A stretch of 57,406 bases of DNA, filler included, from Squatina squatina (Eukaryota): the NCBI GenBank assembly GCA_031763465.1. It is 4 parts of 4 records of this genome, joined end to end, with 100 filler letters (N's around TTAATTAATTAA, not from the genome) between each part and the next. Parts side by side here need not be neighbours in the genome. Positions count along the whole stretch, not along the records: positions 1 to 17,490 come from JARFOE010000073.1; 3 more parts are not named here. One strand, given 5' to 3'. Both the position numbers and the translations under genes were made by a program. Under the pieces are notes generated by a model that saw only the letters and a program-made list of their open reading frames with translations, made no database searches and had not been told where the DNA came from. Positions 1 to 57,406 of this stretch are shown here, piece by piece (positions within the stretch are counted from its first letter, which is position 1; every line of letters begins with the position of its first letter).

Positions 1-178
1 TCCAGTGTGTATGTATTAGACAGTAGATAGAAGGGAATGCTTCACTCCTCTCTTGAACGGCCAATGTGTGTCACACTGCCAGCTGTTGTACAGGTCCAGA
101 ACATACCAAATATGGAAAGCATTGCCTGATCTCTCATGATTGCTGTTGCTTCATGTTATTTGTTACTATTTATTACAG

Positions 179-371
179 GGCTCTCCTCCACCAAATGTGA
201 GCTGGCAGAGAGACGGAATCCCCACCAAAGGCAGGGAGACAATCACAAAAGGGCCGAATATGTCACAGTTCCTGATCCCCAGTGCCCAGAGATCAGATTC
301 AGGGATGTACAGGATTATGTTGAAAAATGACTATGGTGAAAAATTTCATGATATCAGAATTCGTGTTGCAG
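179..371 (+). CDS. IGSF22: IGSF22 internal exon, Ig I-set domain (GSPPPNVSWQRDG...DSGMYRIMLKNDYGEKFHDIRIRVA)
   Basis: tattacag|GGC acceptor and GCAG|gtacga donor, phase 0 to 1. Ig motifs GxPxPxVxW and DSGxY. Splices in frame to the 1086 exon. Confidence 0.85.
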
Positions 372-384
372 GTACGATAATAAG

Positions 385-990
385 CTGGGACTGTAATTGT
401 GAATAACTGTACCTCTATAGATAACCATTGCCTCTCTAGGCAATATATGCCCCTTTGTATAAACTGCGCCCTCGCTGGGTAAACTCTCCCTGCGATAAGC
501 TGGATTTTATGGCTCGGCCAGATAGTTCAGTTAGTCAGTTTTGGTTGATGTTGTTTAAGGGATGGACCAGGTCACCAGGAGAACTCCCATGTTCTTCATT
601 GAATAGTGCCATATGCTCTTTTATGTCCACTTAATCAGGTAGACAGGGCCTTAGTTTAACAACTCATCCAAAAGATGGGACCTCCAACACTGTAGAACTT
701 ACTCAGTACTGCACTGAAATGTCAGCTATGAGTATGTGCTCTAATATCTGGAGTGGGGCTTGAACGTAGACCCTTCTGACTCAGAGGTGAGAGTGCTACC
801 ATTGAGTCAAGCTGTAAAAAACTGTGACCATGTTGGTGAACTGTGTCTCTGAGAGTAGACAGTGTCTCTGTGAATAAATTATGAACTTCTAATTATACTG
901 TGTCCCTATGGTGTAATCTCTTCCCCTATGTATAAGTTGTGCCAATGTTGATAGTCTCCGATCGATTAATTGTGGCCCCTGTGGGTAAGC
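385..990. repeat. Highly degenerate ~19-20 bp minisatellite (consensus roughly taaactgtgcccctgtggg), interrupted by a SINE
   Basis: Recurring units such as ataactgtacctctatag, ataaactgcgccctcgctggg, gaactgtgtctctgagag, atactgtgtccctatgg and taattgtggcccctgtggg on both sides of the SINE. Confidence 0.45.
545..814 (-). mobile_element. Deu-domain tRNA-derived SINE (SacSINE1/AmnSINE-like)
   Basis: Deu core gagaactccc...gaatagtgcca...tttatgtccac...gacagggcct...gtttaac...tcatccaaaagatgg, plus a reverse tRNA-like head (ggggcttgaac...gctaccattgag). Confidence 0.8.
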
Positions 991-1085
991 GTTGCTCGGT
1001 TTGGTTAGGTTTTGGCCCATATTGCTAAGCTATCAAACAGTAAGCGGCCCCTGAATAAGTGTTGCCTGTTTGTTTGTTTTTTCAG

Positions 1086-1385
1086 ATTTTCCACGCCCAC
1101 CCACTAACTTACACCTGGTCGAGGAAGTTCCGAACACAGTGACCCTCACTTGGGACCACACTCCAGATAACATCGAGGATGGTCGTGTACAGTATGTGAT
1201 AATGAAGCGTGATGCCAGCACTGCGACCTGGTTCACAGTAACAGACCGCGTCTTTGGCAATAAGTACACTGTGACAGGTCTGCTTCCAGGCAGGAAGTAC
1301 TTCTTCAGGGTGATTGCTCGGAACGACATTGGAGACAGCGACCCACTGGGTTTGAAGGAACCATGGTACCTTGCCAGAGACAAAG
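1086..1385 (+). CDS. IGSF22: IGSF22 internal exon, fibronectin type III domain (DFPRPPTNLHLVEEVPNTVTLTW...GRKYFFRVIARNDIGDSDPL)
   Basis: ttttttcag|AT acceptor, AAAG|gtacat donor, 300 nt, phase 1-1. Very close to the last FN3 of mammalian IGSF22 as I recall it (EEVPNTVTLTW, IMKRDASTATW, NKYTVTGLLPGRKY). Confidence 0.9.
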
Positions 1386-3368
1386 GTACATCCTTGATGC
1401 AGCTGCCCACCTCAGATGTTAGAGACCAAAACAAATCAGTAAAAAGAACTAGCAATTCCACGGTGGTGTGCTTCACAGCGAGTTGGAGGTGATGATATGA
1501 CAAGGGAGGTGTTGGGGATTGAGAGTAGGGGAATGAGAATGAGTGACTTCTGATAAAAATGGAAATAAGTTTGACAGCTACAGATATAGTGAGCTAAGTA
1601 CTTAGAATTAAAATAGTGNNNNNNNNNNNNNNNNNNNNNNNNNNNNNNNNNNNNNNNNNNNNNNNNNNNNNNNNNNNNNNNNNNNNNNNNNNNNNNNNNN
1701 NNNNNNNNNNNNNNNNNNCTGCCCACTGGCAGGCTGAGGCTTCCCCGAAGCGATTTCCGACCAGGCCTCGAAATGGGCAGCCCAGCACTTGGGCCCAGAA
1801 CAGACGGGAGCTTATTAAAATATTTAAATTCAGATCCTATGCTGGTTGTGGCACTCCGCCGCAATTTTCGTATTTGGCCACTGAATAGCCTAACCAGCAG
1901 TCCTTAAGGTATCCACGACAGGCTATTCCATTAAACTGACTTTAGTGGGGGTCAGGAGGAGCATGAATGCTGATGCTGGCTCCTATTGTTCTCTCTCCTT
2001 CCCCGGGATTGCCACTTCACCTACTTTGAGCGATGACTTCTAGTTTGACTCGGCCTCTCGCTATCATCATTGGGTAGGTGGTGCGATTGCTCCACCCAGC
2101 ACCCACACAATGTGTGCTATATCTGAAAAATCGGTCCGAACAATCTTTGAGGTGTTAAAATAAATTGTAATTTGTTATGAGTAATTAAGAAGGGATTTGA
2201 GGTGATGGGGCCACTTTTTGGGAGGGGTGCTGGTAGAGAGGCATCAGAGAAGCTTAGTTCTGTGCTCCCGATTCAGTATAAAGAGTTTTTTCACATCTTG
2301 ATACAAATGGGTCAGTTGCTTAAGGCCTCATTAGTCAGTAACTAGCAGTGTCTGGCTCAAGTAAACATATACTTTAGCCACACACAAGATGGAATTCCAG
2401 ATCCATTAAGTTCCCATTAAGGTATTTTCTGATAACTGATGTAATCAAAACCCTGATCCACAGAATATTCCAAAAGCTGCCTCACTGCTTATAGAAATGG
2501 AGTTCNNNNNNNNNNNNNNNNNNNNNNNNNNNNNNNNNNNNNNNNNNNNNNNNNNNNNNNNNNNNNNNNNNNNNNNNNNNNNNNNNNNNNNNNNNNNNNN
2601 NNNNNAATGGAAAATGCAGCAACAGAGGGAAACAATAATGAAGGGGGCAATAATGTAAGATGCAGTAATGGAGGGAGGCAATGACAGAGGGAGCAGTAAT
2701 GGAAAGGGGTAGTAATTTTGGCATTGATGATGGAGGGAGCAATATTGAAAGGAAGCAGTAGCTGAGGGACAGTGACATAAGGAGGCAGAACTGTGTGCAA
2801 TGCATGCTTTCATTATCCTTGTGTTATGTGATGTGATATTAAACAACTTGAAGAGACGGGAGAAAATTGTAAGGCAGTGACAGAGTTAATCCTTATGCAC
2901 AATTTTTAAAAGCTTCCTGACATGTAATGAGCTCGTAGGAACTACTCTGTAATACCAAAAACAGTTGGGCTGCACCTCTGTAAGAATGCCAAGTGGGGCT
3001 GCTACAAGCTCTTTCATGTCTCCACAGTAATGAAATGTCTCATTGCTGCAAACCAACTCTGCACTATACAATTTTAAATGCTAATATTTTTTCAAATTAT
3101 AAATGAAGTTTTCAAAAGTTTGCGTATTGGCACACAATCTGTGAAATCATTGTGCATTTTGATCACAAGGTGCTTGTGGAAGAATACTTTGGTATATTGC
3201 ATTACATAGTGTGGCTGTGCTTGCTCTGGGAGTGATGCATTTGTAAGAGTTAAAAGAATTTGTTTAGTCTTGGTCCTCTGGTTTCTATTGAGCTGTGGGG
3301 AGAAGGTCTTGCCTACATCAATTAATGGCTCGGGTGTTTGGGTCATTTTTCCTGCTTGGCCTTAGGTG

Positions 3369-3810
3369 TGTCGCTGCCCCAGGCAGGATACATTTGGGCC
3401 ACTGCCCCAGGCAGGATACACTTGGGTCACTGCCCCAGGCAGGATACATTTGGGTCACTGCCCCAGGCAGGATACAGTTGAGTCACTGCCCCAGGCAGGA
3501 TACATTTGGGTCACTGCCCCANNNNNNNNNNNNNNNNNNNNNNNNNNNNNNNNNNNNNNNNNNNNNNNNNNNNNNNNNNNNNNNNNNNNNNNNNNNNNNN
3601 NNNNNNNNNNNNNNNNNNNNNGCGGGATACATTTGGGTCACTGCCCCAGGCAGGATACATTTGGGTCACTGCCCCAGGCGGGATACATTTGGGTCACTGC
3701 CCCAGGCAGGATACATTTGGGTCACTGCCCCAGGCAGGATATATTTGGGTCGCTGCCCCAGGCAGGATACATTTGGGTCACTGCCCCAGGCGGGATACAT
3801 TTGGGTCGCT
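3369..3810. repeat. 28-bp tandem minisatellite (cactgccccaggcaggatacatttgggt), spanning a gap
   Basis: About 12 near-identical units visible on both sides of the 100-N gap. Confidence 0.95.
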
Positions 3811-4714
3811 ATCCTGGCCTGGCTTCAAGGGAGTTTCTGCCCCGACCAGACTACAGTTAGGTGCCTGTCATGGTTAATTTGAGGCACTGGGAGTTGGGGT
3901 GAGTGCTGACACTCCCTCTGTGAGGTCTAAGGTGTCGTGCTGCTGGTATGAAGTAATGTGCTGGGTTTTCTGATTCTTGTCCGGAATATTCAGAGATGTC
4001 AACCGTGGCAGTTTGTATACCAAGAGGCTGTGAGTGTTCAGAGTGGGGCCAAGTCCTGGGGCCACACAAGGCTTTGTACTGGAGCTACCTGCCAAAACCA
4101 CAGCCCGTCTGTACAAATACACTCTGAGCTCTCATAAGATTTGAAATGAAATTTGGAATCGTTGCCTATGCTTTTAGTGATCTCCAGACCCAGTGAGGAT
4201 GAGAGAGATCAAAGTTTTATTGAAATGAGAGATTAAAGTTTATTTTCTTTATTAAAAAGGAAAATGGTAACTAGTTGGTGGAAAGAGCAATGGAGCGGAG
4301 AGTTTTCAGAAACCAATGTCTTGGTGAGAGATCCACTCTCATAGTTTATGCTGCTTTGAATCCCAGTGAGATTCTTTTACGATAGTCACTCGCACACTTG
4401 CATTAAACTAGAACACCCTCACATTATTGCATTATTAAAACAAAATGATCTCTGTGAATGAGAATGACATGCTGGCCATCCTATGATTCAGACAGTACCT
4501 CTAAGATTTTGGTTATGATATTTTTTGGCTTCTTCTTTAATCTCATTTTTCTAATTCTGGCATCACACATTTTCACATCCACCATTTTATCAAGTTTCTT
4601 GATTGCTTAAGAACACTTTTTTTGTTTGCTCCTCCACCATCCCACAAAAAAAAATTGTCCAGTTAGAATAATTGTTCTTAGGATGTGGGTTTATTGATTG
4701 CCCACAGATTACAA

Positions 4715-4807
4715 CATTTATTTGAATTCATTTTCACAATTTGCCATGGCAGGATTTGGACTCGCAACCTCTGTAGTGTTCGTCTAGTATCATAACTACT
4801 AGGCTAC
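4715..4807 (-). mobile_element. tRNA-derived SINE head fragment
   Basis: Reverse strand reads gtagcctagtagttatgatactag...gagtccaaatcctgccatggca, similar to the head at ~38023. Confidence 0.5.
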
Positions 4808-5380
4808 GATATCCATTTGTATTTAACATGGAAAGAATTCTCCAAGACACTTCAGAGATGTGAGGAAAGTGGATGCTCTGCTAAAGAAAGAAGGAGCAGT
4901 GAGGGTGACTAACAACTTGGTTAAAGTGGGTCTTGTAGGAGGAGGTAAGAGGGGTTTANNNNNNNNNNNNNNNNNNNNNNNNNNNNNNNNNNNNNNNNNN
5001 NNNNNNNNNNNNNNNNNNNNNNNNNNNNNNNNNNNNNNNNNNNNNNNNNNNNNNNNNNTATAATACGTAAGTTACAATCAGATCCTGAGAGCAAATGCTT
5101 CAGCGTATGTTTGTTTTTTTTAAAGGGTCTTATCCCCTTGATGATGAATGTTCAAGCAGGTTTAGCTTCCCTGTTTCAGCCTGCTCCAGAATCTGTGCTG
5201 CTGTGCAACCACTTTGGCAGCTCAAGTCTTTGTTTTGTTCAGACATTCTCTCAGTCTGTATCCGTACTGAGTAAGAGGCAGGTGAGGGCATTCTATGGTG
5301 GCACAGCTGTGGGTTTGCGCAGACTTTTTCTCTGGGAAGAGTGCTGTATATTTACCATCACCTTTTTGCTTTGTTTATAG

Positions 5381-5470
5381 CTGTTTGTTCCTTTGGATGT
5401 GGGAACGGTTACTGCATTTCACCCAACCTCTGTTTCTGCAGAGGAGGACAACAAGGAATCTCCTGCTCAG
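5381..5470 (+). CDS. VWCE-like gene exon, EGF-like (VCSFGCGNGYCISPNLCFCRGGQQGISCS)
   Basis: ttgtttatag| acceptor, CAG|gtaacc donor, 90 nt, phase 1-1. Resembles human VWCE [28 protein letters not shown]. Absent from the ORF track in this frame. Confidence 0.85.
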
Positions 5471-7511
5471 GTAACCATGGCAGCTATCAGCTGTGTTTGT
5501 GATAATGTAACTGTAGTGCTTGGTTTTGGCTTCACCCTAGATAGGAGGGTGGGGAGAGAGGACATTTTTTTGTGTGAGGCATAGTTTCATTGGTTTTCAT
5601 AAAAGCCTGTTTAGGAGGGGCCGTATATTGGGGTGCAGGACTGCTTTTGTCTGAGGCACACGGGTTTTGAATCTAGCCCAGATTTAGCAGTATTACTGAC
5701 CTACTGTTCTTAAATAAAGCAATAAGTATCGCTTTTCTTTCTATTCGGCTGCAGCCAATGATAATTTTTGAAAAAGTGAATTATTTTTTCCCTGCTCTTC
5801 TTGAATCAGAGTTTTAAATTCCTATTAGCTCCGTGACTCATTTAGAAAGGCCAAGACCAGCCTATGAATTCAATATTAAAATCCACCATATTTAATTCCC
5901 ACATAGGAGCCTGGAACAAGGGTAAAGGGGGACAATAAATCAATCCCTGTACTTCATAACCCACAATAAAGCAAAATAAGACATAATTAAACAGTATTAA
6001 CATTAGTCTATTAGCAACCCACACAAGTTTCATGAAACAAGGCTTATGGCATCAAGGACAATGAAGGATGATTTTTACACCCACTTGTATGATAAACCAT
6101 TACTCGCTTGTCACTTTTTGTCGTCAGCCTACTATTTGGTGAAGTTCTGCTAGTTTTGTGATATGACCACAGCAGGAAAAGAATACTGGCAGTTTGAGAA
6201 GAGATTCAAAAGTAAACATCTATATGTTTGTTTTGAGCAATGGTGATCACCTGGCCTCCTATAACACTGGCAATTTATTTTCCAAAAGTGGTCATGTGAC
6301 CTTTCAACTCTTCATGTTGCTTTTAAGCAATTTCATTGGCCAATAGCGATCACTTAGTTATTGTATTCATGTCATTTTTCTAGTAATCTTATTGCCAGTG
6401 ACTAACCTTACTGATATTTGACTGAGAAAGATCTGGGCCCATGCTAGTAAAGCCATGCCAAGGTTGAGACTAGAATCCTGTGGGTTTTTGCTTATTTTTG
6501 GTAACAATGCAATTGTTTCCATGGTAGCCATTGGTTATTGTTTTTGATCACTGTGATTGTTCCGTTGGAACATTTTCACTGAAGAATCTCATCTTTTCTT
6601 TGGACCTAATGCTCATTACTCCCTGGTAGCCATATTACTATGACATTCAATGATAAATTAACGTCACATAGTAACTTGCCTTCAAAAATATGTTGCCGAA
6701 GTCATAAATGGAAAGTAATTTGGAAGGAGGGTGTTCAACAATTTCATCCGATTTATTATAACGGCTGATCAGTCTCTGGTAACCATGTGACCGTTGCTGT
6801 GGTAATGCTGCTCATTGTTTCTTGAGCATTTCTATTACAAAATTAATAGCGTAGAAGCAACAGAATAGCAGGGAAGATAAACAGTTTTTTAAAAAAGGCA
6901 TGGGATCAACATCCCTTGAGATCAATTAGTTGCAATACGGTGGCCCTGAAATTGAGATCTTCCCGGGTGGGAACAATGTTCCCACGCACCCGGGGAGACA
7001 TCGCAAAAGCTGGTTATGGGGCTGTACATCATAACTTCTGGACAGATCCAATGCTGAGGCTGCGAAGCCCATCCCTNNNNNNNNNNNNNNNNNNNNNNNN
7101 NNNNNNNNNNNNNNNNNNNNNNNNNNNNNNNNNNNNNNNNNNNNNNNNNNNNNNNNNNNNNNNNNNNNNNNNNNNNTGTTGATCATGGAACTCTGTTTAA
7201 ATGCTATTTAATGCTCTGTTCGTTGCTCAGATTTCTCTGCTCAGTGCTTTACTCCTGGCAGAGAGGGCAGTTGCGTCCAGTCAGAAGCATGTGTGAGAGG
7301 CCGAGAATGGCTTCATTTTATGTTCCTTTCGATGCTTGTCCTCAATTGTTTTCTTGGCTTTTTTTTGAGCACATTTACCCACCTCTCTCTTGTTCCCCAC
7401 CATTTGCACATTTCCTGTATGCAGTATCTCCCTCTTTCTTGTTTCTTTACTCTTTGATGAGTACTTTCAGACACAGTGTCAGTCGCTGTAAAGGTTTCCA
7501 TTGTTTTTCAG

Positions 7512-7631
7512 GAAACCCACCCTCATGCCTGAACATGCACTGTGACCAAAGCTGTGCTCTGATTGGAGGGGTGCCTGTTTGCAGCTGCTATGGTGGTTAC
7601 TCTTTGGGGAAGGATGGGAAGACCTGCTATG
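7512..7631 (+). CDS. VWCE-like gene exon, EGF domain (NPPSCLNMHCDQSCALIGGVPVCSCYGGYSLGKDGKTCY)
   Basis: tttttcag| acceptor, G|gtaagg donor, 120 nt, phase 1-1, six-Cys EGF spacing. Confidence 0.85.
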
Positions 7632-7855
7632 GTAAGGCTGATGGGTGCCTATCAACATTGAGTAGAATCAACTTCGATAGACTTTATAGGGCACAGTGTA
7701 CTCTCCTTTTGAATTAGCAATCAAATGCCTGCATCACGAATGGCCTGGTTTGCCCCTGTGCAGATGTTCTTTGCTGGAGTGCCCAGGTTCTGCAGAAGCA
7801 TCGTCAGTACTTGCTTGCACTGTGTAGCCCATTTCACCTGAAGCCAGTTGCCCAT

Positions 7856-8046
7856 TTTTATTTCTCTTTCAAGGACCCAATTAAGAATTCACTCTTGGAT
7901 AAAGGCCTTCCCAGTGGCATTTCTGCTTTTGTCTCTGGGAGTTTCAATGGAATGATGGTGTGTTTCATTTTATACCCCCTCAGTGCAGTGATTGCAAATG
8001 TGCAATCTCACATTGGAGAAGAGAAAATGAGCCTTCGGAATTTCAT
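7856..8046 (+). pseudogene. SLC25A53-like mitochondrial carrier fragment, truncated at the 5' end and running into a gap
   Basis: FYFSFKDPIKNSLLDKGLPSGISAFVSGSFNGMMVCFILYPLSAVIANVQSHIG resembles SLC25A53 LYFSFKDPIQDGLAEQGLP...VSGSVNG...LYPLIVLVANMQSHIG. Similarity stops abruptly upstream. Confidence 0.65.
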
Positions 8047-8146
8047 NNNNNNNNNNNNNNNNNNNNNNNNNNNNNNNNNNNNNNNNNNNNNNNNNNNNNN
8101 NNNNNNNNNNNNNNNNNNNNNNNNNNNNNNNNNNNNNNNNNNNNNN

Positions 8147-8731
8147 GCAACATCAGGATGCAGTTGAGTGTGGCATTGTACTCACATTTCCTGACCTCAT
8201 GTGATCACTAAATCTCTTCTGGCATTGAATCCAGGAGCGGTTGACAACACCCCTGCTACTCACTTCTTGGGCAATCTCCAGCCATGCACTCATGGTTTCT
8301 CTGGCTGCTCTTTTCCTGCCTTGCCAGGGAATAGTACCTCCCTGCATGCTCCGCCTCCCTGGACCAGGAGTTGAGTTAAAGTTGAATGCGCAGTGCAGAA
8401 CTCGCTGTTGAAAACTTCAGGATGGTGACCCACTACGTGGCCCGCACACACCCACCCCGACTCTAAGGTAAACATTCTGACCATACTGGTTCAGACTCTG
8501 CGCTGCTCATTAACGATTCTTCAATCTGATTGGTCGAGGAGACACACAGTTGCTTGCCCTGTTCACACAGGTTCTGCAGAGGGCACCGTGCCATTTCTAT
8601 CTCCATCTCCCACTTACAGCAACTTGCCATGCAAAAGCTCAAGGGTATTAAACGGGCACGGGCAAGTCTAATGAAAGGCAGGCGCCATTTGTTTGGCGCC
8701 GTTTGCTCGCTGCCTACAGTAAATTCTGGCC
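8147..8731 (-). mobile_element. Decayed PIF/Harbinger-type element with a frameshifted Myb/SANT-like ORF
   Basis: Two frames give LLVQG..CREVLFP and GRKRAARETMSAWLEIAQEVSSRGVVNRSWIQCQKRFSD, the W..IA..V...RSWxQCxKRF Myb/SANT signature. The terminus gtaaattctggcc resembles the TIRs of other elements here. Confidence 0.7.
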
Positions 8732-9574
8732 AAATAAATTAGCATTCAGGAAACAAATTGACTCTGTAAGAAAGTGGGGTACCGCTCCCTCTGCAAAATA
8801 GCGTTAACCCCTTAAGATTGGGGATTGTGATGTCTTTTTCATGAGGGCCATCAACAAGCACACTAACCCTTCTGTGTAACGGCACTGAGTTATGCTTTAA
8901 ATGAAAGATATATTTCCTCTCTATTGCTCAGCACAAAACTCAAAATTCACACCCAAAACCCTGTGCACAATGAACAGTTTTCAATATTTATCATTATTTA
9001 ATGACTTAATTATAACGATGTACACAAAGAATTAGAGCACAACCTGAAAGCAGAGTAAAGCATTGACAAATTCCACTCAGCTCCAGAATCTCACTTCACA
9101 CTGGATAAGTCAGTGTGTAATACAAGCAAGCTTAAGAGGATATAAAAGAGGTAGTTTCCCAACCTCAAGCTTCTGTCGGGCAGCATAACCTGGCAATAGT
9201 GCACACCAGAAGTTATGGTGCAATTTGCAAATGATTTTTGGGCCATAAATTTAAATGGTTAGAAAATAATTCACAGTGCATTTACACATTTCCGATTTGC
9301 TTTCCTGCCAAGCAAGGCTCCCCAAGGATAGTACAGTAATAAAAGTCAATGTAAAATTTGTACCCTTCACAAGTCTAAATCAGAAATCACAATTTATCTA
9401 AATGCATTTTTAACGAATTTCTTATGAGGACACTTTGTTATAAAGCATGAAACTATTTTAATTTTGAGGCCCAGATTTCAGTGACACAAGAATGCACAAT
9501 TTTTCATGCTGTCACCACATCGTGTTGAAGTAAATATATTGAAATCTGTTACATTCATAATGCATATAATGATC

Positions 9575-9750
9575 TTAAGTGTCTTTTGAATGAGGTAGTT
9601 GCGACAATCTTCTCCCTAAATTCAATAGCTCCGTCCTCACAGCAAATTCCATGTCTGTAACAAACAGCAGCAAATTGTCCAGACAGTACTGAAGATATTC
9701 AAAAGCCAACACCTTCATCACATCATCAATTTCAGGCATTCTCTTTGAAT
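9575..9750 (-). CDS. Terminal coding exon of an unidentified antisense gene (NSKRMPEIDDVMKVLAFEYLQYCLDNLLLFVTDMEFAVRTELLNLGRRLSQLPHSKDT*)
   Basis: tgttgcttacacag| acceptor, phase 1, 58 open codons ending in TAA. Joins the 10156-10213 exon in frame. Confidence 0.6.
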
Positions 9751-10155
9751 CTGTGTAAGCAACACTCGAGGAGCAAAGGACCAGTGTCTATCTGTTAAAA
9801 ATTGGAGGCAAATTGCTAAGCTGTCCTTCTGTGGTCTTTATGGCCACACCCTACTATATTGATAGAGAATCCGAATAGACATGTTTAATAAAGTGAGTCA
9901 CCATTCAAGTACAATTACCTCTAAGTGATTAGTACACCTCACTGACAAGAGCTAAGGATTATATCATTCGAAAATACAGCAGTGAGGATCAATGACATAC
10001 AGCACCCCAGTAACATATATGCAGAGCAAATACCAATATAAGCATCATGATTGTAACGGATAGCATAAATAGGACTTTCAGTGGGTAAATAATGTCTGCA
10101 TCTTCCTCCCAATCTAAGAAATGCTGACTGCCTTTCTTCAAGGACAAGCACTCAC

Positions 10156-10213
10156 TCGCAGCCAACTCAAACATTCCATAATAAGCCTTGTTTCCACTTT
10201 GTGGCGCTGCATA
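10156..10213 (-). CDS. Penultimate exon of the same antisense gene (YAAPQSGNKAYYGMFELAA)
   Basis: tgtttcttttcag| acceptor and A|gtgagt donor, 58 nt, phase 0 to 1. Confidence 0.6.
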
Positions 10214-11138
10214 CTGAAAAGAAACATTGCAGTCAACATGACATACAATGCTCCTACTTTATCTAATTTTGAAATAATTTGTCTTTACACNNNNNNNNNN
10301 NNNNNNNNNNNNNNNNNNNNNNNNNNNNNNNNNNNNNNNNNNNNNNNNNNNNNNNNNNNNNNNNNNNNNNNNNNNNNNNNNNNNNNNNNNNNNNNNNNNN
10401 NNNNNNNNNNNNNNNNNNNNNNNNNNNNNNNNNNNNNNNNNNNNNNNNNNNNNNNNNNNNNNNNNNNNNNNNNNNNNNNNNNNNNNNNNNNNNNNNNNNN
10501 NNNNNNNNNNNNNNNNNNNNNNNNNNNNNNNNNNNNNNNNNNNNNNNNNNNNNNNNNNNNNNNNNNNNNNNNNNNAATTAACAGTTATTCCTTATGTTTA
10601 CCCCTAAAATGAAATGGAGAATGTGTAAGTGTATTAATTTTAAAAATATGTCCTCCCTCATCTACATCATTTAGTGCCCCAGGGGAAAAAATTGGAACAT
10701 TCTTGTTGGGTCTTTGTCGATTACATTCTTGCGCTTATCCCTCATCGGCATGGGCTATGGTGGCTCGATTTGCCCTCGAACTCTTTTCTCTCTCCTGTCG
10801 GGAAAATTATGACTTTCATGTTTTGCCTTCTTTGTGACTTTCCTGAAACCAATGCTCATTGTGGAAACTGTAGACTTAGGCATCCTATAATTCTGTGGTG
10901 CACCACACAATGGAAAAAAAATGTTTTAAAAGCATTTGCTGTGCCAACCAACTTGTTTTGAAAGGCGGTGATGTTTTCTTGTTCTAATTAATAAAATAGT
11001 CACAAAATTTACTATTTATAGTACACAAAGTCTGCGGTATTTGGATCTGTGCACAAGCTATGAATTTGCAGTGGCCTAATCCAAAAATGCTTGGCTGTGA
11101 CTCATGACAACTGCCCTCCTTTTTTGTGTTACTTGTAG

Positions 11139-11291
11139 ATGTGGATGAATGTTCCCGATATGGAGGGCAAAGCCTTTGCCAGCAAATCTGCAAGAATAAC
11201 ATTGGCAGCTACAGATGCCTCTGTTATCAAGGATACCAGCTCTTAGCCAATGGGCGCACCTGCATTACTTCAAAATATTTAGGCCTTACTG
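11139..11291 (+). CDS. VWCE-like gene exon, calcium-binding EGF (DVDECSRYGGQSLCQQICKNNIGSYRCLCYQGYQLLANGRTC)
   Basis: acttgtag| acceptor, G|gtgagt donor, 153 nt, phase 1-1. DVDEC and CxNxxGSYxC consensus. Confidence 0.9.
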
Positions 11292-11434
11292 GTGAGTAAC
11301 AGCTTGTTAATGACAATAACATTTCTTCAGCATCTTTAACATAAAAGTGCTTCACAGAAGCGTAATCAAAAAATGGATGTTGAGTCAAAGAAAGAGAGGT
11401 TCAGAGAGTTACCAAAAGCTTAGTCAAAAGAGAT

Positions 11435-11696
11435 GGGGCACCCAATTGGCACTCCGGCACTCGTGTTAAATGGGCGGAGAAAAGGTGTTAGGGGTCTAAT
11501 GCCCGTTTCTGGTGCTAAATTGATATTTGCGCAATTGGCCGCAGTTTAGCGCCGGTGCTAAATGGGCGCTAATGTGGGAGCGCTAGAAATGTGGCGCTAG
11601 GCGCTAAACGGCCTCCGTGACGTCATCAGAGGACGCACTGCCCAAAATGGCCACCCGACAAAGAATTGCACTCAATTCTTTGGGCGCTAAACGGGC
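11435..11696. mobile_element. GC-rich non-autonomous DNA element with repeated (t)agcgcc/ggcgcta motifs, left part
   Basis: Starts ggggcacccaattg. The reverse complement caattgggcgcc ends a similar element at ~25565. Confidence 0.55.
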
Positions 11697-12023
11697 NNNN
11701 NNNNNNNNNNNNNNNNNNNNNNNNNNNNNNNNNNNNNNNNNNNNNNNNNNNNNNNNNNNNNNNNNNNNNNNNNNNNNNNNNNNNNNNNNNNNNNNNAGAT
11801 TAGAATGGGCACCTAGTTCTTTAAAGTCACGTGTAAGTCAAACAAACAGCTAACACCTCTTGCTCCACCTGTAGTCCTGCCATGTTTAAGTACTCCAGCT
11901 CTGTTTCATGATGCTATGTTTATCAGCTCGTTTGTTCAAAAATAATCCAATAAGGTCCATACAGATTAGCGGCAGGAAAATTGTCAATCTACAATCTGAT
12001 ACTGATTTATTGTTGTGTTGCAG

Positions 12024-12146
12024 ATCTCGATGAGTGTGCAGGAAACAGGTCCCCTTGCCAACAGAGGTGTCAGAATGTGGTGGGCAGCTTTAAATGTTCG
12101 TGTCGGCCCGGCTTCTACCTCCACAACAATGGGCATTCATGCACAG
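12024..12146 (+). CDS. VWCE-like gene exon, calcium-binding EGF ([41 protein letters not shown])
   Basis: tgtgttgcag| acceptor, CAG|gtagga donor, 123 nt, phase 1-1. Resembles VWCE [38 protein letters not shown]. Confidence 0.9.
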
Positions 12147-12439
12147 GTAGGAACACCCAGTCATTTCTAACTTGGTGGTTTTGTTGTTGTCGTTCCCAAC
12201 CATCGGATCAGTAATTTAGTTTTTCATAACCACTGTCCCTGAAATATATTTTGATTATTTTATTACATTTACTGTAAAAAAAAATGTTACCCAATTATCA
12301 TCTTCCTTGCTTGAAGGCAATGACTGTCGCTAGGGTACATTTGCACTGGTAGGGACAAGTGCCCATTCATCATATTGGTCTACTGTAGAGTCTAATTTGT
12401 CTGATTAGAATACATTTTGGGGATGTTGGTTGATGGAGA

Positions 12440-12686
12440 ACAAGTTGCTCCCAGTGCAACAAACCCACTACCAATGCAACAAGCTCACGCCCAGTGCAAG
12501 ACACTGCTTCCGGTGCAACAAGCTCACTCCCAGTGCAAGACACTGCTTCGGGTGCAACAGGCTCACTCCGGTGCAAGACACTGCTTCGGGTGCAACAAGC
12601 TCACTTCCAGTGCAACAAGCTTACTCCCGGTGCAAGACACTGCTTCTGGTGCAACAGGCTCACTCCGGTGCAAGACACTGCTTCCA
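12440..12686. repeat. ~39-bp tandem repeat made of two related 19-20 bp subunits (gtgcaagacactgcttc / gtgcaacaagctcactcc)
   Basis: cagtgcaag recurs at 12492 and 12531. The array runs into a gap. Confidence 0.9.
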
Positions 12687-13147
12687 NNNNNNNNNNNNNN
12701 NNNNNNNNNNNNNNNNNNNNNNNNNNNNNNNNNNNNNNNNNNNNNNNNNNNNNNNNNNNNNNNNNNNNNNNNNNNNNNNNNNNNNNCCCTCGTGACTTCA
12801 GGTGAGGAAGGGAGAACATTGGGGCTCTAGTTACACAGAAAAATATCTGCCTACATATAAATATGAGTCAGTGGACTCAAAGATGCGGAATAAAATAGCA
12901 AATGTAACACAGGTCACTTCAAACCATCTGTTTTTCTCTCTGTGGCCAGCAGAAAGGGGGAAAGCATGTAACCTGGCTCCTAGCCAGCACTCCTCTTGCA
13001 AAGACAATTTGCCAAATTCACTGCGAAACAATTCCACTTTGACATTGGCTATTAGTAATTCCACACTGTATGTTCGTGTACCCATACTCATCCCCAGAGA
13101 GACTTAAATAGCAATTCGTCCTCATTTGTTCAGCCTCCACATGCAGT

Positions 13148-13196
13148 TTAAGGATTGCTGTAATTCCAAGAGGGAAAATCACCGGAGGAACTGTCC
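13148..13196 (-). CDS. Candidate terminal coding exon (RDSSSGDFPSWNYSNP*) or UTR exon of an antisense transcript
   Basis: atattctcacag| acceptor, in frame with the phase-2 end of the 13645-13745 exon. Confidence 0.3.
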
Positions 13197-13644
13197 CTGT
13201 GAGAATATTTACACACAGGGTAGTAGGCTGATCTTTTTGCATTCTGGCTCAACCTGAGGTGGGCCTCTACTTTTTCTCCTGTTCAGTGAGCTGATTTAAG
13301 TCTGTTATTTTCCACACTGGAGATAGTTATATTAGTTTATCAATTTTTATTTTGTTGGTTATTTTTATGTTTTCTCTTCACTCCTTTGAAGCCAGGGAGC
13401 CAGTTTCCTCAGAGTTACATCAGTTTTGAGTTCACGAGTCATTCAACTGATATTGTTTTGGATTGAGGCCTCGTCAAGTCTCTTACGAACTGAACAAACA
13501 CAAACAAATCCAGCCTTGCAACATCAGGAAATGCTAGCATCTAGCTTCAGAATTTGTATTTAATGCCATGGGTGTCTCCCAGAGATACACATCTATAAAA
13601 CTTGTCCCTATTCCCTTCCATCATTGCATGACGATTCCACATAC

Positions 13645-13745
13645 CTGTCCAGACTCAAATTAACTGGTCTACATGATTGGGTCAATCGTTGGACTGGAGT
13701 TCTGGCTGTCATACATTCAGCTCTTTTTGTTCCAATATTGTGTGT
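13645..13745 (-). CDS. Candidate antisense exon (THNIGTKRAECMTARTPVQRLTQSCRPVNLSLD)
   Basis: cttcattctatctcatcctgcag| acceptor and CAG|gtatgt donor, 101 nt, only the phase-0 frame is open. Confidence 0.4.
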
Positions 13746-15523
13746 CTGCAGGATGAGATAGAATGAAGCACCGCTCAACCCTAGATTAGCTCTTACTCAT
13801 TCTCATATTCAAATTTTGTGATACTGGGAGTTATAGTTTGGCTCTTTCCCAGTAATTGATCGCTTATTCATAGATAGTCTATAGATTCCATAAGCTGACT
13901 GAGCTCCGATTGAAGTGGAACATTCACCTTTATTCACCACTGTCGATAGATTAGCGTTATCCCGGTTTAGTAACTAACTCCTAATTGGAGTAAATCAATC
14001 ACTAAGGAATGCATGGAATGCCCACTGCACTCTCCCAACACCTCTGAAGGTGAAAAATAATATGTTAGACCACTGAATTCAGGCTAAAACTACTTGTCAG
14101 ACTTATTTACAGGGAAAATGATGTACAGCAATGAAGAGACAGCAGGATATTGAAACACAAGTCAACACAAACAATAGACCTAGAATCATTTCACGAGGGC
14201 TTGGTATGCCCTTTTTCAGTGAGCCACTTCTTATAAATTTGTATTGGCATCAAAATACCTTCAGGAGGGGATGTTGGACATGGGCAATGGGAGTTCTAGT
14301 TTACTCATGGTTAGTTTGTTCTTAAGCCAGAATTGAAAACTAGCAGCTTAGGCTAACCTGATGCAGTGTTTTTTTTCATGCTCCAGCCATTTTTGGGGAA
14401 GAACCAAGCAGACAGCAGTGTTAACAATCTTTATACCTTGATAGTTGAGGTGATAATGGCTAGAAACTGGCGACTTCCCTTGCATATTCTCCCCTCTGGG
14501 GAGACTGGGCTCCACACTTTATAACTGATTTTTTTTAATGGTTTCACACGCAGTGAACCTAGAGTCATCGGAGTCTCTGTCTGTCAGCCTGTGCAAGTAT
14601 CACTTGTAAACCTGTTCCGACCCGACATCAAAGGCAAATCTATTTTCATTTGCCCCTTNNNNNNNNNNNNNNNNNNNNNNNNNNNNNNNNNNNNNNNNNN
14701 NNNNNNNNNNNNNNNNNNNNNNNNNNNNNNNNNNNNNNNNNNNNNNNNNNNNNNNNNNAACAGCAGGCTACAGTAGGGTGCTCATTTGGTACACGGAAAA
14801 TGGTTCGGGCCCTCCAATGGTGGGCCACAATTAAAAAATGACAAGCGTCTGCTGGGCCTCTCTCTGCTAGGACGTCAGCTTGTGCTGATGTGGGTACAAA
14901 TGATGAAAACTGTTTCTGACAGTATAATAGCATTTTCGTTTCAGTTCAAGTGATAGATTAGGTCTGCAAACCATATTTAAAACAAAATACTGCAGCAAGA
15001 CCTCTGGGCCCCTTCTACCCAACAACTCTCAGGCTGGTGCCAAAGGCTTAAACTATTGAGCAGCGCTGAAAGCCAGCCTCAGTCAAGCCAGATGTTTCCA
15101 ACCTTTCCTACTCTGAATGATGTTTAATCCTGTATTTTATTTGGCCTTTGTTTCTCTACTTAAACAAGAATGAGAGCTTGGAATCATACTATGACCCTAC
15201 TTGTAGCTGTGGGAGCACAGTAGTAAGTTATTGCTTTGAATGCCAGTCAGACATGCACCTCAACACCCATGAAGTATTTGGGAAGGTAGCAGATAATGGG
15301 TGAAGTTCATAGTGTAATACATTGTGGTAAAGGACCAGGATAACCTTATGTCACATTGGAATAAAGTTTTTAAAAAAATAGTTAATTGAGAGATACTGGC
15401 CCTGAAATTGCGATGTTCCCATGNNNNNNNNNNNNNNNNNNNNNNNNNNNNNNNNNNNNNNNNNNNNNNNNNNNNNNNNNNNNNNNNNNNNNNNNNNNNN
15501 NNNNNNNNNNNNNNNNNNNNNNN

Positions 15524-15600
15524 CCTGACCTGCTGAGTTTTTCCAGCAATTTTTGTTTGTATTCTAGATTCCAGCATCCGCAGTATTTCGCTTTTGTCTT
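15524..15600 (+). mobile_element. Penelope-type terminal repeat fragment
   Basis: cctgacctgctgagtttttccagcaatttttg...gattccagcatccgcagtattt, same family as 27160-27317 and 19395-19500. Confidence 0.65.
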
Positions 15601-16108
15601 GCATAAGCTGTTTGGAGTCACTTTCTTGGTGCCATGTGGACAGCAGGGTTCCTTAAAAGTGCAATGCAAGTACTGAACTGAGTGTCTCTTAGCTGTAGGT
15701 GTCCTTGCAGCAGATGGCACAGCCTCACATGTAGCTATCTGACACCTGGAGCATGTGTATCCAGTTCCATGTGGTCACTGTCATATTGTGCACCTCTGCC
15801 TATAAATGTCGGTGATGGAAACTTTCTCTTCTCGGCTCTTTTCTCTTTGGTTATGCATCTTCCTCAGGAGGTTGAACAAATCGGGGAGAGTCCACGCTCC
15901 AGCAGGCTGTTCAGGGTCTGCGGAGGGATCTGACTCCATGAGCCTATGCTTTTATAGTTTATGTTCTTCCATCCAGGTACTTCAACCAACTGTCAGTCCT
16001 TGTTACAGCACAAAACTTTCTAGAGTTGTAGCAATCACAATGCAATTAAATGAAAGTATTATGCTCTGTGGATAGATTCTTACTAAGTTGTAATGTGTTA
16101 TTCTCCAG

Positions 16109-16275
16109 AATACTCGGTCGCCTCAGCTCCAGTAATGGAATCTCTCAAGCAGCCTTTGCCAGCTGCGATCTTTGCCACTCCCTGGATGCCACCAACATCC
16201 TGCTGGTACAATGAGACCTTGCAACAGGACGGTGCCACCTGGACAGTGTCTGAGTGCGTCGAATGCACTTGCCGG
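16109..16275 (+). CDS. VWCE-like gene exon, Pro-rich linker plus N-terminal half of a VWC domain (SCWYNETLQQDGATWTVSECVECTCR)
   Basis: ttctccag| acceptor, CGG|gtgagg donor, phase 1 to 0. C...G..W....CxxCxC VWC pattern. Confidence 0.8.
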
Positions 16276-16309
16276 GTGAGGAGCTCCAAACGTTTATCAT
16301 TGTGTTCAA

Positions 16310-16707
16310 TTTCTGAAGGGCAGCTCAGCGGAGGACTACCCATTGTGAAGGATAGCTTGGCTGGGGATCACCCATTGTGTTTGATTCCTGAAGGATTGAT
16401 TCCTGAAGGATGGCTTGGCTGGTGACCACCCATTGTGTTCGATTCCTGAAGGATATCTTGGCTGGGGACCACCCATTGTGATTGATTCCTGAAGGATCGA
16501 TTCCTGAAGGATAGCTTGGCTGGGGAACACCCATTGTGATTGATTCCTGAAGGATCGATTCCTGAAGGATAGCTTGGCTGGGGAACACCCATTGTGATCG
16601 ATTCCTGAAGGATCGATTCCTGAAGGATAGCTTGGCTGGGGAACACCCATTGTGATCGATTCCTGAAGGATAGCTTGGCTGGGGAACACCCATTGTGATC
16701 GATTCCT
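16310..16707. repeat. Compound minisatellite, 43-bp unit plus an optional 15-bp internal duplication (58-bp period)
   Basis: gattcctgaaggatagcttggctggggaacacccattgtgatc units. ttcctgaaggatagc recurs at 16501 and 16559. Confidence 0.95.
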
Positions 16708-17119
16708 GCTCAGCTGGGGACTATCCTGTCTTGAGACCTCCATATACCTATTAATAATTATTTGGGTTACTTAAATATATTGCACAAAGACCTTTTTCTT
16801 TTAACATAAATAAATTCCTCGTTGAGGAGCTTAGAGAAAAAAAGAAACAGAAGTGAAGGAACAGTGAAGAAACATTCTACAGTATATTCTACATGCCTGT
16901 CACATAAACTATATCCTACCTGCTGTTCCCTGCCACCATTATCCATGTGGTGTGATGTTTGAAGCAATTCTATAGTATAACATGGATGATGTGTCAGCCC
17001 TCCTGTGGTGCTCCTCGTGGTGAACGACTGGAGTGCTATACTTGATAATAAGTAGTATATTATTATATAAATGTAATAGAGTTCATGGGTGATTGGGGAT
17101 ACGAATCAGGGAGGAGAGT

Positions 17120-17350
17120 AGTTGAGCAAGAAAAGGAGCATGGAGAGGGGAGTAGATCTCTTGCAACAGGAAATGCTAGAGAGCGGAGCAGTTGAGTGAA
17201 ATAGGAATTGAAGCAGCAATGGAGTAGGAAAGTTTCCAGTTATCAGGGAACTGGGAGTGGCAATATCTAGGAAGTGGATCGGGAAGCAGAAGAAGTACTC
17301 TCACTCCTACATCAGAATTTGGGAATCTGGCCAAGAAGGGAAGGAAACCT
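17120..17350 (-). mobile_element. Possible very decayed Penelope-like RT/linker fragment
   Basis: Reverse strand has remnants resembling LPFL...HS...SIPxSQLLRL with frameshifts. Confidence 0.3.
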
Positions 17351-17534
17351 GATAGAAATCGGTTGTGACCCAAACTCCTCCCCCACCGAGATTGAGCTAA
17401 TTACACGGTCTTCTTGGCATGGAATTTTCAGGCTATTGATGAGAGGAGAAGCACTCTCAACTCCCATTACCTTACATTGTGTGATGTTCANNNNNNNNNN
17501 NNNNNNNNNNNNNNNNNNNNNNNNNNNNNNNNNN

Positions 17535-17546
17535 TTAATTAATTAA
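17535..17546. other. Artificial scaffold-joining linker TTAATTAATTAA inside N44/N44
   Basis: Palindrome with stops in all six frames, centred in a 100-nt spacer. Identical at 30114 and 44435. Confidence 0.95.
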
Positions 17547-19394
17547 NNNNNNNNNNNNNNNNNNNNNNNNNNNNNNNNNNNNNNNNNNNNGGGGGGGCAG
17601 CACATGGGAAGATTTTTGTGGGGCTAGGAGGAGTGTTAATAGGGACAAAAACTGGCCGCACAATTTCAGTTTGTCCCACATATGTTGTCACATCATTATT
17701 CCTCCTGGTGACCCTTTTTATTACTGTTCTTCAGAAATAACACTTCTTTATTCAGTCCTTTGTTTCTCTTATTGCAAACCTGAAAAGATGTTTTAGTCAA
17801 CTTCCCATTTGTTATTTCTGAGTTCTTTTATTCATATTGTGTTTTGATCAATATGATAACTTTGGAAGTAAATACATTAAAAACAAAAACAATTTGAAAT
17901 CAGCCCCATGGTTTTTTTTGTTTTCTTTCCGTAGCCTTTAAGGATGTTTAGCCAAAACAAAGATCTAATGTAACATCACCAAGGGAATAGAGTCATGGCA
18001 AATTTTCCTTTTGCTTTCTGCATCATTTAAATATACATGATAAGCTGACTTGCTGACAAATGCAAAGGGCAGACAGAGTTTAGGAAGTTCAGAGTTTTCT
18101 GACATGAACTGTCTGCTTTCAGTTAATGTGTCAAGTCTTGTTATATTCTCGAAGTTGAGCAACAGTATGATTAGGATGGAAATAGCTCATTCGTATCGTT
18201 TACTTAGGCAATAATGAATGAGAAAGCATGTGCACGTCGAGGCTTTTTATCATGCTAGTGATTGTCTTGACATGAATGAAAGCTGAGTGCTGAAGCAAAC
18301 GTTGGTACAATAAAAACTCCAACATACACAAGCCTGTCCTCAGAAATTATATCCCATTTACTGATAAGTAAGTAGAAGTCAATCATTATCATTAAATTAA
18401 TATTTTAAAAGCGAAGTACACCTCTAAGTACAGACATAAAAGCCCAGAGATTACCATTGTCAGTAATAGCTCCAAAATGCTTTACATGTTCATATAACAT
18501 TTCTTGATCAGCTATTTTATCAGAGGAGCTATCTCATTATAATAAATACATTAGTACTAGAGCATTTGTCACTTGATAATAAACAGCAAAAACGTATTTT
18601 AAACTGGTGTTTTACTAATCACTGGCTCAATTCTACATTGCAGCTATCAAACAACATTTTGGAGGGATCAGAATGGGAAGTTCGTACTTCACTATTTGAT
18701 ACAAAATTTNNNNNNNNNNNNNNNNNNNNNNNNNNNNNNNNNNNNNNNNNNNNNNNNNNNNNNNNNNNNNNNNNNNNNNNNNNNNNNNNNNNNNNNNNNN
18801 NNNNNNNNNACTGCAAAATATAGTTAATTTGGAGCTAAAATCTTTGAAATAAAACAGAAACTCTGTTAGTCCTGTGAGGGTACCCTTGCGTTGCCAGGAA
18901 ACTAGACATGCTCAGTACATATTATACCACTCATCCATCATTTGGATGCAAGTAAATCAGCTTAACTCAAACAGAGGCAACACATTGCACACCAGTTGAA
19001 ATTCACGGTTCCTTATGTTTGACATGGCATTAGATGTTAAAACAGCAAAGCTTGTTGGTCTTTAGAATTAAGGGTGCAGCCTCCAGGGTCTCCTGACCAT
19101 AATATTATCTCTTGATTCTTTTAACTATGCGGTTTTCATTTGACAAACGCTGTGAAAATGAATTACTGTATAACAATGTCACCTTTTCTATTTGCTAATG
19201 GCTCTAACCTTCAAAGCAGCTTTGAAATGCCCAGTATGTAGATCAACTCTCAGCCTCCTGAATTAAGGGGAGGCAAGGCCAATCTCCCAGAAGATCAAAC
19301 ATTGGTAGGAGCAGCAGGATGATCTGAATCATAGGTAACAAGTAAACAAACCTCTTCTAAACATCAGAAGTTGGCCTGGGAGAATATAAAAATG

Positions 19395-19500
19395 AAAAAG
19401 CAAAATTCTACGGATGCTGGAATCTGAAATAAAAACAGAGAATGCTGGGAATACTCAGCAGGTCAGACAGCATCTGTGGAGAGAAACAGAGTTAATGTTT
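19395..19500 (-). mobile_element. Penelope-type terminal repeat copy
   Basis: Reverse complement of the 27215-27317 sequence (gatgctggaatctgaaataaaaacag...ctcagcaggtcagacagcatctgtggagagaaacagagttaa). Confidence 0.7.
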
Positions 19501-20663
19501 TTACAAAAACAGAATTTTTTTCCTCTTTTTTTTCTCTCGCTCCCATGTTGCTGTTGATGATTTTGCCATCTCCATTTACACCCTATCCAGACTAATCTTT
19601 TGTTTCTTAATTTGGCCCATCACCATCTCCTTTTGCCTTGCATCATTATCCCTTTTGTCATTTAGGGGTCAAAATTCGTAAGCTCCCTTTGGGGTGCTTA
19701 CAGGGCGGGAGCCAGCATTTCTCGCGCCACCTCCCACCCCACACCGCCCACCACAGAATAGCTGTTCTGTGGTGGGAGCGAGGCACTGCGCTGTCAGCCT
19801 TGCTCCCGGGTGGAAGTGGGAAGGCTGGCCTGCAATGTTGTTGACGTAGNNNNNNNNNNCGTAGCCTCAATGCCACGCCAACAACATCAGTTGCGCCGCG
19901 TCAGGAGCACTGCCGGGCCTCCTTTAAAGGGGAGGGCTGCTGGCCATCCTGACAACACCCCGCAGCCCGCCACTGGGCCACCAGGGATGGCGGCGATTGG
20001 GCCACCAGCCTGGTCACGTGCCAGGCGAGGGGATGGTGGCCCGAACCGAACAATTGGACAACAAAGTCGGCCGACAATTTAAGATTGCGACCACAGGCGC
20101 ACAGGCCCTCCTCTTTAAGAGGGCTGTTGCAGCGAAAGGTTTCCCTGTCGCTGAAACTGCCCGCCGCTATGGCCACGTCCTGCGGGTGAATTCCGCCCGT
20201 GGGATGCAAACAGGCTGCAAAGGAGGTTGCGGCTGTGCAGNNNNNNNNNNNNNNNNNNNNNNNNNNNNNNNNNNNNNNNNNNNNNNNNNNNNNNNNNNNN
20301 NNNNNNNNNNNNNNNNNNNNNNNNNNNNNNNNNNNNNNNNNNNNNNNNNNNNNNNNNNNNNNNNNNNNNNNNNNNNNNNNNNNNNNNNNNNNNNNNNNNN
20401 NNNNNNNNNNNNNNNNNNNNNNNNNNNNNNNNNNNNNNNNNNNNNNNNNNNNNNNNNNNNNNNNNNNNNNNNNNNNNNNNNNNNNNNNNNNNNNNNNNTG
20501 TTCATCCCTGATTATGAACACTAGTCTGAAGCATATATGCTCAATCCTATGCTTCTGAGCAGTTTCAAATTGACACTGGGATCCTATTACAGCTTTTTCA
20601 AACTACTCTACCTCAATCATCTCATTAATTACAAAAGTGAATAAATATGATTGTCTGACATAC

Positions 20664-20876
20664 CAGCACATCAAAGCTTGGTTTGATCTTAAACTGAACA
20701 TCTTGGACAGCTCTTTTTAAAGTATAAATAAGAGCAACTCTCCACTTTGCAGGAGGGTACCCAAACTGTATAACGGATGTTTGGGTGTGTGGTGTCTCAT
20801 TTGCTGAAAGGTTCTCCACATATTCGACGGTCATCGTTCTGTGTATAAACTGCTCCTTTCTTTTCATCAAAAGCAA
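20664..20876 (-). CDS. Internal coding exon of an unidentified gene (LLLMKRKEQFIHRTMTVEYVENL...FGYPPAKWRVALIYTLKRAVQDVQFKIKPSFDVL)
   Basis: ttcatttctgacttgattttag| acceptor and CTG|gtatgt donor bracket exactly 213 nt (71 open codons), phase 0-0. Confidence 0.6.
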
Positions 20877-22851
20877 CTAAAATCAAGTCAGAAATGAAAA
20901 TCTCTTTTCCTAGCAACAAAGAATGACGGATGTTGTGCAGCTGGCTTGCTGAAGTCCGTGAACCTTACTTATAACAGAGTCCTCATTACAATGCATGCTT
21001 TGGCCCATGTCCCAAACACTGAATTCTAATGAAGGTCTATGGCAATAGAGTTGTAAAAGATCATGGCAACAGCTTGTTAAACTCCATAATTACAAGGTAA
21101 AGAGGTCTGCATCGGGGCACCTCTAGTAATTTTGCTGAAGTTTTGCATAATGACTTCACTGGGCCTTAATTGCAGTTATTTTTTGCTTACATACATTACA
21201 TGGTTCCACTCAGAGTGTGCAGCATAAAAGGTTCAATGTAAATGTGCACTGTGATATGAAGTGAGTCTTGCAGGCTGACTTAGCTTATAGGTGACCCTGG
21301 GGACCTGGGAGAAGTGGCAGTGATCAGGGGTACTACTGAACTTGCCTCCAGAGTTATTTGATTTCCCGATATGGGTGCAGTTTAGCCCATAATGGTGAGA
21401 AGTACGCTTAGATAGACTTAAAAGGAAGTGTGCTGTTTCTATCCAATTTTTTGAGGTCAGCTCATTAACAATGCTTCAGGAGCAGATTTGGGCAGGTGTA
21501 GGCAGCACACAGGTGGTGGGAGTGGAAAATAATGTTAAAGTGGCAATTAAAGGCAAGGGTACAATTAAAGGGAAGCAGTAGAAGAGGGTGACAAAAATTC
21601 TGGCTCAAAAATCTATCTCAATACATCAACAGCCTTTATCAAGGCTGCAATGGGAAGGGATAAAGAATTGACAGGAATAAATGAAGGGGAAAGAAACCCA
21701 GCTACAGGCATATGTCTACAGTCAAGTGATGAACTAACCCAATACCTGACCCCTTGTTTCCTGATTGCTGAAGTGAAGGGGGTGCTGCATCAGATGGTTG
21801 TACCACTTCCATAGGTCAGTACTGTACCATGCCAGCAAGGAGTTGGCAGTACATTGNNNNNNNNNNNNNNNNNNNNNNNNNNNNNNNNNNNNNNNNNNNN
21901 NNNNNNNNNNNNNNNNNNNNNNNNNNNNNNNNNNNNNNNNNNNNNNNNNNNNNNNNAGAAGCGTAGTCTGAATGCACAATTTTTAATAAGCAATTTATGA
22001 TGATAATGACATTTGTACAAATCCTGCAATCTGTCTTTAATCAAACGTGGATTGATTGATTGCTTCATGATGATCTTTTTCCATGAGCAATGGCACAACT
22101 TACGTCAGATCCAACTTATTTTTCCTTCATGTACAGTATTGTAATTAATAGGCATTTTTAGGATATTAACTGACTAATTCGAAACAAATTGTAGTCCACT
22201 TCCGCTTGCCCTTCCAGAATTCCCTGTGAGCTTCAAGGTTAGCCATTGTGCATAATTTCTAATATTCTGTAATTTCCGCAGTAGAATCAGAACATAAGTG
22301 GCACAATAGTAGCCAAAGAACATGTAGACTACGTGGAACAATGGCTAAAGCATCAATAACTTTAGTAACGAGTGTTGAAAAAAGGAACTAGCTCATTAAA
22401 GTAACATTATGCTATTCAGATGAATTAGTGGGGACGAAGCAATTCTATGTTGATCCTACAGAGTGAATATTAAAACTGCATCTCAGTCTGAGGAACGCCT
22501 CGCCTGAGATGTGAATGTGAAGAATATAGGGTTGTTGTAGTTGTTGTAATTGTTTTAGTAATAATTAATAATAGTTGTATCATTTGGTACAGATCCAGCA
22601 ATGATCAGTTAGCCTTAGCTAATTTAATATCATGTATTGCCAATTATGTAGCTCTACATACAAGCTATTTTAAAGAAACTTCAGTATTATTTATTTCCAT
22701 TCCATATTATCTTTGAACTTACTTAGTGCCAATAATGATTATAGATTAAAGNNNNNNNNNNNNNNNNNNNNNNNNNNNNNNNNNNNNNNNNNNNNNNNNN
22801 NNNNNNNNNNNNNNNNNNNNNNNNNNNNNNNNNNNNNNNNNNNNNNNNNNN

Positions 22852-23080
22852 GAATGCTGCATGCATTCAAATAAAGAGCCTTTAACTTTGTCTTTTTACC
22901 ATTTTCCCCTACTCTGATCCTATTTGCTGGTGCACTCTTATGTTTGTACGCTCTGTTCCTTCCTGTCACACTCTGGTTATCATTACCCATATCGCTACCC
23001 TGCACTATTGCCTTGTCCTTTCTGTTTTACATTCTAAATTTCCCCTCACCTGAACCCTCCCCCCCACTACTTAGTTTAAG
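22852..23080 (-). mobile_element. CR1 LINE fragment, ORF1/ORF2 junction and endonuclease start
   Basis: GENGKKTKLKALYLNACSI matches the CR1 ORF2 start motif LxxLYxNARSI. Confidence 0.75.
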
Positions 23081-23477
23081 AAGCCTTTCTTCAGGTGTAA
23101 ACCTAGCCAATGAGCATTGGCAAGCTATTCAACTGTGCAGAAAATTACAGCTGAGACTAATTCTGAAAACACTAGTCTTCACATGCATATTTCAATCAGA
23201 CTAATTTTCTCCCTCCCTAGCTAAGGGATGCTGAGGCTGGCCGCAGTGCTCATTCACGAACCGTACTCAGATCAGACAGCTCAGCCCACTTATCCCTTCT
23301 TGTCTGTATGGCTCAGTACCACTGCATTATATTTAGCAACTGAGTCATCAGACGAGCGGCAACCTGAAAGTTTTAAAGGCTGTTTTCAAATAATGATCCT
23401 GACTCCTACAACGTGTCAGACAGCAGCCTGAGACTCTGAGACTGGAAAACAGCAACAAAAAAAGTAAGCAGCAGCAA

Positions 23478-23616
23478 ATGGACTGGGAAAAGAAAGTACT
23501 TCAACAAAGACAGAGAAAGAAAGTCAAAGGTAAAATTGAGAGAAGTTTATACCAGAAACCTGAGAAAGAAAATCCTAGAGCAAGAGAGATGAAAAGAAAG
23601 AAAGCAGTTATAGATG
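23478..23616 (+). CDS. Candidate first coding exon with a basic, charged peptide (MDWEKKVLQQRQRKKVKG...KKAVID)
   Basis: caaATGG start context, 46 open codons, G|gtatgt donor. No homolog recognised. Confidence 0.35.
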
Positions 23617-25324
23617 GTATGTATTTGGTATATAACTTACTCTTCTTAGATTTTCTTTTGTTATTCTATATAGTTTGCTGTGTACATATGCTTTAAATAA
23701 AATACTTTTGCAGTTTAATTGTTTCCATGCAGTTCATGGATTCTGCGATGAGATTTCAATGATATACCTCTACAGGAAAATGCAAACCACCGATAAGTAA
23801 AAGACAAGCTCTGTAAGGTACAAGGCAAGTCTGTTGATGATACGGGGTAGTAACTTTTCCAAATGAAAATATTTGTGAACTTTACAAATTATTGGTGACA
23901 GCCTCATGTACCTCCAGCCGTGGAAGTTAAGGATGGGATTTATTACCCAACTTTGGAAATTCTATTAAAATAATATGGCAATATGATAGTTGATTTTAGT
24001 CATTTGTTTAGAAAAATGCAGGGCATTATTTATTGCATTAAAATAACTGCTTCTGTCTTTAAATAAAATGTAATATGATATTTTCTATTAAAACTCGTCC
24101 TACCTTACTTTTTAAATTCAATTTGCTTCAAAGACATTTCTACATTCAGTCTCAATAGGTTTAACCCGGACTTCAGATTAGTTTAGAAACTCCCTGTGGC
24201 TGCATTTGACGGATGTCTCAAATTTGCTTTGAACATCTGGATCCAGCAATATGATTTACAAACGCTAGTGACACTATTCTTTGACTTCATTTCATTTTCA
24301 GTTTTAGTTTTTATTTTAAAGAGGCTACTTTTCTGATTTTCATTGCAGGGGCATTTTTATGAATTTTGTAGAAAAGTGTGTCCATTTTAATACAAGGCAT
24401 TCATTGTGTCTCTTCACACTCTGCACACAGGCTGAGAGTTTAGGACTGGCAGTGTATGGGTCACTGGTTTACGTGTTCACAGGAAGTACTGAAGAACCCG
24501 CCGCCTTGATTACTCACATGGGAATAGGGGCGTTCTTTCAAAAATGAAATTATATCAAATGATACACTCATTTTAACTATTTTATTTTCATTACACATTG
24601 AGCAAGAATACATAATGGAGAAATGCATACCAAGTTTGTTTTAAAGAAATGATGTTTGTGATTTCTTGCCCGGCAGGAGTGCACATTCGGAAATCACAAA
24701 AAAATTATGTTCTGTCCTTTTAGCTGGGACTGAGCACTTGTAAACTCTCTGTTGTAGATAACAAAGGTAGTAATGATGTCTTGAGTTATGAGATCTTGCT
24801 CACTCATCGAATAAATTGGGCTTGTAAAACATGGAGCAGCATTTACTGTCGTCAACCGTGCATCCTCTCACAGCAGGTAAGCCCCACACTAAACGCACAA
24901 AGGAAGTTCCTGTACCAGAATGTACAATATTTGCTCTCAGCAGGTGAGTTTCTCCGCTAAGGTCGTGAAGTCAGGAAATTACCCCATGGTCTTTTTCTCT
25001 TCTTTTGCTTTCAGTTTTTATGCCCTACTCCTCAAGCTATAGCTTATGCTGAAGTAGAGTTCCGTGGGCGAAGGCAGCTTCAGGTATCTTGCCCAAGTGG
25101 CCGTTGTTTATACGTGACTCTGGTCAGTAAGTGTTTGTCTATTATTCATAGTATATATATATTTTTTTAAATAAACGTTCAAATTAGAGTGATAGAGCAG
25201 TATACCCCCTGGATATTTCTCAGGNNNNNNNNNNNNNNNNNNNNNNNNNNNNNNNNNNNNNNNNNNNNNNNNNNNNNNNNNNNNNNNNNNNNNNNNNNNN
25301 NNNNNNNNNNNNNNNNNNNNNNNN

Positions 25325-25566
25325 GCCTGACACTTGATTGCAGCTTCTTAGATCGGTTGTTGAATTGGCCTGCCAAAACCAGTAAAGTTCAATTAGCGCC
25401 CATCAGGGACCCGTTAGCGCTGAATTCTGCACGAGTTTTTAAGCTGCCAGAAAAGTTCTTACAAAGACCCAAATACCTGATTTAGCGGGATAGTGCAAAA
25501 CAGGCGCTAAAATCATCGTGTTTGGTCCACTTACGTTTCAAACTCAGGGCAGATCAATTGGGCGCC
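25325..25566. mobile_element. Right part of the tagcgcc-rich non-autonomous DNA element family
   Basis: ttagcgccc and ggcgctaa motifs, ending in caattgggcgcc. Confidence 0.5.
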
Positions 25567-26554
25567 TTATATCTGTTGAGCAACTCGTGGGTGGGATACG
25601 GAGCCTTCTTGTTAATTCTCAGCTATTACTAAAACTGACATGTTAAAAAGGGAGATTTAATTTAAGAATCTGATTATCTAAAAGCTAATGCCATATTTTT
25701 ATTTTCTTAATTATAGCATTACTTATTGTGTTATATTAATTAAAATTATATTAAATGCAAAATTTTACATTACTACAAAATAGAAACTTTCATGTATATC
25801 ATAGTACAGACATTGTGACTGTGTAGCAGTGACTCACGCATATCTCTTCTATTAGTAATCTTTTTTTTCTAAAAAGGATGCTTAAATTTGAACTAAAAAC
25901 AACTTGAAAAGCATAAACAAGAGTGAACTAGTAGCCATCTATAGTTGTCGTTGACAAGTTATGATTTATAAAAAAAAAATTCTTCACAATTTGGCTCTGA
26001 TTTAAGTAAACTCTTTCAGTCTTCCTAATGTTCTTTTACTGCTGCCTTCCACTTACAGTGTTGCCAGGAAAAGCAGCCAAACAGTTCATTTGCCTCCTAA
26101 ACCAGCCAGTAAGTAGATTGCACAGTTTAGACAAGGGTCAACACAACTACTGCACATTTTAAACAAATGGAACACTATTTCAGAAATTATTTACATTAAG
26201 TTATTTACTTTCAGAATGTGTAATTAATAGATTATATGCTAGATAACATCTTGCGACTTTGGCTAGGAACAAAAATATGCTAGCATTCCATTTATGGTGA
26301 TAGATTTACACTCAATCCTTAACCTTCTGAGAGCCATGGAAGCCTTTCTGCACTCATTGCTGCACTTTGTCATCGAGTATGACAAAGGTAGAATGTTTAT
26401 GTGACACTGTTCCATTCATCAAGCAGACAATATTATTGTGCAACATCTAAAGAAATATTTTCAACAGACTGAGGAAGCTGAGGAATCTGCTGTTCTAGCA
26501 TGGTAGCTATCATGGTCTGCAATACAAGCAAATATTGTAGCTCCCAGATATCAA

Positions 26555-26725
26555 GGATATTTTTCCGCAGGGATTTTCCTGCTTATCCATTGTAACTTCA
26601 ACAGAGGAGTCAAGGAAAATGCATAAAATGGCTTAAACACTGTTCGCGCGGCTTTCTGGGGTTTCCGCAGTTCTTCTACTGAAGTTGCATCGGACAACCG
26701 GGAGAACCCCAGCGGAAATTCATCC
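26555..26725. mobile_element. Foldback (MITE-like) element with ~50-bp degenerate inverted arms
   Basis: Left arm tttccgcagggattttcctgcttatccattgtaacttcaacagagg versus the reverse complement of the right arm tttccgctggggttctcccggttgtccgatgcaacttcagtagaag. Confidence 0.7.
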
Positions 26726-27159
26726 CCATTGTCAGTAAAATCTCCTTATTATGAATAGTGATATCAATATCCAACATGGCCAGAGTGCAAGTCTGACATA
26801 CACTTCTCAGTGGTGTAATTGGAAGGTTACACATGCTCCTCTAATAACTCACTGGGTAAGTTCACTTCCCATTGTACTGATAAACCAGTGAAACCAGGAA
26901 AAGACCCTGCTTTAATCCCTGTCCTATTTTGAGTTACCTGATCTTACCTGTCATGGTAGTGACAATGCTGCAATTGACCTGGACACTGCCCAAGCTACTT
27001 AGGAAACAGAGGCCCACTTGTCCTCAACAAGTTTTTTATCCTATCCTTCCACTCCTACCCTCTCTTCCTAACTCTTTCTCTCAAAAAGGCTTTGTTTTCT
27101 TTCAGATATCAACTTTTTTGTAAATGAAAAAAATTAAAACGAGGAAAATGAAATTGCCT

Positions 27160-27317
27160 GTATGCACTTCTTTCTTCTCTTCTGAGTTCTGACGAAGGGT
27201 CATCGACCCGAACCGTTAACTCTGTTTCTCTCTCCACAGATGCTGTCTGATCTGCTGAGTATTTCCAGCATTTTCTGTTTTTATTTCAGATTTCCAGCAC
27301 TCGCAGTATTTTGCTTC
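27160..27317 (+). mobile_element. Penelope-type terminal repeat carrying a hammerhead core
   Basis: ctgacgaagggtcatcgacccgaaccgttaactctg...cacagatgctg...ctgctgagtatttccagcattttctg. Three copies in the window. Confidence 0.7.
27184..27222 (+). ncRNA. Minimal type I hammerhead ribozyme motif, probably inactivated (GAAA to GAAC)
   Basis: Stem I gagtt/aactc, core CUGACGA, stem II gggtc/gaccc with atc loop, then GAAC-CG-UU. Confidence 0.55.
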
Positions 27318-27489
27318 AGCAGTAGGATGGGGCAGTTCAGGTTGCTACTCATAAGAAGGCAGCGACGTATGCCTCAGTGGGCCCTTCGGAGGATGTCAAG
27401 AGAGGCACAGAGGGAAGATACAGGCTTATTTAAGAGGCAGTCAAGCGTGGGATGGTGGCAAGAGAGTAGGAAGGTTGAGGAATGCTAAA

Positions 27490-27945
27490 GAATATAAGAA
27501 TTAGGAGCAGTAGGCCATTCGGCCCCTCGAGCCTGCTCCACCATTCAATAAGATCATGGCTGATCTTCTACCTCAACTCCACTTTCCCGCCCGATCCCCA
27601 TATCCCTTGATATTCAAAAATCTATCGATCTCTGTCTTGAATATACTCAATGACTGAACCTTCACAGCCCTCTGGGGTAGAGAATTCCAAAGATTCACCA
27701 CCCTCTGAGTGATGGAATTTCTCCTCATCTCTAAATGACCGACCCCTTATTCTGAGACTGTGTCCCCTGGTTCTAGATTCCCCCTCCCCAGCCAGGGGAA
27801 ACATCCTTCCTGCATCTACCCTGTCGAGCCCTGTACGAATTTTGTATGTTTCAATGAGATCCTGTCATTCTTCTAAACTCTAGAGAATACTGGCCTAGTC
27901 TACTCAATCATTCATCATATGACAATTCCGTCTTCCCAGCAATCA
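27490..27945 (-). mobile_element. CR1 LINE 3' end
   Basis: FPLAGEGESRTRGHSLRIRGRSFR C-terminal peptide, 3'UTR stem-loop (gggccgaatggcctact) and a cttat-type tail. Confidence 0.9.
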
Positions 27946-28115
27946 GTTTGAACCCCAAAAAATTCAAAACCTGAAGGAGTGGGACTCCCCACTTGTAAGG
28001 GTGAAAGTAAATTTGTCAGGTGCCTTACACCTTTCAGGATATCAAATTCAACCATCACTTTGTAATTGTACCCATCTTTTATTTTTTAAATAACCATCTC
28101 ACCTTGAAAAAATTA

Positions 28116-28690
28116 TGGGCCAGAATTTGCTGTAGCAGGGCATCTAACGGCAACTGCCATTAGTTAGACTTGCCCCTGCACCCTTCAGCTCCATAAGATT
28201 TTGCCCACAAAGTTGCTGAAAATGCATGTTGATAACGGCACAGCGAGGAAAACAGGGCATCTGGGACCTGAGTGAACAAGGCGTCCAACAGGGTATCTCC
28301 TTAACCCCGAAAAGTTCAGAAACTCAAGGAGTGAGACTCCACACTTGTAACAGTTACATTTTGGTGCCAGAGAGGTTGATTGGCAGTCATTAACCCTTAT
28401 TACATCGTTGAAAGGATACTTATTCTTGTAATTACCAGCCTTAAATATTTCTGGCAAGTTTAGTTCGCATCTACCGTGCATGACATTCAATGCATTTCAA
28501 TGATGAGGCAGACAATGAAAGGGCATTTTTGTGAAGCTAACGGCGGAGCGGCGCAACTCGGACAACAACTTTTGGATATTGGGATTGAACCGTGCATTTG
28601 CCCTTGGCCTGAAGTTGCTGTACCATTTACATATAAATAATGGAGAGTGCCATTAGCCTCACCATTACTTTGACAGTGAAATCTGGCCCA
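28116..28690. mobile_element. Complete ~575-bp non-autonomous DNA transposon (MITE, Harbinger-like GGG-initiated TIRs)
   Basis: tgggccagaatttgctgt at the left. acagtgaaatctggccca at the right has reverse complement tgggccagatttcactgt. Confidence 0.75.
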
Positions 28691-28954
28691 AAATTGCGTT
28701 TAGCTTCCTTTAGTTGCACTTTCTCTTGTGTGCTGATCAGCTATTTATTCAAACCTCAGTCCAGTCTTTCAATAACCTGTATGTGTGGACTAAAGTAAAA
28801 TAAGTCTTATTTTTCATTAGTGCATGGCTCTATTTGGGGCAAAATAATTACTCTTGTAGATGGTGTTACTTTTAAGCAGACTGAATAAAAACACAGGCTG
28901 TGTTCTGCCTTTTGTAAATTTGCTGCTTCCTTGTTGCTTCAGTTTATCAGACTG

Positions 28955-29649
28955 CGTAGCGCCCCGTTTGGGGCAATAACATTCTACTGGACGCAGACTT
29001 CCGGTTTAGTGGTCCAGGAGGGAAGCGGAACGCTACCACTTCCCTTGGAGCGTTAAACCAGGCAAGAGGGGCGGTAGCGGTGCAGCATTGCACAATGTCC
29101 AGTGCAGCGCAACCAGAATCACAGGCCCCTTTCCTCCCTTAAAGGGAAGGGCCATTGCTGCAGGCTCTGCATTAAATCGAATCCCCTGTTCGCCGACGGC
29201 ACCTGCAATCTGCCGCGATCAGCCCCAAGCACTCTAATGGAGTGTAGGGCTGAACAATCGCAGCAGAAGAAAATGCTGCAAAAAATAACCTGAAGGCTCA
29301 AAAAAAATATTTCACTTACCTCACCAGCAATCCCTTTAAATACGGCTCCCCAAGCAGCCGGCCTACCTTACAATGCCCTCTGCAGCTGCAGCTGTTGAAG
29401 CCCGGCAATGCTGCAGGAGACAGAATTGAAGTTTGCATCCTGGGCCGTACCGGGGCGCTATGCAATGACGTCATAATCTCCGGGGCACAGGAGATCGTGG
29501 CGTTAGGGGTTACCACTGCCACTAATCTGCAAGGCACGTTTGTGGGCATCGGTACTCTCACCGCGTTCAGGCGCAGAACCGCTAGCACACGGTTATCACC
29601 CCCTGGAGGCACTAATGGGAGGCACAAAGGAGCCTAGTTTCCCCCCCCC
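28955..29649. mobile_element. GC-rich non-autonomous DNA element (ccttaaaggg core)
   Basis: CpG-rich island in AT-rich DNA. Shares motifs with 19664-20240, 36820-37370 and 51115-51600. Confidence 0.5.
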
Positions 29650-30113
29650 ATGGATTGATAACTAACTTGGGAAACAAAACAGTTAGAAGCTGACAGCAAA
29701 ATGAAGCAGACAAGCTTCAAGTGAAGATTCGCTGCAAAATGTAAGACAGGGATGGATCACTGAAACGCACTTTGAGATTGCCAAGGGAATCTCAAGAATA
29801 ATTAGAAACTAGCAAAGGTGACACGAAGATATGAAAGTGCAAGTGGTAACATGCCTCTGATGGTTCAGTGGGTAATTCTTTTTTTAAGTAAGCTAGGCAC
29901 TTGGAGTGCGGGAAATCCATTACCATGTGAAAGAGCTTCCAAACTACATTCGAGGAATCCACAGGTGAAGTATATACATCAAGGGCGGCCAATTCATGTT
30001 TTGGGCATTTCTAGCACTGAGCGTCGAATTTAGTGCTGGAAGTGGGACTCTTAGAAAATTTTCAGTGAANNNNNNNNNNNNNNNNNNNNNNNNNNNNNNN
30101 NNNNNNNNNNNNN

Positions 30114-30125
30114 TTAATTAATTAA
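30114..30125. other. Artificial scaffold-joining linker
   Basis: N44-TTAATTAATTAA-N44. Confidence 0.95.
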
Positions 30126-31845
30126 NNNNNNNNNNNNNNNNNNNNNNNNNNNNNNNNNNNNNNNNNNNNATCAGACCCGCCCCGGGATCTGACCCCCCCC
30201 CGGGATTGGGGATCGGACCTACCTGGTTCTGAGGCCTCCTCCGGAGTGCTCATGATCCAAGTCGAAGCCAATCCTGTCAATAAGGCAGACTTCTGGGCGG
30301 GGAACCGGTCACTGACAGAAGACGCACGCTGTGGAATTAAATCTCCACAGTGTGCAGGGAGTCCCAGATTTCCAGGTTTCCTCATGTACTACCGGACCAT
30401 CCCCTTCCCCCTAGCACCCAGCTAGTAAAAATTGCTCTGTGTGTCTCCTAGTGATCCCCTGGCAGAGGCCTTTGAGCTCTTTTCTGTCCATGTTCTCAGC
30501 TGGAGGATGGTAGAAGATGACCGAATGAGGGAGTGCAAATGATTTACAAAACAGGATGGGAATTGAATGGGGGAGAAACATTGACAATGCATTTTTTTTT
30601 AACTGAATGGCGCTTATATTCTTCCTTCCTCCTCCACACCCTGCACTAAATAGATTGCTGTGGTATTCAGCATGGTGGTTCCCACTGAGAGTTCTGGACA
30701 GAGAACAAGTTGAATCCTAATCTATTTCATCTTTTGGGTTGGTCCATTAGCTCCCACTCAAACATTTCATCACTCTTTTACACAAAGAAGAAATATACAA
30801 TGAGATATTTATAAAAGCAGAAAAAAAATCATGAAAACCACTATTGTCGAATATTTATAGTTAATGGCAAGAAACTCCAATAGCTCGTGCATTTTTCAAC
30901 TATCCTACAGGGACATCGAATAGAGAGATTAAAACTGATAAAACTAATGCTAACAATACTCAAAATCATAAGGAATATAGATGCATAGATGAAAAAGGAG
31001 ATTAAGAGGGAGAAAAGGGAATACGAAGGAAAGGTGAACAGATAATATAACTGATTTTCCTGACATTTGCCCCCAGGAAATGCCCATTTTCTCCGGGTAC
31101 AAATGTTCATGAAATGAGGCCGTGAACAAGCTCTGTCTCCTTCCTTTTTATGTTGTCAGCATTTACGGGGCTTTGTTTTAAGAGGGGACAGATTTGGGCC
31201 TGTGCCTACAGTTGGCATTGACGTATCAGAGCCACAAAACTGAAGTGGGAGGAGGCATTTCAGACATCCCACCTCACTTTCCAGTGTGAAAGCTTATGGG
31301 TGCCCCAGTATAAGTGCCCCAAAACACGGCGCTGCAGCCTGCCTCTGAAACTCTGGTCACCAGAGGGTCTACAGGGGATCCAGGTACAGGCCAAAGATTT
31401 TAAGTAGGACTTTTTATGAAGTTTCAACTGAAGGGCAATGTTGCAGTATTTAACATATATGTTGTACAAGTCAACATGTATATATGTTTAATGAACACTG
31501 CATTGTCACTCATGTCGCCAATGTACCTATTGAGTGCTACAAGAATTCCACATAAGTAATGTTTATTTTATTATTACATCAAACTTCAGTTAGTTGGTCC
31601 CTGCTTCTGATTGCTATCTGGACTGCTGCCACTGGAAAGTGCACGAACAGCTGGGTAACTCAATCCCTGTGATTCTCTGCTCGCCCTTCCCCTGCCCTGC
31701 CCTCCCCCATGTTGAGAATTATTTGGGCTCTACTTGGGAACTCACNNNNNNNNNNNNNNNNNNNNNNNNNNNNNNNNNNNNNNNNNNNNNNNNNNNNNNN
31801 NNNNNNNNNNNNNNNNNNNNNNNNNNNNNNNNNNNNNNNNNNNNN

Positions 31846-32445
31846 TTCCAGAGATGTGCATCCTTCCTGACTCTGGCATTGAAATCGCCAAGGAGGATCA
31901 GTTTTCTCCCTTTAGGACAGGGATTGCTCAAGGGTGGAGTAGAATTCCTCTTTGGTCTCATCTGTTCCTTCTAGGGTTGGGGTGTACACATTGATGACCG
32001 TGATGTGCTGGTTCTGGGTTAGGGTGAGTCGAAGGGTCATGAGGCGCTTGTTTATCCTGCAAAGGGACTCGCTGAGGGGCTGACTAGTTCATTTTTTATA
32101 GCGAAGCCGACCCCATGGAGACAGCGTTCTTCCTCTGGTTTACCTTTCCAGAAGAAGGGGTATCCGTCACCTTGCTCCTTGAGCTGTCCTTCTCCTGCCC
32201 ACCGTGTCTCACTCAGGACGACGCTGTCAATGTCATAACGCCTGAGTTCCCGGGCTATGATAACGATGCGCCGCTCGGGTCTGTCGCTGTTGGGGTTGTC
32301 CATGAGGGTCCTAATATTCCAGATCCTAAACTTCATTTTGGAAGATGCCTGTGCATGAATTCTTTTAACGTGGGGTGGCTGTTGCACACTGGCTACTACA
32401 TGGTTTTGGCCTAGCAAGGTCTTGATCCAATGGCAAGGAGGGCCC
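31846..32445 (-). mobile_element. RTE-clade LINE 5' end: 5'UTR plus APE endonuclease, frameshifted
   Basis: MKFRIWNIRTLMD...ARELRRYDIDSVVLSETRWAGEGQLKE.G.GYPFFWKG...HGVGFAIK followed by LILLGDFNARV. Upstream cagccaccccacgttaaaa resembles the RTE 5'UTR motif. Confidence 0.9.
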
Positions 32446-32712
32446 AAGAAAAAATGGACTAACACATACACACACACATACTCTCCCTATCCCCATCCAC
32501 CGCTACTCCAACCTTTGGCTCCACAGGTTGCTGGATCCCCGATCTCCCAGATCCCCAGTCTCCCAGCCTCTGGCTCCCTGGGCCCCCAGTCTCCAGCTCC
32601 CCGGGCTGCTGGNNNNNNNNNNNNNNNNNNNNNNNNNNNNNNNNNNNNNNNNNNNNNNNNNNNNNNNNNNNNNNNNNNNNNNNNNNNNNNNNNNNNNNNN
32701 NNNNNNNNNNNN

Positions 32713-32901
32713 TGGAGGCTCAGTCATTGAGTACATTCAAGACAGAGATTGATAGATTTCTAGATATTAAAGGCATCAAGGGATATGGGATAGTGCAGGA
32801 AAATGGCGTTGAGGTCGAAGATCAACCGTGATCTCGATGAATGGCAGAGCAGGCTCAAGGGGCCGAATGGCCGACTGCTGCTCCTAGTTCTTATGTTCTT
32901 A
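32713..32901 (+). mobile_element. CR1 LINE 3' end
   Basis: gattgatagatttctag...gggccgaatggccgactgctgctcctagttcttatgttctt, same family as 27490-27945. Confidence 0.85.
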
Positions 32902-33744
32902 AAGCCTTGGCAGTAATGCTTGTGATGCTGAAAGTTTGTCTCTCGGAGAATGGTCGCATTCTGAGATATGATTCTCAGTTTTGCGGAGTGATGTTTTGCG
33001 CAGAGCCGGCCATGGCTGTTGTAGTCAATCTGTCCAGACCTTCCAACATTCTCCTCACCGTGAATCAGGAACTAATAGTCCTGGTGGGTCCCCTTTAAAC
33101 AGCAATGCACCCAGCTCTTTTTTTTAGAAAAAGCACCCACAACAGATTGAAACATTCACCACAATGCATTTCATATTTTAAAATATTCTAAAATCTGGCC
33201 TGAAGATCAAACTTTAGAGGCACATATTAGGACACTTTGCTGAAAAATCTGAAGTTTGCAGATGTCAGGAGCAAGGTGTTACTGTATTATCGATAATCAG
33301 ACACATGCAATTTAAACATACATTCACTTTTCAGTGAAAACCTTGCAGAAAGTGTTGATAAGTTAGGACATGAATTCCCCTTCAGATTTCCTCAGGCAAA
33401 AGCAAATTCACCATTTTAAAATGTAGGAGCCGCCTGTTTTAGTTATTCCTGGTATATCACATTGGCTATAACTAATGCCATTTATGGTTCTATGATCACG
33501 TTGTGTAGAATTAGCACAGTAAAGAAAAATATATTGTGATCATTAAATTATTTCTTATACTAAATCCGGAACATTCTAAACTGATGATTAGAGACTAACT
33601 GTTTACAGTATGCTATAACATATGTTTATGGCTCCCAGATGGAACATTATATGTAGAAAGTACTGCAGTTCCAATCTGCTTATATTCACAAAGTCCGGTA
33701 CTATAGGTCAGCTCTCAGAACGGGATGAGCTTTTTGTAAAACAT

Positions 33745-33750
33745 TTTATT
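33745..33750 (-). terminator. Candidate polyadenylation signal (AATAAA) for CD34
   Basis: tttatt on +, ~1.7 kb downstream of the CD34 stop across a sized gap. Confidence 0.3.
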
Positions 33751-35450
33751 CAAAAGGAAATTGAACAGGTCTCTCTAAATCCACCCTCGCGTGGGCGGCC
33801 GCGGAACGTTTATGTCGCAGGTTCCTGAAGAACTGCCCTCCCGCCGTCAGCGGCGACCCTAATGTAAACCTGTTGGGAGTCACTGATCCCATCATCGAGG
33901 GATACCCAGCCAACACTAATGTAGAAAAAAAAAACTTGAGAAATGTAATGCGATAACTGGGGTGAAACCTTCCTATGTTGCTGAAGCTGTCAGCACTTTG
34001 AATCGATGGAGATAATTCCCTCTGTTCGCTGTTGTAAACACTGACATTGTAAACACAGCGGGAGGAATTCCTACGATTGCCACTGCTACAAGATTGCAGA
34101 CACATTCAAAAAGAATGTTTGCAGTGAAATTGGTGAAACGGAATGTAAGATTGTTGCCGACGAAGTTATTTGNNNNNNNNNNNNNNNNNNNNNNNNNNNN
34201 NNNNNNNNNNNNNNNNNNNNNNNNNNNNNNNNNNNNNNNNNNNNNNNNNNNNNNNNNNNNNNNNNNNNNNNNNNNNNNNNNNNNNNNNNNNNNNNNNNNN
34301 NNNNNNNNNNNNNNNNNNNNNNNNNNNNNNNNNNNNNNNNNNNNNNNNNNNNNNNNNNNNNNNNNNNNNNNNNNNNNNNNNNNNNNNNNNNNNNNNNNNN
34401 NNNNNNNNNNNNNNNNNNNNNNNNNNNNNNNNNNNNNNNNNNNNNNNNNNNNNNNNNNNNNNNNNNNNNNNNNNNNNNNNNNNNNNNNNNNNNNNNNNNN
34501 NNNNNNNNNNNNNNNNNNNNNNNNNNNNNNNNNNNNNNNNNNNNNNNNNNNNNNNNNNNNNNNNNNNNNNNNNNNNNNNNNNNNNNNNNNNNNNNNNNNN
34601 NNNNNNNNNNNNNNNNNNNNNNNNNNNNNNNNNNNNNNNNNNNNNNNNNNNNNNNNNNNNNNNNNNNNNNNNNNNNNNNNNNNNNNNNNNNNNNNNNNNN
34701 NNNNNNNNNNNNNNNNNNNNNNNNNNNNNNNNNNNNNNNNNNNNNNNNNNNNNNNNNNNNNNNNNNNNNNNNNNNNNNNNNNNNNNNNNNNNNNNNNNNN
34801 NNNNNNNNNNNNNNNNNNNNNNNNNNNNNNNNNNNNNNNNNNNNNNNNNNNNNNNNNNNNNNNNNNNNNNNNNNNNNNNNNNNNNNNNNNNNNNNNNNNN
34901 NNNNNNNNNNNNNNNNNNNNNNNNNNNNNNNNNNNNNNNNNNNNNNNNNNNNNNNNNNNNNNNNNNNNNNNNNNNNNNNNNNNNNNNNNNNNNNNNNNNN
35001 NNNNNNNNNNNNNNNNNNNNNNNNNNNNNNNNNNNNNNNNNNNNNNNNNNNNNNNNNNNNNNNNNNNNNNNNNNNNNNNNNNNNNNNNNNNNNNNNNNNN
35101 NNNNNNNNNNNNNNNNNNNNNNNNNNNNNNNNNNNNNNNNNNNNNNNNNNNNNNNNNNNNNNNNNNNNNNCATTTCATACTCAATCATCTTGTCGACAAA
35201 TTTTTTTGCTCAAATTGATCTAATCTTAGAAGGTTCACCACCTTGTCACAGAAAAGGAAACTTCCGTGCCACGTTTATCAAGCTGAATTGTGAGCCGGCC
35301 ACAGAGTTTGTTTTGCGAGCAACTGTTTTAATTTCATTTTAAAAATCAAATGGTTTATGTTCAGTTCTGTAAGCCAAACGTATAGTACCTGTCATAGAGT
35401 CATAAATTATAGAATCGGACAGTGAGATCTTGATTTCTTTCTGCTGTGGG

Positions 35451-35639
35451 TTACAGTTCTGTGTCCGCTTCCTCTACTGTCTTCCTCTGGTGGCCGTTTC
35501 CTGCTGCCGCAGCTCGCTGGTTCTCGCCGTTCTCCTGGGCTTCCCCGTTCAGTTTTGGCTTCTCATGTGCATCTGATTGGTCCTCTGAAGCGACAGAAAA
35601 TATTGTGCTATCATGATCCTGTGCATCGGGCTCCTCATC
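35451..35639 (-). CDS. CD34: CD34 terminal exon, cytoplasmic tail (DEEPDAQDHD...KPKLNGEAQENGENQRAAAAGNGHQRKTVEEADTEL*)
   Basis: ctttctcttttaag| acceptor, phase 0, 63 codons. AQENG, NGH and C-terminal ADTEL match CD34, whereas podocalyxin and endoglycan end in DTHL. Absent from the ORF track. Confidence 0.85.
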   Translation of the reverse strand, partial: DEEPDAQDHDSTIFSVASEDQSDAHEKPKLNGEAQENGENQRAAAAGNGHQRKTVEEADTEL

Positions 35640-36819
35640 CTTAAAAGAGAAAGGACAAACTGAATTGGTTGCCAGTGCACTCCTGCTGAGTGAAGGATGT
35701 CTGGAACTGGCTGCTCTGTGTTGCTAAGCTGCGGATAACNNNNNNNNNNNNNNNNNNNNNNNNNNNNNNNNNNNNNNNNNNNNNNNNNNNNNNNNNNNNN
35801 NNNNNNNNNNNNNNNNNNNNNNNNNNNNNNNNNNNNNNNCAAGTTGCTTACATGTTACGGGTCTTGACAATGACAGTAGATATGATGCAGATTTCCTACT
35901 TCACTTTACTCAAATAGGAAAGAGAAATTAACTCAAATGTTACTCCTCAGATGTGGATAGACCTGTGCAACTAAACATATCGTTAAATTAAATAGTGTTG
36001 CGTTCTAGTAAGGGTCATGAGTTCATTGGCAGTGATTTTATACCACTTTATAAGAAAAATTCGTTGTCTACTTTTTGAACATAGCTTCAAGACTACCACA
36101 CAATTGTATCGTTGCAAGATATCAGCCAAGCACATCTTAGCAGTCGCATATCAAAAGGCTACAACCCAAATAGGTGAGAGATCTCTCAACAAATACTATA
36201 CTTCATATATTGCCTCTTTTAAAGTCGTTTCTTCTCCATTCCATCTGTTGTTTATTGGTAACCATCCACCACCAGAAAAACAAAATCAGCAACCTATTTG
36301 AACCCATGGTCATTACGCATACCAGGCAGTCAGCACAGCTGCCAAGAGAAAATTCTTGGCACTGAGGATTAATGCACATGAAAAATCTACTTAATTTATA
36401 AACCAAAAATGGTTGAAGCGTCGCTGGGAAAACTACAAGGAATAATAACCAGTCATACCTTAAACTGCTAATGGAAAATGAACTCTTTCAGGGAAAATAA
36501 TGAGAAGCCCAGCAAACAGGATATGATCTGAATATCTTAACCCACATAAATATTTTTACACAGTGGAAATACTTGTCACCCTGAGTATTTCCTTTACCGT
36601 ACTTGAAGCTTGACAAACTTCGAACTAGTTTGCCAAGAGGTTTTCTGCTTGGGTCAGGATTAATTATCTTTGGGTGATTATCGTTGCAGAACAATGCTCA
36701 ATTCACAATAGTTGCACCTCAGCTTATTGAGCTGTTCCTTCTGTAAATCAGTCTGAATTAATAGTCAGATTGCCTCTCCGTAACAAGAATAAATAAAAAT
36801 GACCTTTTGCAGTTAGGAT

Positions 36820-37370
36820 TAGGGCGAACAATTGGTGTGCGGCAAAATGAGCCGCAGCATTGGGCTCCCTTAGCCCGGAATGCGCCCCGCTAGCAGCGAG
36901 GCACTGTGGTGCGGCATTGGCATCTTTGAGGCCGTCACGGTCTCGTGTTGCTACGCTGCTCACCCGGTGCTGATCCGGTCAATGCTGCCACGCTGCGGGC
37001 ACAACCCTGCATGGGCAAGCCGCGGGCCCGCTCATCCCTTAAGGGCAAAGGCTGCAGGCTTGCGCAGGCGATGAAGATCCAGAGCCCACGGGGCCTCAAG
37101 GTAAGTCTAAAAGGATTTTTCAAAGTGCCGGGACACCAGCCAGCGTGCCGGTAAGATGGGGAGGAGGTCCGCGGGGGAGATCGGCCGCCACTCATCGGCC
37201 AAAAGATGGCAGCCACCGGCACAGGCCATGCGTCTTTAAGGTGTCAGTGCCAGTGGCGTCGGAGGGGAGGCCACCACCAATTCCGGAGACAGTGCCCCCC
37301 GGTACACATGGGGGTTGCGGGCAGGCGCGAGGGGTCGGTGTGTGATGTGATGATGTTGCGCACCTGCCCC
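36820..37370. mobile_element. GC-rich non-autonomous DNA element
   Basis: CpG-rich stretch with the cccttaaggg motif shared with 28955-29649. Confidence 0.45.
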
Positions 37371-37470
37371 NNNNNNNNNNNNNNNNNNNNNNNNNNNNNN
37401 NNNNNNNNNNNNNNNNNNNNNNNNNNNNNNNNNNNNNNNNNNNNNNNNNNNNNNNNNNNNNNNNNNNNNN

Positions 37471-38023
37471 CACTCCCTCCTGACTGTATACCACTGTGGT
37501 GATGAAGGAGCCTGGGACATCTGTGAGAATGACTATGTCTGACTGTTGCTTGACTAGTTAGTGCGACATCTCTCCCAATTTTGGCACAAATCCCCTGATG
37601 TTAGTGATGAGGACTTTGCAGGGTCGACTGGGCTGGATGTGCCGTTAACGTATTCAAAGCCGGTGCCAAGGTCGATGCCAAGTAGTCTGTCCAGTTTTAT
37701 TCTTATTGTTACTTGCAGTGGTTTGTTACAACTGACTGAAGAGTCAACCACATTGTTGTGGGTCTGGAGTCACATATGGGCCAGACCGAGTAAGGACAGC
37801 AGATTTCCTTCCCAAAAAGGGTAATAGTGAACCAGATGGTGTTTTATGACAATCCGGTAGTGTCATGGTCACCATTACTGGCACCAGCTTTTTATTCCAG
37901 ATGTATTTAATTAACTGAATTTTTAAAGCCCCCAGTTCTCGTGATAGGACTTGAATGCATGACTTCATCTTATTCATCCAGCCCTCTGGATTACTAGTCC
38001 CACAGCTTAACCACTATGCTACC
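37471..38023 (-). mobile_element. tRNA-like SINE head contiguous with a LINE endonuclease N-terminus
   Basis: Reverse strand has an A-box (ggtagcatagtgg), a degenerate B-box (attcaagtcc), and later KVLITNIRGFVPKLGEMSH*LVKQQSDIVILT. Confidence 0.7.
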
Positions 38024-39709
38024 ATTCCCAGAATGCTTCAACAAAATTTCTAAAATCCATCTTCCAGTTTGTTTTCAAATTATTTGAAAAAACATTCATA
38101 AACAGGGTTATTATCCATGGAAAGGCACTTTGTCAGTTGCACTGTGAGAATCATACTGGCAGAATCTTCACAATGCACATGGTTAAATGGCAGCAGCCTG
38201 GGAGTTATAAGAACAGGTGTGGTGAGTAACTCTCATCAGCTGACAGTAATAGCTCAAGGAAGCATATCAATTCCAGGCGTTGGCTTTTAAAAGATACTAA
38301 ACCAAGCATCGGTCTCACATAATGCCAGCTTCACATTGGAGGAGAGGAGCAAATTTTCAGTTTTCTCTCGATCAGCTGTACTTCCCATCTTCAGAGCAGC
38401 AATAGTATTATACAGTCAAAGTGTGGGTCTACAGTTCTGTCCTTGGACCAAGTCATTCTCATTGCTCAAGTTAAACCCAGCGATGGAGTCCTGCACACCT
38501 ACAGCCTCTGCAATTGGGCCTCCATATTACACAGAGGAGCTCAGCTGCCCTATATAGACCGAAGCCCAACAACAAATCTATTCAGGGAAGAGTGATGCAC
38601 GATTGCTTTCTCCAGAAAAGAACACAAAATGCAAAGTATAAAAGCATTTCAAGCACTGCCTTACAATGTAAGACTGTAATGCTCCTTGATGGAGGCATTA
38701 AAGTGACCCATATTAGATAAATAATTAAGAGATTAGCATTTATATTTAGGAGAAGATATCATTAGTTTCCTGTTTCAAGAGCTCTGCCAATGTAAGGACT
38801 TGTTAATAAAATCAATACATTACAACAGATTATCAGTCAAAGTTAACACCCATCAGTGTGTGCTGTGCTTTGCAATATGGCCCTTGGAAGAAGTACTGTG
38901 GAAGCTTAATTAACTTCAGCTAACATACAGTCAACAAACAAAGGAGCTTCAGCTTCAACTGTGCATGTTAATGCAGGTGCCACTCTTTCGTTCCCCTGGT
39001 AATGTCATCAGCAGTCATCATGCAAATTAAATGCATTGTGTAAATGTCATCAGTAGTTGCTTAAGTGACGTTAATTCTTTCAAAAAAAATCAATAGAAAC
39101 AAGCAAAGAATAAACTTTTCTTTCACTGCATCATTTTCAAAAGGTTAATGATGGCAGAGTGTCTCAGTTGTGTCAGAATGAACAACGCTTTGCCTTAAAG
39201 AACTGTAACCTGGAGTGATAAGAGCTGCTCGTATACTTACATTTAAATGGGAGTTTTACACCTGAATAAATTAGATTTAAAACAGGATTCAGTTTCGGCA
39301 GGAGCTGCATTTAACAGCAAGAGCTGTTCTGAGAGATTAATTCCAGTACACAGGCTCATCTTAGCACTGTAAATAATTGCAAATGGGTACTCCGGCACAA
39401 ATGAAAATAAAAGACTTGACGACAACTCTCACGGGATTTGATAGAATGGAATCGCTCGCGGCATCTCTGCAGACGTGGCCCTTTCATTCAGTTTTTTCCT
39501 TCGCCAGCATGGTCTCTGCTTGGTGTCTGCCCCCACGTTCTGTGGCCCAGAACAGCTGAGATTGCAAGCAACAATGTGGGGTGACCATGGGATCAAGCCT
39601 GGGTCCTACCACTTTTTAACCGTACTCTGATGCCAGAGTTGCCACGGTTTCTGCACATATAGATCATTTTTGGAATAGGCTGTCTGGAAATTTCTATTGT
39701 TTCAACTGG

Positions 39710-39784
39710 ACATAGAACATAGAACATAGAAAATACAGCACATAACAGGCCCTTCGGCCCACGATGTTGTGCCGAACCTTTGTC
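39710..39784 (-). mobile_element. CR1 3' terminus with (catagaa)n tail
   Basis: catagaacatagaacatagaa...acaggcccttcggccca. Confidence 0.75.
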
Positions 39785-41055
39785 NNNNNNNNNNNNNNNN
39801 NNNNNNNNNNNNNNNNNNNNNNNNNNNNNNNNNNNNNNNNNNNNNNNNNNNNNNNNNNNNNNNNNNNNNNNNNNNNNNNNNNNNTATGGAAAATGTTCCA
39901 AATGGAGTGCCACCAATTTTTTCACCCACTTGCGCCATGCCTTAATTACACTTTTCCCACAGTATCTCACCTTAGCTAGGGTGGCCACTGACAGAACTCA
40001 AGGATACCGGACACTTTGCGTGTGGATGGCAGTGGGGGTGGGGCCATGGATCACATCGAGCCCTGCCAAGTCACTGCCCTCCTGTTGACTCTGTCTCTGT
40101 AAACGGTTGCTGCAGCCCTTTAAATAGCTTCAGCAATGCTTAGAAATTCCTGTCAGCTGTGTGAACGCCAGCATAGGCAGCCCACCATACCTGTGGGAGC
40201 TTGTCATCAATTGAAACAATATGCAAATAACAAATTCTAGGTGGGAATATCTGTGTGAGAAAAGTGAACAGGACCACACACATTGCACTATTCATGACAG
40301 GAACTTTTGCACTCGATTGATAGGAAGGACTTGTGTAAAAAAAATACTAAAGGGACCAGGCATGCATTCTGCCTGCACAGCCTAGAATTAGCCACATTCC
40401 GCCAACAGATTTCCCTACCAGATTACCAACCAGTGCTTTTCTAAACTAATTAAAAAACAAATTAGAAAAAGCCTTTATTTATTTTGTCACTGTGGCTTCA
40501 GCACAGATGTCAAGCATTTGCCTGCCTCCCACTATGATGGAGGGAAACTGGGAGCAGGAAGGAAAAAATAGCACTGTTCATTCACAGGGGACAATTTGTC
40601 CTTCTGTGTGCAAGTGGTCAGATTTTATAGATGAGCAAACCAGTCAGAAGCATTTGAGTTGGATCAAATTTAGCAAATTAATCAAAGCTGCGTGAATTCC
40701 AGTCATTTGATTTGCGATTTGGTCAGCGCTCATTCTGACTTTGAACTGAGAGTCAGCCACAAACCTACTAGCTTGCCTGCAGCAGCTCCAAGTTGTTTTT
40801 TTTAAGGAAATGCTGACAATACACATTCTGCCAGAGTTCCCAATCTGGCTCGACAGAAGTCTACGAGCTGAGCCAGATTTTCACTCCGATTCCGGCCTAA
40901 TTCCAAATTTGATGGCCTCGATGGGTAGGGTGCCCACACATTCTGGCTTTGCCAAGACAGTCCATTTTTTTTTTAAGTAAATGTCCCGGTGTCCCGACAC
41001 TTACCTGTAAATCGCTAAAATGTCACGGTTTCCAGCGAGTGAGAACGGAAAACCA

Positions 41056-41177
41056 ACTGCACATGCGCAGTCCCGACTAAGAACTGACTGCATATGCTTC
41101 CCGACTGAGAACTGACTGCGCATACACAGTCCTGACTGAGAGCTGACTGCGTATGCGCAGTCCCGACGGAGAGCTGA
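41056..41177. repeat. ~31-bp tandem repeat, four copies, with a palindromic actgcgcatgcgcagt consensus
   Basis: Units such as actgcacatgcgcagtcccgactaagaactg and actgcgtatgcgcagtcccgacggagagctg. Confidence 0.8.
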
Positions 41178-42277
41178 GGGCNNNNNNNNNNNNNNNNNNN
41201 NNNNNNNNNNNNNNNNNNNNNNNNNNNNNNNNNNNNNNNNNNNNNNNNNNNNNNNNNNNNNNNNNNNNNNNNNNNNNNNNNCATCCCTTCAATCCTGTAC
41301 TCGGTAGGTTTTTATTGAATTACTTCTCAGAACTGTGCACATGTGTGCAATGGTTGAGGACAGGATCAGAGTTCCTCGTGCTCTGAAGTTTGCTGACACC
41401 CTCTGCCCATGCTCAAGTATTAACAATATGCACTTGGACGAGGGTAGCTGGCAACCAATGGAATGGCTCTCCAGTGTGGGTTAGCACATTCAGAAGGAGG
41501 GAGAAGACCAGAGAGAAATTGAAAAAGAAAATGCAGGAAATAAGTCTGCTCATTATAAAGCAATTTATAGGAGTAAACAAAGGGTTGAAAATAGTTACGA
41601 GAGAAGTGCGTTTACCATTCAGTCATCCTCTGCTCTCCCACCATGCGACTCCCAAACAGATTTTAATGAACAATATCAATACAGAAAAAGCCATCAGGTC
41701 TGAAGGTCGGTGTGGAAAACGTGAATAAGAAATGGTCTGTGTGTTTTGTGCTCTGTTCACATTCTCCTGTGAATTACTCAATGCTCCAGTCCCTGTCACC
41801 ACTTTGCTTGGCAGGTGTGAAATATTAATTGCATCACTGGAGAGTAGCTGACTCTGTCATGTCTGACCACAGTCACACTCATCGGTAAATATAATTATAC
41901 GGGTTCTGTTCTTTAATCAGCACTCATGAGCTGATTAATTAGAAACAGAGGGTTCCTCTTTGCAAAGGTATTTTGCTAATTGCGAGAGAAAAAGAGATGA
42001 ATTCAAAGAGCCGGCACNNNNNNNNNNNNNNNNNNNNNNNNNNNNNNNNNNNNNNNNNNNNNNNNNNNNNNNNNNNNNNNNNNNNNNNNNNNNNNNNNNN
42101 NNNNNNNNNNNNNNNNNCGCTGCTGGCTTCTGCCATGTGGGGCTCATGCAGGCAGCACCCGATGCGCACAACCTGTGCAGCACTAGCGGCCTGAAAGACA
42201 ACTTGTCGGACTTACTAAGGCCGACTGCCGGAAGATCTTTCTTTTTTGGCCAGACCTTTTAAAATGGTTGGACTTAC

Positions 42278-42335
42278 CAAATCCAGAAAATTGACTTGGG
42301 GTTGCTGCTCGCCAAGCAAAGCTGACGATACTGGC
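42278..42335 (-). CDS. Candidate 58-nt exon upstream of the CD34 tail exon, identity uncertain
   Basis: cttttgtactggttttatgccag| acceptor and TTG|gtaagt donor. All three frames are open. Confidence 0.3.
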
Positions 42336-43757
42336 CTGGCATAAAACCAGTACAAAAGCAATTAAAGATTGAGACAGGTTACTTTGGTGATGAGAGAGCC
42401 CATATACATATATATATATTAATATTTGTCTAATGCCATTTACCAATGTAACAGCCATCACACTCCAAAGATAATTCATTACGTGAAGTGCTTTGAGACG
42501 TTTTGATGATGTGATAAAGCACTACATAAATGTAAATACTTTCTGTTTGTGTCTGATGGCCTCTATCTAATAAAAAAGACAGGCCTTCTTTATTTTTCTC
42601 CATTACATGTGAAGAATATGGTTGCTGTTTATACTGATATACTGTACCTTAACTCACCCAGTGATTAAGGCTGTGCATTTGCTAAATAGATGATACTCAA
42701 CTGTGAAGTCACTGAAGATGGAATTTATCTCACAACCAAACTGTGTGATGCCAATCATGCTAAATTTAACATTCAATGGCTTACCGTCAAGTCTTCAGCT
42801 CATATCGCCACAGTATCATAAAATGCAATGAAAATATGTTCTTTTATTACTGCACTATATTAACTGTACTTGGGTATGGATTTTTATAAAGGCAGGAGTT
42901 GCTTTAATACCTTTATCTTTCTGTGCGAAGTGGCTTTTAGCTTTCTCCAGAAGATTTTCTTTCATTTCTTGAAAATCCTCTCAGCAAGGATTATAGTTTG
43001 AAATTATGAGCAGGTAAAGGCACAACAATCTTTTATTTTATTAACTCGGCAAAAAGTTGGCTTACATTTCTAGTTGCCTGATCTTTTGGAGATTCTAAAT
43101 ATTAGAATATATATAAATCTAACTAGTACCAGCCTTACTGCAAGCTACCAACATAACACAGCTCATTTTTGTACTTTGCCAAATTGTGCAATTTAAAAAT
43201 AAAATTATATTTATATTTAGAAATCAAGATTAGCATGACAAATTTGTTCAATTACATTGTTTCAGAGCATTAGCTGAACGAATTCTGGGACTAAGTAGGA
43301 AATTAGTCCCAGTTCTCTCACCTGAATAAGTTATGTAAATGAGAGTCCAGTGAACAACAGTACTCAACATTCTCCACATGAATGGAACAATCAGTGTTTT
43401 ATTGGGTCAAATGCAAGTGTTATGTATTAGGATTGAGGTTTTGAGTTTGCCTTGTACAAACTAAGGTTGCTCAATTGTGGGAGTATAAAGTCATGTGATC
43501 TTTGTAAGCCCACCCCTCTTTCTCCAGTGACTCCTCGTCCTCACTTGAGTTCACATGAACTTGGAGTTCCTGCCTGGAGCTCAGAGCAGGGCTAGTTGAT
43601 GTAAAGCCAAGTGTATAGTTCCCAGCCTAGACCCAGCCTTAGTCTAGTGCTGGAGAGNNNNNNNNNNNNNNNNNNNNNNNNNNNNNNNNNNNNNNNNNNN
43701 NNNNNNNNNNNNNNNNNNNNNNNNNNNNNNNNNNNNNNNNNNNNNNNNNNNNNNNNN

Positions 43758-43900
43758 ATGTCCTTCTATTTCTTTTTCCCTCATGTGCTTATCTTGCTTC
43801 CCTTAAATGCATCTGTGCTACTTGCCTCAACTACTCCCTGTGGTAGCCAGTTCCACACTCTAACCACTCTCTGGATAAAGAAGTTTCTCCTGCAATCCCT
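43758..43900 (-). mobile_element. CR1 LINE 3' region fragment
   Basis: ccagttccacactctaaccactctctggataaagaagtttctcc reads RNFFIQRVVRVWN on the reverse strand. Confidence 0.75.
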
Positions 43901-44434
43901 ATCGTATCTTGCTTTCAGGACTCAAAGGAAAATTGCCATTTAAGTTTAAAGAGCGTAATAATTATAATTTCTTTAAAGCTGCACTTTAGGATTAGAAATC
44001 ATTTCAGAGAATGGAATCCCAATCATCAGCACACGCCCCATTATCTTGAAATCCTGGTGGGAGGGGGTCTTCCAATAAGAGGACGCCCTTTAACTGAGTA
44101 TATAATGTAGATTGAAGATACCTCACATACGCAGGTGCATTACAGCAGTCTTTTCATAAGTGTGAATGACTCATAATTCACAGCACTGTAGAGATCAGCA
44201 AATTATGGCATTCTCCTACACGAGTGAAAGCAATGTCTGGATTGCATTGTTACAGATGAGCCCACTCTGTTTCTTCCACAGGAACATGGCTCCCAGCAGG
44301 ACCTGCAGTGGCCCGATCCATAAATTCTGGAAATTGTACTGGATGCTGACCATTAAGCATAATTTCAGGCGTGTAAATTGTAATTTTATTNNNNNNNNNN
44401 NNNNNNNNNNNNNNNNNNNNNNNNNNNNNNNNNN

Positions 44435-44446
44435 TTAATTAATTAA
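44435..44446. other. Artificial scaffold-joining linker
   Basis: N44-TTAATTAATTAA-N44. Confidence 0.95.
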
Positions 44447-44687
44447 NNNNNNNNNNNNNNNNNNNNNNNNNNNNNNNNNNNNNNNNNNNNGGCTGACTTC
44501 CCCCTTCGCTTCAGGGACACAAAAGCGACTTACCGCATCTTCATTACAGACTATCTGAGATCAGACAACCTGAACTAGAGCAAAGATCTTCCTGCTTTAT
44601 AACACGTCACTTGTTTCATTCAACCACTGATTCATTGGAGCCTGTAGTTACATTTTACAATGGAATTATTTTACATTCCTTTTATAG

Positions 44688-44759
44688 GGATCTGTCAAAC
44701 AACAGGATTGGATGTCTGAGTCCTGAGATATTTGTGGGCCTCACCAGTTTGTCTAAACT
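44688..44759 (+). CDS. ADGRA-family adhesion GPCR (GPR123/124/125 group), 72-nt LRR exon (DLSNNRIGCLSPEIFVGLTSLSKL)
   Basis: ttccttttatag| acceptor, CT|gtaagt donor, phase 2-2. LDL(S/T)NNRIGCL is characteristic of the ADGRA2/ADGRA3 LRRs. Confidence 0.85.
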
Positions 44760-45103
44760 GTAAGTACATAACCTTTCATTGCTTTTAGTTACCTAATTAA
44801 GATTTTTTAAAATAATATTTAGACAAAAGGGAAAGTTACAAGACAACAGAATATCAAAGCAATTAGGCCATCTTAACCCAGAACCCGGCCAGTTTGCTTT
44901 TCATACATTTGTTCTTAGGTGACGCGAGCAAGACTGCATTTAAATCCCGTGCCCTGAAACAATTGTTTTTTTTTGTACAAATGCTAGGTCACTTGAGAGG
45001 GCANNNNNNNNNNNNNNNNNNNNNNNNNNNNNNNNNNNNNNNNNNNNNNNNNNNNNNNNNNNNNNNNNNNNNNNNNNNNNNNNNNNNNNNNNNNNNNNNN
45101 NNN

Positions 45104-45485
45104 TCCCAATCCTCAGGTTTGCTGCTTTTTCTGGCCAATTTATATGTCTCCTCCTTGGATCTAATGCTATCCCTAATTTCCCTTGTAAGTCACGGTTGAG
45201 CCACCTTTCCTGTTTTATTTTTATGCCAGAAAGGAATGAACAATTGTTGTAGTTCCTCCATGCGCTCTTTAAATGTTTGCCATTGCTTATCCACCGTCAA
45301 CCCTTTAAGTAACGTTCCCCAGTCTATCATAGCCAACTCGCATCTCATACCATCGTAATTTCCTTTATTAGGTCCAGGACCCTAGTCTCAGAATCAACTA
45401 CGTCACTCTCCATCTTAATCAAGAATTCTATCATATTATGTTCACTCTTCCCCAAGGGGCCTCGCACAACAAGATTGCGAATTAA
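45104..45485 (-). mobile_element. CR1 LINE ORF2 fragment, endonuclease-RT linker region
   Basis: Reverse-strand remnants such as SEHNMIEF, RCELAMIDW and QPWLTREI (with a stop). Confidence 0.7.
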
Positions 45486-48400
45486 TGGTCAGCTTTGAAT
45501 GCACCAAGCCTTTTCCCAACTTAAAACACAGGAGTCGCAGATCAGCACGAGGCAGCAGCGGCTTTTGTGAAAGAAAAGGCCTTTGTGGAATGGGGGAGCT
45601 CTTTACCCAGCATCCACAGCACTGTATCTCTGGGCTTGATAGCTTGCACAATTCTCTGCCGCTATCGATGCTGGTTTAAAAAAAAACTCCCCATTAACCT
45701 GCTTTGTATATTTTCATTTTATACCTGAGTTATGAATCGCTATTTTATTGAACTGAAATGGAGTTAGATTACTTATTTATATATATTAAACAGAGGATCA
45801 AATATACATACTGGGAATTACAGGCTGATTACAGACCTCCAGCTTTTTAAATTCGAATATAAATTGCCATCATGCAATACAGCTTAGTATTTTAACCCAC
45901 AAACAACATAGAATTCTCACATATAACAAAGATTTCAATGTCGTATTTAGGAATAATTCATTCGTGTATTTTTTGTTTACATATGTTCACTTGAATAATT
46001 AGAAAATGACTTTCAGTCTCACACTATCTGTTCAGTGCTCGCAAAAGCCTTTTTCAAGTAATGTTGTTATTGCTGCAATCATAATTGGAAGTGTCAGATT
46101 TAATTTGACATGAAGAAATGTAAACTGCAATGCTGAAAAGTTGATTGCATGTAATTCACAAGTGCGCATTTGGTAATTTGAATCCATGTGTCTGGTTGTA
46201 CTATGACAGAGTACAATTGTACTAGTGTAAGGTATCAAGCCTGGAAACAACAGAGTACAGATTAAAAAAAAAACATTTTGCAAATGTGTTATTGTAATGA
46301 AAGCAGTGGCTGGCTGTGTAACAGAGAGTCTATTGATTGCAGTTTATTTAACAGCTTGCAGCATGGCAACAGGTTTCAGTCAGTAGTCGCCAGGAAGGAT
46401 TCCCAGGTCAGATTTCACCTGGTTAACTCCTCCGCTGTCCTTTCGACAAAGCTTCAACAACAGTTTGACAAGAGTAGCCATGAGGCCACCAAGGTGATAA
46501 CCTTCCAATTTGTACTGCAGTCATCCTGTGGCCTCTGTGAATGAAACGGCCAATTTAGTGCCAAATTTAGAGGATGTTTTGCGCTGTGGGCCCTAGGTGC
46601 GGAGCTGAAACTACAAAACTCGTTTTTCCAAGGAGACTCGCAATCGATCGGCCTAAGATGGATTTAAACTCAAGTCTTGGAGGCAACAGGCCAGTGTCAA
46701 ACCTGCTGCACCACTCAGTCTCTCCATTACGAACAGTTTATATGCACGCTTCTTGATAGGGACAGATTTGGTGATAGTGTGTTTTATTTATCCGGTAGAA
46801 TCATAGAATAGAATAGTTCAAACAAAAGCAAACCAGTCCAATACTTTTGTGCTCTATGTTTTCCAATAACATACCACTCAACAATAAGGGGATTTGTTGA
46901 ATTAAATCTCTCACGGAATAAGTAAGCCCTAACTGCATCGTGATACCTCCCTCATATAAAATACAGACATGCTAACTTGAACCAGGAATACTCCTTACTT
47001 ATGGATCCATCACGTCCCTGAAAGTACTAAGCACAGCATTACTAGTCTGAGGCACTGCTTGCTATATGAAAGTGAAGGCTCCTGTCATTCACCGTCAAAA
47101 ATAATCTTGTAATTCTGCAGGTCGCATGCCATGAAACGGATATTCCTTCAGGTTATACACTGCTTGACATCCTGAAATGTGGCGCCACAGCACAAAGGAA
47201 AATAACATGTGCAAGGCATGATTGTATCCTTGAAAGAATAAACCTTTCTACTTCTTGGTGTAAAGAAAATGTGCACGCAAGAGAGAGAGAATATAAGCAA
47301 AGGAGTGTGTAGGGTGTAAAAGAGAGAGAGTGAGCAAGTGCAGACGAGGTGAAGTTTTTGCACATCTAGTGCAAAAATGGAGCAATTCCGTGTGGCCCGT
47401 TTTNNNNNNNNNNNNNNNNNNNNNNNNNNNNNNNNNNNNNNNNNNNNNNNNNNNNNNNNNNNNNNNNNNNNNNNNNNNNNNNNNNNNNNNNNNNNNNNNN
47501 NNNAGAGTATTTAGAATGGTCTGTGGAACATAACATTTGAAGTGTCTTACCTTGCTTGACATGTTGATAGCTGGATTAGATTAAATAGTAAAACTCATAG
47601 AATTCAGGAAATTTGATTTTTTTTATTGGCAGCCATGAAATTAAAGAATGTGACTGAACAATTTATGTAAGCTTTAGGAGACACAGCAGCTCTGCTCACC
47701 ATAATGACAAGTTGAAAACAAACTAAATCAGTTGACATAGACAGGAAATGAGGCACTGAAAATCGGTTCTGACAGGTGCTGCTACAAACACAAGATATGG
47801 TGGCATTCAAAGGTTAGAAAAGGGAATTGTGCAGAACTTGTCAATTGTTTTGGGAAGGAAAAATTACTGGTTATAACCAGTTCCAAAAACCAACCAGCTT
47901 GGCTGTTTATTTTGTGGCACAATTTGAGTTGTTAGACGGTTACATGTAAGCATGTTTCAGGAAATTTTTGTTTAGTCTAGTGTTCCAGCTTAGTATAGCG
48001 TTTAGTGCCTCTTCAGTGAGGGGTGAGAAGTTTGCTTCAGCTCTGAAAAGGGCTACGAAAAGAAATGACTCAGGATTTCACAATTCAATGTAGTGTGAAA
48101 ACACCACCATTTTGGAGTCTAGCATCTTCCACTAAATGGGCCCTGGTCTGTCTGTCAGGCAGTGAAAGATCCCAAGGTTGGGTGGTAGGACATCTGTTTA
48201 AATGATGTGCATTGAAGTAGTATTGGATTTATCTGTGGTGATGCTGCCAATTCCACAGGCCCATTGGACATTTTCCTTAGGTTGTCATCTTGTGAAATGA
48301 GTAAGCAGCTGGAGTTTTTGTGCTCTCGTCCGTAGGCTTGGCGACATTCACTTAGTGGAGTTTCGTTTCTATTTTGACAAAGTTCGTAGAAGTTGAAAGA

Positions 48401-48719
48401 ATTACTCAAAATACAGTATCAATAAGAAAAATAACCATCAATACTTCCAGGATATGATACCATGCCNNNNNNNNNNNNNNNNNNNNNNNNNNNNNNNNNN
48501 NNNNNNNNNNNNNNNNNNNNNNNNNNNNNNNNNNNNNNNNNNNNNNNNNNNNNNNNNNNNNNNNNNCAGTGTCTTTAGGATTTGACTATCACAGCCATAG
48601 GTTGAGAGTGAACGCTGAGAAGTACTTCTGATCTGGGATAATCCCAAAGGAGCTAGGGTTGTAAAAATCACCACAGATCAAGGGGAGCTGTCTGGGCTTT
48701 CTCTTGTTTAAGATGGTCA

Positions 48720-48985
48720 TTACCAGGCATTTATATGTTGGCCCAAGCCTAGATGTTGTCCAGATCATGCTGTATGCTGACAGGGGCTCCTTGATTATCA
48801 CAAGTTGTATATGAAGCTGAACACTCTGGAATTGTTAGCAAACAGCTGTACTCCTATGGCAAAGGAGAGGCATTTGATGAAGCAGCTGAAGATGATTTGG
48901 CCTGGGACACTGCTCTGAAGAACTCTCGCAGTGATGTCCTGGGGCAGTGATGACTGGCCTCCAACAACCAGAATCATTCTCATTT
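48720..48985 (-). mobile_element. Decayed CR1-group LINE reverse transcriptase fragment
   Basis: VVGGQSSLPQDITARVLQSSVPGQIIFSCFI...LFANNS is a decayed GVPQGSVLGP..F..FINDL...FADD. Confidence 0.75.
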
Positions 48986-49435
48986 GTATTTCTGAATGTG
49001 CAGAGCTCTACATTTCCACGATCTGGGGACAGTGCATATGAAGCATATCATTGAGGTATTGCCAGTACACAACACTCAAATTGTACCAGTGTAACACTGG
49101 TATTGGTTGTATAACTGCACCATTTATATCCAAACAAAAATAAATCAAACTCTGAACTCTGCACTAGGTCTGAACATTAGCTAACAGTTTGCTTGAAAGC
49201 TTGACTGCTTCATATGATTTGTTGCTCATTGTTTGATTATCTTATAAAATGGGAGAAAGCAGTCATTTTCGGAAAAGAATGTAAAGCTGAATCAGTAAAG
49301 GCTGATATTTGAATCTTTAGCTTCACTTTTTTTATTGAATGCTACTGCAACAGTTTTTTTTTAAATGACATTTATGTTTGCAGTGACATCTGGAGATGAA
49401 TCATCCAAATATAATTGAGCATATTTGTTCCACAG

Positions 49436-49597
49436 CTGGGAGAGTCCATTACAGAAATAGCCAGTAACATGATGCTAGTGGATGAACACATACTATGGAT
49501 GGCCCAGAATGAAGAGAAGGCTTGTACCCGAATCGTGCAATGTGTGGAATTCATTGCAAGCCTTGTGTTGACCAGCAATACACAGGGAATTTCAAAG
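49436..49597 (+). CDS. ADGRA-family adhesion GPCR exon, GAIN region (LGESITEIASNMMLVDEHILWMAQNEEKACTRIVQCVEFIASLVLTSNTQGISK)
   Basis: tttgttccacag| acceptor, AAG|gtatta donor, 162 nt, phase 0-0. Matches the ASNxMLxDExxLWxAQxExKACxRIV motif of ADGRA2/3. Confidence 0.9.
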
Positions 49598-49751
49598 GTA
49601 TTAATTTCAATGCTGCATTTTCTTAACTGATGAGTAAGAATGAAGTGGTCCNNNNNNNNNNNNNNNNNNNNNNNNNNNNNNNNNNNNNNNNNNNNNNNNN
49701 NNNNNNNNNNNNNNNNNNNNNNNNNNNNNNNNNNNNNNNNNNNNNNNNNNN

Positions 49752-49876
49752 TTTTATATTTCATGCCTTTCACGTCTCAGGACGTCCCAAAGCGCTTTCC
49801 AGCCAATGAAGTACTTTTTGAAGTGCAGTCACTGTTGTAATGTGGGAAACACAGCAGCCAATTTGCCCACAGCAAG
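49752..49876 (-). mobile_element. Deu-SINE 3' tail fragment
   Basis: gcctttcacg...gtcccaaagcgcttt.cagccaatgaagtacttttgaagtg.agtcactgttgtaatg. Confidence 0.7.
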
Positions 49877-52800
49877 GAAGAATACTGTGATCCTTCATTC
49901 TGAGAGTGGCATACGTTTATTATGACCAACAGGACATATCCGTCTGTGTGATGAAAATGCGACGTTATCCGGGTCTTGCTACTGATCCTTCAGATTGCAC
50001 AGATTTCAGATGACTCTGACATGCCCTCATCTTTTTTGAATTGGTATCCTTCGGTATGTTCCTTAGTCCTTTTTTGATGTGGAAGGTTTTTTTTTTGCAC
50101 TATTTCCAGATCATTCTGGTCACTAGAACAAGGCAGTTCTGCACCCATCACAACGTAGTTATGATCTCTGTAGCTGTCATTCAACTGGTTTGTGGAGTAT
50201 CTTCAGCACCTACATCCACTCTGTCTCCACCAAAGACATATCCATAGATTGGTCATCAGTGCTGACAGTGAGGGCAACTTTCTTGACTCAGTTCTTAATG
50301 CTTGATTCAGAAACGTTTTATAAGGTGCAAGAAATCCAGGCATGAAAGCACTTTTATGATTGCTGTTGATGTGACTCTCCTGCAGTTGTCACCATTTATT
50401 TTAGCTGCAATTTTTTTCTCAGAAGAGCCATTTTGCAAGAATTTTAAAGATCTTGAGCAGGCGGTTGATAGCTCAGATGTGTTGGGGAAACAGTGCCTAT
50501 CCATATTTAATGTCATGGTTGTTATCTTTATCTGCAAGAAGTGCTGTTTCTGTCCCAATTTGTTTGTAAAATGTGAGTAGCAACCTGTAGTTTCCATCTG
50601 TATTATAGCACACCTATATAGACGTTGTTCAATAAATCGGCCAATCAAAATTTTAGGCAGGATAATTTTAGTTCATAAATCTACACCTTTTATGTCCACA
50701 TCACTTTTCATTGTGCTTTTTGTGCTCTAAATTGTGTCTCTTTTTCTGTTGTGAAATCCATTCATTTTTTTGTCTGGGGTAAAAGCCACAGAAGCTGTCA
50801 CAAGCACTTGTAACTTTTCAGTTATATCAACCTATTACTGCCAGAGTACAGAATAACTCATAAATTGCAACCAAATTTAAAACCTCATGTACACTGGCTT
50901 TAAATAGAGCTTGTGCTTTCCTAATCTTTCCTCAGAACTCAACTCCCTTATACTTGGGATCAAGTCTTGTTGCTCTCTCAGTTACACAGAATTTAACATT
51001 GTACTCCAGTGTGCTCTGACTAGCACCTCATCTTCATTGGCATTGATATTTATTTCACTATTCTGGATTTATATTCCAGCATTCCATTAACTTTTCTAAA
51101 TGCTCCGACACACAGGGGCCTTTTTTTAAGTGTCTCTACCCGATGTGACTCGAGCGGTAGCGGCCTGCAAATGGTCCCAGGTCACTTAGCACCCCGCCAG
51201 CTTGGGAAGCGTCCTGAGGAAGGCGGCCGCAGCACCTGCCTGTTTCAAGTGGGAGGCCATATGTAATATGAACAACGGGGTCCAATGTCATGCGCGCTCT
51301 GCCTATTTTCTACTGGCCTTGAGTGGACTAACCAGCGGTCCTTAAAGGGAAACCTGGAGGCTACTCAAAAAAAGGCCATAGATGTTTTTAAATTTTACTT
51401 TTGTGGGGCCAGAGGAGCACTGGTTAGGCTGCCCTATGCCAGGGACCAATTGGTGGGACATGCATGGTAACCAAACACCACTGCTCCCACCCGCAATTAG
51501 TAAAGAAAGATCGTGTTGGGGTCATACACTGGGCATAGCACCCCGATTTAAATATGGGCGGAAATTGGGCAGGACGAATTGGTTTCCAATTTTCATTTTC
51601 CTACTGTTCCACTTTGCTACATGATTGCTATGGGATTGTTGAGAAATTGCTGGCTTTAACTGAGAATTCTGAAGTTATATTTCAAGTTTAACGTGGAGCA
51701 TCGAAAAGCCTTTGCAACAGCAATATTGTGGTTATGGTTATTTTGTAGACCTCACCTGAAACGAAGGCAAGATTTAGACCAACTGAATGCTGCTTTTCTA
51801 CTGTATGTGAAGTACAAGGCCTGTTNNNNNNNNNNNNNNNNNNNNNNNNNNNNNNNNNNNNNNNNNNNNNNNNNNNNNNNNNNNNNNNNNNNNNNNNNNN
51901 NNNNNNNNNNNNNNNNNNNNNNNNNTCCAGAGGTTTCTGGACAGATTGCAAATGCCGGTTATGCGGGCTTACGACGTACAGCCCCATAACCGGCTTTTGC
52001 GATGTCTCCCCGGGTGCGAGGGAACATTGTAATTTCAGGGCCATTATGAATCAGGGAGGAAGAGAAAGTAAGCAGAGCTGCTGAGGAACTGAAGAAGAAT
52101 TTTTTTTTTTAAATGGGGGAGAAAATAAGACTGCGAGGGACACTGAAATCATGTGGGAAAAAGAGTAGCCAATAATGGAGAATATCTTGAACAGTAGAGC
52201 CATGCATAAACGAGGCATGACTCCGAACAGCTGGAAGTTGAAGCAGAACCAATATTTGGTTATATGTAGCCTCCGCTAGCAGTGTAGGTGGCACAGCATT
52301 TTTAATCAGTTCTAGCATGTGAACGAACAGCTGATCTGCCACCAAGATTACTCCTGCTGCCATTGGGGTGAGCATGCACAATATTCTGATATAGCCTTGC
52401 CATTTCCATTGGCGCAGAATTAAACAAACTGTTATCGCCCTGGAGTGAGTATGTTTTTGCAGAATGGAAAGTTCTGCAGTTTTACCTGGGGATGGGGTGG
52501 CGGTGGGGCGGGGTGGTGGGGTGAGCGGAAGAAAATAGACAGAACTCCGCTCAGCCTGATAAATCTGATCACATTTCCATTAAGTCAGACTTCTGGCCAA
52601 AGTTTGTGTTCATCCTTACATTGTAATCATCATGTGAAATTAAGCTGAAACTATCAAAGTGGTGATGAAACAAATGGAAAAGCTGGCTCAATAATAAACT
52701 TTCCAAACTCCAGTGGTTGTGAAAATTACATTTGTGAACTGAAGGCATTCATGCTTCATTTTCACAATGTTTTCCTTGCTATTGCATTGTGGTACAGTTT

Positions 52801-53194
52801 CATGCCGATGACATTTGTACGTCAGAGAATCCTATTTTTGCAGGGTAGCGTTAAACTATTCGAAGACTGCAAATGGATGAACCAGGCAGTCAAAATGTAA
52901 ATAAAAATGAAAGGATTGGTAATATTTTGATAATGAAAACATGAAGGGGGTGAAATTCGATAGCGTCTTCGTAAAGGCGTTGCAAAATTCTTTTAGCACT
53001 GTAATCGCACCTGATTGCGGAGGCGCTATAATGTTGCAAAATTAGTTTCAAAAAAAAGTTTTTTGGAGAGGCACGTTCTGGAGGTGCTAAATCGGCGCGA
53101 AGTCCAGAGGCGAGCTGCTGCCTGCAGAGGCGAGGCGCGCACAAAACAGCCCANNNNNNNNNNCCCTCCCCACAAGCAAACCATCATAATCACG

Positions 53195-53405
53195 TTTACC
53201 CTTCCTATTCCCATATCCCTTCATGCTAGTTTCCTTCATCCAATCTAATCTTGAAAGTTGACACCATCATATCTGCCTCCGCCACTAACCCTGGAAGTGA
53301 ATTCCACAGCTTCACATCTCTCTGTGAAGAGGTTTCTCCTGCCCTCTGTTCCAAATCTCTTGCATTTAATCTTGTATATATGGCCCGTCGTTTCTAGACC
53401 CTGCA
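53195..53405 (-). mobile_element. CR1 LINE 3' region fragment
   Basis: TTGHIYKIKCKRFGTEGRRNLFTER peptide. Confidence 0.8.
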
Positions 53406-54647
53406 NNNNNNNNNNNNNNNNNNNNNNNNNNNNNNNNNNNNNNNNNNNNNNNNNNNNNNNNNNNNNNNNNNNNNNNNNNNNNNNNNNNNNNNNNNNNNNN
53501 NNNNNCATTCCACAGACCTGTCCCCGATGGAAATGGTCACATGAAGGTCTACTCCATTATTCTTCAACTGATACAGCAGATTGAACATTGTTGTCATGAC
53601 AGAAATTCTATAGAGGCAACCCGTGATCTGATGTAAAAGGAAAGGATGGATAGATGTGAGTCACTTTGAATTATGTCACAAAGTGTGCAGATCCCCATCT
53701 CACTGCACTCTAACAAAGAAAATAAATAGCTGAAAACTGTGGTTGTATTTACCCAGATGCTGCCAAAACCAATGTTGCCGATGGTTTTCAAAGCTTAACT
53801 TTCAATAAAACAGGATAAATGTTGATTTTTATTGAAGGCTTATGTTATTAATGTGAAAGTTGACAATCACTTGACATGTATGAAAGTTATAGTTATACGA
53901 GACAAATCAGAATTATTAATGACTGGTACTGGATATGTATATTTTTCTATTAAAAGTACAATTTTGTACTTGAGATCATTGACATTTGCTCATGTAATGC
54001 CCCATGGCTTGATAGCTTCATACGATAATGAAGAATCAAATTGGGATAATATTTGCCAGTCCCACTCAGGGACCATGTAGTAAAATTTGGCTTGTGCAGT
54101 GACACAAAATGGGTGATAGTGAATCGGCAGCTCATTTCACACCGCCCAATTTTCTTTTCTATCAATTCGCTGTTGCCCATTTTGTGCTACTGCCCGTGAC
54201 NNNNNNNNNNNNNNNNNNNNNNNNNNNNNNNNNNNNNNNNNNNNNNNNNNNNNNNNNNNNNNNNNNNNNNNNNNNNNNNNNNNNNNNNNNNNNNNNNNNN
54301 NNNNNNNNNNNNNNNNNNNNNNNNNNNNNNNNNNNNNNNNNNNNNNNNNNNNNNNNNNNNNNNNNNNNNNNNNNNNNNNNNNNNNNNNNNNNNNNNNNNN
54401 NNNNNNNNNNNNNNNNNNNNNNNNNNNNNNNNNNNNNNNNNNNNNNNNNNNNNNNNNNNNNNNNNNNNNNNNNNNNNNNNNNNNNNNNNNNNNNNNNNNN
54501 NNNNNNNNNNNNNNNNNNNNNNNNNNNNNNNNNNNNNNNNNNNNNNNNNNNNNNNNNNNNNNNNNNNNNNNNNNNNNNNNNNNNNNNNNNNNNNNNNNNN
54601 NNNNNNNNNNNNNNNNNNNNNNNNNNNNNNNNNNNNNNNNNNNNNNG

Positions 54648-56391
54648 TATATACTATATAATAACAGACTGCTCGTTACTGGGTATAACGCTCCTGTATA
54701 TATTATATAATAACACACTGCTCATTACTGGGTATAACGCTCCTATATATATTATATAATAACACACCGAGTTTTACTGGGTATTACGCTCCTGTATATA
54801 TTACATAATAACACACTGCTCGTTACTGGGTATAACGCTCCTGTATATAGTATATAATAACACCCTGTGCGTTACTGGGTATAACACTCTGGATATATTA
54901 TATAATAACACACCGTGCGTTACTGGGTATAACGCTCCTGTATATATTATATAATAACACACTGAGTGTTACTGGGTATAACGCTCCTGTATATATTATA
55001 TAATAACACACTGTGCGTTACTGGGTATAACGCTCCTGTATATATTATATAATAACACACCGCGCGTTACCGGGCATGACGCTCCTGTATATATTATATA
55101 ATAACACTGTGCTTTTCCGGCTATAACGCACCTGTATATTTATATAACAACACACCGTGTGCTACTGGGTGTAAGACTCTGTATATATTATATAATAACA
55201 CACCGTGTGTTACCGGGTATAACGCTCGTGTATATATTATAAAATAATCCGCCATGCATTAATGGGTATAACACTCTTGTACATATTATAGAATAAAACA
55301 CCATGCATTACCGTGTATAACGCTCCAGTATATATTACATAATAACACACCTTGCGTTACTGGGTATAACGCTACTGTACATATTATGGAATAAAACACC
55401 GTCCATTACCGGTTATAAAGCTCCAGTATATATTATATAATAACACAACGTGTGTTACCGGGTATAACGGTCCTGTGTATATTATATAATAACACACCGT
55501 ACATTACTGGGTATAAAGCACCAGTATTTATTATATAATAACACAGCGTGTGTTACCGGGTATAATGCTCCAGTATATATTATATAATAACAAACCGTGC
55601 GTTACCGGGTATGACGCTCCTGTGTATATTATGTAATAACACACTGCGCGTTATCGGCTATAACACTCCTGTGTATATTATATAAGAACACACTGTGTTA
55701 CCGTGCATGATGCTCCTGTATATATTATATAATAACACACCATGTGTTACTGGGTATAACGCTCCTGTGTATATTATATAATAACACACCATGTGTTACT
55801 GGGTATAACACTCCTGTATATATTATATAATAACACACCTTGCGTCACTGGGTATAACACTCCTGTAAATATTATAGAATAACACACCGTGTGTTACTTG
55901 GTATAACGCTCCTGTATATATTATATAATAACACACCATGTGTTACTGGGTAAAACAATCCAGTATATATTATATAATAACACACCGTGTGTTACTGGGT
56001 ATAACGCTCCTGTATATATTATATAATAACACACCGTCTGTCACTGGGCATAACCCTCCTGCATATATTATATAATAACACACTGTCCGTCACTGGGTAT
56101 AACGCTCCTGTATATATTATATAACAACACAGCATGTGGTCCTGGGTATAACGCTCCTGTAAATATTATTTATTAACACACTGTGCGTCAGTGGGTATGA
56201 CGCTCCTGTAAATATTATAGAACACACCGTGTGTGACTGGGTATAACGCTCCTGTATATATTATATAATAACACACCGTGCGTCACCGGGTATAACACTC
56301 CTGTACATATTATATAATAACACACCGTGTGTTACTGGGTATAACACTCCTGTATATGTTAAATAATAACACACAGTGAGTCACTGTGTAT
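54648..56391. repeat. 49-bp AT-rich tandem satellite, ~35 visible copies (gctcctgtatatattatataataacacaccgtgtgttactgggtataac)
   Basis: 49-nt period (catgtgttac at 55741 and 55790). The array adjoins a sized gap, so it may be longer. Confidence 0.97.
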
Positions 56392-57406
56392 ACTGGCAGT
56401 GATGTCACTGCCATTCTAACCAGTATTTTTCATTTAACGTGATCTTAGAGACCCCAAATAACAGCAGATCCTTGATTACATTGACAAGATGATAGTTGGG
56501 GATATATTTCACTTTTAATGATTGTAATTATATTACAAAAAGTTATTTTAAATCCATCAAAGAATCTCTTTTAAATATAACAACCTGCCTCTGCTACAAA
56601 CTGATTATTTTGAACTTATTCTCACCTTATTCAGTTGCAGCACTTGCTTTAAACTAAACTGTACTTAACATTTTATTACAATGGGTTGTGAGGTCTAAAG
56701 AAGTGCAATTTTTGACATGACATATTATTAATGACCTGTAATAGTACTTGACAGTAGAAGTGTACAGCGTGTCCAAAACAATATGACATAGATGCATGAT
56801 GAACGAATTACTAGATGCAGGATCAACAGATAGCAAACCAGGAAATAGGAATCCACATTTATGCTTCTGTTACATTATTACATTTCCTTTCATTCTTTTG
56901 TTATAACTGTGATATAAACTTAACATTTATGTAAAGCAGAATGTATTAAAAGCAAAGGAAAACAACAATTACTATTTTCTAAAAAGCTATTGAATTATAA
57001 ATTGTGCATTTAAACCATTTGTTTTGCATCATGGTTCTATGCAGCTGCATAATGAGGATTATTCTCTTACCTCAAGATGTGCTAGATTTTTCTGGCTGAA
57101 TGGTGTATTGGAAATGGCCTGCACAAATTCAAATTGATACTGTATATAGGAGGCAGCTGGTTGTCATGGGAGCAGTACTGCAGATTCTAATTCCTGCTTC
57201 TGAGTAACGCTAACAAAAAAAAATGTTGCTGAAGACCTTATGGGTGAACAAACACTGTCTGCTTACATTCTCGATGTCGATCTTTTGAAAAAGAACAATT
57301 AAGCTGGACACAAAATAACAAATGAAACTATACACGACATGAATTTAAACAATAAAACCCAGTGCTCAGATTAAAATCCCGTCGTCCCCGGTGAGGATGC
57401 ACTCCA

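Follow-up and report, generated by a model that had tools for sequence, protein, structure and literature searches.

Two putative antisense exons with a prohormone-like layout nested in an intron of a kielin/chordin-like gene in Squatina squatina

Introduction

Does an intron of a shark gene of the kielin/chordin-like type harbor a small protein-coding gene on the opposite strand and, if so, what might that gene make? The question arose from an initial annotation of 57,406 nucleotides of Squatina squatina DNA (assembly GCA_031763465.1; four joined pieces of the genome, hereafter the window), in which two minus-strand exons between two plus-strand EGF exons were read as the C-terminus of a gene of no assignable family. 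The set of amidated helical peptide hormones known from vertebrates is considered almost complete. Peptide-hormone genes can nevertheless stay hidden, as the accessible text of one report describes for zebrafish secretin, which was unannotated and missed by homology search (PMC12714231).

Results

The host gene and its intron

The assembly of the window is fragmentary, with 40 N-gaps that are mostly 100-N placeholders, and it carries only five exons of a host protein of ~1,700 residues. When host exon 16102-16275 was used as a query against a collection of 5.8 billion proteins, nine proteins were found among 11 candidates, and all nine are shark or ray proteins named "kielin/chordin-like" or "VWCE-like" (the best from Pristiophorus, 95%), which bears out the VWCE-like host proposed at the outset. 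On this likeness, the host belongs among the shark kielin/chordin-like (VWCE-like) genes. Two of its exons frame the locus:

7512..7631, plus strand: host EGF exon preceding the intron, covering about aa 120-159 of the host protein
11139..11291, plus strand: host EGF exon following the intron, covering aa 160-211 of the host protein

These two exons are consecutive in 14 of 16 shark/ray host proteins, the remaining two lacking both, and 7632-11138 is therefore a single host intron (GT...AG).

Contigs from four of nine listed public sequencing runs (three studies; organisms A, A, B, and C) were aligned to 7400-12300 at 80% likeness. In all four runs, the 285-N gap that had been proposed to link the nested exons to the exon at 11139 is crossed by one contig, with 293 letters between 10290 and 10580, that continues through this exon. 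The same contig spans about 8610 to about 11400 in three of the four runs and contains both nested exons whole together with host exon 11139; in the fourth, a contig joins exon 11139, exon A, and most of exon B (defined below). On the left, exon 7512 is separated from contig 8147-10290 by a 100-N gap, and none of the contigs listed for the four runs bridges it (stretch 7875-8600). The nesting follows from the right-hand bridge together with the order of the host exons, and the position between the two EGF exons is real in the relatives. Contig depth over the nested exons (9-18) resembles that of the host exon in all four runs, against thousands at 8056-8711, indicating that exons A and B are not a repeat at 80% identity or above. 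In three other organisms, at ~90% identity, the exon region is present as a single collinear copy, and no second copy of the nested exons occurs within the window.

Several further features of the window were noted. Contig 7177-8046 probably contains a chimeric join at 7857-8046 (+): this stretch lies on another record than the host-exon piece in all four runs (4-5 of 190 letters differ), and in three runs the host-exon piece spans 7400-7875, overlapping it by 19 bases. Its translation resembles the mitochondrial carrier SLC25A53, a likeness that found no confirmation in Pfam or PDB, and the stretch could be an assembly artefact or a recent insertion. A terminal exon of the CD34/podocalyxin family (Pfam PF06365, E 1.9e-08; C-terminal Asp-Thr-Glu-Leu) lies at 35451-35642 (-), and other exons of that gene were not recognised in the window. 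Ig and FN3 exons at 179-371 and 1086-about 1410 (+) presumably resemble IGSF22, and a leucine-rich-repeat exon at 44688-44760 (+) presumably resembles ADGRA2/ADGRA3. Because the scaffold looks like a sparse mosaic (CD34-like, IGSF22-like, just five host exons), its long-range gene order is unreliable. A Lys/Gln-rich frame of 97 codons at 23403-23696 (+) is possibly an exon of another gene; its composition score is protein-like (9.3), and none of its matches in Pfam fell below E 0.06. High-copy repeats were recognised by contig depth at 8056-8790 and 11336-11499, and tandem minisatellite-like arrays occur elsewhere (repeat regions 11336-11696, 3366-3860, 12405-12686, and 16325-16720); a search for significant repeats within 8147-11696 found none, and Rfam gave no match in the window.

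The putative nested exons

The proposed gene comprises the following parts:

10156..10213, minus strand: exon A, 58 nt, phase 0 to 1, with AG before and GTGAGT after; predicted pro-region
9751..10155, minus strand: intron of the nested gene, 405 nt, GT-AG
9575..9750, minus strand: coding part of exon B, likely the last exon, following CAG; 57 full codons and TAA (9577-9575)
8971..9574, minus strand: putative 3′ UTR, with ATTAAA at 9462 and 9002 and five ATTTA
10291..10575, no strand: unread gap of 285 N, about 289 letters in relatives; nearest site where a signal-peptide exon might lie
11013..11020, minus strand: possible promoter element TATAAATA, a weak TATA match (46 such matches in 52 kb, both strands)

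Sequence and translation confirm that exons A and B join in phase 1 (A+AT = Asn) to give an open frame of 77 residues. Exon A is also open in a second frame, which closes after 10 codons of exon B when joined and yields only 29 residues. Splice sites were scored with an approximate vertebrate matrix, and the tables used for composition scoring are approximations likewise; on this scale, the acceptor and donor of exon A score 6.9 and 7.7 and the acceptor of exon B scores 6.6. Four correctly located host exons score 4.4-8.8 (acceptors) and 9.0-10.6 (donors), so that the nested acceptors fall inside the host range and the exon A donor lies somewhat under it. Exon A ranks 20th among the minus-strand exon candidates listed. 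The splice sites, initially described as strong, are good and not exceptional.

A weaker donor inside exon B (9640, score 5.7) could, if used, make exon B internal and splice out a Gly-Arg-Arg motif near its end. The ATTAAA at 9002-8997 (minus) reported earlier is present and, with a GT-rich stretch ~30 nt downstream, is a plausible polyadenylation site; the other ATTAAA lies at 9462. No further convincing minus-strand exon of the nested gene was found among the candidates examined in the window. Nine of the 57 exon B residues are acidic, and G leads at the first codon position (24/77) in DNA of ~40% GC.

Structure and composition compared with chance

Chance expectation was estimated from 26,192 dinucleotide shuffles of the 2,144-base contig 8147-10290 on both strands, with thresholds chosen after seeing the case. 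A two-exon terminal structure at relaxed splice thresholds arose in 11,242 shuffles (43%), and one with the observed splice scores and lengths in 592. A composition as protein-like as the observed one accompanied the structure in 33 shuffles at relaxed thresholds and in none at the observed thresholds. The relaxed structure coincided with a prohormone motif (defined below) in 48 shuffles, and structure, composition, and motif were never combined (0/26,192).

The real window holds 61 distinct last-exon acceptors at relaxed thresholds, and real DNA yields more two-exon structures than the shuffles do. Among 13 strict structures in the window, composition scores of at least 5 belong only to exons A/B and two variants of a real Ig-FN3 pair; the other 10 score 0.5 or less. 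We consider it quite probable that exons A and B are, or once were, coding exons.

Prohormone-like layout of exon B

In translation, exon B has a Ser, then Lys-Arg, and then a stretch of 41 residues that starts with Met-Pro, ends with Asn-Leu, and contains no dibasic pair; Gly-Arg-Arg, a tail of 10 residues, and a stop follow. Three elements can be delimited:

9740..9745, minus strand: Lys-Arg in translation, predicted prohormone-convertase site
9617..9739, minus strand: predicted mature peptide of 41 residues, Met-Pro start, Leu end, one Cys, ~4.87 kDa
9608..9616, minus strand: Gly-Arg-Arg in translation, predicted cleavage and amidation signal

Both marks sought in a precursor are thus present, namely, a dibasic site before the candidate peptide and Gly plus a dibasic site after it. 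The motif, noticed after the fact, was formulated as a dibasic pair, 20-50 residues without a dibasic pair, and Gly plus a dibasic pair; permuting exon B 200,000 times produced it in 85 cases, and it was present in 420 of 200,000 random vertebrate-like 57-mers (about 0.2%) and in one of the 240 ORF tails of the window, which is exon B's own. Chance instances are found in the window as well, one in the real Ig-FN3 exon pair and one in a low-scoring, non-coding-looking structure at 31 kb.

AlphaFold, run on the single sequence, predicts one helix over residues 5-50 of 57 (pLDDT 90.5), covering the candidate peptide (residues 4-44). The earlier description of a helical-looking C-terminus agrees with this model and was incomplete, having overlooked the succession of Lys-Arg, 41 residues, and Gly-Arg-Arg. 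Helices modelled from single sequences lack specificity. The candidate peptide has a net charge of -6, a GRAVY of 0.57 (hydrophobic), and a lone Cys, and its overall amphipathy is not significant (permutation p 0.38). A hydrophobic, acidic, lone-Cys, non-amphipathic peptide is atypical of class B ligands.

Exon A opens with Tyr-Ala-Ala-Pro-Gln, which in sequence terms is a possible signal-peptidase site, that is, the end of a signal peptide. No signal-peptide-like exon was found in the assembled sequence from 10214 to 29 kb, and the five candidates of the ATG-hydrophobic-donor type all lie beyond 29 kb. In the accessible text of Foster et al. (PMC6838683), 66-80% of the human peptide ligands released by cleavage are stated to have dibasic flanks with a C-terminal Gly, and 99% of known precursors a signal peptide; one-Cys candidates were dropped from their library against dimerisation. 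As the dibasic and Gly-plus-dibasic layout is the usual mark of peptide-ligand precursors, it suggests that exons A and B belong to the precursor of a secreted peptide.

Homology searches

Exon B served as the query in the large collections, and exon A was searched in Pfam and in the host proteins. Against the 5.8 billion proteins, exon B matched none of 17 candidates of 101-2000 aa at E<=0.001, and no candidate arose at 31-100 aa; proteins above 2000 aa were covered by a search of 1.84 billion representatives of any length. That search gave one match, P0003, a tandem-repeat ORF that matches residues 36-57 six times and was rejected as summed chance matches. Pfam returned no family for queries of 57, 46, and 41 residues, nor for exon A. 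The only match among PDB sequences was a designed protein (E 0.56-0.76), which was likewise set aside, and the ESM Atlas gave no usable match for exon B. ESM recognition scores are low (1374, 1197) and do not decide between coding and non-coding. None of 596 pattern matches in metagenome contigs and none of 68 in viral contigs was confirmed by tblastn. Assignment to no family, as first stated, holds throughout Pfam, PDB, both protein collections, and the ESM Atlas; the Foldseek check suggested with it gave no match, a result that is uninformative for a lone helix. Since the collection includes annotated shark proteins, as the host-exon control demonstrates, the nested product is apparently not annotated as a protein in the species that the control recovered.

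Other identities were tried and rejected. An alternative host exon was discarded, the 16 host proteins having no blastp match to exon A or B and a best tblastn in 7640-11130 of E 4, and so was a transposon or viral relic, given the single-copy-like depth of 9-18 and no tblastn-confirmed locus in viral or metagenome contigs. Likenesses to IL-12A, G-CSF, IL-11, leptin, type I interferon, and the MHC class I alpha-2 helix, and to galanin message-associated peptide, egg-laying hormone, and NPGL/FAM237, were dropped for want of profile support. The openly accessible literature that was searched contains nothing on the locus or the peptide and no nested gene for a kielin/VWCE-like host.

Divergence from a relative

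Divergence from organism A (run X1) was counted as substitution totals per contig piece, with host-exon shares estimated for two pieces. Host exon 7512-7631 differs at four of 120 letters; for the flanking intron, the count is about 97 of 716 (13.5%). The piece 9606-10290, with both nested exons and their intron, differs at 74 of 685 (10.8%), not visibly below its neighbours: 65 of 839 (7.7%) for the putative 3′ UTR piece 8761-9599, and about 64 of 659 (9.7%) for 10580-11391 minus the host exon. Depending on whether the flanking intron or the nearer piece is taken as neutral, these coarse per-piece totals give a likelihood ratio for constrained exons of 7.6 or 0.05. Conservation of the UTR piece exceeds that of the flanks (p 0.0002) but not that of the nearer piece (p 0.19).

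In run X1, one contig stops at 9599 and the next begins at 9606, with 29 letters unaligned; in run X2, which carries the same organism label, one contig passes through 9599-9606, and the gap count leaves no indel. The break in X1 could be a small-indel allele in the 10-residue tail or a contig-end effect.

Discussion

A candidate precursor and its alternatives

The observations establish a real, single-copy, nested gene-like feature with a prohormone layout, for which our searches found no relative. We put it at about even chances that exons A and B are the 3′ end of an unannotated precursor that would release the predicted 41-residue amidated helical peptide. A small antisense gene, probably of three or four exons, would encode a secreted precursor of ~100 residues, with a signal-peptide exon that would lie further upstream, either within the unread gap or in a part of the locus absent from the scaffold. 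The initial annotation held that upstream exons must lie in the remainder of the intron or interleave with host exons; the gap is indeed the nearest place, and "must" is too strong, as they may be absent from a scaffold that retains five host exons. Cleavage by prohormone convertases at Lys-Arg and Arg-Arg would be followed by trimming through carboxypeptidase E, and the amidating enzyme would turn Gly into a Leu-amide; these steps are the standard pathway for amidated peptides. By analogy with CRH-sized helical amides, the 41-residue helix might act as a hormone or neuropeptide on a G protein-coupled receptor, most likely of the secretin class (class B).

Several points weigh against the hormone. 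Protein searches returned no relative, whereas annotation in some species would be the more usual case for a hormone under conservation, and no signal-peptide exon was found in the assembled sequence. The motif was noticed after the fact and has chance instances in the window, the divergence of the piece with both exons is not visibly below that of its neighbours, the peptide is unlike typical class B ligands, and splicing at the 9640 donor could remove the amidation signal. It seems to us somewhat less than an even bet that the locus represents an unrecognised vertebrate peptide-hormone family, retained by cartilaginous fishes but, in bony vertebrates, lost or changed beyond recognition, with a secretin-class or orphan receptor. 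If true, a new signalling system would be added by a precursor without a detectable relative; a ready-made synthetic ligand (41 residues, amidated) would be at hand for shark class B and orphan GPCRs; and homology-driven annotation would be shown to miss small intron-nested genes.

The best-surviving alternative, which we nonetheless consider rather unlikely, is that the exons are real coding exons forming the tail or, through the donor at 9640 with its score of 5.7, an inner part of a larger lineage-restricted protein interleaved with the host, the motifs being fortuitous. The exon statistics fit such a protein equally well, many upstream exons could be missing where most host exons are absent from the scaffold (five found), and a real exon pair of the window carries the motif by chance. 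However, the motif is expected in only about 0.2% of random 57-mers, further convincing minus-strand exons were not found, and a larger protein would have had a better chance of annotation in one or more of the nine control shark/ray species, where none appeared at 31-2000 aa or among the representatives.

Less likely still is a non-coding origin, in which frame and motifs would be accidents of intron DNA that evolves slowly or of a spliced long non-coding RNA from the antisense strand. Two-exon structures are common enough for this (43% of shuffles at relaxed thresholds; 61 such last-exon acceptors in the real window), the piece with the exons shows no clearly reduced divergence, no homologue emerged, and the ESM recognition scores are low, though not decisive. 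Yet none of the 26,192 shuffles combines structure, composition, and motif, and the acidic share (9/57) and the excess of G at first codon positions (24/77) despite ~40% GC argue for coding. A decaying relic, left as 3′ exons by a formerly functional gene or by a duplicated fragment that has lost its 5′ part, would account for the 5′ exon not found in the assembled sequence and the annotated product not found in relatives, but is improbable with the frame, both splice junctions, the stop, and the polyadenylation context all intact in a single-copy region that is collinear in three other organisms (~90% identity) and has no second copy in the window.

Comparison with known peptide systems and nested genes

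Should exons A and B encode the predicted amidated peptide, its closest parallels in size are CRH, urocortin, and urotensin-I (Pfam CRF, with the invertebrate relatives DH44 and egg-laying hormone), which it resembles in its 41-residue length, predicted helix, and presumed amidation. The CRH pattern comprises Arg at position 35, hydrophobic residues at 38 and 41, and the N-terminal motifs Ser-x-Asp-Leu and Leu-Leu-Arg; the candidate has the Arg and both hydrophobic residues but neither motif. CRH genes have one coding exon, whereas the candidate has an intron three codons before Lys-Arg and at least two introns in its coding region. According to the accessible text of PMC9353778, the 41-residue amidated helix of CRH is cut from the end of a 160-210-residue precursor with a terminal Gly-Lys, and the chondrichthyan repertoire already includes crh1, crh2, and ucn1. 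The candidate ends instead in Gly-Arg-Arg and a 10-residue tail. Membership in the CRH/urocortin family failed on the Pfam/PDB match, the precursor end, and the exon layout.

In gene plan, the candidate is like other class B GPCR ligands. Calcitonin/CGRP, PTH, and secretin/glucagon have an intron just before the dibasic site, a helical peptide, often a Gly-plus-basic signal, and a short tail, a succession that the candidate shares. These families are marked by a disulfide ring, a His-Ser/Ala-Asp start, or the PTH start motif; the candidate has no N-terminal ring, neither start, and no Pfam match. Spexin/galanin genes contain a 55-58-nt exon of phase 0-1, and the candidate shares with them small exons and Gly-Arg-Arg. 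Chicken SPX2, in the accessible text of PMC10003256, has 75 aa, four exons, and G48-R49-R50, and the mature spexin peptide has 14 residues. Membership in this family was rejected on the length of 41 versus 14 residues, the lack of the family motif, and the absence of a Pfam match.

As for its location, antisense genes nested in host introns are known, for example, TIMP in synapsin, and the candidate is alike in being a small gene for a (predicted) secreted product on the opposite strand inside an intron.
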